This document shows positions 1 through 64,000 of a stretch of DNA of 64,000 nt, piece by piece (the stretch's first letter is position 1; each line of letters begins with the position of its first letter). Source of the DNA: an uncultured virus (IMG/VR IMGVR_UViG_3300001525_000355). Its lineage: Duplodnaviria; Heunggongvirae; Uroviricota; Caudoviricetes. The notes beneath the pieces are model-generated. The model was not told where the DNA came from and ran no database searches. It saw only the letters and a program-made list of their open reading frames with translations. Location of the stretch: IMG/VR virus record IMGVR_UViG_3300001525_000355, one strand, 5' to 3'. The position numbers and the translations under genes were made by a program.

Positions 1-2
1 TC

Positions 3-287
3 CAACCGACTACTACGGTGGTTCAGCCAGTCGTTCAACCTGTGGTTCAACCTACGGTAGTCCAACCAGTTGTCACTCCGGTCATCAATCAACCTACTAC
101 GGTTGTTACACCGGTCGTTCAACCCGTGGTTCAGCCGACTACAATTGTCCAACCGGTCACCACACCTGTAACCCACTATCACACTACAGCTCAGGCTAAA
201 GTGTGGGTTCCTGGTTTTTGGCAGGAGAGGTACCAAAATGGTGAATTAATCAGAGTCTGGGTCCCTGGTCACTACCAATCAAACTGA
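3..287 (+). CDS. 5'-truncated Pro/Val/Gln/Thr-rich repeat protein (VVQP repeats) with a C-terminal WVPG repeat pair
   Basis: The frame is open from base 3, so the start lies upstream of the window. Repeated VVQP/TTVV units; C-terminal KVWVPGFW...RVWVPGHY resembles YXWGXW-type repeats. Confidence 0.7.
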   Translation, partial: QPTTTVVQPVVQPVVQPTVVQPVVTPVINQPTTVVTPVVQPVVQPTTIVQPVTTPVTHYHTTAQAKVWVPGFWQERYQNGELIRVWVPGHYQSN

Positions 288-301
288 AAGGAGAAAAAGA
301 A

Positions 302-418
302 ATGGACAAGCGTGTGGTTGAATACCTCGTCGTCAATGGGCTTTGTATGCTCATTGGCCTCGGAGCGGTCCTCATGAAAATCCATGGGGAGAAGGTTGCG
401 AAAGCGGTCAAGAAGTAA
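302..418 (+). CDS. small hydrophobic protein, 38 aa (not in ORF track)
   Basis: AAGGAG at 288-293 precedes ATG302. Translation MDKRVVEYLVVNGLCMLIGLGAVLMKIHGEKVAKAVKK* has one TM-like segment. Confidence 0.65.
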   Translation: MDKRVVEYLVVNGLCMLIGLGAVLMKIHGEKVAKAVKK

Positions 419-432
419 AAGCTTGATCACAA

Positions 433-482
433 ATAGCCACCCAACAATCTAACTGTAAAAGGTTAGGTTGTTGGGTGGCTGT
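433..482 (+). terminator. long stem-loop (terminator or RNA stabiliser)
   Basis: ATAGCCACCCAACAATCTAACT-gtaaaa-GGTTAGGTTGTTGGGTGGCTGT gives a 22-bp stem whose mismatches are all G-U on the + strand; it lies just after the stop at 418. Confidence 0.7.
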
Positions 483-651
483 CTCATTAAAAATAGTTTT
501 TCTCCTCGAACTTCAAAACAGATGTTGATTCTACATATATTATTGTTTGAATGGAAATTGTTAGTCAAAAATTTCAATCAAAATGAATAACCAAATTATA
601 CAACAATTAATCAAAAAAGATAACAGATAAAAATGAATCAGAACGAAACAA

Positions 652-691
652 TCTCTCATAATCTAATCCGTTGTGATTGGGTTATGAGAGA
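652..691 (+). promoter_or_regulatory. stem-loop upstream of the endonuclease gene
   Basis: TCTCTCATAATCTAATC-cgttgt-GATTGGGTTATGAGAGA, a 17-bp stem with 2 G-U pairs, 45 nt before ATG737. Confidence 0.5.
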
Positions 692-736
692 ATGAACAGT
701 TAAACAAATTTTATAAACACATTAAATTATATAGTT

Positions 737-2236
737 ATGAATCAAATAACAAGACAATCAGCAAAAGAATATTTAATTAATTATATTAATGGTAACAATA
801 CACGAATCAAAGGTATTGGTAATCATTTACGTCACAGAAATCCAGAATTATTAGAATATATCAAAAAAGAATCAAAAAAATTTGATTTTTCTAATAATGG
901 AATTGTAATATATATGTTATTAAATAATATTGAAACTCCACCGTTATGTATTGATTGTAAAATTAACTATGCAACATTTTATAATCATCAGTTTAATAAA
1001 CGATGTACTAAATGCGGTTTAAAATACGGGGGTATTCAATCGAATCAATCATATAAAGAAAAACATGGTCATTATTTGTTTTCTAATAAAGAATTCAGAG
1101 ATAAAATTAGTGATAAATTATTTAAAGAAACTGGGTATAGATACAACACACAAAAACCAGAAGTAATATCTAAAATACAAAAATCATTACATGAAAAATA
1201 TAATGGTTGTGGTTTTGCATCACATTATATAAAAGATAAAATCGATTCTGCTATGATTTCTAAATATGGTTATAATCATATAGATTATAATGGAAATTCT
1301 AAAAGAATTTCTGATATGAAATCTAGAAATATTCAAAAATATGGAGTAGATAGTTGGATGAAACTTGATTCATCTAAAAAACTATTTCATAATATGAATA
1401 TGACTAAAGAAATATTACAGAATGTAATAGATTTTTTAAACAAATATGATCTTATATTAGTATCTGATTATTACAATGCTAAAACACCATTTAAAGTTAA
1501 ATGTAATAGATGCAAGAATGAATTCTGGATAAAATGTTATAATCAAATGCAACAAGGTATTATATCACCATATTGTTGCAAAAATTGTTATCCAAATATA
1601 GGAAGCGGTAAATCTCAAACCGAGATTAGTATAAGTAATAGTATTCAATTAAAATATCCAAATCTAAAAATTGAAACCAATATTAGAAATATTATTGATG
1701 GTCATAAAGAATTAGATATCTATATTAAAGAAAAGAATTTAGCTATCGAATATAATGGTTTATGGTGGCACAGTTCAAATGATTGTAATCCAAAAAATAG
1801 ACCAATTGATTCTGATTATCATTACGAAAAATATAAAATGTGTAAAGAAAAAGGAATAAGACTGATTACTATTTTTGAATGGGATTCATTAGATATTATA
1901 ATGAATATGATATATCATATTATTGATAATAATGAAATTATAGATTTGAATAATTTTGAAAAAATAGATGGTACTGATGATATACTAATAGATAATAGAT
2001 TTTATAGTTATGAATTTTTAAAAAATAAAGATAATTATGAATTAATTAGAAGAATTCAACCATTACCTTGGTTTTGGGAAATTCATGATCATGATTTTAT
2101 TAGATATGATGAATTTAAACAATCTTTTTGTACAGATGGAAGTAAACCATTTGATATAGCAAAAGAATATGATTATAACTGGATATATGATTGTGGTTAT
2201 CAAGTTATTAGATTAAAAACTGAAAAATCAGTGTAG
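737..2236 (+). CDS. putative free-standing homing endonuclease (Hef-like/Vsr-like PD-(D/E)xK domain, KYG repeats, Zn fingers)
   Basis: ELDIYIKEKNLAIEYNGLWWHS...KGIRLITIFE nuclease motif; EKHG/EKYNG/SKYG/QKYGVD repeats; CxxC pairs; very AT-rich; convergent with the capsid gene. Confidence 0.7.
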   Translation: MNQITRQSAKEYLINYINGNNTRIKGIGNHLRHRNPELLEYIKKESKKFDFSNNGIVIYMLLNNIETPPLCIDCKINYATFYNHQFNKRCTKCGLKYGGIQSNQSYKEKHGHYLFSNKEFRDKISDKLFKETGYRYNTQKPEVISKIQKSLHEKYNGCGFASHYIKDKIDSAMISKYGYNHIDYNGNSKRISDMKSRNIQKYGVDSWMKLDSSKKLFHNMNMTKEILQNVIDFLNKYDLILVSDYYNAKTPFKVKCNRCKNEFWIKCYNQMQQGIISPYCCKNCYPNIGSGKSQTEISISNSIQLKYPNLKIETNIRNIIDGHKELDIYIKEKNLAIEYNGLWWHSSNDCNPKNRPIDSDYHYEKYKMCKEKGIRLITIFEWDSLDIIMNMIYHIIDNNEIIDLNNFEKIDGTDDILIDNRFYSYEFLKNKDNYELIRRIQPLPWFWEIHDHDFIRYDEFKQSFCTDGSKPFDIAKEYDYNWIYDCGYQVIRLKTEKSV

Positions 2237-2237
2237 G

Positions 2238-2274
2238 AAAAGACAACCGGATTTTGATATCCGGTTGTCTTTTT
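2238..2274. terminator. bidirectional intrinsic terminator
   Basis: AAAAGACAACCGGAT-tttgat-ATCCGGTTGTCTTTT(T), with A and T tracts on either side, lies between two convergent genes. Confidence 0.85.
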
Positions 2275-2294
2275 CTCGGTTATAAGACCAAAGA

Positions 2295-3803
2295 TTAAGC
2301 AGTAGCTGAATCGATGATACTAAGAACAGAGATACCCTGCGGGCGGATGAGCTGATTACCATATCTACTGAGGAGCGTGCAAGTGGGATTGTTCCCGAGC
2401 GGATAAGGACTCATGACACAGGGCACGTAAGGTGAATGGACCCAAACGGCTTTCACGTCTTCAGCAGGCTTGTAAGTCATAATCATCTTACCCTGAGGAA
2501 CGACCTGAGAAATAAGAACCTTATACTTACCATTAGCAACAGTTGCTGACTCATAGCCAAGATCGCCATCATCACTTGAAGAACCGTTGTACTTATACTC
2601 CTGAAGTGACTCGAAGATAGTAGCATCAAGCGGGTTGCAAGCGATAACGTTAGCAGTCTGAATGTTGGTATCATTATAGATAGCAGCACTGAGCTTATTG
2701 ATCTTGGGAAGGACGTTCTCCATCCACTGTTTCGGACCCCAAGCATAGCCAACAGCTGAACCACTCTTATATGAACCAGGGTTCACATCGAAGGTGTCAT
2801 TGTGAAGCTTGCCATTGAGTCTCTCGCAAGTGAAGAGAAGACTGTTAACAATCTCTCTATCAATATCGAGAACGAGCTGCTGACCCATAACCGCAACGAG
2901 CTCAGACTGAAGCTCAACATCAAAGAGAGCCTTGACGTCTTGCTGCATCTGAATCGTCCACTCAGAAGAGATCTGGCGATCCTTTGCAACCATTCTCATC
3001 TTCTCGATTGAGAACTGGGCACGAGGATTGATAGTATTCTCTTCAAGTGAGAGAGTGCAAGTAAATGCAACCTTGGTAAGTTTGTCACCAACACAAGCGA
3101 GCTCAAGAACACCAGTGAGGTAATTGATACGACCAGTAAGGGTATCAGTATCACCATTGGTATTAGTGACAGTAGCTGAAATGGTGCCATCAACCGTAGG
3201 ACTGACATTCATAGGAACCATCTCGCCACCACATTCAACTGCAGTGATGAGGAAAGTCTTCTCAATGTGAGCGATCTCAGCATTGACACCAGCGAGAGCG
3301 AGGATATCAATAGTACCGAGAGCAACAGCCTCAGCAACCGGAACAGTTACGGAAGGACCACCAGTGATATCAGTGTTAGAAGGAGCCATATAGCTCTTGC
3401 TGTCACCGAATCTCTTGAAGGTAGCCTTGACGAAACCACGAACGATCTCAGGCTTGTTCATAGGAATGACCGTAACGAGCTCTCTTGCAATCGTCTTCGG
3501 GAAGTAAACGCGAAGAAGAGGAAGAGCGAGAGTTTCATACGGATTCAAACCATACATTGAATTCTCAAGCAGCTGCATACGAGTATTCTCAGCGAGAAGC
3601 TTGAATGCAGGAATATCACGAGAATTAAGACCCTCAGCGAGAGAGTTAGTATAAGTATCAAAGTTCTGATCGGAAACAATCAGATCTCTGAATGAACCTG
3701 GCTTAGAAGGATCGATACCAGTACTCTTGCGAGTAAAGCTATATGACTCCTTCAAAAGCTCTTTAGTATTCTTAGCTAAAGTACTCATTTTAGAGTTCTC
3801 CAT
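2295..3803 (-). CDS. major capsid protein (T4 gp23-like HK97 fold)
   Basis: LPLLRVYFPKTIARELVTVIPM, RQISSEWTIQMQQDVKA...DIDREIV and C-terminal VHSPYVP...LSRYG match gp23-like patterns. Codon usage is typical of a highly expressed gene. The N-terminus has several LxE sites. Confidence 0.9.
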   Translation of the reverse strand: MENSKMSTLAKNTKELLKESYSFTRKSTGIDPSKPGSFRDLIVSDQNFDTYTNSLAEGLNSRDIPAFKLLAENTRMQLLENSMYGLNPYETLALPLLRVYFPKTIARELVTVIPMNKPEIVRGFVKATFKRFGDSKSYMAPSNTDITGGPSVTVPVAEAVALGTIDILALAGVNAEIAHIEKTFLITAVECGGEMVPMNVSPTVDGTISATVTNTNGDTDTLTGRINYLTGVLELACVGDKLTKVAFTCTLSLEENTINPRAQFSIEKMRMVAKDRQISSEWTIQMQQDVKALFDVELQSELVAVMGQQLVLDIDREIVNSLLFTCERLNGKLHNDTFDVNPGSYKSGSAVGYAWGPKQWMENVLPKINKLSAAIYNDTNIQTANVIACNPLDATIFESLQEYKYNGSSSDDGDLGYESATVANGKYKVLISQVVPQGKMIMTYKPAEDVKAVWVHSPYVPCVMSPYPLGNNPTCTLLSRYGNQLIRPQGISVLSIIDSATA

Positions 3804-4077
3804 GTTAATTTAATGAATTATTTTAGAGTTTGACTGCTGATATTAGTCGACTCTGAAATTAACATGGATTGGTTTCTAAAAATTGAAACCAAAACAATTC
3901 ATTTCAGCTGGTCACTTAAAATCATTTAAAGTCTGTCTTCAAGAACCAAACGACCACTTCTTGATCTTAGACTAGTATGTATCTCATACCAAGTTAATAT
4001 AAACTGGTTCTTTTGATACAATACTTATTATTTTAGTATTTAATTCAATTGATTTTTAAAAACGTGATACATTTGAA

Positions 4078-4350
4078 TCAAAACTTGATTTTAAGTCCTA
4101 TTTCGTATCCATCTTTACAACCACCATTATAATTCTTATCTCCAAATGGATCAGAAAGATTTCTATTTTTTACATATGGGGTAACTTTGGATGTCTTAAA
4201 CCAATTGACTATTTTAGAGAAGAAACCACCTTCTTCTTTTTTTGGTTGTAAATCTTCTTGTGGTTTTTGATTATTCTTACTAATTGGTTTAAAATGGGTG
4301 ACATCCCCATCTTGTATTAATTCTACATCATTGATAATTTGTTTAGTCAT
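4078..4350 (-). CDS. hypothetical protein
   Basis: 90-aa ORF tightly packed in the minus-strand operon. Confidence 0.6.
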   Translation of the reverse strand: MTKQIINDVELIQDGDVTHFKPISKNNQKPQEDLQPKKEEGGFFSKIVNWFKTSKVTPYVKNRNLSDPFGDKNYNGGCKDGYEIGLKIKF

Positions 4351-4351
4351 T

Positions 4352-4771
4352 TTAAGAGTTATTTTTTGCTTGTTCCATTAAAATTTGAGCCGGTTTGAGA
4401 AGTTTGGAATCTTCAATTTTCTTTTGTTGCTTTTTTGTAGCTTCTAATTGTTTTGCAATCTTGGCTATATCAATACTAACTTCACCATCATCACCCTTTT
4501 CAAGTTTTCTTCTTAAATCAATTTCACTAATAATATTTCTAGTATATTCCTGTCTTGTACTAAGTAAAAGATTATAGAAAGTACTAATGGTTTTCAATCT
4601 TTCTTCTTTGGCATATCTGTTTCTATAATCATTATTGGATTTACATACATCAAGAACAGTATCTTTACATTGCTCAATTTCATTAAGCATCTCTGTAAGT
4701 TTTGATCTTGATGTACTAAGCTCATTAAGAAGTTCTGTATACTTATCTTGATTTTGTGGATTCTTACTCAT
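4352..4771 (-). CDS. hypothetical coiled-coil protein
   Basis: Likely start is ATG4771 (MSKNPQ), which overlaps the upstream stop as ATGA; helical and charged. Confidence 0.65.
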   Translation of the reverse strand: MSKNPQNQDKYTELLNELSTSRSKLTEMLNEIEQCKDTVLDVCKSNNDYRNRYAKEERLKTISTFYNLLLSTRQEYTRNIISEIDLRRKLEKGDDGEVSIDIAKIAKQLEATKKQQKKIEDSKLLKPAQILMEQAKNNS

Positions 4772-4941
4772 ACTTGATTCCCAGAAATTTTTACTTCTTG
4801 TTCTGACCAATCATGATTGATGATTTCAATATTCTCTATTATAGTGACATCTTGTAAAGCCCTCATTCTTTCTTTAAGTTTGGCTCTTTCTAATAGAGAC
4901 AATTTTGGTTGTCTAAAACCATTTTGAAATGTAAAAATCAT
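4768..4941 (-). CDS. small hypothetical protein, 57 aa (not in ORF track)
   Basis: MIFTFQNGFRQPKLSLLERAKLKERMRALQD...SGNQV*; its TGA overlaps the next ATG, consistent with translational coupling. Confidence 0.55.
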   Translation of the reverse strand: MIFTFQNGFRQPKLSLLERAKLKERMRALQDVTIIENIEIINHDWSEQEVKISGNQV

Positions 4942-5021
4942 ATGATTGAATCATTCATTTTAAAAAATATAACAAATTGTATATATTTTTAGTTCACAAC
5001 GTTATTTTGAAAATTAAACAT

Positions 5022-5483
5022 ATGGAAGAACAAGTTATTATTACTAAGAAACTGTGTGATTTACTGAGAGAATCTGATTACAAACTCTGGTATTCTTCTT
5101 GTTCTGGTTCTACTGGTGATGAAGAAAAATGGAAATTTCAAACTTATTTTGGTTGGGATTATAAGCCAGATGGTTCTAAATCTGCATTTGATGAATATGT
5201 AAAACAAATCAAAAGTAGAGATGAATTAAATGCTGCCAAAATAAAGAAACAGGTAATGACTGAACTCAAATTACTTGAACCTTCCAAATATAAAGATGAA
5301 GATACTCAAAGTATCTATACACGTTGTTTGGAATTGGATGAAAAGCAAGTAAAAAAGTTGATATTTGTTACTAAAACTGCAATCAAGGGCTGGATTGTCA
5401 TACAATATGCTTCTGATAAAGAAGCTGGTTTAACTAACGAGTCTATTGATAATTTAGTAACCAATATGACTAAGAAATTATAA
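5022..5483 (+). CDS. hypothetical protein (lone plus-strand gene in the minus-strand block)
   Basis: Likely start is ATG5022 (MEEQVIIT); protein-like composition; its stop abuts the convergent glycosyltransferase gene. Confidence 0.65.
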   Translation: MEEQVIITKKLCDLLRESDYKLWYSSCSGSTGDEEKWKFQTYFGWDYKPDGSKSAFDEYVKQIKSRDELNAAKIKKQVMTELKLLEPSKYKDEDTQSIYTRCLELDEKQVKKLIFVTKTAIKGWIVIQYASDKEAGLTNESIDNLVTNMTKKL

Positions 5484-6254
5484 ATTTTTCTTTTTCCAGA
5501 AATAATTCTTATGTAAAAGAATCATTTTACACATTGGTTGATATTTTTCTAATTTTGGCAACCAAGTACATAAATACATTTTTCCACTAAGTATATTGAT
5601 CTTATTGGGTTCTTTTCTAATTAATATATTGATATACTTATTATAGTATGTTTCATCATGCCATTTAACATACTTATCGTATCCATAATACAAATCATAA
5701 TATCTACATGATTCTATATAAGAAATCATCTTTTTAAATCTATCTGATGTTGCTCCAAAATTACCACTTTGAAAGTATTTAAAAGTTTGAAATTTTCTTG
5801 CATCAAAATAGCTGGCACTTCTATTGTCTTGACACAATGAATCATATTTACCTTTACTATTTGGATCAAATAGACTATGAACAACAACAAATTGTTCTTT
5901 ACCATTAAATAATTCATTTAAGGTAACATTAGATCTACATACTAGATTTCCATTAAAATAGAAACAATAATCATAATTTTTATAGTATGATTCTGCTTCA
6001 TTTAAAAACTTAAATTTTCTAAACTTAAATTCATCTATAGATAACCCAGAAACATTTATCTTAAAGAATTTGATATTGGAACAATCACTATAATCTGATA
6101 CTTGTTTCTTCAAATCTTCTGGATTATCTGTAAATACAAAGAATATCTTATTACATTCATTACAGAAATTCATATTAAATGATTTATAGAACTCTTTAAA
6201 AAACATTCTATATTTACCAGTAGTTTCGTATGTAATGCATAGATTCTTTTTCAT
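5478..6254 (-). CDS. glycosyltransferase family 6 (GT6)
   Basis: TGKY, FFVFTD, YFQSGNFGA and WHDETYYNKY motifs; FYFNGN gives NxN in place of DxD, as in bacterial GT6 enzymes. Confidence 0.85.
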   Translation of the reverse strand: MKKNLCITYETTGKYRMFFKEFYKSFNMNFCNECNKIFFVFTDNPEDLKKQVSDYSDCSNIKFFKINVSGLSIDEFKFRKFKFLNEAESYYKNYDYCFYFNGNLVCRSNVTLNELFNGKEQFVVVHSLFDPNSKGKYDSLCQDNRSASYFDARKFQTFKYFQSGNFGATSDRFKKMISYIESCRYYDLYYGYDKYVKWHDETYYNKYINILIRKEPNKINILSGKMYLCTWLPKLEKYQPMCKMILLHKNYFWKKKNL

Positions 6255-6802
6255 ATGAAAATCTTTCTCTTGTCTTTAAAAAATTCTTCTTCAAAATTCC
6301 ATTTATGACAATTATCTTTTGGAGTAGTACTATTTTCACTACCATAAAAATTAACTAAAGTAACTTCATCATTACATACTTCTTGAAAAATATGATATGC
6401 AATATATCCAGTAGTAGGAACTTTATCATCTGGATATTTAAAAAAGAAATCTAAATTCTTTAAACTAACATCTTTTGTTTCATCTAATTTTATATCAGTT
6501 TCACTTAAAAAGAATTCTTTTTTGTCAGAATCATGATGAATACAAAAAACTTTTTTGAAACTTGATCTACAATAAGAAACATAATCAAGTCCAAAATAAG
6601 ATACTACATTTCCTACAGAAAACCCTCTATTTAACGAATATACAACTTTATCTTTAAAAAATGATCTATTTGCTTTTAAAGGAATACAAGTATTCAATAA
6701 TATTATTGTATCATTATCGGAAGATTTAAAATTATTTTGTATCTTCTCTCCAAATTCTTCTAATGATTCATAATTATGAGCATTACTAAAAATGTAAATC
6801 AT
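6251..6802 (-). CDS. GT29 (sialyltransferase)-like glycosyltransferase
   Basis: PTTGYIAY...VTLVNFY...HKWNFEE resembles sialylmotifs S and VS (HxxxxE); coupled to the GT6 gene. Confidence 0.55.
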   Translation of the reverse strand: MIYIFSNAHNYESLEEFGEKIQNNFKSSDNDTIILLNTCIPLKANRSFFKDKVVYSLNRGFSVGNVVSYFGLDYVSYCRSSFKKVFCIHHDSDKKEFFLSETDIKLDETKDVSLKNLDFFFKYPDDKVPTTGYIAYHIFQEVCNDEVTLVNFYGSENSTTPKDNCHKWNFEEEFFKDKRKIFI

Positions 6803-6809
6803 AATTAAA

Positions 6810-7304
6810 TCACTTCTTTATCATTGCAGCAAGAGCACCACCACCACCCAATAAAGTACCACTAATTCTACCAGTTACTTTACCTTTATCAGAAATTTGT
6901 TTGATTTTGGCGCTTTTATAATCAGGAATAAAACGAACAGGATTTCTATTTGCTATATCTCTTTGAACATCTTGATACACTTCGATAGCCTTATAATATT
7001 CAGCTTTGGCATTTCTCTTATCAAGCTTATCACAATTCATGTACCATTCTTTAGCTCGTTTTACTTCATCTTTGGATTTTTGTAAAGTATCCTTTACTAC
7101 ATTGAGAAAAGTAGGATTATCCCATGAAATCTTCTTTGGATCTATCTTATTATATTTAATATTACCAATTAAAGTTCCAGTGTGTTTACCTATGAAATTA
7201 CCACCATTTCCACCAAGAGCAGACATTGAAGCAATAGTCATAGTCTTTGCTATGTTTGGATTAGAATCCAATCTAAACTCTTGTAAAAATGAATATTGTT
7301 TCAT
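6810..7304 (-). CDS. putative internal head protein with MKQYSFLQE leader and Gly-rich segments
   Basis: N-terminal MKQYSFLQE; Gly-rich stretches near both ends; directly downstream of the prohead protease gene. Confidence 0.65.
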   Translation of the reverse strand: MKQYSFLQEFRLDSNPNIAKTMTIASMSALGGNGGNFIGKHTGTLIGNIKYNKIDPKKISWDNPTFLNVVKDTLQKSKDEVKRAKEWYMNCDKLDKRNAKAEYYKAIEVYQDVQRDIANRNPVRFIPDYKSAKIKQISDKGKVTGRISGTLLGGGGALAAMIKK

Positions 7305-7314
7305 AAAATAAAAA

Positions 7315-8034
7315 TTAGATGTACATACTACCGAGTTTAATTATTTTCTTCTCAATTAACATATCTAATGTATTCGGAGTATACATATTTCCATCTGTTA
7401 AAGTAATTAAATTTTTGGCTTCTGTCAAAACTTTAAGAACAGAATGATCAGAAATATTAGAAATTTTACCTTCTTCTACTATTTCTTTAATGTAACTCTT
7501 TGCGTGGCTTGGTTCACTAACTATATCCCAGGTAATTACCACTAATGGAGCAACAACCGTCTGATATCCGCCATTATCAGACACGTCTGCAAGTCCACGT
7601 AAAGAGTGGCCCAGGGTAATATTATCAGCAGCAAGACCGCTTGCTATCTTTCCTTTTGGTGTATAAGGAAGAGTTTCTATCTTACCCCACAGTAAATTTC
7701 CCTCCCACCAAGTTTCAGTAATAAGATGACTTGAATCCGAATAATTTACTGTTGTTTGTCTAACTTGGTTATCAGAAATCGGATGATCAAGTTCTCCAAC
7801 CATTCTTCTTTCATCAATTTTTTGCTGAACTCGTTTAATACCATCAACTAAAACATCTTTTGGATAAACTCTCTTATTCTGATTACGAACATCTGCAGTT
7901 TGTAAAATTGCTTTATAAATTACTTTACCATCATTATACTTCTTCAATCTCTCTGGTACACTAAACACCACACCCTCATTAATGATACTAGGTACAGCTT
8001 TAACTTTAGCCTGTTCTTTCAAAACTTGTTTCAT
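7315..8034 (-). CDS. prohead protease (T4 gp21-like)
   Basis: NQNKRVYP, GELDHP, SHLIT, GHSLRGLA and TWDIVSEPS motifs. Confidence 0.92.
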   Translation of the reverse strand: MKQVLKEQAKVKAVPSIINEGVVFSVPERLKKYNDGKVIYKAILQTADVRNQNKRVYPKDVLVDGIKRVQQKIDERRMVGELDHPISDNQVRQTTVNYSDSSHLITETWWEGNLLWGKIETLPYTPKGKIASGLAADNITLGHSLRGLADVSDNGGYQTVVAPLVVITWDIVSEPSHAKSYIKEIVEEGKISNISDHSVLKVLTEAKNLITLTDGNMYTPNTLDMLIEKKIIKLGSMYI

Positions 8035-8038
8035 AGTA

Positions 8039-8344
8039 TTAACCTCTACTAAAATTTTTAACTAAATCAGGATTGTACTTTAATCCAGTCTTAATGACAC
8101 CCTTTGTATTTCTTAAAGATTTCAGACGATCTATAGCCTTGTCTACAATCTTTAATTTCTGTTCACCTCTAATTTCAAAACCCGGTAAAGATTTTTGTTT
8201 TGGAAGTGATTTAAGAACATCCTTTCTCAAATTTGTTAACTTTTTCAATCTATTCGGATCGGATGCTTTAGAAATATTGGATACAAGTTTCTGAAAAGAT
8301 TTAACATTTGATTCTGTTAATAGTAATGGATTAAAGTGATACAT
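8039..8344 (-). CDS. basic putative internal head protein (MYHFNPLLLTE leader)
   Basis: The leader resembles MKYQFNPLLE of the genes at 51631 and 51758; Lys-rich body. Confidence 0.6.
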   Translation of the reverse strand: MYHFNPLLLTESNVKSFQKLVSNISKASDPNRLKKLTNLRKDVLKSLPKQKSLPGFEIRGEQKLKIVDKAIDRLKSLRNTKGVIKTGLKYNPDLVKNFSRG

Positions 8345-8350
8345 GATATA

Positions 8351-9253
8351 TTACTCCTCAATACCTTCATTGACTAAAGTTTCGGCTCTTTTCAATAATT
8401 TACTTTCAGTCAATGAACATTCAAGTTTACGTTCTTTGTAAATATCTTCTATCTTAATACAGATATCCTTGAGAAGAGCATAATACAATACAATGAGTTC
8501 ATCAACTTTTTCTTTATAAATCTTCAGATTATTAATTACTAATCTAAATAATTCAAAAGCTGTATCAACTTCTTTATAAAGTTCTTGAAGTTTTATATCT
8601 GATGATATATGAAGAAGTCTTGAAATACCATCCAATATATCATAAATCTTCTTAAGTTTATATGCTCTACCTACAGCAGTAAATGACTTAGTAGTACCAT
8701 CTCCTGTAGGCATACCAGTCATAGGATCTACAGCACCCATTCCCATTGGACTTTGTGGTGCAGTAGCATCACCCAAACCTCTAAGAGGATCATCATCCTG
8801 TGGCTGTTGTTGCATCATTCCCGGATTCAATGGTTGACCGGTCATTGGATCAATCTGCACATTTGGATCCATTGGCATTCCGGTATTTGGATCTATACCA
8901 ACAGCACCATTTGGATCAGCCATTTCTCCATCATCAGCTGGAGGATTTTCAATCTGTTTAATTTTTGCTAAAGTTTCTTTAGTCTTTGCTTCAATATTTC
9001 TGATTTGAGCAGCAATCTTAAGAGTATTGGCTTTAGTTTCACTGTGTGGAACATCATCAATACTCTTAATCAGTGGTTCAAAAGTATCTTCTTCCTCTTG
9101 ATTCTGTTGTTCAGCATTTTCTGGTAATTCAACTGGATTTTCAACTTGAGCTTGTTCATTTGGATCAACAGTAGGATCATTAATTGGTTGATTCTGAGGA
9201 TCTTGAACTGGTTCCTCTGCTTCTCTTAAGAAACTATAAGTTGATCTCTTCAT
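8351..9253 (-). CDS. putative prohead core or internal protein (MKRSTYSFLRE leader, DPxTG(M/Q)P repeats)
   Basis: Likely start is ATG9253; YSFLRE leader; acidic Gln/Pro/Met-rich low-complexity N-half; helical C-terminal domain with LTE. Confidence 0.65.
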   Translation of the reverse strand: MKRSTYSFLREAEEPVQDPQNQPINDPTVDPNEQAQVENPVELPENAEQQNQEEEDTFEPLIKSIDDVPHSETKANTLKIAAQIRNIEAKTKETLAKIKQIENPPADDGEMADPNGAVGIDPNTGMPMDPNVQIDPMTGQPLNPGMMQQQPQDDDPLRGLGDATAPQSPMGMGAVDPMTGMPTGDGTTKSFTAVGRAYKLKKIYDILDGISRLLHISSDIKLQELYKEVDTAFELFRLVINNLKIYKEKVDELIVLYYALLKDICIKIEDIYKERKLECSLTESKLLKRAETLVNEGIEE

Positions 9254-9260
9254 AAACTTT

Positions 9261-9590
9261 TTAAGCATTTGGATTCACTGTAGGATCTTGTCTCTGACGA
9301 TCTGCTTCAGCTTGTCTATCTGCTTCCTCATCAGCCTGCTGCTGTTTAAGATCATCAAGTGATTTCTTTGCATCATGCTGAGTTCTTGCAAGCTGAGCCT
9401 TTGCAGCAATTAATTCTGCTTTAGCTTTCAAATTGGCAGCCTGTTTTCTCATCTCATTGGTTGGATCATCAGGATTATCAATGAGTGACTTTGGATCACC
9501 AACTCTTGCAACTTGTGGATCTCTTGCTGGTGTCTTCACCATTGATTTGACACTATCAGCTTCCATAAGAAATGAATATTGTTTAATCAT
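9261..9590 (-). CDS. putative internal head protein (MIKQYSFLME leader)
   Basis: Leader motif followed by an Ala/Gln-rich coiled coil. Confidence 0.65.
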   Translation of the reverse strand: MIKQYSFLMEADSVKSMVKTPARDPQVARVGDPKSLIDNPDDPTNEMRKQAANLKAKAELIAAKAQLARTQHDAKKSLDDLKQQQADEEADRQAEADRQRQDPTVNPNA

Positions 9591-9661
9591 AACTAAATTC
9601 TCCGCACAAAAAATCTTTTTGATTTGTTCTGATATATTAAAATTTTCAATTGAAGATATAG

Positions 9662-9928
9662 TTAATTACTTCCGGCTATATCTTCTACTACTTTTAATGG
9701 AACTTTATTAAGCGCTTTTCTTCTCATTAATACTCTTAATATTCTAAGTTCCAAATATTTCTCATTAAGTAATTTTCTATATTCTGGACTATGAACAGGA
9801 TTATCTTTATCCGATTCAAGTCTTTTGATGATACCAGAAAGTTCAATAAAAGTTACATCATCTTTAGAAAACAAAGGTCTTTCAAAGAAATCTACAGATT
9901 CTGTTATGAATGTATACTGTTTCATCAC
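9662..9928 (-). CDS. putative internal head protein (MKQYTFITE leader)
   Basis: Leader motif; ATGA overlap with the upstream gene. Confidence 0.6.
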   Translation of the reverse strand: MMKQYTFITESVDFFERPLFSKDDVTFIELSGIIKRLESDKDNPVHSPEYRKLLNEKYLELRILRVLMRRKALNKVPLKVVEDIAGSN

Positions 9929-10362
9929 TTAATATCTATATATAATGAATAATAACCTTTACATTTACTACTCAATTTAAAACCACATTTTAAAGCACTC
10001 TTATAAGATGCTACATTGGAACTATCACATCTCCACCAAATCTTTTTAATACCAAGTTTTGGACAATCTTTAATACATTGTTTAATTAATTCTTGAGTAA
10101 TTCCTTTTCCTCTATATTTTGGAGATACTGCAAGAATTACAAATCCAATCTTATTATTGTTGTTATATGGATAAAGATCAATAAAACCCTTATTTTTAAT
10201 TACATGTCTATAGATGAGAAATTTTTTAGCATCAACATAAATTCCTCTTTTTGGACACACTAACCATTTTTCATCATCAGAAAGTGTATTAAAAATCTTT
10301 AAAGCATCTTCATAATTATTATCAGTATTGATAGCTTCTTGAAGAAAGGAATATTGTTTCAT
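9925..10362 (-). CDS. GNAT-family acetyltransferase with MKQYSFLQE leader
   Basis: LAVSPKYRGKGITQELI acetyl-CoA motif and NVASYKSALKCGF. Likely start is ATG10362, in a TAATG overlap with the upstream stop. Confidence 0.8.
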   Translation of the reverse strand: MKQYSFLQEAINTDNNYEDALKIFNTLSDDEKWLVCPKRGIYVDAKKFLIYRHVIKNKGFIDLYPYNNNNKIGFVILAVSPKYRGKGITQELIKQCIKDCPKLGIKKIWWRCDSSNVASYKSALKCGFKLSSKCKGYYSLYIDIK

Positions 10363-10619
10363 TAGAACTTTGTCCAATCTATTTTAGTAGGAAATGGCAA
10401 TCTAACATGAGAATCAATCAAATCGGTTAAAGCAACCCTTTTTTGAATCTTATCAAATTTCCCAGCTTTAATACCATCACCCATTAGTTTTAAATATTTC
10501 TTTTTTTGAGCCAATCGTGGATACTTCATTACATTATTCTTAATCATATTACGATTAACTCCATTTCCAAGTAATTTCTTCATACTTGAAAATTCTTGTA
10601 GAAAAGAATATTGTTTCAT
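10362..10619 (-). CDS. basic putative internal head protein (MKQYSFLQE leader)
   Basis: Leader motif; Lys/Arg-rich body. Confidence 0.6.
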   Translation of the reverse strand: MKQYSFLQEFSSMKKLLGNGVNRNMIKNNVMKYPRLAQKKKYLKLMGDGIKAGKFDKIQKRVALTDLIDSHVRLPFPTKIDWTKF

Positions 10620-10840
10620 AATCTTTCAAATGATCCGTCATTCATACCAATGACTGTTCCATCATTAAGTTTACATATTAATATATCATAACCATATTTT
10701 GGATCTTTTTCTATTTTTGAAACAATACCTTCTTTACCTCCATGAATACATCTCATTCCTCTTTTTACTCTAATCTTATCACCAACATTAAATCTATGTT
10801 GATATTCAATCGATTCAGTCAAAAAAGAATATTGTTTCAT
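10616..10840 (-). CDS. small SH3/KOW-like protein with MKQYSFLTE leader
   Basis: FNVGDKIRVK...GKEGIVSKI is a KOW-like pattern; likely start is ATG10840, right after the portal stop. Confidence 0.6.
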   Translation of the reverse strand: MKQYSFLTESIEYQHRFNVGDKIRVKRGMRCIHGGKEGIVSKIEKDPKYGYDILICKLNDGTVIGMNDGSFERL

Positions 10841-10841
10841 A

Positions 10842-12998
10842 TTAAAATCCTCCTGGCATTCCACCCATAGCTGGAGAAGTGCCCAAATTCATACCACCCA
10901 TCATATCACCACCATTATTAACAGTATCATTCAATTCAGCATCCAATTTTTCACTTGCGATGGCGTTTTCAATTTCATTCCATTCGAGATCAGGAAGGAA
11001 CTTTCTCTGTAAATAACTCTTTGGAATACCCATACCATTATAGGCATCCATATTTCTTTGCATTGCTTCAAGGTATTCAGATTTAGCTGTATTTGGAAGA
11101 ACTTTTGGTTCACTAAATGTAATCTGAATTCTACTCAATATATCAGCTTCTAAATCACCAAAGATCAATCTATAGACTTTAGTAATCAATTCTTGCATTG
11201 GAATTGATAATTCCTTTTGATCATCAATAATAGTTCTACAGAATGAAATTGACTCTGTTGTAGCTGAAGATCTATTCGATTGGTTTTCCTCCAACCCGAC
11301 AAAAATTGGTGGAACGCCCAGGTTGGCGACGATACCGTCTCTCATTTGTTTCTGATTGTCAGTATCATTTGAAGTATCACCACCCCAATTTTGATGATCA
11401 ATTTCTACAAATTTCTTACCATCTTTCATTGGTAAGAATATAGTTTCAAGAGTAGAAATCTGAGATGGTATGGTATCAATTGCACCCATTGATCCAATGG
11501 AAACTCTTTTCTTGGTAAGAATTTCTTCCATCTTCTGAACTACATTCTTGGCATCTCTTGGTAAACCAACTTCGACACTTACAAATCTTTTATCAGTACA
11601 AGCATTAATCTTCTTAATGGCTGCAGCAGTCTTCAACGCCATTAATAACTTGCAATCATACAAACTACTATCAAGAATAGATTCGCCATATGGTGCATAT
11701 TTAGAAACATTGATTCTAAAATGCTCCATATATTCTGGTGCTACATATCTAACCTTAAGATCTTCATTTCTTTTAATCTTAGTAAGATGAACAAGAAGAA
11801 CTTTTCTAATATCATCACTAATCTTAATGTTATCTTTTCCATTAAGTTTAAGTTTGGATTCAATATCACCCAAGAAATTTGCACATATGGAATCTATATT
11901 AGTATTGACACCCTGTGACATTAAAGTAGTGGGATCTACTTTAGGAAATACCAAGAAACCAAGACAAACTTTAAATCTTTCAGTTTCAAGACGAATTACA
12001 TATCTTGGATTGTGAATTACAATATTTACATCCTTGATATCCAATCTATTCTCATCTTCTTTTTTATCGTCTTGATTTTCTGAATTACTGTATTTGGATT
12101 TAAACTTATCATCATTTACACCATTGGTAGTATGGCTATCTTTTGATTTACAATTGTCAACAATACCACCAACATCCTTTACCATTTGACTACCGGTACC
12201 ATAGGGAGTCAATACATCGGATGACATACTACCCAATACACCACCAAATCCAAAACCAGATGAAGGAACAATTGCTTCAGTCAAGATGTTATTTTTGATA
12301 TCATCTTCTATGACAGATTCATCAACAATAATTCTTATATCTTTGGACTCAGTAACATTCTTTTCATCAGTTGTCTCCAATGTTACTTTTGTTTCAGAAA
12401 TAACCTTGCTATCTCTAAATGCATTATAATCCATTCCTTCATTGATAACAACTAATGCATTTTTACCTTTTGGTACAGGAACAATTTCAACAAAATTATC
12501 ACCATATTTTAAAGTATCAAAAACAAGATTCTTAATCTTATTTTCTAATTTAAAATGTCTAATGATTTCTTTAATTCTTGTAATGGCAATATCAATTTTG
12601 GTTTCTTTTGAATTTCTGTCAATAGGAATTACTTGCAATGCATACTTTAAAATATCATCAGGTGCTATAATATGATCAGTAAGAACCTTAATGGCTCTTT
12701 GAACATATGCTATCTTTGTACAAACAGCATCATATTCTGCATATCTTGCAACTCTTCCTGTTTGATCAAAATTCTGTACTTGTGGAGTACCCTGATCCAA
12801 TTGTTTAATTACAGAATTATCTCTTGACATTCCAGATGAAGAAACTAAATTCTTCATTGATTCAAGATACTTATTAGTATCACTATTGGAAGAATATTGA
12901 GAAATGGATTCTAATGATCTATCAATAATACCATCAATAGCATTAGACTTTACACCAATAATGGTTTCTTTAATTGCATCTATTAAATTTGAAGCCAT
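10842..12998 (-). CDS. portal protein (T4 gp20-like)
   Basis: RYAEYDAVC, LKYGDNFVEI, PYGESILD, RFVSVEVG and ANLGVPPIFVG motifs; Met/Gly-rich C-terminal tail; lies in the head module. Confidence 0.88.
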   Translation of the reverse strand: MASNLIDAIKETIIGVKSNAIDGIIDRSLESISQYSSNSDTNKYLESMKNLVSSSGMSRDNSVIKQLDQGTPQVQNFDQTGRVARYAEYDAVCTKIAYVQRAIKVLTDHIIAPDDILKYALQVIPIDRNSKETKIDIAITRIKEIIRHFKLENKIKNLVFDTLKYGDNFVEIVPVPKGKNALVVINEGMDYNAFRDSKVISETKVTLETTDEKNVTESKDIRIIVDESVIEDDIKNNILTEAIVPSSGFGFGGVLGSMSSDVLTPYGTGSQMVKDVGGIVDNCKSKDSHTTNGVNDDKFKSKYSNSENQDDKKEDENRLDIKDVNIVIHNPRYVIRLETERFKVCLGFLVFPKVDPTTLMSQGVNTNIDSICANFLGDIESKLKLNGKDNIKISDDIRKVLLVHLTKIKRNEDLKVRYVAPEYMEHFRINVSKYAPYGESILDSSLYDCKLLMALKTAAAIKKINACTDKRFVSVEVGLPRDAKNVVQKMEEILTKKRVSIGSMGAIDTIPSQISTLETIFLPMKDGKKFVEIDHQNWGGDTSNDTDNQKQMRDGIVANLGVPPIFVGLEENQSNRSSATTESISFCRTIIDDQKELSIPMQELITKVYRLIFGDLEADILSRIQITFSEPKVLPNTAKSEYLEAMQRNMDAYNGMGIPKSYLQRKFLPDLEWNEIENAIASEKLDAELNDTVNNGGDMMGGMNLGTSPAMGGMPGGF

Positions 12999-13012
12999 AA
13001 TTCTTTAAAACC

Positions 13013-13414
13013 TTAATTAGTCTCATCAGCAGTTTTAATAATCTTAGCAATGCCATCATCAGCAAATCGTTTTCTGATGAAACATACCATATAATTTATT
13101 GCGCATTCCCGAGATCCAAAAAATTTACAAATTATATCTTCGTTTGTCTGACCCAAAAGAAGGATTGTTTGTTTTACAAAATTTCTTTCTATGGTTTCTT
13201 TCTCATCTGAAGGTATATTCTTCACACCTTCACTAACATAAGTGATCAAACTATTTTGATATATAAGATCATATGATTTTTCAAGAAATAATTCAAAAAG
13301 ACAAATTACATCTTTATATCTATAAAACAGATTGTATTTGATATATGATCTAACACATATACACAAGAAAAGTAATAATAAAAACAGAAATGCAGAAAGA
13401 ATAATAGAATTCAT
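13013..13414 (-). CDS. hypothetical membrane protein
   Basis: N-terminal hydrophobic segment IILSAFLFLLLLFLCICV; AAGGA RBS. Confidence 0.65.
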   Translation of the reverse strand: MNSIILSAFLFLLLLFLCICVRSYIKYNLFYRYKDVICLFELFLEKSYDLIYQNSLITYVSEGVKNIPSDEKETIERNFVKQTILLLGQTNEDIICKFFGSRECAINYMVCFIRKRFADDGIAKIIKTADETN

Positions 13415-13444
13415 TTTAAATCCTTGTAAAAATTGGTGTAGAAA

Positions 13445-13490
13445 ATACCGAACGGAATCTAATTTTTGTTAAATTGATTCCGTTCGGTAT
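13445..13490 (-). terminator. stem-loop downstream of the acidic protein gene
   Basis: ATACCGAACGGAATC...GATTCCGTTCGGTAT is a perfect 15-bp inverted repeat. Confidence 0.7.
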
Positions 13491-13508
13491 CTTCTATAAT
13501 GAGATTAA

Positions 13509-14930
13509 TTAATCCTCAGATTCGAGATCATCAGACTCATAACTCATATAACCCTCTTCAGTGGACTCATTGAATGATCTAATGAGGGATTCCATCACTG
13601 ACTCATTGGTAGTGTCAGAAGCAACGACCTGGGAATCGATATCAAGGACAGGATCCTTCTTCTCGTCCTCAGTCTCTTCTGTATTGTCAGCAGGGGCTTC
13701 ATTGGGATCTTGAGCAGGATCCTCTGAATTCTGACTTTCATCTTCTGGCTTCTCTGGTTCAGCAGCAGGAACTTTCTTCTCTGGCTCGGCAGTAGCAGGA
13801 ACTTCATTTGGATCTACTGTGGGATCCTCTGCATCCTCATATACCTCGCCATCTCTATCGATTTCCTCTGCAGGAACATCAGCATCACCAGAAGCACCAT
13901 CGGCGAGAAGTGCATCATCACCAGTCTGCTCTACTTCATCAAGGGTTGAATCATCAACATCCTCTTCAGTAACATCGGTCTCGTCACCCTCTTCATCATC
14001 TTCAGGAAGCTCTTCCTCTGACTCCTCGTCATCGGTATCAGGCTCATCCTCGGGAAGTTCCTCATCCTCTTCCTCTGTTACATCAGACTCATCGTCTTCA
14101 GGAAGTTCCTCATCCTCTGACTCCTCGTCAGTATCAGGCTCATCTTCAGGAAGCTCTTCGTCATCTTCACAGCAATTGGATTCTTCGGTTTCATCCTCTG
14201 GGAGTTCCTCATCTTCAGGAAGCTCTTCCTCTGACTCCTCGTCATCATCGAGCTCATCTTCAGGGAGTTCCTCATCATCCTCTGTGACTTCAGGATTATC
14301 TTCTACTGAATCATCAGTAACGACTTTCGTTTCATCGTCATCATCACATTCAGTGCATTCATCATCCTCGTCATCAGTATCAGGCTCATCTTCAGGGAAT
14401 TCCTCATCATCCTCAGTGACACCTTCATCTTCATCAGGATCAGAAGTTTCCTCTTCATCTTCCTCTTCTTCATCTTCGGGAAGATCTTCAAGATCCTCAT
14501 CACCTTCAAGAATGAATGATTCATCAAGCTTGTTATCTTCAGCATCATCCTGAATAGAGGTCTTGAATTCATCCTTCTGACCAGGATTGGGCTCACAACC
14601 AGCATCATCATCGATCACATCAGCGATGTCCTGAATCTTGGCATTCTGAATAGTATCAGGAAGATCAACGGCGATCTCAGAATCACCCTGAGCCTCATGT
14701 TCATCATCGTTCTCGCGAATCAGAGGACGATCATTATCCTGAGCATCATAAATACGACCAAGAACAGAAATGGCCGACTCAGCATCACGAACCTTTGAAA
14801 TGTCATCAGCTACAGTCATTTTCTTTGCTGAAGCAAGAACCTTATCAGCTGGTGACTTGAATACTTCGATTTTCTTGATATCAGCTACTGCTGACTCAAT
14901 CAGAAGATTTTTATAAGTATTTCTTGTCAT
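13509..14930 (-). CDS. extremely acidic repeat protein, putative prohead scaffold/core
   Basis: Repeated EDDEELPEDEPDTDDE units; many (L/I/V)xE sites (LIE, IRE, ILE, VTE, VME); high-expression codon usage; near the portal gene. Confidence 0.6.
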   Translation of the reverse strand: MTRNTYKNLLIESAVADIKKIEVFKSPADKVLASAKKMTVADDISKVRDAESAISVLGRIYDAQDNDRPLIRENDDEHEAQGDSEIAVDLPDTIQNAKIQDIADVIDDDAGCEPNPGQKDEFKTSIQDDAEDNKLDESFILEGDEDLEDLPEDEEEEDEEETSDPDEDEGVTEDDEEFPEDEPDTDDEDDECTECDDDDETKVVTDDSVEDNPEVTEDDEELPEDELDDDEESEEELPEDEELPEDETEESNCCEDDEELPEDEPDTDEESEDEELPEDDESDVTEEEDEELPEDEPDTDDEESEEELPEDDEEGDETDVTEEDVDDSTLDEVEQTGDDALLADGASGDADVPAEEIDRDGEVYEDAEDPTVDPNEVPATAEPEKKVPAAEPEKPEDESQNSEDPAQDPNEAPADNTEETEDEKKDPVLDIDSQVVASDTTNESVMESLIRSFNESTEEGYMSYESDDLESED

Positions 14931-15012
14931 TGTTTAAAACCTTTATAAAATTTTGGATACGACTATTATCTACGCAGTTATTATTTTTTCAGGTTAAATA
15001 ACATCTCGTGTT

Positions 15013-16554
15013 TCACAAGAAATTCATACCTGAAGGTATATCTTTTTCAAACTTTTCTCTCATTCTTCCAATTGTTGCATCAATATCAAATTCATCTCTA
15101 GTTAAATCCCGAGCATCAATATCAAGACAATCAGAAGAATTGCTTTGTTTAATGAGAAACTTACTAAATATTGCCTTAAATCCAATAGACCTATCTTTTG
15201 CGCCAGATCTATTTTTCTTAATAGTAAGTATCAATTCATTCTCATCATTATAAGAATCTCTGAGATTTCCAGTCTTTTCATTTTCTTGATCTTTAGTTTG
15301 GAACAATGCAACAAAGTCAGCATTATCAACTTTCTTCATTGACTCTCCAACATTAGCCAAAGTCATCTGTTCCTTACTATTATATGAACTTCTTGTCAAT
15401 TGAGTAACTGTCAAAACTGGACATCTCATTAAAACAGCCATAACTTTCAGATCCATAGTTATATCACCCAACTCAAGACGATAAGCATCATAATTGGTTG
15501 TCTTATTTGCTTTCATCAGATCCAAATAGTCAACATAAATACCCTTTATACTTGCATTTTTATTGCTTGCTTTTATCTGATCACACATACCGATAATATC
15601 AGTAGATGTTGTCATCTGTGGTTTTTTATAAATGAATACTATATTACAACCATTATTTGCCAACCAATTCTTAATGACGGATTGAATCTTTTCTTTTTCA
15701 TTATCATAATTATTAATAACATCTTTTGTTGTCTGTTCAGTCAAACAACAATAAAGACGCATCAATGTTTCATCAATTAAGTTTTCAAGAGTTACATATA
15801 TAAAAGTTGGAACTTCACCATCTCTTTTTTTACAATTCTCAACTGCATTTTTTACCAAATTAATAAGCATTACAGATTTACCACCACCAGATGTCGCTCC
15901 AAAGATATACAGACGGGCAGGGGCGAAACCCCCATTAATGTGTCCATCAAGTTCTGAATAACCACTGGGGACCGAATCTAAACCAGAATAGCTAACCTTA
16001 ATCTGATTAATGACTGGACTAAAATCATCATTAGTCAAATCAAGTTGAGTAATACTATTTAGATCTCTATCTCTCTGTTTTCTAATAATATCAGTTTGGA
16101 TATTATTAATAATGGATTGCCAATCTTTTAATGCATCATCAAGATTTGAATAATCATTATTTCTATACTTAGTAAGAAATGTATCAAGTTGCTTTCCGCC
16201 ATCATCAATCTGTAGATACATCTTTCTTACAGAAATAGCATCTACAGCTTTTAATATACGCTCCGGTTCAAGCTTTCTTTCACTCAAACCAATGATATAA
16301 TCAGTAATATCTTTAAAATGACCAGAAACTTGTGCAAAATCTAATAAATGAGCACAATCACATTTATGATCATTTAATTTTTCATTACATAAAACTTGAC
16401 ATAATTCAAACTTTTTTCTGAACAGAATTGGTATATCTTCTTTCTTTTGATTATTGATAATTACAGAGATATCCCTTACTACTGCGGGTGTAACAGCGTC
16501 ATTATCAGATAAAATCAAAAGATTACAAAGATTTACCAACTGTTCAGTTATCAT
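15013..16554 (-). CDS. dnaB: replicative DnaB-like helicase (T4 gp41-like)
   Basis: Walker A ATSGGGKS, YVTLEN, YVDYLD, TVTQLTR and KKNRSG motifs. Confidence 0.92.
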   Translation of the reverse strand: MITEQLVNLCNLLILSDNDAVTPAVVRDISVIINNQKKEDIPILFRKKFELCQVLCNEKLNDHKCDCAHLLDFAQVSGHFKDITDYIIGLSERKLEPERILKAVDAISVRKMYLQIDDGGKQLDTFLTKYRNNDYSNLDDALKDWQSIINNIQTDIIRKQRDRDLNSITQLDLTNDDFSPVINQIKVSYSGLDSVPSGYSELDGHINGGFAPARLYIFGATSGGGKSVMLINLVKNAVENCKKRDGEVPTFIYVTLENLIDETLMRLYCCLTEQTTKDVINNYDNEKEKIQSVIKNWLANNGCNIVFIYKKPQMTTSTDIIGMCDQIKASNKNASIKGIYVDYLDLMKANKTTNYDAYRLELGDITMDLKVMAVLMRCPVLTVTQLTRSSYNSKEQMTLANVGESMKKVDNADFVALFQTKDQENEKTGNLRDSYNDENELILTIKKNRSGAKDRSIGFKAIFSKFLIKQSNSSDCLDIDARDLTRDEFDIDATIGRMREKFEKDIPSGMNFL

Positions 16555-16560
16555 GATACA

Positions 16561-17982
16561 TTAAAACTCCAATTGACCATTATCGAACATGGAAGAAATA
16601 TCATCAGCACTCATAAATTTCTGAATGATATGCCTATTATATTCTCTATCTATATCTCTCATTACATTCAATGATTTAGTAACACTATTGGATTTGACTT
16701 GCATCTTCTTAGAAAGTTTACCTTCATTAAACTTTCTGGAGATTTCCAAACAAGCATCTCTAAATTCATCAAGTTTACCATTCTCATATAACGGATAAAC
16801 CTGTTTAACATAATCTTTACAAATATCCTCAAGATCTTTGTAAATTCTCATGATATGCATCATAAGCCACATATGAATGTGTCTTTCAAATGTACCACGT
16901 TCATCATCATAGATTGGATGCTTATCAGGATTAATTTCCTTCATACCATAAGCAGAAGCCATTTCATTGATTCTATCATAAATACAATCTTGAATTGACT
17001 TTTCTCCATCAAATTTCAAATGAAGAGTTTGAGATCTAAGATCAGCCTTGACCAATGTTCCATCTTTCTTAAACAATGGAGCAAATCTACCAACAGCCAA
17101 CCCCTTGAAGATTGCACTACTATCATAAGTAATATTACAATCTATATCATGAACTTTCTTAATATGATGACTAAACAGATTATGATAAAAAATATCTATA
17201 TAGTTTGCACCACCAAGAACGTGGAAGTCAAACTTCTTAATACCCTTCTGCTTACAATAAAGAACAAGTTCACTCAACGGAATAGAATACAGAATAATCG
17301 GAATTGCAAGATCCGTTGCTGCATTTGCAACCAAACCGCCAACAGAGAAGTTAGTGAACCCATCAGGTAAATCTTCATCCCAAATAAACTTACTCCAACA
17401 ATCATACAAACAGGGGGTTCTGAACTGATAAACCCAAAGAACCTTATCCTTTACTTCTTGAGGAAGTTCAGTAAACTTTGTATAAGACTGTCTATTGAGT
17501 TCTTCAACTTGATTATAAGACGCAAATACAGAACTATTTGGACCAGGCGGTAAGTCCAAAGAAAATGCTCTTTGATATTTAGAAACATTATCCTTCAGAA
17601 ATCCACAATACATATCCATAAACTTCGGCATATCTTCAGTCTTCAATGCACCCATAGCAACCTGGAAGCCACCCGAGTCAATATAAAGAGTACAATCATC
17701 CATAAATGAAGAAGACCTAAACATATCAACAGTCTTTACAATCTTATCTACATGATTGTCACGAATCTTCTGAGATTTATAATCCAAACCAGTACCAAAT
17801 GAAAATAGAAAACGATCAATACTATTGTGCAAGAAAGTCTTGTACTGCTGATCATCAAAAATCTTATCCCAATTATGCTTTTCAAGAAAAGCACTAAATA
17901 AACTACAAATGGTATCACCACCAGCAATTACATAATTGCTAAAACCGGAATGCCATTTATCCTGAACAATTTGATTTGACAT
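16561..17982 (-). CDS. dpdA: DpdA-like / queuine tRNA-ribosyltransferase-fold base-exchange transglycosylase
   Basis: YIDSGGFQ, FSLDLPP, FSVGGLV, FHVLGG and ITYDSS TGT-barrel motifs; no CxCxxC Zn site seen; inside the replisome operon; queC and queE are in the same window. Confidence 0.75.
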   Translation of the reverse strand: MSNQIVQDKWHSGFSNYVIAGGDTICSLFSAFLEKHNWDKIFDDQQYKTFLHNSIDRFLFSFGTGLDYKSQKIRDNHVDKIVKTVDMFRSSSFMDDCTLYIDSGGFQVAMGALKTEDMPKFMDMYCGFLKDNVSKYQRAFSLDLPPGPNSSVFASYNQVEELNRQSYTKFTELPQEVKDKVLWVYQFRTPCLYDCWSKFIWDEDLPDGFTNFSVGGLVANAATDLAIPIILYSIPLSELVLYCKQKGIKKFDFHVLGGANYIDIFYHNLFSHHIKKVHDIDCNITYDSSAIFKGLAVGRFAPLFKKDGTLVKADLRSQTLHLKFDGEKSIQDCIYDRINEMASAYGMKEINPDKHPIYDDERGTFERHIHMWLMMHIMRIYKDLEDICKDYVKQVYPLYENGKLDEFRDACLEISRKFNEGKLSKKMQVKSNSVTKSLNVMRDIDREYNRHIIQKFMSADDISSMFDNGQLEF

Positions 17983-18008
17983 GTTATTTCCTTCCTAAAG
18001 TGGTTGAA

Positions 18009-18053
18009 GTGCGTCGATATAAATACCTATAACGTATATTTATATCGACGCAC
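18009..18053. terminator. perfect 17-bp inverted repeat between the clamp and dpdA genes
   Basis: GTGCGTCGATATAAATA-11 nt-TATTTATATCGACGCAC. Confidence 0.6.
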
Positions 18054-18077
18054 GACGTCATGAATCAACTAATATTA

Positions 18078-18986
18078 TTAACCAATCGGAGCAAACTTCA
18101 TCTTAGAATACAAAACAAATGGAATACCATAGTGATTCAATTCAGACTTGCACATAGCAAGTTCACCACCCAATTTATAACAAGAAATCTTGACATCGGA
18201 AACAATGTTAAGAGTAAGGGGCATATTGATCATAGTAAACATCTTGTTATCAATCTGCTGAAGAAGAGGAATCTGAGTAGTGTTCTTCGAAGTCTCTTCC
18301 TTACTCTTGGTTTCAATACCAAGATTTGCATGATCGCCATGAAACTCAAATTTGACACTATCAACTCTGAATCCATTACAAATAGCAGAAAGACGCTGTT
18401 TGAGATAGGGAGTAATAGTATAAGTGAAAATCATGGCATCTTCATTACAACCATTAATCAAAGATTGGAATTCACTATCTTCGATATACGGATTATCAAG
18501 AAACTTCGGTGCAGGTCTTCTGAATGCCATTTTTGAAAAGCAATCAGTAAACTCATACTTCTGCATATCAGATTGAAGAATAATACTATTAGTATCACCC
18601 TCTGCCTGAATATTGGCATCAACTTCAAAAGTTCTCAAAAGATTAAGACGAGACTTGAGAAGAGAAATGAGAAGATTCTTATCTTGGAAGATAGAAGTAA
18701 GATTAATATCAAGAATAGTCTTATTGTTATTAGTCTTAGCTCTAATAATACCTTCACGAATTTCTACGTCATTACAAATATCCTGAATGATAGCAAGAGT
18801 ACCAAGCATCTTTGAAAAATCAGGACGATTGAATGTAATCGTATAAACATCATTAGATTCAGCAGAATTACTCACGCTGCTAACAGGCGTAGATAAATCA
18901 GCAGAATTATCAATACCATTATTATTTGCCATAGATTCAAGAGACTGACCACCAAGATCGAGATCGTCCAAAAGACCGTCTATCAT
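18078..18986 (-). CDS. putative DNA sliding clamp (T4 gp45-like)
   Basis: About 260-aa alpha/beta body after an acidic N-terminal tail; located in the replisome cluster with the clamp loader; high-expression codons. No diagnostic motif. Confidence 0.5.
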   Translation of the reverse strand: MIDGLLDDLDLGGQSLESMANNNGIDNSADLSTPVSSVSNSAESNDVYTITFNRPDFSKMLGTLAIIQDICNDVEIREGIIRAKTNNNKTILDINLTSIFQDKNLLISLLKSRLNLLRTFEVDANIQAEGDTNSIILQSDMQKYEFTDCFSKMAFRRPAPKFLDNPYIEDSEFQSLINGCNEDAMIFTYTITPYLKQRLSAICNGFRVDSVKFEFHGDHANLGIETKSKEETSKNTTQIPLLQQIDNKMFTMINMPLTLNIVSDVKISCYKLGGELAMCKSELNHYGIPFVLYSKMKFAPIG

Positions 18987-19026
18987 ATTGGGTTTCCTTC
19001 AATTTGAGTTATTATTTTAACGAAAT

Positions 19027-19389
19027 TTAATTCTTCTTTTTCAAGATATCTACAAATATAGATCCTGATTCCTGAACAACATTTACTTTATCAGCATAAA
19101 CAAATTCATGTTCAAATTCTTTAATTAATAACATTACACTATCAATATTTTTAAGTTTACCATTGACTGATGTTTTAATTTGATATAAAAATCTATAATG
19201 ATCTACATCACCAAATTTTACCAATGACATGTATAAAACTACATCAGGAGAGTTATACATTGTTCCGTTATTGGTAGCCTTATCAATACAATCACAGATA
19301 TCTGTGGTATAAAGTGATTCTGGATCTATACTCTGAAGTTTATCTAATACTTTTCTGGTCTGAAGACCTAAGTTAAATTTAATAGCCAT
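19027..19389 (-). CDS. hypothetical protein
   Basis: 120-aa ORF in the operon. Confidence 0.6.
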   Translation of the reverse strand: MAIKFNLGLQTRKVLDKLQSIDPESLYTTDICDCIDKATNNGTMYNSPDVVLYMSLVKFGDVDHYRFLYQIKTSVNGKLKNIDSVMLLIKEFEHEFVYADKVNVVQESGSIFVDILKKKN

Positions 19390-19485
19390 AGTTTCGAAAT
19401 CCCATTATAAGATACTAAAAGAAATACGGTTATATAGCGTAATTTCCACTAAGATTTTCATTTTTTCTTTAAGAAATCTTATGTA

Positions 19486-20457
19486 TCAATATAATTTTAC
19501 AGCTTGTTGATTTCCGACACCGAAATCTTTACCAAATCTATTATATACAATATCAATAGAAGATGCCATTGTAGCATCTTTTATAAATCTTTTATAATGC
19601 CATTGTTGCTTATCAGCATCACTTAAAATATGAACATCTGCATTATATATGGATCTATCAAAACAAACAGATTTTAATAATTCACCATAAGAAAATGTAC
19701 AACCGCTTGCATATACATTTGCTTTATTATTGAGATTTAGAGAATCATTTACATAACAACCAAGAATATCAAAATTACCTTCACTCAATATAATTGTATT
19801 TGAATCCGGTCTATTGAGATCTATTTCATAATAATCCAAAAATTTTTCACTATCCCTTTGTAGAAATATCTTTCTAAACTTAATTTCTGTTTTTGGATTG
19901 ATATTTCTACAATACAACATTGTATGATGCTTACTAAGAAATACTACAAAATTGTGTTGTAATAATGTAATTTCCCATTTTGACATTTTCAGATCTTTAA
20001 TCGGATCCAAATCATTCAAACTAAAAAATTCATCCAAATCAAATATAAGATTGGGTATCTTGATTATATCAATCTTATTAAAAGTTCTAGTTTTCATATA
20101 AGCTTCTTTATATGGAAACTTAGAAGGTATCAAAACTGGTAATTTATAAGTTCTAGTCTTTGTTGATTTTTGACTACTATAACTTTTTCTCTTATTCTTA
20201 CTATCTATCTTGATAATCTTCTCATCATTTTTACCAGTTAAATCGAATAAGAGTCTGGTAATTGGAACCGAGTTGTTACACAACCAACAATGACAAACTG
20301 GTATATTTTCGTCTTTCGATACATAAAGATGCCCTCGTTTTGCAACATTATGATGGTCCCCACAGAAAGGGCATGCACAAATAAAATTTTTAGTTGTTTC
20401 TTTTACATAAATCTTAGATGATTTTAAAATATTTCGAATCTCATCTAAATTAATCAT
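19486..20457 (-). CDS. DNA primase (Zn finger plus TOPRIM)
   Basis: CPFCGD...CHCWLC zinc finger; LSEGNFD...SDAD TOPRIM motifs; KDFG. Confidence 0.85.
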   Translation of the reverse strand: MINLDEIRNILKSSKIYVKETTKNFICACPFCGDHHNVAKRGHLYVSKDENIPVCHCWLCNNSVPITRLLFDLTGKNDEKIIKIDSKNKRKSYSSQKSTKTRTYKLPVLIPSKFPYKEAYMKTRTFNKIDIIKIPNLIFDLDEFFSLNDLDPIKDLKMSKWEITLLQHNFVVFLSKHHTMLYCRNINPKTEIKFRKIFLQRDSEKFLDYYEIDLNRPDSNTIILSEGNFDILGCYVNDSLNLNNKANVYASGCTFSYGELLKSVCFDRSIYNADVHILSDADKQQWHYKRFIKDATMASSIDIVYNRFGKDFGVGNQQAVKLY

Positions 20458-21043
20458 TAATACTAAACCAATCTTGTCTATTGTAATTTTTTGTTTTCAA
20501 AAATTCAACTATACTTTTAGATTGTTCTTCTGTCAAACCAGTCAATACATCAGTTTGAAAATAATGATTTCCAAATCTTTTCATTCCATCACATTCATCA
20601 TCTATAATTACAAAATTACGAATATTATACCACGGTCCAATATTAAATGGTCTTATACTCAATGGTTTTGATGAAAGATATTTATTTCTTTCATTATCAT
20701 TTAACCATAAATGAATTTCATCAGATCTTGTAGATGAAAATTTCTTTGGAGTTTTTCCGATTATTCCGGGAAACCATTCTTGTTTTTCTAAATATAATCT
20801 TGGATTCTTCCAATGCTGCCAAGATGGATTTTCTTCAAATCTCCAACTAGTAGACCATACAATTCTAAGATTCTTTGTATTATCAACAATATACTTAAAA
20901 TATTGTAAATTATCTTTTGATATTGGAGTTTTTCTATTTACATAATTATCTTCCCCACCTTCATAACATTCACCCAATGGAGAATGATTTAAGACACTAT
21001 CAATATCAAGAAAAATAACATTAATATCAAATGGTATTGGCAT
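20450..21043 (-). CDS. HAD-superfamily (HAD_SAK_2-like) phosphatase
   Basis: IFLDIDSVLN, WSTSWR and FVIIDDE motifs; start uncertain (21043 or 21049). Confidence 0.8.
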   Translation of the reverse strand: MPIPFDINVIFLDIDSVLNHSPLGECYEGGEDNYVNRKTPISKDNLQYFKYIVDNTKNLRIVWSTSWRFEENPSWQHWKNPRLYLEKQEWFPGIIGKTPKKFSSTRSDEIHLWLNDNERNKYLSSKPLSIRPFNIGPWYNIRNFVIIDDECDGMKRFGNHYFQTDVLTGLTEEQSKSIVEFLKTKNYNRQDWFSIND

Positions 21044-21413
21044 ATTCATTTTTCCATTCCTCACAACAAATTCCATTTTTGGTAAACCAATCAGATACTA
21101 AATGTCTATGACAAAATTCATCTGGTTTTTCATAACATATCATTACAAAATTTAAAGATTCGTCAGCCAAATTGTACAAATCTTGATATACTTGTTCTGG
21201 ATTTAATTTGCTAAGAATTTCTGAAATATAACGATTAATGTATATATCACATTGTCCAGTTTCTTTGTACTGACTATAGATAGACCAAGAGGGTGCCAAT
21301 TTTTTATACCATAAACCATGATAATAGTCAGGAATACCACCACAAATAGCTATGGGAATTAGACCATTTTGATCTAATTCCTTTAATTTTCCAAAATATG
21401 ATGTAAAAATCAT
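21027..21413 (-). CDS. DUF488-family protein
   Basis: MIFTSYF...KKLAPSW...ICYEKPDEFCHRHLV signature. Confidence 0.8.
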   Translation of the reverse strand: MIFTSYFGKLKELDQNGLIPIAICGGIPDYYHGLWYKKLAPSWSIYSQYKETGQCDIYINRYISEILSKLNPEQVYQDLYNLADESLNFVMICYEKPDEFCHRHLVSDWFTKNGICCEEWKNEYANTI

Positions 21414-22405
21414 TTAGACATTCCTATGAGTTTACAATATGTCAATCCAGCATATAAAGTATCATAAAACATTGCCATGAAGTTATGATCTTTATTAAAT
21501 GACATCTCATCTCTGTTAGAGTAATAATTAATCTTGATCTTAGCCCAAGACGGAATTGTATCCATAGTAAACAGAGTTGTATAGATCTTATTTACATCAG
21601 GCTTATTTTGATTATTATTGAGTAAAGCAAGAACAGTAGGAAAGATTTTATTTGCTGTTGATTGTTGATTAGCTGTACCAATGCTATCACAAAGTTCTTG
21701 ATACAACCCAATAATCTTATTTTCTACAGTAACAAGATCTTCACTTCTTACTTTCTTTAACTCACCATCTTTTACATTCTTTTGAACAGTATTAACAATC
21801 TTTCTAACATCAGGAATAAGACTTGTAACTATGTGTTCTACAGCATCTCTTTCATATTTGACATTCTCATTCTTGAGAATCTTTTCAACAAAATCAATTA
21901 CAAAATCCTTTGGCATCATTTTCATTTCGAAAGTGGTACATCTGGATTGAGAAATTGGTTCAATAATCTTATGAATATAGTTACATGTCAATATAAATCT
22001 TCCATTATCAGCATAAGTCTCCATCATATTTCTCAATGCACTCTGCGCATTGGTTGTTAAATAATCTGCCTCATCAAAGTACACGATCTTAAACCTACTA
22101 CTCATAGGCGGAGACTGAAGAAACGGTTTAACAGTATCTCTAATATCATCAATACCATTGGTATCAGAACCATTCAAACAAAGAACATCAAGATCACTAT
22201 CAATAATTGAATCAATAAGAATTCTTGCCAATGTAGTTTTACCAGATCCTGGCGGACCAAAGAAAAGAACATGAGGAATTTCTTTCTTTGCAATACACTT
22301 TTCAAAAAATTCCTTTTGATCCTGATTCAATACAACATCATTAATTGTCTTCGGACGATATTTCTCAATCCAAAGTGAATTAAAAACATCATTTACATCT
22401 TGCAT
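21410..22405 (-). CDS. clamp loader large subunit (T4 gp44/RFC-like AAA+ ATPase)
   Basis: WIEKYRP, GPPGSGKTT, FDEADYLT and SQSRC motifs. Confidence 0.93.
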   Translation of the reverse strand: MQDVNDVFNSLWIEKYRPKTINDVVLNQDQKEFFEKCIAKKEIPHVLFFGPPGSGKTTLARILIDSIIDSDLDVLCLNGSDTNGIDDIRDTVKPFLQSPPMSSRFKIVYFDEADYLTTNAQSALRNMMETYADNGRFILTCNYIHKIIEPISQSRCTTFEMKMMPKDFVIDFVEKILKNENVKYERDAVEHIVTSLIPDVRKIVNTVQKNVKDGELKKVRSEDLVTVENKIIGLYQELCDSIGTANQQSTANKIFPTVLALLNNNQNKPDVNKIYTTLFTMDTIPSWAKIKINYYSNRDEMSFNKDHNFMAMFYDTLYAGLTYCKLIGMSK

Positions 22406-22439
22406 GAAAACCTTCTTTCTATTTCCTAATTTACTGTTT

Positions 22440-23117
22440 TTAGTTCAATTTAAATCGTTCAGATTCATTACCATGTACAGTAGCAAGTATATGATTAATT
22501 ACTACATATACATTTCTGTTTTCATCCATAAAATAATCAGCTTTTTCAAAATCATGAGATAATAATGAAAGTGCAACAAAATCTTTTTTAATGTGAGCCG
22601 GTTTACATTCTCTATTAACCTTTTTAATTAACCAAGAATTAATACCAAAATTACTTTTATCAGATACTTCTGGAATTCTCAGTCTGGCTCTGCTAATAGA
22701 ATGATTGGTTGCTACATATACTCTACTATTGATTGACATTCTTATACTAATGTCAGTCCACATTCTTTTATATAGAACGTTGTGTAAAGTGTCACTGTAA
22801 TTATTTTTAACAAAGATCAATTGGCTTGATTTTTTACCCTTACCAGAATAGAAAGTAAATTTGGTTGATTTGTACCATTTTAAAACATCTTTATGATATT
22901 TCATCATGTAGTACATGTAGATTTTATCAGGATCTTTAATGACTTCTAAATCATTATAGTTTCCTGTTTTTCTAATTCTTCCACATACACCATCTATGAT
23001 ATTCAACCAATTGTTTCTACTAAAATTGAAAAAACATTCTGTTCCAGGATATCCTTGATCTTTTAAAATACAAAAATGGTCAAAATTCTTCATTTTAAAA
23101 CCCATTTCGTGTTTCAT
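22440..23117 (-). CDS. hypothetical protein
   Basis: 225-aa ORF with an AAGGA RBS. Confidence 0.6.
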   Translation of the reverse strand: MKHEMGFKMKNFDHFCILKDQGYPGTECFFNFSRNNWLNIIDGVCGRIRKTGNYNDLEVIKDPDKIYMYYMMKYHKDVLKWYKSTKFTFYSGKGKKSSQLIFVKNNYSDTLHNVLYKRMWTDISIRMSINSRVYVATNHSISRARLRIPEVSDKSNFGINSWLIKKVNRECKPAHIKKDFVALSLLSHDFEKADYFMDENRNVYVVINHILATVHGNESERFKLN

Positions 23118-23128
23118 AGATTTTCCTT

Positions 23129-23734
23129 TTAGAATTTGATTATGTCGAAATTTCCGTTAATTATGTATTTATATGTTTTTAAAAAGTCATATAATTGTTT
23201 TGTAACTCTTACATCTTGTAAATTATATTCAAACAATTCTATAATTTTCTTTTGTCTAAATAATTCTACTGCATTACCACCACTACCATTTTTACCCTTA
23301 CCCAATGTAGCAATGGCAATACTATCCAATTTGTAAACACCCTTTTCATGGATATTAAAATTCTTTTTCATAGCAGAAAAAGTTTCCTGAATAGGTTTAT
23401 TTACAGTTCTATACAATCTCTTTTTAATTTCAATAAATATATCATAATTGGTCCAACTATATTTACCATTGGAAGAATTTCCATTCTCATCCAATTTATG
23501 ATTTTCTCCAAGCAAAACAGGCGAATCAAAATTAATACTGTTGAAACCAATTACAACATTACCATTAAGATATTGAAGCAATTCATCTTGATTGGTATAT
23601 GTCCAGAATTTATATTCATCATTATTATACGAATAAGTGACAGCAACAGACATTTTTAATAACCAGGGTTTTGTACCATCTGATATCTCATTAAACATCT
23701 TTTGTGTTTCAATATCTAAAACAATCTTGTCCAT
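23129..23734 (-). CDS. DEDD 3'-5' exonuclease (RNase_H_2/YprB-like)
   Basis: VLDIETQ, GFNSINFD, KLDSIA and YNLQDV motifs. Confidence 0.85.
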   Translation of the reverse strand: MDKIVLDIETQKMFNEISDGTKPWLLKMSVAVTYSYNNDEYKFWTYTNQDELLQYLNGNVVIGFNSINFDSPVLLGENHKLDENGNSSNGKYSWTNYDIFIEIKKRLYRTVNKPIQETFSAMKKNFNIHEKGVYKLDSIAIATLGKGKNGSGGNAVELFRQKKIIELFEYNLQDVRVTKQLYDFLKTYKYIINGNFDIIKF

Positions 23735-23766
23735 AACTAAAATCCTTCTTTTAGTAACTTATTTTA

Positions 23767-24537
23767 TTACTTCGTAACAATCTCTTTATCAAATCCGATC
23801 GGCGGATCATTAAAAATATCACAAACCCCACTGAAATCTCTATTATAATTGTATGGATAAATGAATTTCGGATTTTGAAGATTGCTATTGGTTACAGTCA
23901 TACTATTATTATCAATTTGTTTCTGACAGAATAATAATTCTTTTGTCCACAATATATGATTCTTTGTAAAATTCGATGATCCCATACATATATCAACGAA
24001 TTTTCCATAAGTCAATATATACAGCCATTCATTAAAACATTCTCTTTTAACTATATATGCATGAGATCCATTTGGATTTCTTGGTATATCAATTATCTTA
24101 TCAGTTACATTCTTGGCATTGGAATGTAAACTATTTCTTTTTTTAGTAGTTTTATATTTCACCCAGAATAATTCCGGATCTCCAATATAACCACTAAACT
24201 CACCATTTCTACCAAGAGATAACATATTCCATGATATATGATGATTATTTAAATCATTCAAAATATCATTGAATTTTTCAATAACATCTTTTCTTGGATA
24301 GGCATCATCTTCATAAACAATAATATATGGAAAATTACAAACCCTTGCCATCATCATCAAACCCATATGACTGAGTCTACAACCTTCATAACCCTTTTGT
24401 TGATGTCTGACACCCGGAAATATTCTTGGTTGTTCCAATCCAACAGATTGAAAGCATTTGGCAAAATACTTGTATCTATTTAAATTGCAAGTAATACAAA
24501 ATGCGTATTTATCAAGTTTGATATCTTCAGAATTCAT
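23767..24537 (-). CDS. glycosyltransferase family 25
   Basis: GCRLSH, IIVYEDDA and GSHAYIV motifs. Confidence 0.8.
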   Translation of the reverse strand: MNSEDIKLDKYAFCITCNLNRYKYFAKCFQSVGLEQPRIFPGVRHQQKGYEGCRLSHMGLMMMARVCNFPYIIVYEDDAYPRKDVIEKFNDILNDLNNHHISWNMLSLGRNGEFSGYIGDPELFWVKYKTTKKRNSLHSNAKNVTDKIIDIPRNPNGSHAYIVKRECFNEWLYILTYGKFVDICMGSSNFTKNHILWTKELLFCQKQIDNNSMTVTNSNLQNPKFIYPYNYNRDFSGVCDIFNDPPIGFDKEIVTK

Positions 24538-24542
24538 AATTT

Positions 24543-27500
24543 TTAGAAAAGAAGATCATTATCATTCTCAGATTCTTTCCATAATGGATTTAGCATAATG
24601 GAAACTCTGTCATCACAAGCATATGATAACATTTTCTTTGTATCAATAATAAAATAATCAGGAAGTTTCTCAACACCTTCAGGAGTACAGATATCTTTAG
24701 CATCAGCATTACTCCACTTCTTCACAAAAATATCATAATATCTCTTTTTGATATTTTCTGGTGCTTTATCTATATCAATACCAAGAATGTTCCAATACTT
24801 ACCCTTAGTACCATGTTTAAAATCTTCGATACCAGTAATATCATTCCACTTAATCATTGCCTTAACTTGGAATGGGAATACTTTATAATCTTTAATATCT
24901 TTAGAAAATGATACAACTCTTGCCATCTTTGCATCTTTTTCTTCAAGAAGTCTTAACATCTTATTTCTATATTCATTGACAATATTATCAAGAATTTCTT
25001 TTAACTGAAATTTTTTGACATTATCATCCATGATAGTATCAACTATCTTCTGTAATAATTCCTGAGATGCTTCTGGAATTTCAGATCTTTTAATTTCAAG
25101 ACCTTTAATATCAATATACGAAATATCATGTCCTTCTTGGGAAATTACTTTACTTGCATAATGCTTAGAACCTTCCAAACTATAATATCTACTAAACAAG
25201 AATTCATTCTTTAAATACATCATGCTTCTTTTTAGATTGATATTATGTCTTTGTAAAAGTTGCGGTAATGCAATCTTATTATAGAAATTTTGAAGTTTAC
25301 TTATCTTTTCATTAACTTCTTTACAATTTTTTAGTGGTAAATTATTCTTGACTAAATAATCAGTCAGATTTACCATGATACTATCTGTGTCGCCATAAAT
25401 GATTACATCATTTGGTTTTTCTGCTTTCTTTTCAAATCTTGGATCTATCGGATGATCAGATTCATTTATTATACCCTTTATATAAGAATATACTCTATTT
25501 GCTGCATACTTCAACATTTCTTGACCAGTTAAAGTAATAGTCTTACCCAAATCAGGACAATAGAATCTCCACCACTTTGCACCAAGAACACCATAAAGTG
25601 AGTTAGCAAGAGTCTTAAATGCTAACTGTTTATTATTAAACTCCAATGTCTGTTGTTTAAAACCCTTCTCTTTTGCTTCTAACATCTTCTTTTTATAAAG
25701 AGATCTAGAATCCATCAAATGAGTAAGAATCTCCACGTTAGCAGCTGTATGAATATCATGTCCACAAAATATAGTACCAGTAATACTTATCTGTGCATGA
25801 TACTTTTGTACAAATGCTTCAAATTGAGTTAAATCCCACTTTACTGTCTTTTTGGCATGAATCGGATCAAGTAAAACATCAAATTTCTTACCAATAAGAC
25901 CATTCTTATCAAAGATATAACATCTTGCTATATCTTCATTGACATTTGCAATATAAGTATCATTACCAATATTCCAAGTACAAATCGTGGTTGGATACAA
26001 TGATTTGTAGTCAAAGTCACAAAGAAGACCTTCAAATAATCCACCTACACAATCATATACATACGCACCAGGGAATTTTTCCTCAGGAACATCATACGTA
26101 TAGTTTCTAGAAATCATTCCCTTCTTTTTCAACATTGTTGCATACAAACCTTCTGCACAACCAATTGTTGAATTTGCACCAGATTGAGAAGTTGTAGATG
26201 TTCTTCTGATTTCATCTTGAAGTGAAATATGCTGCTCTGCTTGTTCAATTTCATAAATAAGTTGAGTATCAGTTTGAGAATATTTCATAAATTTCTCAAT
26301 ATTATCATGATACATATCATCAATTGATTCATCATGTTGGATTTTTTCTTTACCAAGAACAGTTGAAGCAATTGAGTTTAATGAATATGAAGGTTGAGTT
26401 TGCTGAACAAGATCTTTAAACAATTTTAACTGATCCATACAGTGATAACCAACAATCTGGTTTCTACCACTCTTGTCAGCATATACACAACCATATGGAG
26501 ATAATTCGTTTGGCTTGATTTCCAGATTACTCATTCTCTTTACAATATACGGAATATCGAATCCATTAATATTCCATCCTGCAAGAAAATCAATTGATGA
26601 TACATAGATCTTTTGAAAGAATGCTCTTAACATAGTTCTTTCATCATCAAATAATGTAATATACGGAAAATCCTTTATAAGATCTTTTACCCGACTATCA
26701 ATCTCACCCTTGAGATTTAACATATAAACATGAACTGAATCATTTTCATCATCCGTTCTAAATGAAATTGCTGTAATCGGATACTCTGCTTTATCTACAT
26801 TCGGAAATACATTCTTTCGATACTGATATGTTTCAATATCGAAAAACATAATATTATGTCTAATTACTGGAGCATCTGCTTTATTATTCAAATTATAATC
26901 TACGGCGTGTTGCATTTCAATACTAACATCACCACCATAGGCTCTGATAGATCTATTTCTATCCTTATATTTACCTACAACAAGTTTAAGTTTATCAATC
27001 TCATCAATAATTCGATTTGATTTAATTGCTTCATACCAATAGAAATTATTTTGATAAATCGGAAATTCAAAAAATTCCTTTTTATTATCTTTATCTCTAA
27101 AAATATAAATCAATTTATCTTCACCACTGATATATTGTATATCAACCAATCTGTATTGATCAGTATAATATTTCTCTGGTATTTTAACCGAATAATACTT
27201 ACTATGTGCGGTTTCTGGTTCTTTCTTAACCAAGATATCGGTTAATTCTTCAAAGCTCCCAAGAGTCGTAAAACCATATTTTGACATATCTATATCATAT
27301 GTCAAATCAATAATAAAAGAACGTTTCGGATTACATTTTGTTTTAATTGCAATCACATTACCAAAACAATTATTAGTACATTCTTTTAAATTGACATTAA
27401 AACCATGTTTGTCACATAAACATCTATCACAAATACCATACTTAATATCAGGTAATTTATCTTTAAAGAAATCAATTAATGATTCACCATTTTTATCAAA

Positions 27501-27623
27501 ATCACAAACAACCAATATATCCAGATCAGATATATCATTGTTATTACAAACAAAAGAAGTGTCACTATACTTCTTTGAGTCAATTAAAGGGCAACCGCCA
27601 CATTTTCCGTGTTTAGTCTTCAT
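24543..27623 (-). CDS. family B DNA polymerase with an N-terminal Cys-rich UDG-like domain
   Basis: Exonuclease motifs FDIET, GWNINGFDIPY and YSQTD; polymerase motifs DYKSLYP, KTLANSLYG and YGDTDS; N-terminal CGGCPL...DILVVCD...C...C. Confidence 0.95.
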   Translation of the reverse strand: MKTKHGKCGGCPLIDSKKYSDTSFVCNNNDISDLDILVVCDFDKNGESLIDFFKDKLPDIKYGICDRCLCDKHGFNVNLKECTNNCFGNVIAIKTKCNPKRSFIIDLTYDIDMSKYGFTTLGSFEELTDILVKKEPETAHSKYYSVKIPEKYYTDQYRLVDIQYISGEDKLIYIFRDKDNKKEFFEFPIYQNNFYWYEAIKSNRIIDEIDKLKLVVGKYKDRNRSIRAYGGDVSIEMQHAVDYNLNNKADAPVIRHNIMFFDIETYQYRKNVFPNVDKAEYPITAISFRTDDENDSVHVYMLNLKGEIDSRVKDLIKDFPYITLFDDERTMLRAFFQKIYVSSIDFLAGWNINGFDIPYIVKRMSNLEIKPNELSPYGCVYADKSGRNQIVGYHCMDQLKLFKDLVQQTQPSYSLNSIASTVLGKEKIQHDESIDDMYHDNIEKFMKYSQTDTQLIYEIEQAEQHISLQDEIRRTSTTSQSGANSTIGCAEGLYATMLKKKGMISRNYTYDVPEEKFPGAYVYDCVGGLFEGLLCDFDYKSLYPTTICTWNIGNDTYIANVNEDIARCYIFDKNGLIGKKFDVLLDPIHAKKTVKWDLTQFEAFVQKYHAQISITGTIFCGHDIHTAANVEILTHLMDSRSLYKKKMLEAKEKGFKQQTLEFNNKQLAFKTLANSLYGVLGAKWWRFYCPDLGKTITLTGQEMLKYAANRVYSYIKGIINESDHPIDPRFEKKAEKPNDVIIYGDTDSIMVNLTDYLVKNNLPLKNCKEVNEKISKLQNFYNKIALPQLLQRHNINLKRSMMYLKNEFLFSRYYSLEGSKHYASKVISQEGHDISYIDIKGLEIKRSEIPEASQELLQKIVDTIMDDNVKKFQLKEILDNIVNEYRNKMLRLLEEKDAKMARVVSFSKDIKDYKVFPFQVKAMIKWNDITGIEDFKHGTKGKYWNILGIDIDKAPENIKKRYYDIFVKKWSNADAKDICTPEGVEKLPDYFIIDTKKMLSYACDDRVSIMLNPLWKESENDNDLLF

Positions 27624-27915
27624 TTGTAAAAATCCTCGATGGTTTAGGTTTTTTCAGTTGACATCTTAACATTTCAGTCCGTCAAGTAACGCTCCTGCAG
27701 AATTAACTGCGCTCATTTACGTGGTGCGACGCGAAATACCAGATATTCAAAGTAAAAAAATCAATGCTATTTAGAGATATACTGTTTGTGGGAAGGGATC
27801 CCCGGCTTTACTAAAAGTAAGAGGTCGTTGAATGCAGCATATTAAAAATAGTTTCCACCACCGAGAATGTGAAATTGATTTTTAGTTCTTGCACAAATCG
27901 GTGAAGAAGAGGTAA

Positions 27916-27945
27916 ATGGTACCTGAACCGAAGTCCAGGTACCAT
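27916..27945 (-). terminator. UUCG-capped hairpin, probable terminator
   Basis: Minus strand reads ATGGTACCTGGAC-TTCG-GTTCAGGTACCAT, followed by TTACCTCTTCTT. Confidence 0.65.
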
Positions 27946-28121
27946 ACAACAACATATATAACAACAAAAAAGAAAATATATTACAAACTATCAAATACTA
28001 ATAGTGGTTAGATATCATAACAATATTAAACGGGTAATACTAAATTATCAAACAATCTAATACTAAATTATTAACATCTAATTTAATATATTTTATTGCG
28101 AATGATAAAATCAAGTATCAA

Positions 28122-28394
28122 TTACTTGACGATCTTATCATTTGCAATTGAAAGCTCACGCCACTCCTGAAGATTCTTGCGAAGAGCAAGCGACATCTTA
28201 CGGGCGCGACCGGCAGCAGCCTTGTTATCAAATCCCTTCTCAGCCTCATCAACAAACTTTGCAAAATCACTCTTGAGAAGAGTAATCGCATCAGTATAAG
28301 CAGATGTAGGATCAGGATCAGGTTCAGGATCCCGGAGCTTCTCAGGTGTGGGATTAGCCACAGTCACAGATTCATTTACAATTTCGTCAGCCAT
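28122..28394 (-). CDS. histone H1-like (Hc1 family) nucleoid protein
   Basis: FVDEAEKGFDNKAAAGRARKMSLALRKNLQEWRELS matches the NKAAGxRARKxSLxL family pattern; strong AAGGAG RBS. Confidence 0.75.
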   Translation of the reverse strand: MADEIVNESVTVANPTPEKLRDPEPDPDPTSAYTDAITLLKSDFAKFVDEAEKGFDNKAAAGRARKMSLALRKNLQEWRELSIANDKIVK

Positions 28395-28460
28395 TTTAAT
28401 GACTCCTTTTTGATTTTTAGTTTACTTAATTTTATTAAGAGGTTACAATTCATGAATCTT

Positions 28461-29639
28461 TTACGATACTATATCAGGACAAGATTCAAACATTGTATTT
28501 AATTGACGATTTACTCTATAGAAAGTAGCGTGTTTACTAAGATTCTCAATTCTATGACAACCTATATAAGTAGCAGTACTTCTCAAACCACCATTAATAT
28601 CTTCTATAATATTCTTGATCGGTCCTTTATAGGGAACAAGTTTTTCTCTTCCTTCACTTGCCCTTACATTTGATTTGAAACCACCAAAATGTCTTTCTTG
28701 TGCAAGTTTGGATGACATACCATAATATTCTTTATATTGTTTATCATTTTTAGTAATAATATCACCAGATGATTCAGTACATCCAGCAAACATAGATCCA
28801 GACATAACAAAATCAGCACCAGCACAAAATGCCTTACATATATCACCAACAACTTTACAACCACCATCAGACATAATATACTTATTTAAATGATGGGCGG
28901 CATCAGCACAATCTATAATAGTTGACAATTGGGGTCTACCAACTCCTGTCTTGGCACGAGTCAAACATACTCCGGATGGCCCGATCCCGACTTTCGCACA
29001 ATCGGCACCACTATTTAAAATGGAATACACTCTTTCTGCAGTAACTACATTTCCTGCAACAATAAAACTATCAGGAAGAATATCACGAACTTCCTTAATT
29101 CTATCAAGTAATTTTGGACAATAACCATTTGGAACATCAATGGTTACAATACTTGGACAATAATCATTGTGTTTACTAAGATTTTTGATAATGTCGGTAC
29201 TTTCTTTGATACCTATACTTATACTAACTCTACTGCACAATTCTCCATAATCAAAAAGATACTTCTCATCTCTATCCAATTGATCTATAAATCTCCAAAG
29301 ATCATCATAAAGTCCTTTGATATCATTTTCAGATATATGCTTATCCAGTGTTCCAATATAACCATTAATTGTCAAAGCTTTAACACATTCAGTATTTCCA
29401 ACTGTTGCCATATTGGCACAAGTGATGGGAATACAAAAGAAATTATTTTTCCAAATCTTCTTTCCCCTATTGTCTCTTTTGTAACCACCGTATCCAAAAT
29501 TTCTAAGAAGACAAACTTCTGATCTACTATTCAAATCAGAAATATTGGGTTTGATTAAAACATCATCGAAATCCAATTGGACAGCATCTTCAATTTTCAT
29601 ATTTTTAAAATGTAATTTTTGATTAATTTTCAAGTTCAA
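28461..29639 (-). CDS. guaC: GMP reductase
   Basis: LDFDDVLIKP, IDVPNGY, AGNVVT, KVGIGPSGVCLTR, SDGGC, YYGMSS and RASEG motifs; the true start may be the second Met (MKIEDA). Confidence 0.9.
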   Translation of the reverse strand: MNLKINQKLHFKNMKIEDAVQLDFDDVLIKPNISDLNSRSEVCLLRNFGYGGYKRDNRGKKIWKNNFFCIPITCANMATVGNTECVKALTINGYIGTLDKHISENDIKGLYDDLWRFIDQLDRDEKYLFDYGELCSRVSISIGIKESTDIIKNLSKHNDYCPSIVTIDVPNGYCPKLLDRIKEVRDILPDSFIVAGNVVTAERVYSILNSGADCAKVGIGPSGVCLTRAKTGVGRPQLSTIIDCADAAHHLNKYIMSDGGCKVVGDICKAFCAGADFVMSGSMFAGCTESSGDIITKNDKQYKEYYGMSSKLAQERHFGGFKSNVRASEGREKLVPYKGPIKNIIEDINGGLRSTATYIGCHRIENLSKHATFYRVNRQLNTMFESCPDIVS

Positions 29640-29749
29640 AATATTGTTATTTTTGATTTTTTAAGAATCTATCAAAGTACAAAAGATTCACGTTTTTTGG
29701 TACAAAAGATACAGCTTTTGTACAAATTTAACAAAAACGTAATAGGGGA

Positions 29750-30067
29750 CATTCTACACTAGAATGATCTGTGTTATGCTGAGGCATATCATCCGAATCA
29801 CTTCGGACTCGTGGCGTAAACGCTCATGGAGTAGTGATAGAACGTCACCGTGATGAAATAATTTATATACGCTTTGCGATAAATTATTTCTCTTGATGAA
29901 CCTGAAAAAGGTTCTCTGGGATGAACCGTAGAAATCGGTTCTTTGATGAACCTAAACTAGGTTCGGATATCGTTCCTACGTTTTAGATAGTCCGTAACAG
30001 TTGACGGCGCCCTCGCCGAGTCAGATGGAAACAAAGATGGAAGGTTTATAAATTCCTTCCGGTCTTT
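29750..30067 (+). ncRNA. candidate structured non-coding element (chain of about 11 hairpins, including four GATGAA...TTC units)
   Basis: A GC-richer island with no ORF, made of consecutive short stems; the wobble pairs seen are G-U on the + strand. Confidence 0.45.
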
Positions 30068-30137
30068 AATACTTTAGTAAAAAACTTTAGTCGATTACTT
30101 ATTCCATTAACAATTTTAATATATAATACGAGAACTT

Positions 30138-30247
30138 AAAGGACTAAAGAGATAGAGAAGAAAAAGGCTTTGAGAATTGAAGAGATAAAGGACTAAAGTG
30201 TTAAAGAAGATTAAAGATCTGAAGTCTTAAAGCTAAAGAGATAGAGA
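30138..30247. repeat. purine-rich short direct repeats
   Basis: AAAGGACTAAAG at 30138 and 30187; CTAAAGAGATAGAGA at 30144 and 30233. Confidence 0.5.
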
Positions 30248-30470
30248 TCTTTATTGAGAGAAGAAAAAGACAAAAAGATATGATAATAAAAATTCTGAAT
30301 AAAATATGCACCTGGTAAACAATCAATGTTCTTCTCTATCTCATAGATTTCTGATTGACTAAAGTAATATATTAAAGAATTGATATTACTGTTAATATCT
30401 AGAATAAATTGCGTACCTGGGAAAACATCAACATCTATCTCCTTCCACTTTGATTCCTTATATATAAGGA

Positions 30471-30857
30471 TTGGAGTTTTTCATGATAAGAAATTTACAA
30501 ACTGACAAAGAAACAGAGATTTCGTTTTTAACAAATTTGTTTGAAGGTTTAAAAAATACAATTAAACAACATATCGAAAACTTTCAAAATTGTATTTCAG
30601 AACTTGATTCAGCAACCAATACATATATTGAAGAGTTATCATGGATATTGGATCATATTGATTTTAAAGACAAAAGGATTCTTAAATCTATCAACTGTAT
30701 AAATTCTGATATTGTTCGACAGACTAAAGGTTTTGAATTAATAATTTTGAATCAAGAATCTCAAGATTTAAAAATAGAAATTGTAAACTCATATATTCAA
30801 CATATAACATTATGCACTTCAAAATTCAAAAATCTAGAAATAACGAACGACCAATGA
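30471..30857 (+). CDS. hypothetical protein
   Basis: ORF; the start may be ATG30483 after GGAG; its stop overlaps the next ATG. Confidence 0.55.
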   Translation: MEFFMIRNLQTDKETEISFLTNLFEGLKNTIKQHIENFQNCISELDSATNTYIEELSWILDHIDFKDKRILKSINCINSDIVRQTKGFELIILNQESQDLKIEIVNSYIQHITLCTSKFKNLEITNDQ

Positions 30858-31120
30858 AATTCAAAGTTGTAGCACCAAATATTTGGTTTAATTTTACTTT
30901 AATTGCTGTTTTTGCAATTTTTCGATTTTTTGGTATTAATAATTGGGAATGGTATTGGATTATAAGTCCATTATGGATATCTATATTAATACCCATTCTT
31001 TGGTTTTTACTTTTTATGATTGTTAAATTGATTGCAGACATTTTAAGTTCATTAATAGTGATTACTTTATGGTTTTCAGCTTTTACATATTTTAAGTTAA
31101 AAGATACATTTAGGAAGTAA
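30854..31120 (+). CDS. small multi-pass membrane protein
   Basis: Likely start is ATG30854 (ATGA overlap); INNWEWYWIISPLWI plus hydrophobic helices. Confidence 0.65.
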   Translation: MKFKVVAPNIWFNFTLIAVFAIFRFFGINNWEWYWIISPLWISILIPILWFLLFMIVKLIADILSSLIVITLWFSAFTYFKLKDTFRK

Positions 31121-31182
31121 AAAGAATCATAATTCCGTTTAGAGTAATAAAATTACTAATTGAAAATAGTAAAGGAAATTTT

Positions 31183-31923
31183 ATGGTTAACGAACGTTAT
31201 AAAACGATGTCGGATAAGAACATTCCCCTCATTGAAAAGATTATGACTTGGCAGGGAGAAGGATGTAATGCCGGTAAAAGAATGCTTTTAGTACGTTTTA
31301 AATATTGTAGTTGTCATTGCCCATTTTGTGACACTTGGACAAAGATGGGTGAACTCAAAGAAGACCTTTATAGTATTAATGATATCATTAAACAGATGAA
31401 GGATGAATCGATTGAGAATCTTATGATTACTGGAGGGGAACCCACTTTGGGAACTAAACGACCCGAAGGTATAAAGAACAATATCGATTCTACTTTGGAT
31501 CTGCTTACATATGTACCATTTGAATATGCTGATGTTGAAACCAATGGTTACAATATAGAAGATTTGCTTCATAGATCAATCAAGATCATGAATCATCAAA
31601 TTAATAAACATATTAACATTAGTTATAGTCCTAAATTCTTTAAACCCTCTGATGTTGAAGAATCTCTTATTAAGTGTCAGTACATTTCTTTGTATGCACC
31701 ATATTATCCGATTCTTAAGGTTGTTGTAGCAGATGAATTATCTAGATCGTTTGTATACCGACTTATTAACGAAAAGATTTATAATCCGAACTATTTATAT
31801 TTGATGCCTCTTGGTACTACGGATATTGAGATTAAGAAATCATTTCCAGATGTTGTAAAAATGGCTACTGAATTGAAATGTAATATCAGTGGTCGTATGC
31901 ATTTAACTCATGATTTTGTCTAA
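31183..31923 (+). CDS. queE: 7-carboxy-7-deazaguanine synthase (radical SAM)
   Basis: WQGEG, VRFKYCSCHCPFCDT (CxxxCxxC), ITGGEPTL, ETNG, SPK, YLMP and GRMH motifs. Confidence 0.9.
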   Translation: MVNERYKTMSDKNIPLIEKIMTWQGEGCNAGKRMLLVRFKYCSCHCPFCDTWTKMGELKEDLYSINDIIKQMKDESIENLMITGGEPTLGTKRPEGIKNNIDSTLDLLTYVPFEYADVETNGYNIEDLLHRSIKIMNHQINKHINISYSPKFFKPSDVEESLIKCQYISLYAPYYPILKVVVADELSRSFVYRLINEKIYNPNYLYLMPLGTTDIEIKKSFPDVVKMATELKCNISGRMHLTHDFV

Positions 31924-31950
31924 TAATCATCAAATATAAAATAAAACAAC

Positions 31951-32388
31951 ATGAAAGATAATACATATACGATATATCTTAGTTCTACATCTTTTAAATT
32001 TTGGAATTTTAGAGATAAGAATTGGAAAAATAAGTTTATGCATTATCTTTCTGATGTTAAAAAGATTGAAAAGGTTGAATATATAGATCCTTTAAAGGTA
32101 TTATCAGATAAACCTGAAATTGTTAGTCAGGATATCAATGATATAAGTTCAAGTAATTGTATAGTATGTTATCTTGGTAAAAAAATTACTATAGGAACGA
32201 TAATGGAAATTATGTATTCCATTATGTACTATAAAATACATGAAATTGATTTTCCGATTATTTTAATTGATAAGTATAAAATTCATAGACATCATCCCTG
32301 GATTAAGTATTGGATACCCTATATAGCGGATGATGAAGAAGATGCGTCAAACATAGTTGAGAATTTAATAACTAATTTAAACAATTAA
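31951..32388 (+). CDS. nucleoside 2-deoxyribosyltransferase / nucleotide N-hydrolase family protein
   Basis: IYLS...YIDPL...IVSQDINDISSSNCIVCYL...TIGTIMEI pattern; located between queE and queC. Confidence 0.7.
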   Translation: MKDNTYTIYLSSTSFKFWNFRDKNWKNKFMHYLSDVKKIEKVEYIDPLKVLSDKPEIVSQDINDISSSNCIVCYLGKKITIGTIMEIMYSIMYYKIHEIDFPIILIDKYKIHRHHPWIKYWIPYIADDEEDASNIVENLITNLNN

Positions 32389-32400
32389 AGAGGATTTTTT

Positions 32401-33249
32401 ATGTCAGAGTCAGAAAATAATTGTTGTTGTACTGATGCCCTTAATGTTATCATGTATAGTGGTGGTGTTGATTCATTTTTAGCATATCAACATCTTCGTA
32501 AAGATGATACTAAAGTCATAGCACTTATATACTTTAATTTGGGTGCAAGATGTACTCAATGTGAAATTAATCTTTTTAATAGAATTGATTTCAAAAAACA
32601 TGTTGAACATGATGTCAATATAAGTGATTGTTTATCTATGGGTGGTTTGGAAAGGGATGATGCCTATATTCCAAATAGAAATATTCTTGCATCAATTATG
32701 ACCAATAGTGTCACTAATGCTGATAGAATATGGATTGGTGGAACTTTGAGTGACAGGGTTAATGATAATAATGAAGAGATATTTAAAGATCTCAGTGCAT
32801 TACTTTCAAAAATTCACAATAGAGAAATAGTTGTAACTTCTCCATTTTTTGATAAGCATAAATGCAAATTAGTTGAAGATTATGTTCTTACTAATGGTTG
32901 GGGTCATTATGAAGATCAACAACAGGCAAGATATTCTTTAGTAGAATCAACTTTTTCTTGTTATAATCCATTAGAGAAAGATCAAACTCTTGATATTAAT
33001 ATTGGTGAAGAAACTGTAAATATTGCTACAAGGGAATGTCTTGAATGCCCGGCTTGTTTTAGAAAATGTATGTCTTTATATGCTGGTGGTATCTTTATTC
33101 CAATGCTCAATAATGAGACTTCAAATCATATTATTAAAAAGTATTATGATGAAGCAAATTGTATGATCGATCTTGAACCTGAAATGAGAGATCGTTATAT
33201 TGCAACTATTAAATATTGTGAAGCATTGAAAGAGTTTAGAGATAAGTAA
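32401..33249 (+). CDS. queC: 7-cyano-7-deazaguanine (preQ0) synthase
   Basis: YSGGVDS PP-loop, YIPNRNI, and TFSCY...CLECPACFRK zinc site. Confidence 0.9.
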   Translation: MSESENNCCCTDALNVIMYSGGVDSFLAYQHLRKDDTKVIALIYFNLGARCTQCEINLFNRIDFKKHVEHDVNISDCLSMGGLERDDAYIPNRNILASIMTNSVTNADRIWIGGTLSDRVNDNNEEIFKDLSALLSKIHNREIVVTSPFFDKHKCKLVEDYVLTNGWGHYEDQQQARYSLVESTFSCYNPLEKDQTLDINIGEETVNIATRECLECPACFRKCMSLYAGGIFIPMLNNETSNHIIKKYYDEANCMIDLEPEMRDRYIATIKYCEALKEFRDK

Positions 33250-33261
33250 TACAAATTAACT

Positions 33262-33813
33262 ATGGCAGGAAGACCCAGAAAAGATTCAACAACAAAAAAC
33301 AATAATGAGAATAAATCATCAATTTCTCCTTATATGTTGTTGAATGCGTGGATACGAGATGGTAATTTAAAATCACCACTTCCAAAAGATATAGAAGATG
33401 GTAAACAATTCGGTCCACATTTTATATTGTATTATTTTGTATCATCACCCGAGTTATTTCGTTTTATAAATAAAACATTTAATAATTACAATTTGTGGAG
33501 TTTAAATACTATAGATGTATTAAAGACAATCAAAGAGATTGTTTATTATACAGGTTTTAGACAACCATTTGCACAATCAGTTAAAAAAGAAGAAAATAAA
33601 CTGGTTGATATTATTAAAGAGAAATATCCTTATTATAAAAGAGAAGAAATCTCGATGGTTGTTGATATAATCGATGCGGATGAAGAATTACAAGCTACAG
33701 TATATGAAAACTTTAATCTTCGTCCACCGACAAAGAAGAAATCAAACAAAAAAGATTTTAAAGAAAAATTATCAAAGATATTATCAAAAGAATCTTTATT
33801 CAATGATCTTTGA
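33262..33813 (+). CDS. hypothetical protein, weakly similar to a clamp loader small subunit (gp62-like)
   Basis: Size and SPYMLLN...IIKEKYPYY pattern are reminiscent of gp62; the function call is weak. Confidence 0.4.
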   Translation: MAGRPRKDSTTKNNNENKSSISPYMLLNAWIRDGNLKSPLPKDIEDGKQFGPHFILYYFVSSPELFRFINKTFNNYNLWSLNTIDVLKTIKEIVYYTGFRQPFAQSVKKEENKLVDIIKEKYPYYKREEISMVVDIIDADEELQATVYENFNLRPPTKKKSNKKDFKEKLSKILSKESLFNDL

Positions 33814-33831
33814 AAAGAGAGGTAACATTGT

Positions 33832-35892
33832 ATGTTTGCTGATGATGGTTCAGAAATAGAGTTTTACGGAAATAATTTGTGGTCTTATTATGATAACATA
33901 GTTTCAAGTAATGCACTCAATTTTGATTATTATGGTTATGATAAAGAGAAAAAGATTAGTGCACCAAAATTTAAGTTGAGCATTAATGGTAAGACTGCAA
34001 ATAAAAATGCCAAACTTTGTTTTGATTCATGTAGTCTTTATAAATTTTCTTACCAGATCAAAAGTAATATTCTCAATCATGTAAAGAATGATATTGAGAA
34101 ATTCAAAACTGATCAAAAATGGTCACATGGTTTTTGTTATAATGGTTTTAAGAAAAACATATATGTTACTACTATGTGGAATGATTTATCAAATTCCCCA
34201 GTAGTAAGATTTATGATTGGTGAAAAGGAAAGAACCATTCTTGATTCTGATAAAGTTTATGTTCCGTTTGTTGAATTTTTCTCACTTGCTGAGATATTGA
34301 ATCAATCATTCAACAATTATGTGCATTTATGCTCAATTAGTGCACTTGAATCTAACATAGTTAGACTTCAAAAGGTTACAGATAATTTAGTAACAGAAAC
34401 TCAAAGTAATTCAGAATTACCTATTTTGGGTGATATGATTGCTGACAACAAACCTTTAGAAACACTCAATATCCAAATTAGTGGAAATCAATCTCCGGTA
34501 AATAAAGTAGAAGCTGTCATAGAAAAAGATGATGCTACTGATGTAGTAGAATTGGCAGAAGTAAATGCTGGAAAGGATTCTATAGTAAATCAAAATGATT
34601 TTGATTCTTTTTTGACAGAAAATAGAGATAGTTTTCAAATTGATTATGGTCCAGAAAAAGTGGATTATGAATCAAAGGATCGTAATTTAAAAGATGAATT
34701 AGTGGTAAAGGGTTCTAAGTTCATTGATAAATTGTGTAATGGTGATTTTACTATTCTTGAACAGATAATCTTTAATGCTTCCAATGAAGATCTTCCATTC
34801 AATTCATTTGTTGAATCTGTAAAACAATTTACGGATATTGATTTTAAAGATGGAATATCAGAAAGTGATTACTTATCACTCAACTATGTGATTAGTAATA
34901 ATATCAAATATAATATCAATCGGTTACTTGAGAAGAAAGTAAAACTTCCATCTTCCATTACTCCAATTATTGTAAAGAATAATAAAACAGATAATGACAA
35001 GATTGATACAATGTATTATCTGTTGCTGTTTTATATTTATCTTTCTAAGATTAAAAATATCTTAAATGAGAAGTCTTCTAATTCTTTGGATAATAAGGAA
35101 TATTTCTCATATGTCATTAAGACAATTAGTAATCCATTGGTATTTTCTTATTTCCCTGATATTGCAGAGGAAGTTATTAAAGTTGAAACTATTAAACGTT
35201 TTAGAATTCTTAGAAATAATGATTTCTTTAAGAATTTTGAAAATGGTATAATTGAAAAACTTAAGATTAATAAGATTGGTATAATCGAAGAAGATATAGA
35301 AGATAATATAACTAAGATTTATAGTAACGTTGTTAAGTTCAAAGATAAATTGGGTGTTCAAACAGCATTTAATAATAAGATTATGAAAGTTCCGTACAAT
35401 ACTTTAGTTAGTAGCGGAATAACGATTAAGAATCTTCATAAGTTAATTCATTTTGATAGTAGTTTTATTAAATATGGCAAAATCAATGATAAAGTAGATC
35501 TCAAATCATATGATGATATTCCGGTCAATATCCTAAAGATATATAACATTAAGACTACTAAATTTGATAATACTATCATAATTAAGTATTTTACTGATAA
35601 TATTAAGAATTTTAACGATCTGGAAAAAATTAAAAAGATTAATAAGAACGTTTATGATATAATTGATCAAATTGATATTACTAAATATGATGACAATTCA
35701 TTGAAAGCATTGTATTTTTGGAATGTTGATCAATTACCCAAAGATTTAACTTATTTTAAGTTTAAGTTGATGGTTGAGAATTCTAACTTGGATAGATCTG
35801 AATTAATATCAATGATATTGAATAGAACCGTTCAGATTGATCCTGATTTTTACAATTCATTTTTAATTTCAGCAAATGATGATATGTTATGA
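33832..35892 (+). CDS. hypothetical protein (686 aa)
   Basis: Long ORF with a GAGG RBS; no motif recognised. Confidence 0.75.
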   Translation: MFADDGSEIEFYGNNLWSYYDNIVSSNALNFDYYGYDKEKKISAPKFKLSINGKTANKNAKLCFDSCSLYKFSYQIKSNILNHVKNDIEKFKTDQKWSHGFCYNGFKKNIYVTTMWNDLSNSPVVRFMIGEKERTILDSDKVYVPFVEFFSLAEILNQSFNNYVHLCSISALESNIVRLQKVTDNLVTETQSNSELPILGDMIADNKPLETLNIQISGNQSPVNKVEAVIEKDDATDVVELAEVNAGKDSIVNQNDFDSFLTENRDSFQIDYGPEKVDYESKDRNLKDELVVKGSKFIDKLCNGDFTILEQIIFNASNEDLPFNSFVESVKQFTDIDFKDGISESDYLSLNYVISNNIKYNINRLLEKKVKLPSSITPIIVKNNKTDNDKIDTMYYLLLFYIYLSKIKNILNEKSSNSLDNKEYFSYVIKTISNPLVFSYFPDIAEEVIKVETIKRFRILRNNDFFKNFENGIIEKLKINKIGIIEEDIEDNITKIYSNVVKFKDKLGVQTAFNNKIMKVPYNTLVSSGITIKNLHKLIHFDSSFIKYGKINDKVDLKSYDDIPVNILKIYNIKTTKFDNTIIIKYFTDNIKNFNDLEKIKKINKNVYDIIDQIDITKYDDNSLKALYFWNVDQLPKDLTYFKFKLMVENSNLDRSELISMILNRTVQIDPDFYNSFLISANDDML

Positions 35893-36539
35893 ACTGGTTA
35901 AATGATAAATGCAATAGAGCTTATTCATTTAAGCTCCAATTTGAAAAAGATTTATGTGATCTAACTATTTATCACAATAAAAATAATCTATATACTTCAT
36001 TTACTTTAGATCAACGAACTTACGAAAGAACTCGTAGAAATAGTTACAATAATATAATTTTCTTTGATTTGAGTAAATCCCAATTCTGTAAAACATTCTT
36101 GGATGTCAAGAATTTTTATACAAATGGTATAGATGTTAAAAATCAATTTAATTGTATTTTTGCACATCATAAGGATCTTATTACTTGTGAATCAACAGAA
36201 ACTATTACTCTTGGAAAACAAAAGGTTACTTGGCATAAAGTACCACAGGATAATAGTTTAACTGTAAGAGTTTTTAGATTGTCGTTATATCCGAATAATT
36301 TTATGTATGTACTTGCTGAACGACAATTAATTGAACCAGTTTTGGGTAAAAAGTTAGTTAGAACATCAGCATTTCAGTTGGGTGACAACGAGTCAACAAA
36401 ATATATTAACAGTATCTTTTCTAAATACAGCACAAAAGAAGTTAAGAGACAAACAACAGAAGAAGCATTAAGGTCTGTATTCAGTTCGAATGATACTAAT
36501 ATATCAGATAAAAAATTAGATAGGTGTGGGGTATTATGA
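35889..36539 (+). CDS. hypothetical protein
   Basis: ORF coupled by ATGA overlaps on both sides. Confidence 0.7.
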   Translation: MNWLNDKCNRAYSFKLQFEKDLCDLTIYHNKNNLYTSFTLDQRTYERTRRNSYNNIIFFDLSKSQFCKTFLDVKNFYTNGIDVKNQFNCIFAHHKDLITCESTETITLGKQKVTWHKVPQDNSLTVRVFRLSLYPNNFMYVLAERQLIEPVLGKKLVRTSAFQLGDNESTKYINSIFSKYSTKEVKRQTTEEALRSVFSSNDTNISDKKLDRCGVL

Positions 36540-38512
36540 TTGAAGAAAAATTAATCCATAATAAAACAGATGATGTTTTATATATCCATGAAAGTTTTTC
36601 ATCTATATTTCATGGATTTTTGGATTGGTTTCAATCTCAATTCGAACCAAGATTTGCATATAAAGTAATATCAACTTACGATAAAGCCGTCCAATTCTTT
36701 ACTAGTAAGAAGATGAGTAAAGATGGAGCAGTCCAAACTAATATTCTTCCGTCCATTACTTTGGATCCAAATCTTGATTTTACTAATGAAGACAAGGGTG
36801 GAAGATTTTTATGGATGTTCTCGGAACTTGATTCACTTAGACAAAGAAGATATACAGAACAGATTAATTTAAGAGAACAGGGTGTAGTAGTAAGCATCAA
36901 TAAAACCAGATATAGTGGTACTTGTGATGTTACTTTTTGGTTATCTTCCATATATGAATTAATGGATTTTAGATCTAAATTAATTCAATATTGTGGTGGT
37001 ACAGGAAGATGGATTAGACCAAAATTCTTCTGGACTCATATTATTTTACCAAAAGAGATTGTAGAATTTAATAGACCGGATGATAATAAGAAATTGGATT
37101 GGTCGTCTACACCATTGGAAGTAATTCAATTAAATACTACAAATAGTAAAGAATATGCTGTTCCGTATCCATTAAATGCTATTTGGAGACTTGATTCGTT
37201 GAGTGACGGAAGTACCAAATATGGTGCCGACCAGTTGACTGAATGGAGATTTACTGCAACATTTACTTGGGAAGCAAATATACCAACATTTGCGAGACTG
37301 GATAATTATGCATTTTATGATATGCGTCCAACTCTCAATTTTCATGTTTCTCCAGCTTATGCATCTCAACCATTAATCAATAATTTTAAGAGTTTGATTA
37401 ATATTAGTAGAGATGATGCTTTAAAGGATTATTTGAAATCTAGTGTTATTTATATAGTTGATACAAAGAGTAAAATCACTGATCCAGTAACAAAAGAAGA
37501 GATAGAAGTTACTGATAGTCCATTTGTAAAATTTGATGATACTCAATGTCAGCATTTTCCTGATTTTTATACTGAATGGAATCATATAGTTTCTTGTAAG
37601 TTATATTGTGCTGAAGATGTAATAAAAAAAGGAATGGATATATCAAATGAAGATTTCATTCTTTTAGTAGATGAATACAGACCTGATGTACATATCGATT
37701 TACTCAGAATGTCAAAGGGTTGTTTGTGTAGATATGATGATTCATCTAGTGAATTCTTTACAACGATCAGTAGTTTAAATCTTCCAACTATTTGCAATTT
37801 TGATAAGAAATTATATACAGCTCTCAGAAAACAACAGGGAACTGATATTACAATGGATAGTATATCTAAATTGATATACAGTGGTTTACACAAATCCATT
37901 AAATTAACTTCTGAATCTGTTATTGATAAAGAAAATTATACACTTTGTAATAATATCATTGATCTTATCAATAAACATAAAAAAGATATTTCAGAAGAAG
38001 ATGAATCTAAAATGTTGAATTTTGGTAGACATTCGTTCTTTAAACAAGATAGAAAAGATAATCTTGGAAAATTAAATTCTGAAAATGAAGTTGATATACC
38101 ATATCTTTTATGTGTAGATAATGCTTCTGATGTTAAAGTTTATGCTGATAGTCATTTGGTAAAACCACAATATTATCAGATTGTTGGTAAACGAATTAGA
38201 ATGACTGATGATTATCCATTTAATAAACAAGCAAATATTATCTTAAATGTAAAAGGTTTGACAAAATTGGCAAACTTAGAGTTAGCCATTAATTATCAGA
38301 TGACTAAAACTGATGAAAGAAATTATCTTGCTGAAGGTAAACGAATTGAAATAGAAATACCTGAAGGTTTTGATAAACAATATATCAGATGTTGTTCATA
38401 CAATGGTATTCTTGATGAACACACCGATTATGAAATAATTGATAATAAGATTGTATTTAAGCTTGAACCAATGAGAGATAAAGTAATCCAGGTTTTTGCA
38501 AATAGATCATAA
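36536..38512 (+). CDS. hypothetical virion protein; N-terminus possibly tail terminator (gp15-like)
   Basis: Likely start is ATG36536; ILPSITLD...DVTFWLSSIYELMD pattern; beta-rich repeats at the C-terminus (TDYEIIDNKIVF). The function call is tentative. Confidence 0.45.
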   Translation: MIEEKLIHNKTDDVLYIHESFSSIFHGFLDWFQSQFEPRFAYKVISTYDKAVQFFTSKKMSKDGAVQTNILPSITLDPNLDFTNEDKGGRFLWMFSELDSLRQRRYTEQINLREQGVVVSINKTRYSGTCDVTFWLSSIYELMDFRSKLIQYCGGTGRWIRPKFFWTHIILPKEIVEFNRPDDNKKLDWSSTPLEVIQLNTTNSKEYAVPYPLNAIWRLDSLSDGSTKYGADQLTEWRFTATFTWEANIPTFARLDNYAFYDMRPTLNFHVSPAYASQPLINNFKSLINISRDDALKDYLKSSVIYIVDTKSKITDPVTKEEIEVTDSPFVKFDDTQCQHFPDFYTEWNHIVSCKLYCAEDVIKKGMDISNEDFILLVDEYRPDVHIDLLRMSKGCLCRYDDSSSEFFTTISSLNLPTICNFDKKLYTALRKQQGTDITMDSISKLIYSGLHKSIKLTSESVIDKENYTLCNNIIDLINKHKKDISEEDESKMLNFGRHSFFKQDRKDNLGKLNSENEVDIPYLLCVDNASDVKVYADSHLVKPQYYQIVGKRIRMTDDYPFNKQANIILNVKGLTKLANLELAINYQMTKTDERNYLAEGKRIEIEIPEGFDKQYIRCCSYNGILDEHTDYEIIDNKIVFKLEPMRDKVIQVFANRS

Positions 38513-38554
38513 TTTTTAACGAGCGAACTAAAATGCAGTAAAAGGAAATTTTTT

Positions 38555-39775
38555 ATGCTCGATTCATTAACTAATGATATTGCTGATTACTGCGGTTTAG
38601 AAAGTTTAAATGTTGGACCTGCTGCATCACAGTTCTTTTCATATTATCCAAAATATGAATACCTGGATAAATTGATAAGTCTTAATCCAAAGAAACATTT
38701 AAATGTTTTTGTTGATGTAAAGGGTTGTTCACCAGCTCTTTATACAGAATGGGCTGTAAGATATATTATTGATGATAGTAAGTCATCAAAACATATCAAT
38801 ATGTCATATTTTTCTGGTGTGATTGATTATATCGCTTGGCATAGACTTTATGCTCAAAAGAGAGATTTAACACTGAATATGTATTTCTTTATGGAACAGG
38901 GAAAATCTGTTTACCATAATAGTATATACAAAGATTATAAATCAAATAGATTGTTGAGTGATTTCTTCAATTTGGATTTACAAGATCAAGAATATTTTAA
39001 GAAGGTTATGGATATGAACTATAATCTTCTTGAACATGTTGTTAATAAAATTCCACATTGTTGTTGGTTTTTATTAAAATATGTAGAAGCAGATTTTATA
39101 CCTTGGTATTTACTAGAATATATCATTCCAAAAGAAGAACAAGAGAATAGTTTAAATTTGATATATACAAGGGATAAAGATATGCTTCAATGTCTTAAAT
39201 TCCCAAATACATATCAATATTATAGAGCCCAATATCACGAAACTACAAAGTTGATTACTCCGAAATCATTACTTCGTCATTGGGCAAAACTTGATGAAAA
39301 TGTAACTTTAGATAGAGTTGCTGAATGGTTTCCATTGTTTTTATCAATGTTAGGAGATAATAGCGATAGTATACCGGGAATTAAGGGTGTGGGTAATAAA
39401 GTTATTATCAAACATTTAAACGAGATTATATCTACTTATGGCGGTAATCCAGATGTTATGTATAATACAGTAATGAATGATAAAGATGTATTGGCAGAAT
39501 CATTCAAATATGTAAATACTATAACAAGCAAGAAGATTTTCGGAAATCAAGATATTTTGAAAAGAAATATGCAATTGATTTCATTTAGGGCAATTAGTGA
39601 TTGGATTAATGGCGGATATCCTTTGGATACAATAGAAAAGAAAAAGTATATTGAAAATACTTATAACAATTCAAACAAACTTAAAGATTTCAATGTAATT
39701 CTTAATGCCTTAAAATCAAAGGGTATTAATGATGTTGTAAATGAAACTTCATTAGAAAGATGTTTTTCTGAATAA
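38555..39775 (+). CDS. 5'-3' exonuclease / T4 RNase H-like flap endonuclease
   Basis: YKSNR, EADF, TRDKD and GDNSDSIPGIKGVG (H3TH) motifs. Confidence 0.88.
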   Translation: MLDSLTNDIADYCGLESLNVGPAASQFFSYYPKYEYLDKLISLNPKKHLNVFVDVKGCSPALYTEWAVRYIIDDSKSSKHINMSYFSGVIDYIAWHRLYAQKRDLTLNMYFFMEQGKSVYHNSIYKDYKSNRLLSDFFNLDLQDQEYFKKVMDMNYNLLEHVVNKIPHCCWFLLKYVEADFIPWYLLEYIIPKEEQENSLNLIYTRDKDMLQCLKFPNTYQYYRAQYHETTKLITPKSLLRHWAKLDENVTLDRVAEWFPLFLSMLGDNSDSIPGIKGVGNKVIIKHLNEIISTYGGNPDVMYNTVMNDKDVLAESFKYVNTITSKKIFGNQDILKRNMQLISFRAISDWINGGYPLDTIEKKKYIENTYNNSNKLKDFNVILNALKSKGINDVVNETSLERCFSE

Positions 39776-39791
39776 CAAAGGGTTTAATAAT

Positions 39792-40394
39792 ATGAATATC
39801 AAACTTCTTGACATTACACAAGATGCAACGGGTCTTATAGAATATATCGGTAGAACTTGTTATAATAGCAAACCCGGTCCCAATTATATTATTGGTACTA
39901 TGGTTAAGAATTTGATTAAGAATGGTCATACTTCTGTTTTAGAGCACGCTAAAGCCACTTTTGAAATCAGTGAAGTTAGTAGAGCATTAACCCATCAATT
40001 AGTTAGACATCGTCTTGCTTCTTATACTCAAAGATCTCAAAGATATTGTAAAGAAAAAGAGTTTGGTTATGTAATTCCTGAATCATTTAATGATGATCAG
40101 AAAAAGGAATTTCGAAATCAAATGAAAACCATTCAAACTTGGTATGATAATTGGATTAGTAATGGAATGAAACCAGAAGATGCTCGTTCTGTTTTACCCA
40201 ATGCCTGTCATACCAAGATTATGATGACTGCAAACTATAGAGAATGGAGATCCATTTTTGCTTTAAGATGTGAGAAACATGCACAAGGAGAAATAAGAAA
40301 TCTCTGTTGCGAACTTCTTAAAATTCTTCATGAAAAAGATCCTGCTGTATTTGAAGATCAATATAAAGAATTCATATCTGGAGAAGAATCATGA
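39792..40394 (+). CDS. thyX: flavin-dependent thymidylate synthase
   Basis: GHTSVLEH, HQLVRHRLASYTQRSQRY, EDARSVLP and HAQGEIR motifs. Confidence 0.96.
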   Translation: MNIKLLDITQDATGLIEYIGRTCYNSKPGPNYIIGTMVKNLIKNGHTSVLEHAKATFEISEVSRALTHQLVRHRLASYTQRSQRYCKEKEFGYVIPESFNDDQKKEFRNQMKTIQTWYDNWISNGMKPEDARSVLPNACHTKIMMTANYREWRSIFALRCEKHAQGEIRNLCCELLKILHEKDPAVFEDQYKEFISGEES

Positions 40395-40537
40395 GATATA
40401 TCAATTCATTATTTCTTATTCTTCTCTATCCTTTTGCATATCTTAGTCTTCTTTGTTGTTATAATAGACCTGAAGATAGAGAATACTATATGAACGCATA
40501 TAGAGAATGTATCAAGAAAGGACGTTTTATCTTATGA
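40391..40537 (+). CDS. small hydrophobic protein, 48 aa (not in ORF track)
   Basis: MRYINSLFLILLYPFAYLSLLCC...GRFIL*; ATGA overlaps at both ends. Confidence 0.55.
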   Translation: MRYINSLFLILLYPFAYLSLLCCYNRPEDREYYMNAYRECIKKGRFIL

Positions 40538-40791
40538 ATAAGAAAGAATTTGATACAGCTCATTCATTTAAGAAATTTAATGAATTAAAATGTTGTCTCA
40601 GTTGTGTTCATGCAAGAAGATGGTCGTTTGAAAGTAGTTATTCAGAAGATCCAAATGATTTAACTGCCATGTGTTTGCATGAAGATGCTCCAAACGAAAT
40701 TCAACAAGAAGGTAGTTATTCAAGAGAAAGAAAGTACGTTGGACCGTTTGGGCTGTGTAATGGTTGGAAAAGAGATAAAGAAATCAAGTAA
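40534..40791 (+). CDS. small Cys-rich hypothetical protein
   Basis: Likely start is ATG40534; CCLSCVH...C...CNGW. Confidence 0.6.
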   Translation: MNKKEFDTAHSFKKFNELKCCLSCVHARRWSFESSYSEDPNDLTAMCLHEDAPNEIQQEGSYSRERKYVGPFGLCNGWKRDKEIK

Positions 40792-40817
40792 ATACTAATT
40801 TAAAAAGGAATCATAAT

Positions 40818-41243
40818 ATGTTATACGATACAATTCAAAATGATATCAAGCAGGCAATGCTTAATAAGAATAATGTAAAGAGAGATTGTCTTAGAAGTAT
40901 TATTTCTGAAATTAAGAATCAAACAGTTAATGCAGGAAAAGAAATTACTGATGATATTTGTTTGAAGGTTATTACAAAATCAGTTAAACAACATAATGAT
41001 TCAATTGAGAATTTTAAATCTGGTAACAGAGAAGATCTTGCATTAAAGGAAATGGATGAGCTTCATTATATTGAATGTTATCTTCCGAAAATGTTATCAG
41101 AAGATGAAACCAAACAAGTGATTGATAACATTCTTCAAAATGTTGAAGCTGTTAAAAAGAATATGGGTGTTATCATGAAACAGTTACCCAGTAATACAGA
41201 TAAAAAACTGGCATCCAAATATCTTAATCAGATTTTGAAATGA
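40818..41243 (+). CDS. GatB/YqeY domain protein
   Basis: IKQAM...LRSIISEIKN...KQHNDSIENFKSGNREDLA...YLPKMLSE...KNMGVIMK pattern. Confidence 0.9.
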   Translation: MLYDTIQNDIKQAMLNKNNVKRDCLRSIISEIKNQTVNAGKEITDDICLKVITKSVKQHNDSIENFKSGNREDLALKEMDELHYIECYLPKMLSEDETKQVIDNILQNVEAVKKNMGVIMKQLPSNTDKKLASKYLNQILK

Positions 41244-41437
41244 AAAGGGTAACTGATTCAAGTAGTATTCTGTTTGATAATAATGACTATAATAGATGTT
41301 GCAAAGGTAAAAAAGTTTATACAACCCCATACCATGCACAATATGCCATAGAAGAATGTTATCAAAGAGATTCTAGTTTGAAACTCAGTTACTATGTATG
41401 TCCGTATTGTAAAAACTATCATTTAACTAGTATGTAA
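41240..41437 (+). CDS. small Zn-finger-like phage protein
   Basis: CKGKKVY...YYVCPYCKNYHLTS. Confidence 0.65.
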   Translation: MKRVTDSSSILFDNNDYNRCCKGKKVYTTPYHAQYAIEECYQRDSSLKLSYYVCPYCKNYHLTSM

Positions 41438-41455
41438 AAAGAAAGATATCTCAAA

Positions 41456-42103
41456 ATGAATAATCAGAATAAGTTTCTTTGTACTGTAATAGGATCCCAG
41501 AATACTGGTAAATCCACTTTTATTAAAGATATTATTGAGAAATATTCAAATAATTCAATATATGAACCGTTTCAAACAGATGAGTTTGATTATAGGAAAA
41601 TTATTGCTGAAAAACATTTGAGTATTAATAGAGAAGGTAACCTTGAATCTCAAAGAATTATTTTTGATTGTTTAGCCAATCAAGTAATTAATGCGATTCG
41701 TAATCCTGATTATAAAAATGTAATTTTTGATAGAAGTCCCATTGATGCCTGGGTATATACCAAGTACCTTTATGATAAGGGTAAGATAGATAAAACTTCC
41801 ATTATGCAAATGGCATATGAAATGAAGAAGTATTCCAATTTGTATGATGTCATTTTCTATATTCCCTTAAAGGGTTGTGATGATATTAAAGTTGTAAATG
41901 ATACATTCAGAGATACTGACTTGGAATATAGAAAATATGTAGATGAGTTATTTCAAATGGCTCTCACTTTATTGGATAAAGAAAATTTTTATAAAGTTGT
42001 AGAGATATATGGTTCAAGGGAAAAACGAATTGAACAGTTCTATTGCACATGTCGTGATAAAATGATTATTAAAAAAGATTGGCTAAATATTACAAATCAG
42101 TAG
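41456..42103 (+). CDS. P-loop nucleoside/nucleotide kinase (AAA_28-like)
   Basis: GSQNTGKST Walker A; IFDRSPID; FRDTD. Confidence 0.75.
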   Translation: MNNQNKFLCTVIGSQNTGKSTFIKDIIEKYSNNSIYEPFQTDEFDYRKIIAEKHLSINREGNLESQRIIFDCLANQVINAIRNPDYKNVIFDRSPIDAWVYTKYLYDKGKIDKTSIMQMAYEMKKYSNLYDVIFYIPLKGCDDIKVVNDTFRDTDLEYRKYVDELFQMALTLLDKENFYKVVEIYGSREKRIEQFYCTCRDKMIIKKDWLNITNQ

Positions 42104-42188
42104 AAATTTTGAATATTTTAAAGTTAGTTAAGGATCAGTTTGACAGAACAAATTACTGTAAAAATTATACAGGAAGATTTAAAAAGTT

Positions 42189-42902
42189 ATGTTAAACTGG
42201 TCCTTTATTATCAACAGAATTCATGATGAATTGTCATTACCAAATCAGCCATTTGAGATGACTGATGATGAGGTTGTTGATTATCTCAAGAGAAATGCTT
42301 TATTGAAGTTTGAAAAGTATTTCCCAGACAAGAACATCATCACTTTAGATACTAATGATGAGAATGTTCAAGTTCCCAATAAAACTTCAACTTATTTTCT
42401 GTATGATCCGGATGGTAGAACCATTTTGAATGTAAAACAAATGGATACTACTATGGGTGATTTGATGATTTTGGGTCACAATGTATATGGTGCCTGGTCA
42501 TATAATGATATTCCCAATATAGCTCTTGCCAATAATCAAGCAAGAAATACCAAGCCATATAGTATGTTTAATTATACTACAGAGTTCTTACCACCCAATA
42601 TGATTAGAATTCTTCCAAAATTCAATGGTACTTGTGCTATTGAATATGAAAGAAGTCATGATCCGGAACTTAGTACAATAGAACCTTCATTGGTAGATTA
42701 CTTTACTGATCTTTGTTTGGCAATGGTAGAGATGAAAATAGGTAAGATCAGGCAAAGGTACTCTTCCTACAATACCCCATTTGGTGAGATTCAAGTTGGG
42801 GGTGACTTTATCTTTAATGAAGGAAAAGATCTTTTCGATAAAACTATACAGAAATTGGAAGATGGTTCAATTGGATTAAACATTAGAATGGATGTCGGAT
42901 AA
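42189..42902 (+). CDS. putative neck / head-tail adaptor protein (gp13-like)
   Basis: N-terminal ELS...EMTDDEV...ALLKFEKYFP and C-terminal GKIRQRYSSYNTPFGEIQVGG resemble gp13 patterns. Confidence 0.6.
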   Translation: MLNWSFIINRIHDELSLPNQPFEMTDDEVVDYLKRNALLKFEKYFPDKNIITLDTNDENVQVPNKTSTYFLYDPDGRTILNVKQMDTTMGDLMILGHNVYGAWSYNDIPNIALANNQARNTKPYSMFNYTTEFLPPNMIRILPKFNGTCAIEYERSHDPELSTIEPSLVDYFTDLCLAMVEMKIGKIRQRYSSYNTPFGEIQVGGDFIFNEGKDLFDKTIQKLEDGSIGLNIRMDVG

Positions 42903-43024
42903 ACAGATTAAATAACTATTTTTAAGTATAAGTTTTCGTTTTTGATACATAAGATTAACATAGGGGAATCTATGCGAAAAAATCGGATATGTACTTAAAA
43001 GTTGATTTTAAAAGGAACATACAA

Positions 43025-45190
43025 ATGATTAAAATTCTCAAGAAAAATGGCGGTACTGAATCATTTAATGGTGAGAAAATTAAACGAGCAATCAGAAAAT
43101 CTGCAGCTCGTGTATGTGTAGAATTGACAGATAAAGACGAAAACAAAGTAGTCAATAATATAAGAAATCAACTCAAGTATAATGAAACTGATGTTCCTGT
43201 TTCTACTATCCATAATATGGTAGAAACCCAGCTGGATTCCATTAATCCAAGAGTAGCAAAGTCATATAGAGAGTATAGGGATAATAAGGCGCAGTTTGCT
43301 ACTATGTTGGATAAGGTTTATAGTAAGAAACTCTCTTTGAATTTTGTAGGTGATAGATCCAATGCCAATTCGGATTCAGCTCTTGTAACTACTCAGAAAG
43401 CAATTGTTTATAATGAACTTAATTCTGAACTCTATAAGAAATTCTTCCTCACTGTCAAAGAAGAGAAGGCAATGAGTGATGGTTATATCTACATTCATGA
43501 TAGGGGTTCAAGATTAGATACAATTAATTGTTGCTTATTTGATATGCCCAATTTACTGAAGGGTGGATTTTTCATGGGTAATCTCGATTACTCTGAACCA
43601 AAATCACTTGATGTTGCATTTGATCTTATTGGTGATGTTACAATGAATGCAGCATCAAGTCAGTATGGTGGTTTCACTATTTCCCAGATCGATAAAGTTC
43701 TTGCTCCCTATGCAGAAAAATCTTATAAACTTTATTTTGATGAATATTGGATGATATATAATCAAAATAATCAATCTGATATTTCTGAAGAAAAACGTAA
43801 TGAGATCAATAAAAATTCAGATGAATATGCATTTAATAAAGTAAAGAGAGATTTTGAACAGGGATTTCAATCATGGGAAATGAAGTTTAATTCTGTTGCT
43901 TCTTCCCGTGGTGATTATCCCTTTACTGCCATTACTTTTGGTCTTGGTACGGGAAGATGGGAAACTCTTGCTTCTTCTGTTTGTATGAATGTTCGTAAGG
44001 AAGGACAGGGTAAATCTGGTTTTAAACATCCTGTTCTCTTCCCAAAAATCAACTTTTTCTATGATGAAGATCTTCATGGGGAAGGAAAAGAATTGGAATG
44101 GTTGTTTAATGAAGCAATTGATTGTTCATCAAAAGCCATGTATCCTGATTTTATTTCTTGTACCGGTATTGGATATGATGGAGATATGTATAGAAAATAT
44201 AAAACTCCGATTTCAAAAATGGGATGCAGGGCAAATCTTTCTTCCTGGTATGTAAGGGGTGGAATGGAACCAGCTGATGAAAATGATGTACCTGTATATG
44301 AAGGTAGATTTAATATGGGTGCCATTTCCTTACATTTTCCAATGATTGTTGCAAAGGCAAAGAAGGAAGGTAAGGATTTTTATGAAGTTCTTGATTACTA
44401 TCTTGAAATGGTAAGGGGAATTCACAAGAGAACATTTGAATATTTATCACACAAAAAAGCTGGTATCAATCCTCTTGGTTTTTGTCAGGGTGGATTTTTG
44501 AATGGTAATAAAGATCCAGAAGATGAATTGGGTGAGGATTTCCTTCGTCCTATGACAATTAGTTTTGGTATTACAGCTCTCAATGAAGCATCCATTCTTG
44601 CAATAGGAAAGACTTTGGTTGAAGACAATAGTTGGGCTATTGATGTTCTCAAACATATTAATGAATATGTCAATAGAATCAAGAAAGAAGATAATATTCT
44701 GTATGCGATCTATTCGACACCCGCAGAGTCGTTATGTCATCTTCAAGTAGAACAGTTTAGAGCAAAATATGGAATTGTCAAAGATGTATCAGATCATGAA
44801 TATACATCAAATTCATTTCATTGTTGTGTAAGAGAAGATATTACTCCGGTTCAGAAACAAGATATTGAATATCCAATGTATCACCTTTCTACAGGGGGAA
44901 GAATTCAGTATGTAAAATATCAATTGAGTTATAATCTTGAAGCAGTAAAAACTCTTGTCAGAAGAGCAATGAAGATGGGATTTTACGAAGGTGTAAATTA
45001 CGATTTGGATTTTTGTGAAGATTGTGGTTCTCATTTCAATGGAGAAGTTACTAAGTGTCCAAAATGTGGGAGTGAAAACATTACGAAAATCCGGCGCATG
45101 AACGGATATTTATCATATTCCTCGGTTAGGGGTAAGTCTATGTACGCTGATCATAAACTTGCTGAATTTAAAGAACGCAAATCTATGTAA
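43025..45190 (+). CDS. nrdD: anaerobic ribonucleoside-triphosphate reductase
   Basis: ATP-cone start MIKILKKNG (ATG43025), YIHD, NCC, MGCR, TPAES, CxxC...CPKC and glycyl-radical RRMNGY. Confidence 0.96.
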   Translation: MIKILKKNGGTESFNGEKIKRAIRKSAARVCVELTDKDENKVVNNIRNQLKYNETDVPVSTIHNMVETQLDSINPRVAKSYREYRDNKAQFATMLDKVYSKKLSLNFVGDRSNANSDSALVTTQKAIVYNELNSELYKKFFLTVKEEKAMSDGYIYIHDRGSRLDTINCCLFDMPNLLKGGFFMGNLDYSEPKSLDVAFDLIGDVTMNAASSQYGGFTISQIDKVLAPYAEKSYKLYFDEYWMIYNQNNQSDISEEKRNEINKNSDEYAFNKVKRDFEQGFQSWEMKFNSVASSRGDYPFTAITFGLGTGRWETLASSVCMNVRKEGQGKSGFKHPVLFPKINFFYDEDLHGEGKELEWLFNEAIDCSSKAMYPDFISCTGIGYDGDMYRKYKTPISKMGCRANLSSWYVRGGMEPADENDVPVYEGRFNMGAISLHFPMIVAKAKKEGKDFYEVLDYYLEMVRGIHKRTFEYLSHKKAGINPLGFCQGGFLNGNKDPEDELGEDFLRPMTISFGITALNEASILAIGKTLVEDNSWAIDVLKHINEYVNRIKKEDNILYAIYSTPAESLCHLQVEQFRAKYGIVKDVSDHEYTSNSFHCCVREDITPVQKQDIEYPMYHLSTGGRIQYVKYQLSYNLEAVKTLVRRAMKMGFYEGVNYDLDFCEDCGSHFNGEVTKCPKCGSENITKIRRMNGYLSYSSVRGKSMYADHKLAEFKERKSM

Positions 45191-45192
45191 TT

Positions 45193-45897
45193 ATGGCTAT
45201 CGGATTTGTATATTTAACCACAAACCATATTAATGGTATGCGGTACATAGGTCAAAGACATTATCATCTATCAGATAAGAAGTCTGATGATGAATATATG
45301 GGATCTGGTACCAAAATATGGAAAGATTTACAAAAATACGGTAAAGAAAACTTTTCTAAAGTGATTCTCGAAGAGTGCAATACTCAAATCGAACTTAACG
45401 AAGCTGAAAAGAAATGGATAGAAAAGTATAACGCAGTGGATGATAAATCTTTCTATAATATAGCATTGGGTGGTGGCGATAGTTGGTATGCGAGAAGTTA
45501 CTATAAGAGATTGAAATTTAAGAAACGTATATCAGAATCCAATAGACTTAGAGTAAGAGATGGATCTAAAATTTCTGGCGAAAAGAATCCAGCTTTTGGA
45601 AGACATTGGTACAAAGATATGAAAAACCGAAAAACATATTATTTGTATAACAATGATCCTTTAATTAAAGAATTAGGTTTGAAACCGGGAACATTTAGAA
45701 GTAAGAAGCATAATCAAAAAATAAGCAATTCTTTAAAGGGGAAACCCAAAACGTATAAGGTTGGAGCTTGTAATAGAAAATGGATGCATCCAAGGGGTTC
45801 AGTAAATAGAAAAGAAGCTATTTTTGTTAAAAAAGAAGATATTCAAAAGTATCTAGATAAAGATTATATTTTTGGCATAAAGGATATTATACTATGA
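45193..45897 (+). CDS. free-standing GIY-YIG (Seg-like) homing endonuclease
   Basis: GFVYLTTNHINGMRYIGQ, YMGSG and FYNIALGG motifs; NUMOD3-like SGEKNPAFG and HNQKISNSLKG. Confidence 0.88.
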   Translation: MAIGFVYLTTNHINGMRYIGQRHYHLSDKKSDDEYMGSGTKIWKDLQKYGKENFSKVILEECNTQIELNEAEKKWIEKYNAVDDKSFYNIALGGGDSWYARSYYKRLKFKKRISESNRLRVRDGSKISGEKNPAFGRHWYKDMKNRKTYYLYNNDPLIKELGLKPGTFRSKKHNQKISNSLKGKPKTYKVGACNRKWMHPRGSVNRKEAIFVKKEDIQKYLDKDYIFGIKDIIL

Positions 45898-46394
45898 ATT
45901 ACATGCAAATTACTCATTGTGACCAAGTGAACGGTTCTGGATTGAGAACTGTTCTTTGGTTATCTGGTTGTTCTCATAAGTGTCCCGGTTGTCAGAATCC
46001 ATTTTCACAAGATTGTCATACTGGTATTTTATTTGATGAATCAGCCAAAGAAGAATTTTTTAGAGATCTCAAGGAAGATTGGTGTAGTGGTGTGACATTT
46101 AGTGGTGGTGATCCCCTTTACGATAATAATAGATCAGAAGTAATAGAATTATCAAAAGAGATAAAGGAAAAATTTCCAACTAAAACCATATGGCTTTATA
46201 CTGGATATACATGGAATGAAATAGTTGATAGTAGATCTATGATTAATATTTTAAAATATGTTGATGTTATCATAGATGGTCCATATATAGAATCATTGAA
46301 AAATCCAGATTTACATTGGCGTGGATCCTCCAATCAAAATATTATATGTGTAAAGAGAAGAATAGAACAAGTTTCTTCAATTGAACGAATTTGA
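45894..46394 (+). CDS. nrdG: anaerobic RNR activating enzyme
   Basis: NGSGLRTVLWLSGCSHKCPGCQN, FSGGDPL and WRGSSNQ motifs. Confidence 0.96.
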   Translation: MNYMQITHCDQVNGSGLRTVLWLSGCSHKCPGCQNPFSQDCHTGILFDESAKEEFFRDLKEDWCSGVTFSGGDPLYDNNRSEVIELSKEIKEKFPTKTIWLYTGYTWNEIVDSRSMINILKYVDVIIDGPYIESLKNPDLHWRGSSNQNIICVKRRIEQVSSIERI

Positions 46395-46514
46395 ATTAAA
46401 TATTGAATTGATACATACACTAGTTTTCTTTGACGAATAAAATATAAATCGTGTAAAGTACTAGTACACTTGAACGAAAAATCTTAATGTAATATATTAC
46501 AAGGAGTTAAATCA

Positions 46515-47528
46515 ATGAGTCTTTTAGATAAAAACTCAAAGAAAGCTCTTGTTGAGTCAATGAGACACGCTCTCATTTCTTCAGTCAAGAGTAACAAGGC
46601 TCTCACTGAGTCTGTTCAGATGGAATCTGTTAAGTTTGTTAAGGAAAATGCTACTTATGAGCAGCTCCTTAATATGACCATGAATCCTGTTAGAGAATCA
46701 AAGTATCTTCCTGATTTTGTAATGGAGGGTGCTGTTGCTATTGTTTCTGAGGCTCTTCTTAGTGGTCGTAAGGTTATTGGTATCAATGCTCTCACTGAAG
46801 GTGCAATTAATCTTGTCAAGAAGACTGATTGTGTTGTAACTGAGTCTATGCTTGATGCTGCTGAAGGTATTGCTACCAGTAGAGGTCTTCATGTTGTTGC
46901 TGAAGCAATTATGGTGATGGAAGACGCTATTTCAAAATTAGAAAAAAAGTTGGGAAGAAAGCTTACTGGTGATGAGTTAAAAAGAGCAATGGTTGAACGA
47001 CATGGTTACAAAAAAATATTTGGTGATGAAACAAGTGTTGATAGGATTGAATCTAGATTAGATAAACTTATTCATAATAGACAAGAAAGAATATACAATG
47101 GTATTGAAACGAAAAAGAAAATTTTATCTAATTCAAAGAAAAAGTTAAAAGATATAACTAAACAGATGAAACAGGCTTCCGGTTCAGAAGCTGCTAAATT
47201 TGGAAAAGAACGTGATGAAATAAAAAAAGAAATAGAAAAGTTAACTTCTAATATTGCTAAATCACAAAAAGAAGCAGCATCAAAATCTACCATGAGAAGA
47301 GCTGCTCAAGCTGCAGATAAGGCAAGAAGAAAAGCGAGTGGTGCACAACAACCCGTTATTAATGTAAAGAAACCAAGTAAGCTTGCTAAGCTTATTCCGA
47401 AGACAAAGGCTGGTAAGATTGCTGCTGGTGCCAGTATTGCTGCTGGTACTATTGTCGGTATTGCTGCTGCCAAGAAGTGGCATGATAAGAAGAAAGCACA
47501 GAAGATGGCTGCTTCCAAGGATAAGTAA
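46515..47528 (+). CDS. putative abundant head protein (multiple protease-type sites, basic C-half, Ala/Gly hydrophobic tail)
   Basis: LVE, LTE (twice), VTE and VME sites in the N-half; AAGASIAAGTIVGIAAA near the C-terminus; AAGGAG RBS; high-expression codons. Confidence 0.6.
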   Translation: MSLLDKNSKKALVESMRHALISSVKSNKALTESVQMESVKFVKENATYEQLLNMTMNPVRESKYLPDFVMEGAVAIVSEALLSGRKVIGINALTEGAINLVKKTDCVVTESMLDAAEGIATSRGLHVVAEAIMVMEDAISKLEKKLGRKLTGDELKRAMVERHGYKKIFGDETSVDRIESRLDKLIHNRQERIYNGIETKKKILSNSKKKLKDITKQMKQASGSEAAKFGKERDEIKKEIEKLTSNIAKSQKEAASKSTMRRAAQAADKARRKASGAQQPVINVKKPSKLAKLIPKTKAGKIAAGASIAAGTIVGIAAAKKWHDKKKAQKMAASKDK

Positions 47529-47552
47529 TTAATTTTACTTAGTTTCTAAAAC

Positions 47553-47599
47553 TTTAGATCCTGTCTTCTAGAACTAAATTCTAGAGGATGGGATCTAAA
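47553..47599 (+). terminator. long stem-loop
   Basis: TTTAGATCCTGTCTTCTAGAA-ctaaa-TTCTAGAGGATGGGATCTAAA, a 21-bp stem with G-U pairs on the + strand. Confidence 0.7.
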
Positions 47600-47621
47600 T
47601 CCACACTATTTTTAAATATTT

Positions 47622-48092
47622 ATGATTAAACAGTATAGTTTTTTACAAGAAGTTAGTATAACTATTGATCCAGAAACTTTTTCTAAATTTAAAACTGGTT
47701 TGAAACATGCTGGATATATTGGTGGTACAGCAAAGGGTATATCATTATCAATAACTAATTCTATTTTATCCAAGAAGATTAATGAATTGATTAAGCAGAT
47801 TTCTAATGTTGATACAAGAGAAGAAGCTGTAGAAATCATTAATAACTGTGCTTATGTTCCAGATAAAGAAATTGGAAAGAAAGTAAGTGTAGCATCAATT
47901 AATTATCTCTTGAGTCATAATATTGGTGGTCCGGCAATTGCAATTATAAAAAACGAGAATGATCCAGATTGGAAACCAAAAGTTTTAAAATATCTCAAGA
48001 TTGTGAGAAATATCAAACTTGGTAATTCTATTATATCTGGAGTTGGTGCTGGAGTTTTGGCTACAACATATATTAAAGGTCTTAAGAAATGA
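47622..48092 (+). CDS. putative internal head protein (MIKQYSFLQE leader, Gly-rich ends)
   Basis: Same leader as the head-module genes 37 kb away; SGVGAGVLATTYI near the C-terminus. Confidence 0.65.
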   Translation: MIKQYSFLQEVSITIDPETFSKFKTGLKHAGYIGGTAKGISLSITNSILSKKINELIKQISNVDTREEAVEIINNCAYVPDKEIGKKVSVASINYLLSHNIGGPAIAIIKNENDPDWKPKVLKYLKIVRNIKLGNSIISGVGAGVLATTYIKGLKK

Positions 48093-48532
48093 ATGTTTTA
48101 GATAGATTCTTACAGGAAGAGATGTTGATAACAAGACCAAGTGTCTTTGTTTATATATCTAAAGATGATAAGGATAATGTTATCAATAAGGGTATATCTG
48201 TAAAAGATGGTAAGATATCAGCATATCTCAATAGATTACCTGAAAGTGTATATGGTGAATTTTTGTCTACCCATTATCCTGTAAGATTGACTCTTTCTAA
48301 ATTCAAAAAGATTAAAGATCAATTAATTCAATGTGTAGCAAAGAATATAGATGGGGTGGATAAAATAGATTATCATGATGATAGTATATTGGAAAAGATC
48401 ATCAAAAAGTATGAGTACTATTTAAAAACATGTTATGATTCTCATATTCCAATGGAAAAATTACCCCATATTGATATCTATGTAAGCGGTGGTGTTTTAC
48501 CCGGTTTTATATGTAAAGTACTGGATACTTAA
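48089..48532 (+). CDS. hypothetical protein (FLQE motif near the N-terminus)
   Basis: MNVLDRFLQEE; ATGA-coupled to the previous gene. Confidence 0.6.
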   Translation: MNVLDRFLQEEMLITRPSVFVYISKDDKDNVINKGISVKDGKISAYLNRLPESVYGEFLSTHYPVRLTLSKFKKIKDQLIQCVAKNIDGVDKIDYHDDSILEKIIKKYEYYLKTCYDSHIPMEKLPHIDIYVSGGVLPGFICKVLDT

Positions 48533-48550
48533 AAAATCAGACAACAAAAA

Positions 48551-48615
48551 TGTAATAAGAGGGACTCGAACCCTCTCCTCTCCTACAAAGCGTACTACCT
48601 CTATACTATTATTAC
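48551..48615 (-). ncRNA. tRNA-like element with a truncated anticodon arm
   Basis: Minus strand: GTAATAA TA GTAT-AGAGGTA-GTAC G CTTT-GTA-GGAG AGGA GAGGG-TTCGAGT-CCCTC TTATTAC A. It has a 7-bp acceptor stem, a D arm with GG and a perfect T arm. Confidence 0.65.
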
Positions 48616-48667
48616 ATTAATTAATATATTTAGAAAACAGTAACTGATTTAAAGGAAAATAGAAAAT

Positions 48668-49402
48668 ATGTCTAAAAAGATACTTGGGTTGGATATAGCA
48701 TCATCTACCGGATTTTGTATACTAAATGATGGTAAACTTGAGAAGTATGGTGTAATTACAATTCCATCAGAAATGAACTTATTTCAAAGAATCAAGTATT
48801 TTGAAAATAATCTGATTCAAATTCTAAATGATAATAAACCAGATGAAGTTCATATAGAAGATGTGATATTGGGTATATCTGGTGCCAAAACACTGGCTTA
48901 TTTGGGAAGACTCAATGGAGTTGCAATTAGTGTATGTTATAATAAAGTTGGAGATCATATAAAGTTATATACTCCTGTAACATGGAAAGCAAATAGTTTT
49001 AAGGGATTGGGAGGAATGGCTAAAAAAGCAGAAATTCAAATTGCTGTTATTAGACATTTCAATCTTATTCCAGAAAATGAACTTCTTGAAATCATCAAAC
49101 CCATTACTCAATTCAATGAAGATGATCAAACATTAAAGGAACAATTAGATCTTCTTCGTAAAAAGATAGATATTTTAACTAAAGTATATAACAGAAAGAA
49201 AACATCTGATCAAGAAAAAGATTCTATTAAACCTCAAATAGATGAAGGTAATAAGAAGATCAGTGAAATGAAAAAGTTGATTAAGAAACGAGTAGCTGAT
49301 ATTCAAGGTATCTACAATAAAGTTTCTATATCTCTTACTGCTAAATGTGGATTAACTGCTGATGTCAGTGATAGTATTGGTATAGCTTATTGTAATGTTT
49401 AA
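48668..49402 (+). CDS. ruvC: RuvC-like Holliday junction resolvase with a coiled-coil insertion
   Basis: ILGLDIASSTG, HIEDV, WK...KK and DVSDSIGIA catalytic motifs. Confidence 0.8.
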   Translation: MSKKILGLDIASSTGFCILNDGKLEKYGVITIPSEMNLFQRIKYFENNLIQILNDNKPDEVHIEDVILGISGAKTLAYLGRLNGVAISVCYNKVGDHIKLYTPVTWKANSFKGLGGMAKKAEIQIAVIRHFNLIPENELLEIIKPITQFNEDDQTLKEQLDLLRKKIDILTKVYNRKKTSDQEKDSIKPQIDEGNKKISEMKKLIKKRVADIQGIYNKVSISLTAKCGLTADVSDSIGIAYCNV

Positions 49403-49425
49403 TACAAGAAATTAAGGATTAGATT

Positions 49426-49722
49426 ATGCAATATGAAGATTTAGATTGTGAACTCATTAATATGGGTGTTGAAGGTAAATGTCATACTGATCCAAAAAAC
49501 AAGTTAGTTATATTCGAACTTGAAGATGGCAGAACATATAGATATATATTGACTCCTGATGGATGGGATGTAAAATCTGTAGTCAAAGATAGACTTGCTG
49601 GTAAATTATTGAAGTTGTTAAAAGATGAATTTCCAAATGGTGTAGATGAAGTAAGATTGGGTCAGATATCAGTATGTGAATCAATGTCCATATTTGGAGT
49701 AGATTCGTTTAAGTTATTATGA
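49426..49722 (+). CDS. hypothetical protein
   Basis: ORF with an AAGGA RBS. Confidence 0.6.
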   Translation: MQYEDLDCELINMGVEGKCHTDPKNKLVIFELEDGRTYRYILTPDGWDVKSVVKDRLAGKLLKLLKDEFPNGVDEVRLGQISVCESMSIFGVDSFKLL

Positions 49723-49740
49723 ACTTAAGATATAGTTATT

Positions 49741-51612
49741 ATGTTTGATCCGAAAATTACTTTTAAAAATCCATATTATTACATATCTGGATTTAATTTT
49801 CATGAACTTAGAAGATATGCTGGTGAATTTTTTGGATCTGAAAAAGTATCTAGGTTTATAGAAACTACATCTGATCATTGGTTTCATCATTCTTTTAGAA
49901 TTCATAAATTCTTTATTCCTGAACTTATTTATTTTCTTAGAAATGTAAATAGTTCAGCATGTAGAAAACTTTCTGAAATAATTTTAGAAGTTACATGGTA
50001 TAGTAAAGTTGCAAAATATGAGAAAAAAGCTATACCAAATATTTGTAATTTTTCTTTGATAAATAATGAAATTAATTTACCACTGAAAAGTTATCAATTA
50101 GATTTTATAAGAGAATATTCTAGAAAACAAGTATATGATTTAAGAGGTTATCTTCTTGCGTTTGAACAAGGTCTTGGAAAAACTCTTACATCTTTGGCTT
50201 TAATGACTTCTCTGAATAAACAATGTGTTGTTATTATAGCTCCAAAGAAAACCCTTATTAATGTATGGAAATATCACATAGATAAATTCTATAAGAACAA
50301 GAAAAAAATTTGGATAGCTGGATTCCAGGAAAAAGATCCAAAAGATTGTGATTACTACATTGTTAATTATGAGTCAATGTCAAAATTATTGACTTTACCA
50401 ATATCTAAAGATTGTGGAATTATTGTAGATGAATCTCATAACTTTTTACATATTCAATCTAATAGAAGTCAGAATTTAATTTTACTTTCTCAAAAGTTAT
50501 TATGTAAAGATATATTATTAATGTCAGGAACTCCTTTGAAAGCAATAGGAACTGAAATGATTCCCATGTTAACAGTTCTTGATAGAAGATTTGATGAAGA
50601 TGCCAAACGAATTTTTATACATTCTTTTGGTTTGAGTAGTGATAAAGCAGTAAAATTATTTCATAATCGACTTGGTATTTTGATGTACAGAAAATTAAAA
50701 GAAGAAGTTTTAAAACTTCCCAAGAAACATGAAATTACAAGAACTATCAAAATACCAAATTCAAAACAATATACATTAAAAAGTGTAAAAGAACAGGTTG
50801 TAAAATATATTTATGAAAGAAAATCATATCATCTTAAACATAAAAAAGAATATGATAAAATGTTTGATGAAGTGATTGATTATCTTAATCATAGTAAACT
50901 TTCAAAAACAAAAGATTATAAAGAATATCTTAGAATTATTTCTTTGTTACGATCTAAAGTTTATCTAGATAATCCAAATTTGATACATTGGACTGTTGAA
51001 TATGAAAAGAAAGTAATAATTCCAATTTTACCACCTGATCTTAAAAAGAAATTTATTTTCTGTAAATCAGCAGTTAAGTATGTTAATTTGAAAATAATGG
51101 GTGAAGTCATCGGTGGTCTATTAGTCAGGTTGAGAGATCAAATGTGTCAGGATATGATTAAGTATGGAAAATTAGAAGAAATTATTGATAATGCTAAAAA
51201 GAAAACTATTCTTTTTACTTCCTATACTAATTGTGTTAAATTGGCATCAGATTATTTTTCTAAACGAGGATACAAACCCACTGATGTATATGGCGGTACT
51301 CTTGATTCTGAAGTCTCTATTAAACAATTCAGAGAAAATCCATCTGTAAATCCTTTAATTGCATCTATACAGACATTAAGTACTGGTGTAACATTAACTG
51401 AAGCCAATACCATAATATTTTTAAACAAACCATGGAGATATATTGAATATCAACAAGCCAGTGACAGAATTCACAGAATCGGTCAAGATAGCGAAGTGTA
51501 CATATATACTCTTTTACTCAATACCGGAAATGAACTAAATTTAAGTACCAGGATGGAAGAAATTGAAACATGGTCTAAAGATATGTTTAAGGCTATCATC
51601 GATAATACTTAA
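49741..51612 (+). CDS. SNF2-family SF2 helicase
   Basis: EQGLGKT, IVNYE, IVDESH, MSGTP, TGVTLTEAN and QASDRIHRIGQ motifs. Confidence 0.9.
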   Translation: MFDPKITFKNPYYYISGFNFHELRRYAGEFFGSEKVSRFIETTSDHWFHHSFRIHKFFIPELIYFLRNVNSSACRKLSEIILEVTWYSKVAKYEKKAIPNICNFSLINNEINLPLKSYQLDFIREYSRKQVYDLRGYLLAFEQGLGKTLTSLALMTSLNKQCVVIIAPKKTLINVWKYHIDKFYKNKKKIWIAGFQEKDPKDCDYYIVNYESMSKLLTLPISKDCGIIVDESHNFLHIQSNRSQNLILLSQKLLCKDILLMSGTPLKAIGTEMIPMLTVLDRRFDEDAKRIFIHSFGLSSDKAVKLFHNRLGILMYRKLKEEVLKLPKKHEITRTIKIPNSKQYTLKSVKEQVVKYIYERKSYHLKHKKEYDKMFDEVIDYLNHSKLSKTKDYKEYLRIISLLRSKVYLDNPNLIHWTVEYEKKVIIPILPPDLKKKFIFCKSAVKYVNLKIMGEVIGGLLVRLRDQMCQDMIKYGKLEEIIDNAKKKTILFTSYTNCVKLASDYFSKRGYKPTDVYGGTLDSEVSIKQFRENPSVNPLIASIQTLSTGVTLTEANTIIFLNKPWRYIEYQQASDRIHRIGQDSEVYIYTLLLNTGNELNLSTRMEEIETWSKDMFKAIIDNT

Positions 51613-51630
51613 TATTAGAAAAATATTAAT

Positions 51631-51750
51631 ATGAAATATCAGTTTAACCCATTGTTAGAAGGATGGAAAGGTACTGCTATTGCAACAGGTATTAGTTATC
51701 ATTATGCACCAAAGGGTTATAGAATTTTAAAGAAAGTAATTAAAAGGTAA
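51631..51750 (+). CDS. 39-aa peptide with MKYQFNPLLE leader (not in ORF track)
   Basis: MKYQFNPLLEGWKGTAIATGISYHYAPKGYRILKKVIKR*; the leader is nearly identical to that of the next gene. Confidence 0.6.
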   Translation: MKYQFNPLLEGWKGTAIATGISYHYAPKGYRILKKVIKR

Positions 51751-51757
51751 TAATATT

Positions 51758-51952
51758 ATGAAATATCAACTTAATCCATTGTTAGAAACTTTTCTTGGTA
51801 TTGACACACCAAAGAACATTATAGATAAAAGTAATAAAATTAGAAAACATGCTGATTCTACTTATGGTAAAGCAAAATGGTCAACTCCTTTGAAAAATAG
51901 AAAGAATTTCAAAAAAGCAGCCAAGGAGTTAAGAGATAGAGGCGAAATTTAA
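51758..51952 (+). CDS. small basic protein with MKYQLNPLLE leader
   Basis: Leader motif; Lys/Arg-rich body. Confidence 0.6.
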   Translation: MKYQLNPLLETFLGIDTPKNIIDKSNKIRKHADSTYGKAKWSTPLKNRKNFKKAAKELRDRGEI

Positions 51953-52008
51953 AATTTCTGCTTTTAAAAGTAGAAATAAATTATATTTAAATAGAATTGG
52001 AGATTTTT

Positions 52009-52758
52009 ATGGCTTATAGTAAGAAACAGAAAGCTATCATTATATCTAACATTATTAACAAGTATCCTGATCCAGAAGTTCTTAAAGCAAAGTTGATGAC
52101 TTCATCAAATGCTTATGTTAAAATTGTTGCATTACAAATAGATGAAGATTGGGATATTTATGAGTATCAGAACTTTTTGAATAATCATTTTGTACAAGTC
52201 AGTCAACGTGGAAAAAAGATTGCTGCTTGGCTTCTTATAGCTGCTGGTATTGGTTTGATTGGAGCTGTAGCTGTAGCTGTAGCAATTGGGTCAGGAATAG
52301 GGAAACTTGCTTCAACATTACCAAGAGATAAAAGTAATTTGATAAAATTATCAAATAGTGATATTAAATTTGGTGATAAAGTAAAATATGATGATATTCT
52401 TTCTAAACCAACTAGAAATGAATCATATCATATTGTATGTGAAGCATATGATACAAGTAAAATAATTCGTCCAGAATTATATATTAAGAGTGCTATTAAG
52501 AAAGCAAATAGATGTATATTGATTCTCAATTCAGAAATAAAGCATCTTAGACAAGATGCATCAGCTGGTAATACTATTATTTATTATACAAGAAACATTA
52601 AGAAGATTGCCAAGTTTAAGAACTACTGTGAACAGGTTCTTACTGTTGGTGCTGATACAGAAGAATTAAATAAATTTGTAAGAAGTGGTTACTTCAAGAA
52701 TATAGAAAACTTCTTGACTGATATCATTGCATCAGGTCATGATACTGTGATTGATTAA
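52009..52758 (+). CDS. hypothetical protein with a TM-like Ala/Gly segment; paralogue of the 52853-53242 gene
   Basis: Likely start is ATG52009 after GGAG; KYPDPEVLKAKL domain; WLLIAAGIGLIGAVAVAVAIG segment. Confidence 0.65.
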   Translation: MAYSKKQKAIIISNIINKYPDPEVLKAKLMTSSNAYVKIVALQIDEDWDIYEYQNFLNNHFVQVSQRGKKIAAWLLIAAGIGLIGAVAVAVAIGSGIGKLASTLPRDKSNLIKLSNSDIKFGDKVKYDDILSKPTRNESYHIVCEAYDTSKIIRPELYIKSAIKKANRCILILNSEIKHLRQDASAGNTIIYYTRNIKKIAKFKNYCEQVLTVGADTEELNKFVRSGYFKNIENFLTDIIASGHDTVID

Positions 52759-52780
52759 TCATATCAAAAACAGTTGTAGT

Positions 52781-52824
52781 ATTTGGGTTACTTCCTTTAA
52801 AGTTCTAAAGGAAGTAACCCAAAT
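52781..52824. terminator. stem-loop between convergent genes
   Basis: ATTTGGGTTACTTCCTTTA-aagttc-TAAAGGAAGTAACCCAAAT is a perfect 19-bp inverted repeat. Confidence 0.8.
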
Positions 52825-52852
52825 TGCCAACAACAAAAAAGTATTAGTAAGA

Positions 52853-53242
52853 TTATACTTTTCTTATGATATGATCATCAGCAGTTCTATCTGCATTTCT
52901 AAATGCTTTAACACCCTGATAAACTAAAGATAATTCTCCAAGTAAAAGAGAAGCAAGCCATCTGAAAATAGTTCTTCCTGCAAAATACTTTGCTATATAC
53001 TTTCTATATTGGGAACCAACAAGACCATCAGGAATCCTGGAAGCAATCTTTCTGGCTTTTCCGCTATTAATAGAAAGAAGTTTTTCTTTTAAAGCATCAG
53101 AAGAAGGATATTTCTTCATTATAGAATCAATGATGGTTAATTCATTATAATAAGTGACACCAATATTGGCAAGATCGCCAACACCAGAAGCTTCATTAAC
53201 TACATCAAATGATTCACATACTACACGATAAGTTTTAGTCAT
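52853..53242 (-). CDS. hypothetical protein (MTKTYRVVCE leader), paralogue of the 52009-52758 gene
   Basis: AAGGA RBS; KYPSSDALKEKL domain; lone minus-strand gene in the plus-strand block. Confidence 0.65.
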   Translation of the reverse strand: MTKTYRVVCESFDVVNEASGVGDLANIGVTYYNELTIIDSIMKKYPSSDALKEKLLSINSGKARKIASRIPDGLVGSQYRKYIAKYFAGRTIFRWLASLLLGELSLVYQGVKAFRNADRTADDHIIRKV

Positions 53243-53407
53243 AATTAAATCCTTTATATTTTTATATATTTTTTCAAAAAAAAAAAGAAGATTTAAGAAT
53301 GTACAGTATGAAAAAATATAGTATTTAAAAGATTATATTTAAATTAAAACAATATACAGCAATAGATTAAAAATTACAATACTTAATTCAAAAAGGAACT
53401 AAGGATA

Positions 53408-53788
53408 ATGAATAAGGATGAAATTCTGAAGAAGATAGATGACATCTATTCTCGTTGCAGAATTGGTGGATGGGATAATCATAATGCTGCACCAATGACG
53501 AGTGAGACATATAATCATGCAATTCGATTTATTAATAAATGTGAGAAAAATAATATCTCTTTAAAGAATTGTGATGTATCTCCACTTGAAGATGACAATT
53601 TTTCATTCAAATGGTCTTATAAGGATAAATCATATCTTAGTATAGATTTTGATAGAGAACAAGATCGTCTTCTTTGGTGTTGTTATAAAGATGATAACAA
53701 TTACTGGAATGGTGATTGTGTTCATTTTGAAGATATTCTTCCTGGTTTGAAGAAATATATTGATGCTCATGAAATTGTAAAGAAGTAA
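53408..53788 (+). CDS. hypothetical protein
   Basis: ORF with an AAGGA RBS; GWDNHNAAP motif. Confidence 0.65.
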   Translation: MNKDEILKKIDDIYSRCRIGGWDNHNAAPMTSETYNHAIRFINKCEKNNISLKNCDVSPLEDDNFSFKWSYKDKSYLSIDFDREQDRLLWCCYKDDNNYWNGDCVHFEDILPGLKKYIDAHEIVKK

Positions 53789-53802
53789 AAGGAATTTTTA
53801 AA

Positions 53803-55023
53803 ATGGCTAAAGAAAAAGTAGAAGAATCAATAGATATTGATTTGGATGAAGCTGTTAAGAATAGTCAAGAAAATATTAATGGATTGACTGCAGAACAGAA
53901 TCAAGAAATGGAGAATCAAGCTGTTGAAATTACAAAATCCATTATAGGTTCTGTAAAAGTAGATGAAACTGATAAGTTAAATGCAACAGCAGAATCTGAA
54001 TTCCAGGATGAATTTGATGCATTTTTGAATAAGAAGATTGATGTCAGTAATGATAATGGTGGAGAATATGAAAAGATTCCGACGGGAATTGATCTTCTTG
54101 ATTGTATGAGCGGTGGTGGGTTACCAGTAGGTCAGTTCATTCAATTTGTTGGACTTCCGGGTTCATTCAAATCAACATTAGTTGCTCAATATGTTGGTAA
54201 TGCACAGAAGCATTTTAATGGTAAAATGCTTTGTGTTTATTATGATACTGAGGTTACTATGACCAAGAAAAGATTGATCCAACTTGGTGTATGTAATCCG
54301 CCTCTTAAACCATATGATGACATTACTATAGAACAATTGTTCCAGACAATTGAAGCAATGTGTGCATATAAGGAATCGAAGGGAATTGATATTCCTTCGA
54401 TCATTGTATGGGATTCTATTGCAAATACATCAACATTGAAGGAAAGATCTACTGATGAAATTAATCAAACATTAGGTCTTAAACAAAAATTATTGAGCCA
54501 GTTACTTCCTCGTTATCTCCCCCGTTTACAGTCGGCAAAAATCCAATTAATTGCTACAAATCAGTTAAGAGACAGATTAGATGTTGGAATGTATGGACCG
54601 CCACCGGATCTTAAGGGTTTGGGTTCATTTGATATTCCTGGCGGAAAAGCAATTAAATTCAACTGTTCAACTCTGTTGATGTTACAAAATAGAGCAGAAC
54701 TTAAAGAAGAACAATATGGTTTTAGAGGTTATCTTCTTGAAGCAAAGTTTATTAAAAATAAACATTTCCAACCACAAATTAAATTTGATCTTGTTACTGA
54801 TTTCTCTAAAGGTATAGATAATTTCTTTACTAACTATAAACTTCTTTCAGAAAATAAGAGATTACAAACTGGTGCATGGAACCATCTTGTATCTATTCCG
54901 GATGTTAAATTCAGAACTAAAGATGCCAAAGAACTTTATAATACGAATGAAAAGTTCAAGGAAGTGTTTGATAAAGAAGTGAAAGATGTACTTCAAACTG
55001 TTTACATTGATAAGTATTCGTAA
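53803..55023 (+). CDS. recA: RecA/UvsX-like recombinase
   Basis: IPTGIDLLD...GGGLPVG, Walker A GLPGSFKST, YDTE, IVWDS, ATNQLR, PGGKAIKF and KNK motifs; acidic N-terminal extension. Confidence 0.9.
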   Translation: MAKEKVEESIDIDLDEAVKNSQENINGLTAEQNQEMENQAVEITKSIIGSVKVDETDKLNATAESEFQDEFDAFLNKKIDVSNDNGGEYEKIPTGIDLLDCMSGGGLPVGQFIQFVGLPGSFKSTLVAQYVGNAQKHFNGKMLCVYYDTEVTMTKKRLIQLGVCNPPLKPYDDITIEQLFQTIEAMCAYKESKGIDIPSIIVWDSIANTSTLKERSTDEINQTLGLKQKLLSQLLPRYLPRLQSAKIQLIATNQLRDRLDVGMYGPPPDLKGLGSFDIPGGKAIKFNCSTLLMLQNRAELKEEQYGFRGYLLEAKFIKNKHFQPQIKFDLVTDFSKGIDNFFTNYKLLSENKRLQTGAWNHLVSIPDVKFRTKDAKELYNTNEKFKEVFDKEVKDVLQTVYIDKYS

Positions 55024-55053
55024 TACTTGATTATATTAGTTAATTAATAATCA

Positions 55054-55091
55054 AACTCTGATAGACATTTTAATAGATGTCTATCAGAGTT
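55054..55091 (+). terminator. stem-loop after recA
   Basis: AACTCTGATAGACAT...ATGTCTATCAGAGTT is a 15-bp inverted repeat. Confidence 0.7.
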
Positions 55092-55176
55092 CAACTACAT
55101 TATTTTAAATAACCGTATTTTAGTATTCTAGAACAAAATCAAAAGATTTGTGTTGATAAATTACGGAGTTCTTTTA

Positions 55177-55704
55177 ATGAAAGATACTATTTCTATTGCT
55201 AAGAAGAAGTTGATTAGCGAAATGATGGAAAATTGGTATACTGCTGATCATATTCTTTTTGGGGGTATTCCAGAGGCTTATATGAAAAAGCCTGTATATG
55301 AATCATATCTTAAGTGTAAAAAATCTTATTTTGAATCACTTTTTGAGATGTATAATCTTATTGGTTATACTTCAAAATATATTGACATTCCCTCCAATAG
55401 TATGGAAGTCAAGTTAAATTCTCTTAGATCAGTAAGAGAATCAAAACAACTTGCTTCTAAGACTTTACTCAAGGAAGCCAAACAATTTAGTAAACTTCTC
55501 AAGGAATCAAAAGAAGAGAATATAGATTCCAATGTTAAGAAGTTACAGTTATCTTGTCAGTTTGAATCTGCTTTCATTGATACTCAGTTTAAGAATGCGA
55601 GAAAACTTAACAATATGAATGATCCAAAATTCATTCTTCTTAAGAATTGTCTCAATGAATCAAAGAAAGAACTCATCAATTATTCAGTAACTTATATGAA
55701 GTAA
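55177..55704 (+). CDS. hypothetical (possible head) protein
   Basis: Likely start is ATG55177 after GGAG; ISE, LKE (twice) and LNE sites. Confidence 0.6.
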   Translation: MKDTISIAKKKLISEMMENWYTADHILFGGIPEAYMKKPVYESYLKCKKSYFESLFEMYNLIGYTSKYIDIPSNSMEVKLNSLRSVRESKQLASKTLLKEAKQFSKLLKESKEENIDSNVKKLQLSCQFESAFIDTQFKNARKLNNMNDPKFILLKNCLNESKKELINYSVTYMK

Positions 55705-55710
55705 TTATTT

Positions 55711-55872
55711 ATGGAATCTGTTAAAATTCAAGCTTTACTCAGAGAGAAAGAACTCCTCGAAGAAATAAGACACAAACGTAAAGCTCAGAAAGAAGCAGAT
55801 TCTATAAAATCAAATAAGACTAATAATAAAGAAGTTCACAAACAAAAGAAACAACAAGAAATTTTCATTTAA
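55711..55872 (+). CDS. small basic protein, 53 aa (not in ORF track)
   Basis: MESVKIQALLREKELLEEIRHKRK...EIFI*; fills the gap between its neighbours. Confidence 0.5.
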   Translation: MESVKIQALLREKELLEEIRHKRKAQKEADSIKSNKTNNKEVHKQKKQQEIFI

Positions 55873-55884
55873 GGAGTTTTAATT

Positions 55885-57231
55885 ATGGTATTCGTATATC
55901 CTTGTGTTACAAGCGAGAACGTCAATAGACAGATTGTTCCAGCTGCTACTAAATCAATGGAAATATTTTTCCTTTATCAGCTTCAATCTGCTTTCAATGA
56001 TGGTGTGATTAGATGTGTTCAAAATCCTGATTATGCAAATCTTCCTGGTCCTATTACATTTGAATGCACTGATAAATCAAATGGTAAGGAAACTTTATTG
56101 GAGAAATCATTTGACGCTCTTGAAAATATCAAGATAGTTGTTACGGAAGATAAGGTTTATTATAAGAATGATTATACTAAACCAAGAATGTCAGATGATA
56201 TTAAGAATATAATTACCGAATCTCAGAATGTAGAAGAGAAACTTCATACATTTAAGATTAAGTTGGATTATATGGTTGAGAATTCAACTAATGAAGATTT
56301 CATTAAATCTGCTAAATTAGTTACTGAGAATATCGTTAAAGATATCATGACTGAACATGAATTTAGAAAACTTCTTGAAGCAAAAGGTCCTGATGTACCA
56401 GGAGAAAATGATAAAAATGGTACTCCGATAGAAATAAAGATAAGTCAGGATGGTGGGAAGAAAGGTAAAGATCAGAAAACAGATAACTTTAAGAAATCTG
56501 ATGATATCAAAATTGATCTTACTCCAACTTCAATGCCTTTGGAAGTTCAGGTTTATAGAAAGAATAAAGATGGTAGAACTACTACCGAAAATAAGTTGAT
56601 TACTGTTGGTGTTAAAGTTGTACCTATTAAGATTAAGAATTTTAATATGGTAAATGATGCACTTATGAATGATTACTTCACTAAGTTTAGCGAAGGTGTT
56701 TTCAAATCGATATATAGAAGTGCAGCAAGAGGAATAATGGGTGGTTTTAGAAAGGTTCTTGATAAGATCGGCATTTCTAAGTTCCTTCCTGATCCTGCTG
56801 ATGAAATGTATAAACGGAAGGGTGACATTGTAAAACAAATGATTACAATGGCTCCCAGTAACTTTGTAAATGCTTCCGCCTTTAGAAGTAATCTTCATTC
56901 TGCTCCTGCTAACTATAAGTTCACTTCTTCTGTTGTTATGTTTAACAAGGATGATATCGAAGAAGATGAAAGTATATTTATGAATAGATCAGCTATGAAT
57001 AGATTATTCAAGATGGGTTGGACATCATTTGCCGTTCTTGATCCTGTTAAAGAAGTTATGTTGTTCATTTCTAATCTTGATGGTGGTTTCTTACATGAAC
57101 TTCCTTATAGTTACATGTTCAATGCATTAAATGCTTCTGATATCTATAAGAATGAATCTTCATTGAGAAATGGTGCAAGACCGTTTAGTATTAGAAAAGG
57201 TAATTTTGCTGCATTTGCAAGGTCTCTTTAA
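55885..57231 (+). CDS. hypothetical (possible virion) protein
   Basis: AAGGAG RBS; an internal segment carries LLE, ITE, VTE and LLE sites. Confidence 0.7.
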   Translation: MVFVYPCVTSENVNRQIVPAATKSMEIFFLYQLQSAFNDGVIRCVQNPDYANLPGPITFECTDKSNGKETLLEKSFDALENIKIVVTEDKVYYKNDYTKPRMSDDIKNIITESQNVEEKLHTFKIKLDYMVENSTNEDFIKSAKLVTENIVKDIMTEHEFRKLLEAKGPDVPGENDKNGTPIEIKISQDGGKKGKDQKTDNFKKSDDIKIDLTPTSMPLEVQVYRKNKDGRTTTENKLITVGVKVVPIKIKNFNMVNDALMNDYFTKFSEGVFKSIYRSAARGIMGGFRKVLDKIGISKFLPDPADEMYKRKGDIVKQMITMAPSNFVNASAFRSNLHSAPANYKFTSSVVMFNKDDIEEDESIFMNRSAMNRLFKMGWTSFAVLDPVKEVMLFISNLDGGFLHELPYSYMFNALNASDIYKNESSLRNGARPFSIRKGNFAAFARSL

Positions 57232-57276
57232 TTAGAGACCTTGTTTAAATACAATTGATATAACAGGAATTTCAAT

Positions 57277-58008
57277 ATGAGTGAACAGACAAACGAAACT
57301 AATGTGCTTCATTTAGAAAATAGTGAATTTGATTTGCATCTGAGAATTGATCATTTTCAAGATGAAGGTGAAGAAATTAGATTCATTAAGTCTGTTGAGA
57401 AAATGGTAAGAAGAAGTTCAGAATATGCATTATGGAGAGATTACATAACCGATATTCTTGGACAAACAACATGTGAAATTACCAATGAAGATGCTTCTGA
57501 TTGTAGTATAGAAATTCATCATCATCCTATAAATCTATATACAATAGTAAAGGCAGTAGTAGATGATTATATCAGAAAAAAAGTAGAATTTTCAACCTTT
57601 GATATTGCTACTAAAGTAATTGAACTTCATTTTCAAAATAAAGTTGGTTATGTAGTAATGATTTCTAATATGCATGAAAAGTTTCATAGGGGTAAACTTA
57701 TGATTCCGATTGAGTATGTTAGAGGTGATTATAAATACATTCCTACTCATTTTGCATTAACTGAAGATGATTATACTAAATATCTTGAATATTGTAATAT
57801 ACACAAAGAAGAAGTAGCTGAACAATGGGGTAAGGGTAATTATCCTGGGATAGAGAATGCAAGTGATCAGACTGCAAAATTAGATTCTACTATTTCAACA
57901 ATAGATGATGATAAACAAGTAAAAGAATTGATATCAAAAGCAACTGCCAATTTAGAACCTGATATTAAAGATATGATTACTGCTTCAGATTTATCAATAG
58001 AGCTTTAA
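57277..58008 (+). CDS. hypothetical protein with an HNH-like motif
   Basis: CEIT...IEIHHHP...HEKFH. Confidence 0.6.
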   Translation: MSEQTNETNVLHLENSEFDLHLRIDHFQDEGEEIRFIKSVEKMVRRSSEYALWRDYITDILGQTTCEITNEDASDCSIEIHHHPINLYTIVKAVVDDYIRKKVEFSTFDIATKVIELHFQNKVGYVVMISNMHEKFHRGKLMIPIEYVRGDYKYIPTHFALTEDDYTKYLEYCNIHKEEVAEQWGKGNYPGIENASDQTAKLDSTISTIDDDKQVKELISKATANLEPDIKDMITASDLSIEL

Positions 58009-58020
58009 GGATCATATATT

Positions 58021-58821
58021 ATGGCGTATACAACAATAGGCACAGAAGCGAGAGTTAAATCTACGTTATCTAGTGACGTTGATAAGTTCAGGGGTAAATA
58101 CAGAACTTATGAGGAACAAGTTGATTCTAGTAAGGTTGGTATTACTTTTGTAAGTCCTATTGTTTCTTTATATGATAGATATAGATTTTTTATTTTACAA
58201 AATTCAGAAAAGAAAACATTGGCTTTAAATCATAAATATAGACCAGATTATGTATCATATGAAGAATATGGTACTACTAACTGGTGGACTCTTATACTCT
58301 ATATTAATGATATTAAGTGTATAGAAGAATTTGATAAAGATGAAATCTTAGTTCCGTCAATGGATTGTATAACTAAATTGATGGAAAAATCTACAGAAAC
58401 ATTACCAATTAAAGATTTAAACCAGGATGATCTTAAAGTATATGATAATGCTTTATTATACAGTATACCATCAAATAATCTGAATGATACTTTATCTGAA
58501 TTGACTTCTAAATCTACTACATCTTCTGGTGGTGATGAATTAGAGCTTGAAACCGATAGATTTAAAAGAGAAGAATTTACTTTGGATATTCCTACTTTAC
58601 GTTTGAGATATATAGAATTAGAAAATGAACCTGTTGAAAATACTATTAATTTGATAATCAGGGGTAAACCAACTTATACATATGGAAAACATTATGTTTT
58701 AACAGAAGGTTCTTCTGGTAGAAATAAAATTACATGGGATCCTGATATTGTAACAGGATCCGGTTTAGTATTTAGACTCAAAGAAAATGATATTGTACAG
58801 GTAACATATGTCTCAAAGTGA
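58021..58821 (+). CDS. baseplate wedge protein (gp53/LysM-like)
   Basis: YRPDYVSYEEYGTTNWWTLILYIND pattern. Confidence 0.7.
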   Translation: MAYTTIGTEARVKSTLSSDVDKFRGKYRTYEEQVDSSKVGITFVSPIVSLYDRYRFFILQNSEKKTLALNHKYRPDYVSYEEYGTTNWWTLILYINDIKCIEEFDKDEILVPSMDCITKLMEKSTETLPIKDLNQDDLKVYDNALLYSIPSNNLNDTLSELTSKSTTSSGGDELELETDRFKREEFTLDIPTLRLRYIELENEPVENTINLIIRGKPTYTYGKHYVLTEGSSGRNKITWDPDIVTGSGLVFRLKENDIVQVTYVSK

Positions 58822-59275
58822 TACAACTTTATTAATTGGTGTTTTAGATACATATTATCTATCTGAATTTGATTATGGTACTTATTATTTTGAATTATCC
58901 AATTTACCTGTAAGTAATAGTATTAATATAACATTTGAGGATAATAACAGTATTACAAGATCTGAAGTTGAAATAGTAGTTATTACAGATTCTGATGATT
59001 ATACAGAAGATAATATTGATTATGTGAACTATAATTCATCAAAAACTGATTTATATGCAAAAGTTTTAATTGGTAGCACCTTTGCTGATAGTAGTGGAAA
59101 GACTACAGAAATTACAAAAGATAATTATCTTCTCTATAAAAACAAATTAGTAGATAGATGTTTTATCGATTTTAGCGGATCGGAAAAAATTAAAAATATT
59201 CTTGATGAGATTGATGATACCAGTCAAAGGGTATGTGGTCATTTTACACTGAGTTATTTCAGTGAATTACTATAA
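58808..59275 (+). CDS. hypothetical (tail/baseplate region) protein
   Basis: Acidic beta-rich ORF in the baseplate cluster. Confidence 0.6.
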   Translation: MSQSDTTLLIGVLDTYYLSEFDYGTYYFELSNLPVSNSINITFEDNNSITRSEVEIVVITDSDDYTEDNIDYVNYNSSKTDLYAKVLIGSTFADSSGKTTEITKDNYLLYKNKLVDRCFIDFSGSEKIKNILDEIDDTSQRVCGHFTLSYFSELL

Positions 59276-59286
59276 GGATTTTGGTT

Positions 59287-60168
59287 ATGTTAAGCAAAAA
59301 TTTAAGTCTTCTTTCTAATATACCCAATGTGGTATCTATGTCACAGAATGATGTAGATTCATATAAATTGTCAGAAGAAGATATTCAGAATTTTTGTGAT
59401 TCTGTCAAATTATTTTCAACAAGAGCTAAATCACATATTGGTTATAAATATGTACAATTTCATATAGATAATCAATTTAAATATATTGATCTTGTAAAGA
59501 TTCCAAAGTATCCTTTACTTGCTGTATATAACAGTAATACGAAAAAATGCTTGATTAATATTAGTGCTACTCTTAAAAGTAAGCCAAATAATATAGATGC
59601 AAGAGATTGTTATGCTATGACCTTATATGGTCATGTGTGTTCATATCTTACTGGTAAAAATAATTTTGCAGATTATGAACCATTTTGCAATTATATATGT
59701 TTAATGTATCTTAAGATATTTGCAAAGAAATATGGTATTACTGGTTCATTTGCTGATTTGATTCCTCAGTTTAAGTTTATTGTATATATGTTTACTCTTA
59801 TCAAATTCTTTGGAATGAATGGTGATAAGGCGTTACAAGTAGCATCAGCAAATTGCAAATTTGATCCAAAAAAACTTAATATTCCAAGAATGAAAGACTA
59901 TGATATGTTCAGTATAAAGGACATGATTAGACTTCTTTCTGATACCGGAACTTGTCCCGGTCTCGGAAGTTATAAGTTTGTTGAAACAATGATTAGATTG
60001 TTTAACGTTATGGGTCTTGCCATGTTTGAAGACCTTATGAGATTTTCTTGTGCTTTATTTACATCAACTGTAAATTCAAATAGTTTCTTTCCTGTGTATC
60101 TCCAATTCTATAGTTCTAGTGATTATACTAAAATCAATGATATCATTGAGCATAGTTTATCACGCTAA
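59287..60168 (+). CDS. hypothetical protein
   Basis: Likely start is ATG59287 after AAGGA. Confidence 0.65.
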   Translation: MLSKNLSLLSNIPNVVSMSQNDVDSYKLSEEDIQNFCDSVKLFSTRAKSHIGYKYVQFHIDNQFKYIDLVKIPKYPLLAVYNSNTKKCLINISATLKSKPNNIDARDCYAMTLYGHVCSYLTGKNNFADYEPFCNYICLMYLKIFAKKYGITGSFADLIPQFKFIVYMFTLIKFFGMNGDKALQVASANCKFDPKKLNIPRMKDYDMFSIKDMIRLLSDTGTCPGLGSYKFVETMIRLFNVMGLAMFEDLMRFSCALFTSTVNSNSFFPVYLQFYSSSDYTKINDIIEHSLSR

Positions 60169-60185
60169 TTTTAATTTGATTTTTT

Positions 60186-61922
60186 ATGGCTTATATTCCA
60201 AGAAATGATTACAGCGGTTTGTATCGCGCTTTAGTTATTGATGCGAATGATCCGGAATTTAAGGGAAGAGTAAAAGTAAGAATACCAGACTTGATGGTAT
60301 CAGATTCTCAACATGTTGGAGAATGGACTAAAAATGGATTGTGGGCATATCCATTAAATAACATGATGGGTGGTAGAAATCTTAGAGATACAACATCTAG
60401 ATTTCCAGATGGTAAAGATGCTCAATTTCAGGGACAATGTTTACCATTTCCGAAAGGTTCTCATGTATTCGTAATGTTTGAGAAGAATGATGTTTCTCAT
60501 CCGTTTGTAGTTGGTGCTGCGGAATATGGTGATTCTACAGTTCTTCCAGAAAATCAATTGGGTAGAGAACCATACAAAAAGTGGACATTATTTAAATCAA
60601 ATGCTGGCAGAACTATTATAGTTTCTGATGATAAAGATGATGCTAGATTTGAAATAACAGGAAAGAAAAGAAAAATAAATAATGCCCCGTGGGGTGATTT
60701 AGAATCAGTATATGAGATTGATGATAACCAAACTGTATTTCTTATTGATGAAAGAGCCAATCACGAAAAGGTTCTTTTAAAAGATTACAGGGGAAATTAT
60801 ATCAATCTTATACAGGATGAACAGGGTGTAAATGATCAATTACATGTGTATATGAAGAATGATATACATATGGAAACTTTAAAAGATTTTTATTTAACTG
60901 TTGCTGGAAATCTTCATATTAAAGTTGGTCAAAATATTTATATTACAGCATTAGATAATATGTATTTATATGCTGTAAATAAACTTCAAGAATATGCCAA
61001 TTCTATAGATAGAGTTTCTGAAACATATGATAATACCAAATGTAATGAAGTTAACATTAAAGCTACTGGTAATATCAATATAAAATCTGGTGGCACTATA
61101 TTTAGAACATCTATTAATGATTTTAGAAGTGCTGCTCAGATCAATGACTGTTCTTCTGGTAATATAACATTAAATGCATCAGGCAGTTTGGGTGTTAATG
61201 CTAGTGGTAATGTAGCCATAATGGGTGCTAAAACATTAATACAGACAAGTGCTATTACCGGAGAAGCCAAGGGTGAGGTAGCAGAAGCAGTTATTTCTTT
61301 AGTGTCTGAATTTGCACAACCAAATGGCGAACGAAATCAAGATATTATCAAATTGGATTATTCTCCGAAATTTATAGAAGATAAATCACCAGATTCATTA
61401 AAAGCTCATGAGTTTAAAGCACCAGAAATAATTTTAACGCAAAATCCAGAATCTGGTGTTGGAACATCTGATTTCTTACCGCCAATTAAAGTCACAGTAC
61501 CTGAAGTTCCTGAACAGAAAATAGTACCGCCACCACCAATTGTTGAGAATGAAAATCCTCCAGAAAAAATAGATCCTGTAGTATTAGTAACTAAAGCAAT
61601 GGAAGAAGCATTTGTAAAAGTAAGAGATCTTAATTTGGCTTGTAATATTGCAACAGGAATATTGACAAATACAGTTACAGAAGGTACTCAAATCGCTCAT
61701 GAGCAAATTGCCATAATTAAAGCAGTAGAAGCATCTGCTAAAGATTGTGTAGAAGTTGTTGAAACTAATGCCAATGAAGCAGCTGATAAAGTTGAATCAA
61801 AAGTTACAACAGCAGCAGAACAAACAGAAGAAGAACTTGAAGTAGAGGCTCAAGAAGTTGAGCAAGAGAAAGAAAAATTTTGTATTGATAAAATGGATTC
61901 TGAAGTAGAATCATTGAAATAA
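60186..61922 (+). CDS. baseplate hub/spike protein (T4 gp5/VgrG-like OB fold plus beta-helix)
   Basis: YRALVIDANDPEFKGRVKVRIP...WAYP...PKGSHVFVMFEKND OB-fold pattern; repeating INIKSGG-type beta-helix; Pro-rich linker and acidic helical tail. Confidence 0.8.
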   Translation: MAYIPRNDYSGLYRALVIDANDPEFKGRVKVRIPDLMVSDSQHVGEWTKNGLWAYPLNNMMGGRNLRDTTSRFPDGKDAQFQGQCLPFPKGSHVFVMFEKNDVSHPFVVGAAEYGDSTVLPENQLGREPYKKWTLFKSNAGRTIIVSDDKDDARFEITGKKRKINNAPWGDLESVYEIDDNQTVFLIDERANHEKVLLKDYRGNYINLIQDEQGVNDQLHVYMKNDIHMETLKDFYLTVAGNLHIKVGQNIYITALDNMYLYAVNKLQEYANSIDRVSETYDNTKCNEVNIKATGNINIKSGGTIFRTSINDFRSAAQINDCSSGNITLNASGSLGVNASGNVAIMGAKTLIQTSAITGEAKGEVAEAVISLVSEFAQPNGERNQDIIKLDYSPKFIEDKSPDSLKAHEFKAPEIILTQNPESGVGTSDFLPPIKVTVPEVPEQKIVPPPPIVENENPPEKIDPVVLVTKAMEEAFVKVRDLNLACNIATGILTNTVTEGTQIAHEQIAIIKAVEASAKDCVEVVETNANEAADKVESKVTTAAEQTEEELEVEAQEVEQEKEKFCIDKMDSEVESLK

Positions 61923-61934
61923 GGATCAATCATA

Positions 61935-64000
61935 ATGAATTTAAATGAAGCTTTAGATAAAAGTTATATTACTTTTCTGGATAATTTCCATAAATTCATT
62001 GATAAAGAGACTAAGTTATATCTTGATGATGATCCTAAATCATATAATGTTGACAAAGATAGAAAAGATATTTGTAGCTGGTTTACTTATTATTGTACCG
62101 GTGATAATATGATAGCCTATATGACTTATGCTTTTAATGCAGTAAGTAGCGCTAAATTAAAATGGGGACTCGGAATAGATTTCCAAGACATTCTTTCTAA
62201 TAATCATAAGATATTTAGTGATAATATTGTAGATACTTGTGATCCAATTGCTTATGGTTTCATTGCAAAGATGAAAGAACAGGTAAAAGCTGAATCTTAT
62301 TTTAAATCACTAATACAGGATTCAGTTAAGTTATTTAAATCAAGAATGAATGCAGCAATTGTGGATTATAAAACAGATAATCCACAAGCATATAATTGTG
62401 CACTCAATCCAGAATATCTTGCTGTTGCTGAACAGGCTTTATGCGATAGCATCACAGAAAAAATGAATGCATATTATAACAGTTTGGATGCTATGGGTAA
62501 AAATGAAGTAAATGCACTTAAATCAAGTGCAGCTTCAAGTCTTACTAGTTTAAGAAGAGATCTTGTTTCAACTGCTCGAACTCAATGGATTGACCAACAA
62601 GATAAATGGAGACTTGATATAAGTAGTCCAATTCGAGATTGTCAAGATAAAATAAAAGCTATTATGAGTGATGAAGCAAATATCGCAGAATGGAATTCTC
62701 GATATGAAACTGAATTTAAAGCTCAAGTGGCAGCTGTTACTTTCTGGAGAGTAAAAGTAGAAGCTGTTTTATCAACATTAGTTAGTGATATATTACAAAA
62801 TAGTGAAATTACTACTACTTTTAGTGAAGGTGTTGATAAGATTTATAATGGTTTAAAAGAATCAAAAGTTGGATATTTTAATTCTGAAACAGTAATCCAT
62901 GGTGATAAAGTCAAATGTCTGAAGAGAATTAAAACTTTTGCTATGGAAGGAATTAAAAGTGTTAAAAATGGTATTAAAACAGAAATAGCTTTCCATGTAG
63001 CCAATATTAATAAATATTTCGAGGGAGAATATAGAAAAGAAGAAGTTCATAGAATGGAAGTAAGAGGAAAGTATAGAAAAAGAGGTAGAAGATGTTATGA
63101 TAATATCGAAGATAATATAATGGAAGGTTCTACTATAGGAAAAGCAAAAGATTGGTGTGAAGCTGCTGCTATAAAAGCAAAAGAGACAATTCAAGCAATT
63201 GTTAAAACTATAGTAAATGCAATACAATTAATGATTAAGGTTCTGACATTTGTATTAGAATTAATAACATTAATTTTGGAAGCTATATCTGAACCACTTC
63301 AGTATTTGACTGTTGATTTACCAAATAGTATTAAAGATGCTATCGATAATACTATAAAAACAGTAATGGATAAAATGCTTCCAAAGTTTCCAGAAGCTCC
63401 AACTAGTGCTAGTAACGGCATCAGACAATTTTGTGCTGCTGGCAGAAAAACAGTTGGTGGCGCAATGAATGTGATGAATGGTTATTTGATTAACTTCATT
63501 AAGAAGCAAATAACTACTGTGATTTCAAAGAATATGGTTCAAGCAAAGAAAGTATTTAATCAGACAACAGAAAAGATTCAAGAAATAATAAAGAAAGTAT
63601 CTACACCATTTATTGAAGATACTGCAGCACAAATGGCTCAAGAATTAGATACTGAACTTGATTTGAATAATGATGATCTTAAAGCAGAAATAACAAACGA
63701 TGTAGAACTTGAAGAACCAGATGATCCCTGGTTGATAGAAATGCAACAATTATCTAGAAACCTTTATGATAATACTTATGAACTTGAAGGTTATGCTGAT
63801 AAACTTGAAAAGATTGAAGAATTTTTGAGTGGTAAGAGTACTCCAGAAGAAGCTGCTGCCAATCTTATAGCGAAGTTTATTGGATTTATGACCCGTGGCG
63901 CATTAGAAGAAAAAGATGTTGGAGATTTGATAAAAGCAGCACAACAGATTGCAGCAGGAAACATGAAGGATGCTGTTGCTGGATTACTTAATAAAACACC
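61935..64000 (+). CDS. large alpha-helical hypothetical protein, 3'-truncated by the window (over 688 aa)
   Basis: ATG61935 follows AAGGA (MNLNEALDKSY...); the same frame is still open at the window end (...DAVAGLLNKT). It is absent from the ORF track because no stop falls in the window. Confidence 0.75.
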   Translation, partial: MNLNEALDKSYITFLDNFHKFIDKETKLYLDDDPKSYNVDKDRKDICSWFTYYCTGDNMIAYMTYAFNAVSSAKLKWGLGIDFQDILSNNHKIFSDNIVDTCDPIAYGFIAKMKEQVKAESYFKSLIQDSVKLFKSRMNAAIVDYKTDNPQAYNCALNPEYLAVAEQALCDSITEKMNAYYNSLDAMGKNEVNALKSSAASSLTSLRRDLVSTARTQWIDQQDKWRLDISSPIRDCQDKIKAIMSDEANIAEWNSRYETEFKAQVAAVTFWRVKVEAVLSTLVSDILQNSEITTTFSEGVDKIYNGLKESKVGYFNSETVIHGDKVKCLKRIKTFAMEGIKSVKNGIKTEIAFHVANINKYFEGEYRKEEVHRMEVRGKYRKRGRRCYDNIEDNIMEGSTIGKAKDWCEAAAIKAKETIQAIVKTIVNAIQLMIKVLTFVLELITLILEAISEPLQYLTVDLPNSIKDAIDNTIKTVMDKMLPKFPEAPTSASNGIRQFCAAGRKTVGGAMNVMNGYLINFIKKQITTVISKNMVQAKKVFNQTTEKIQEIIKKVSTPFIEDTAAQMAQELDTELDLNNDDLKAEITNDVELEEPDDPWLIEMQQLSRNLYDNTYELEGYADKLEKIEEFLSGKSTPEEAAANLIAKFIGFMTRGALEEKDVGDLIKAAQQIAAGNMKDAVAGLLNKT

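Follow-up and report, generated by a model that had tools for sequence, protein, structure and literature searches.

Tandem HP1 hairpins at the coding-strand switch of a large, distantly T4-like phage: a putative RNA motif family

The window, by which we mean the whole 64,000-nucleotide stretch of viral DNA analysed here, contains a structured region with a repeated hairpin module, HP1, that is kept at the syntenic locus in related phages and shows some covariation, which partly supports the interpretation given in the original prediction. This region is very probably a functional structured nucleic-acid element. As far as sequence and predicted folding can tell, the HP1 of the window is a new RNA motif family, falling within a known general kind, the structured regulatory or origin RNAs of phages. 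The explanation that we prefer, tentatively and with somewhat less than even confidence, is that a + strand small RNA or leader is made from the region and that its HP1 units dock a sequence-specific protein.

The structured region and its genomic setting

The window has a GC content of 0.306 and derives from an AT-rich, large phage with a distant likeness to T4 in the families of its capsid, portal, prohead protease and PolB. Among its products are a Gp23-type capsid protein, a Gp20-type portal, a Gp21-type prohead protease and a replication set comprising a family B DNA polymerase (PolB), a clamp loader, a DnaB-like helicase and a RecA/UvsX-like protein, together with an anaerobic ribonucleotide reductase and ThyX. 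The PolB is only about 25% identical to those of the nearest deposited phages, and the species genomes held distant PolB relatives only. In the protein collection, homologues from uncultivated relatives reach up to 92% identity, and the complete 321,650-bp relative G002 has a PolB 49% identical to that of the window. Single-protein queries in IMG/VR for close relatives found none.

Long ORFs between 5.5 and 29.6 kb all lie on the - strand, bar short overlapping ones, and from 30.5 kb on they lie on the + strand with the single exception of 52853-53242 (-). The structured element lies in the gap between these leftward and rightward blocks. Leftward of it are a GMP reductase gene, the gene for an Hc1-like protein and the replication genes for PolB and the clamp loader; rightward are 7-deazaguanine and replication genes, and an exonuclease is also among the replication genes flanking the site, with PolB, the clamp loader and the DnaB-like helicase. 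In the window, the GMP reductase gene is interposed between the Hc1-like gene and the element. The interest of the element lies in its position, the only one at which the GC skew and the coding strand both change over, and in a copy number that varies in the relatives; to our knowledge, structured RNAs have hardly been explored in large uncultivated phages.

The original prediction had described a dense chain of hairpins at 29750-30067, visibly GC-richer than the genome and free of ORFs, and all of this was borne out. Every listed hairpin is present at its coordinates. With translation table 11 there is no ORF of at least 30 aa inside 29763-30200, and tables 4 and 15 yield short frames only, which need one to four recoded stops and include no credible one. 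The GC content is 0.37-0.405 in 200-nt intervals over 29700-30099, against 0.306 for the whole window, with 0.235-0.26 just upstream and 0.25-0.28 downstream. The + strand of the region (331 nt) folds at -102.9 kcal/mol, compared with -80.5 +/- 4.9 for dinucleotide shuffles (z -4.55; 0/100 as good). The - strand also beats its shuffles (z -6.09; 0/100 as good), and energy on its own therefore cannot choose the strand.

The region opens with a 5' domain on the + strand (29745..29852) that consists of a G run and five short hairpins: CATTCTA/TAGAATG (29750-29766), TATGC/GCATA (29775-29788), TCCGAA/TTCGGA (29792-29807), GCGT/ACGC (29814-29823) and GTGAT/GTCAC (29834-29848), the last of which requires one U-G wobble. 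This domain has a z of -2.59 (2/200 shuffles as good), and no homologue of it was found. Four GATGAA units follow at 29852-29964, all on the + strand. Unit 1 (29852..29893) is a diverged HP1 that keeps the GAU flank and the GAA/UUC stem ends; AU pairs take the place of the core CC/GG, so that the AU stem is 12 bp long and carries an ACGC/GCG tip inside. Its inverted repeat has 12-nt arms that are 100% complementary, and the unit folds with a z of -4.79 (0/200 shuffles as good). Units 2 (29895..29919; GAU, GAACCU-GAAAA-AGGUUC, UC) and 3 (29920..29943; GAACCG-UAGAAAU-CGGUUC, UU) are canonical, and unit 4 (29945..29964; GAACCUA-AAC-UAGGUUC) is an HP1 with a 7-bp stem whose 3' UU flank is gone. 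Folded as a sub-domain, units 2-4 reach a z of -3.66. The + strand then continues with a GGATATC/GATAGTCC hairpin with one bulge (29965-29993), a TGAC-GGCG/CGCC-GTCA hairpin (30002-30023) and, at 30033..30078, a 3' hairpin AAAGAU-GGAAGG/CCUUCC-G-GUCUUU (30033-30067) with its UUUAAUACUUU tail. This 3' hairpin is a weak terminator candidate (-12.7 kcal/mol; z -2.34; 4/200 shuffles as good) and was not called by the terminator scan.

The HP1 module in the window and in related phages

An HP1 unit has the form GAU-GAACC..GGUUC-UU with a bulged U, and the consensus is N-G-A-U-GAACC-(0-2 further pairs)-loop-GGUUC-U-U-G. The five pairs of the GAACC/GGUUC core are invariant in 15/15 copies and, since they never vary, are uninformative on pairing. 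The sixth pair is UA in nine copies, AU in two, GC, GU and UG in one each, and other or unpaired in the remaining one. Compensatory changes had been noted among the units of the window, and they stand: at the sixth stem position, units 2, 3 and 4 have U-A, G-C and U-A, respectively, and a seventh pair, A-U, is present in unit 4. The covariation score of HP1 (0.155) was reached by 4/500 shuffles and lies above every slid register, a count that is not a probability because the covariation comes from one or two pairs, 15 copies and at most 10 related phages. In the lower stem, the A-U pair is found in 14/15 copies and a G-U (11) or G-C (1) pair in 12/15, with the U before GAACC bulged; RNAfold predicts the bulged lower stem for units 1 and 2 as well. 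The loops of the 15 copies share no common motif. In the 64 kb, the GATGAACC octamer occurs three times on the + strand, each time within 29895-29952 and in a span of 50 nt, and zero times on the - strand, against 0.53 expected per strand; this repeat is not chance. Units 2 and 4 are 86% alike, unit 3 less so.

For the search among relatives, 34 PolB sequences were aligned, giving 79 metagenome loci and 57 IMG/VR loci, and the regular expression GAACC-N3-13-GGTTC was screened over these 136 PolB-based loci and the window (2.04 Mb). HP1 with the GAU prefix was present as one copy each in L144, L145, L152 and L153, two copies in L147 (one inverted) and in L155, and three copies in L157 and in the window; all matches without the GAU prefix fell in coding sequence. 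In the relatives, HP1 carries GAU and UU(GGG) flanks and lies upstream of the Hc1-like/PolB genes on the opposite strand. Two further IMG/VR pattern scans returned 11 and at least 120 stretches and gave, among the matches listed, one true copy, in L278. With a copy cut off at the contig end of L148, detected with the model R1 described below, HP1 is found in eight complete and one truncated related metagenomic contigs at one to three copies each. The gene order flanking the element is conserved; on the other side it comprises QueE, a QueD-sized ORF, QueC and four more shared ORFs. The module persists among phages that share no more than 42-49% PolB identity with the window.

In the relatives, HP1 is accompanied by a second hairpin, HP2, which follows UUGGG and has four pairs, a G-C closing pair and a CAAN loop. 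It lies 5-8 nt 3' of HP1, and the two form a compact double hairpin of ~45 nt. Both-side changes occur in three of its four pairs (CG/UA/GC/UG, UA/GC/AU and CG/AU). In the alignment, 95% of cells are paired and the score was reached by 0/500 shuffles, figures that favour the model because the alignment was fitted to it. An alternative HP1-HP2 pairing was inspected by eye and dropped, as it is not conserved.

Two models were used to place the window in this family. R2, built on HP1 only from the 12 non-window copies, was scanned over both strands of the whole window with filters off. Its top match was unit 2 (25.6 bits, E about 1e-4) and its second unit 3 (15.9 bits, E 0.05), and unit 4 scored 12.0 bits (E 0.61). 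R1, comprising HP1 and HP2, was built with the window excluded and run on 141 sources, namely the window and 140 loci. The relatives scored 37.5-60.1 bits and the window, through unit 2, 20.2 bits (E 5.7e-4 in 1.39 Mb); no further significant locus was found among 100 sources or among 41 more, where the best match had 15.7 bits. From these scores, the window carries HP1 without HP2, and no HP2 hairpin was found in it. Units 2 and 3, the two best matches to R2, are members of the family, which is defined by GAU, a GAACC..GGUUC stem with a covarying sixth pair and a UU flank, and the window also has the module in the expected place, the divergent region upstream of Hc1-like/PolB with its sense opposite PolB.

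The element had been called undescribed, and the family searches agree. At the gathering score, Rfam 15 gave 0 matches in the whole window and 0 in eight related loci (145,677 bases); with E up to 10 nothing came close, the best match being 24.4 bits against a cut-off of 85 in the window and 21.1 against 100 in L157. ARAGORN found no tRNA or tmRNA in the window, a blastn search with the region found no match among 50,697 phage records, and a direct similarity search among the loci gave nothing with nhmmer and weak leads only with blastn. Literature searches on tandem hairpins or structured RNA in T4-like or jumbo phages returned nothing matching the element. A preQ1 riboswitch was considered because que genes follow; no Rfam preQ1 match was obtained in the window or the relatives with E up to 10, and one HP1 copy in L147 faces away from the que genes. 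By eye, a kink-turn or C/D box was rejected, as the 3' strand is without GA, and so was a hammerhead, as no GAAA follows the stem. A small protein-coding gene was rejected as well: frames from the AUG in GAUGAACC end after 3-16 codons or longer and shift between copies when read by eye, and because loop lengths differ by non-multiples of three with the downstream letters fixed, this AUG opens no conserved frame. Two other sequence leads were also dropped. A scan for GATGAACC..GGTTC..GATGAACC returned 138 stretches, and nearly all of the first 80 loci were proline/acidic coding repeats; an AT-rich 16-mer common to L142, L144 and L157 had 11 matches in the window against 15.6 expected, which is no enrichment.

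Strand, control signals and the downstream repeat field

We infer from sequence features that the element is transcribed from the + strand. The HP1 flanks are asymmetric, which provides a strand cue, and the G-U and U-G pairs (one each at pair 6, and G-U in the lower stem of 11/15 copies) would become A-C mismatches on the other strand. The minimum free energy is lower on the sense strand in 7/9 RNAs; the antisense z is lower than the sense z in 6/9, and the z-scores do not separate the strands. The second HP1 copy of L147 has the opposite orientation.

Upstream of the hairpins, a control region on the + strand (29677..29723) holds two ACAAAAGA boxes (29679-29686 and 29702-29709, +) inside operator-like inverted repeats, one of which reads GTACAAAAG-N6-CTTTTGTAC (29700-29723). 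Of the 13 RNA starts examined in the window and relatives, 7 have a ACAAAAGA box on the same strand at a distance of 45-68 nt upstream, against ~0.016 expected per start by our own estimate from the base composition of the window. A candidate sigma-70-like promoter (29718..29745, +), with TTGTAC, 16 nt and TAATAG, ends at the G run of the 5' domain. Both this promoter and the 3' terminator were read by eye, and neither was listed by the consensus scan.

On the reading that we prefer, 29745-30075 would be a non-coding gene, or a promoter-proximal leader, for a + strand RNA of ~330 nt. This RNA would form a chain of about eleven hairpins with three canonical and one diverged HP1 as its core, HP1 being a module specific to this clade, and each HP1 being built from a lower stem of G-U (or G-C) and A-U, a bulged U, the GAACC/GGUUC helix, one or two covarying pairs and a free loop. 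Because the stem base, bulge and flanks are conserved and the loops are free, we read HP1 as a docking site for a sequence- and shape-specific RNA-binding factor. Tandem copies would make the RNA multivalent, and where the rightward early operon begins it would recruit the docking factor or titrate it. Protein binding by HP1 and the regulatory outcome are both what we infer from this pattern of conservation and position.

An AT-rich, purine-skewed repeat field (30063..30470, with no strand assigned) separates the structured region from the first rightward ORF. It contains ACTAAAG/CTTTAGT five times, GAGATAGAGA three times (one inverted) and direct repeats of 30-37 nt, and the short repeats in the ~400 nt after the hairpins run in both orientations. 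At 30100-30299 the GC skew is +0.46 and the AT skew +0.34. The field belongs to the control region of the element, with candidate iterons, operators or promoters in it.

Such a field is also what a T4-type replication origin would call for, an explanation that we consider rather unlikely. The original prediction had offered an origin or ssDNA structure as its alternative, for which the support is circumstantial; the GC-skew minimum and the neighbouring repeats would suit an origin just as well as they suit a docking RNA. A promoter transcript with a structured 5' part would there be followed by AT-rich repeats opening as an R-loop or unwinding element, and the hairpins would be a helicase or primase loading signal, acting either in the RNA or in the non-template DNA strand, which is displaced and has the same sequence. 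The cumulative GC skew is V-shaped with its minimum at 28-30 kb (skew -0.12 to -0.26 over 6-30 kb and +0.09 to +0.24 over 30-64 kb), the coding strand switches at the site, and the flanking replication genes would suit an origin. However, the skew switch is fully confounded with the coding-strand switch, and the view is limited to 64 kb of the genome. The 300 nt past the hairpins have a GC content of 0.24-0.29 and a purine content of up to 0.69, and the repeats are iteron-like, with 5/24 of the window's ACTAAAG copies within 900 nt and 3/4 of its GAGATAGAGA copies. Among the relatives, the copy in L278 is immediately followed by a 66-nt x 5.9 tandem array, and direct repeats are found in L142 and L157, whereas the regions of 6/8 relatives (L144, L145, L147, L152, L153 and L155) have no downstream repeats. 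A conserved purine skew past the motif was looked for and rejected, as values of 0.40-0.71 among the phages show that it is not kept. In addition, the AT-rich field is cut off from the RNA by a hairpin whose U tail is partial, and the variable half-site spacing and compensatory changes of HP1 argue against its being a set of duplex-DNA iterons.

The precedent for an origin comes from T4 itself. According to the review PMC3016281, T4 origins combine a promoter with an A+T-rich unwinding element, oriE has 12-nt iterons, and oriE, oriF and oriG sit at points where transcription diverges and nucleotide bias shifts. oriF and oriG use an R-loop primer, and oriE an early promoter. The element resembles them in its divergence and nucleotide-bias shift, signals that are confounded here, and in the AT-rich repeat field that comes next. 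It differs in that the AT-rich part comes after a GC-richer structured RNA of ~330 nt and a terminator-like hairpin, and in that PMC3016281 describes no conserved hairpin module at T4 origins. As the T4 origins have no common sequence motif according to that review, the conserved HP1 sequence is unexplained by this precedent. If HP1 did mark an origin, it would, given this statement of PMC3016281, be the first origin element among T4-like phages whose sequence is conserved.

Genes next to HP1 and comparison with known RNA systems

Two ORFs, ORF1 (about 130 aa) and ORF2 (about 260 aa), follow the motif in 7/7 relatives with downstream sequence. ORF2 is a basic protein with two repeats of a basic helix and a CCHC knuckle and with a Rossmann-like domain. 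Its structural model (pLDDT 67) has the two helix-plus-knuckle repeats and a generic Rossmann-like domain, with a best Foldseek E-value of 5.5e-3. Neither ORF matched a Pfam family above the cut-off or had a solved relative, and in the Atlas both fell in unnamed clusters only, below 0.9. Literature searches on zinc knuckles in phages gave nothing matching the element. The window and L142 have neither ORF, the 124-aa ORF of the window shows no relation to ORF1, and none of the window ORFs of at least 60 aa has a CCHC knuckle motif. The most obvious candidate partner is therefore absent from the window.

In lambda, nutL is followed by N, and in lambda boxB/N and Mu Com/mom the reader of a leader hairpin is a small phage protein, basic or zinc-binding, whose gene is close by; HK022 has putL and putR. 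The two-knuckle basic protein that follows the motif in the relatives is a likeness to boxB/N and Com/mom. However, boxB is recognised via its loop, HP1 loops vary, for which reason boxB itself was rejected by eye, and the window is without the protein.

These parallels lead to an antitermination reading, which we hold to be unlikely. HP1, together with HP2 in the relatives, would be a put- or nut-like cis antiterminator leader that folds in the nascent transcript shortly past the promoter and modifies RNA polymerase directly or via a phage protein, and polymerase would then enter the rightward operon by passing the 30033-30067 hairpin and any terminators further on. In each of the phages the motif stands close to the putative promoter and ahead of the operon, the second copy of L147 points to the Hc1-like/PolB operon in a way that recalls putL/putR, and a knuckle protein is encoded after the motif in the relatives. 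A terminator-like hairpin also follows the modules in the window, but it is a weak terminator under the scan rules. The two L147 copies face each other and do not diverge, and one to four copies would be unusual for such sites. With neither HP2 nor the knuckle protein in the window, the reading fits the relatives well and the window less.

A comparable layout is that of HK022 put, as described in PMC8632103: a double hairpin of ~65 nt with which RNA polymerase reads through terminators. Like the element, put is phage-encoded, promoter-proximal and non-coding in that description (PMC8632103). It is a compact double hairpin that depends on its structure and stands ahead of terminators and early genes, and the HP1-HP2 of the relatives, at ~45 nt, has the same layout. 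We noted no sequence relation between the two; the window has tandem single HP1 units with no HP2, and the phage is T4-like and not lambdoid.

The same modules could also be joined into a new RNA-protein switch at the strand-switch point, an idea that we rate as distinctly unlikely. HP1, with HP2 in the relatives, would be its RNA half. Its reader would be, in a nutL-N-like arrangement, the tandem CCHC zinc-knuckle protein whose gene comes just behind it in the relatives, and another factor here; the outcome for large T4-like phages would be processive antitermination of the rightward early operon or RNA-gated firing of their main replication origin.

Repeated hairpins in a phage RNA further bring to mind a trans-acting anti-defence decoy, in which the tandem units would imitate a host RNA recognised by a defence nuclease or effector, for example an antitoxin RNA or a CRISPR repeat, and titrate this protein early in infection; this we think very unlikely. 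Pseudo-ToxI repeats and RNA anti-CRISPRs are precedents, the copy number varies among relatives (1, 2, 3 and 3+1) as for a dosage-selected decoy, and the position suits an early gene with its own promoter. Against it, the units fall short of being near-identical direct repeats, and no toxin or Cas gene is known here. Since the module sequence is kept at a PolB identity of 42-49%, a phage-encoded or universal partner is an easier explanation than a decoy. ToxI arrays are near-identical 36-nt repeats that form pseudoknots beside a toxin gene. The element shares with ToxI and pseudo-ToxI its tandem short RNA units in a phage and their variable copy number; in contrast, the window units differ from one another, are simple hairpins and have no adjacent toxin gene. 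A type III antitoxin array was accordingly rejected, since the repeat family is limited to units 2 and 4 and the neighbouring ORFs match no toxin family.

For the protein-docking RNA that we prefer, two further systems are instructive. CsrB/RsmZ sponges carry GGA motifs in their loops, and like them the element is a chain of similar hairpins with a copy number that varies among relatives. HP1 instead conserves the stem base, bulge and flanks; without a conserved loop GGA, and with no loop motif shared by the 15 copies, a CsrB-type sponge was rejected. The MS2/PP7 coat-protein operators, which are single sites in RNA phage genomes and have specific letters in their loops, resemble HP1 in being short hairpins with a single bulged base and conserved stem letters as the protein site. 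If a protein does dock on HP1, the two would make up a new pair for RNA-protein recognition that could serve as an orthogonal tool, much as the MS2/PP7 hairpins do.

The equivalent locus differs in other members of the wider group. The complete relative G002 has no HP1, and the module is therefore dispensable in that group; in its place is a different G-started structured stretch closing with a hairpin and a U run, an ending consistent with a small-RNA locus. L185 has yet another repeated module at this position, and the locus appears to be a fast-evolving small-RNA site.

Sequences flanking the hairpin element

Two ACAAAAGA boxes lie at 29677-29723 of the window, each within operator-like inverted repeats (GTACAAAAG-N6-CTTTTGTAC). 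When we examined 13 candidate small-RNA starts in the window and its relatives, the box was found again 5' of 7 of them, and it is probably a promoter or regulator site that these starts have in common. Downstream of the hairpins, a repeat field with a strong purine skew (30063-30470) contains ACTAAAG/CTTTAGT five times and GAGATAGAGA three times, one of them inverted, together with direct repeats of 30-37 nt. The tandem unit of L278, a related phage contig, is 66 nt long and contains a AAAGAGATA-like core as well.

The proposed small-RNA locus in relatives and a candidate reader protein

In the related contig L147, two copies of a paired module, in which the repeated GAU-GAACC..GGUUC-UU hairpin (HP1) is joined to a second hairpin with a CAAN loop (HP2), lie between divergent operons at 9028-9079 (plus strand) and 9293-9344 (minus strand). 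The copies are convergent, facing each other with 200 nt between them, and no ACAAAAGA box was found upstream of the plus-strand copy. In the further related locus L185, another GC-rich module, about 45 nt long and opening with GGAGGTCCG, occurs twice on the minus strand, about 200-480 nt upstream of the Hc1-like gene. Each copy is preceded by its own ACAAAAGA box and a -10-like hexamer, and the module is a predicted further type of small RNA at the same locus. HP1 is absent from the syntenic locus of L142, the complete 321-kb relative. This locus carries a candidate RNA that starts with G and is about 115 nt long (about 9410-9525, minus strand); its 3' end is a hairpin followed by UUUUU, and after it come another structured stretch and a pair of 62-nt direct repeats.

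Seven relatives (L144, L145, L147, L152, L153, L155 and L157) encode a conserved protein of about 260 aa directly after HP1-HP2 (for example, L147:7751-8539, minus strand); an ORF of about 130 aa, also conserved, comes before its gene. The protein contains two units of a basic helix plus a CX2CX4HX3-4C zinc knuckle, and a Rossmann-like C-terminal domain. It matched no family, and is a candidate reader of the HP1 and HP2 hairpins in the relatives.

A first loose scan of IMG/VR for GATGAACC..GGTTC..GATGAACC returned matches (L001-L138) that were, among those listed, mostly long proline/acidic coding repeats of the P-D-E-P type; these repeats occur in many IMG/VR contigs and bear no relation to the hairpin element.

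The Hc1-like gene, PolB and the gap between them

The Hc1-like gene (28122-28394, minus strand) encodes 90 aa matching the chlamydial histone-like Hc1 family (E 3.5e-9), and its position directly upstream of PolB is kept in nearly all relatives examined. PolB itself (24543-27623, minus strand) is extended at its N terminus by about 200 aa, a trait of the clade, and this extension has four invariant cysteines (C8, C11, C70 and C86) across 34 sequences; in more distant members, a uracil-DNA glycosylase domain replaces it. The 500-nt gap between the two genes (27624-28121, minus strand) is structured and GC-richer (0.35-0.37), with a UUCG-loop hairpin on a perfect 13-bp stem near 27915-27945. Over the 337 nt tested, folding gave a z of -3.36, and none of 100 shuffles was as good. 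One possible role for this gap is that of an operator, or of a long leader, for PolB; autoregulation of T4 gp43 offers a parallel.

7-Deazaguanine and other genes

A 7-deazaguanine gene set (31183-33813, plus strand) comprises a QueE-like gene, a QueD-sized ORF, a QueC-like gene and further shared ORFs. Together with a GMP reductase gene (28461-29639, minus strand), this gene content suggests that guanine in the phage DNA is modified. The GMP reductase gene adjoins the hairpin element in the window, whereas in relatives it lies downstream of PolB. Between the anaerobic ribonucleotide reductase and activase genes lies a SegE-like GIY-YIG endonuclease gene (45193-45897, plus strand), whose product is likely a homing endonuclease.
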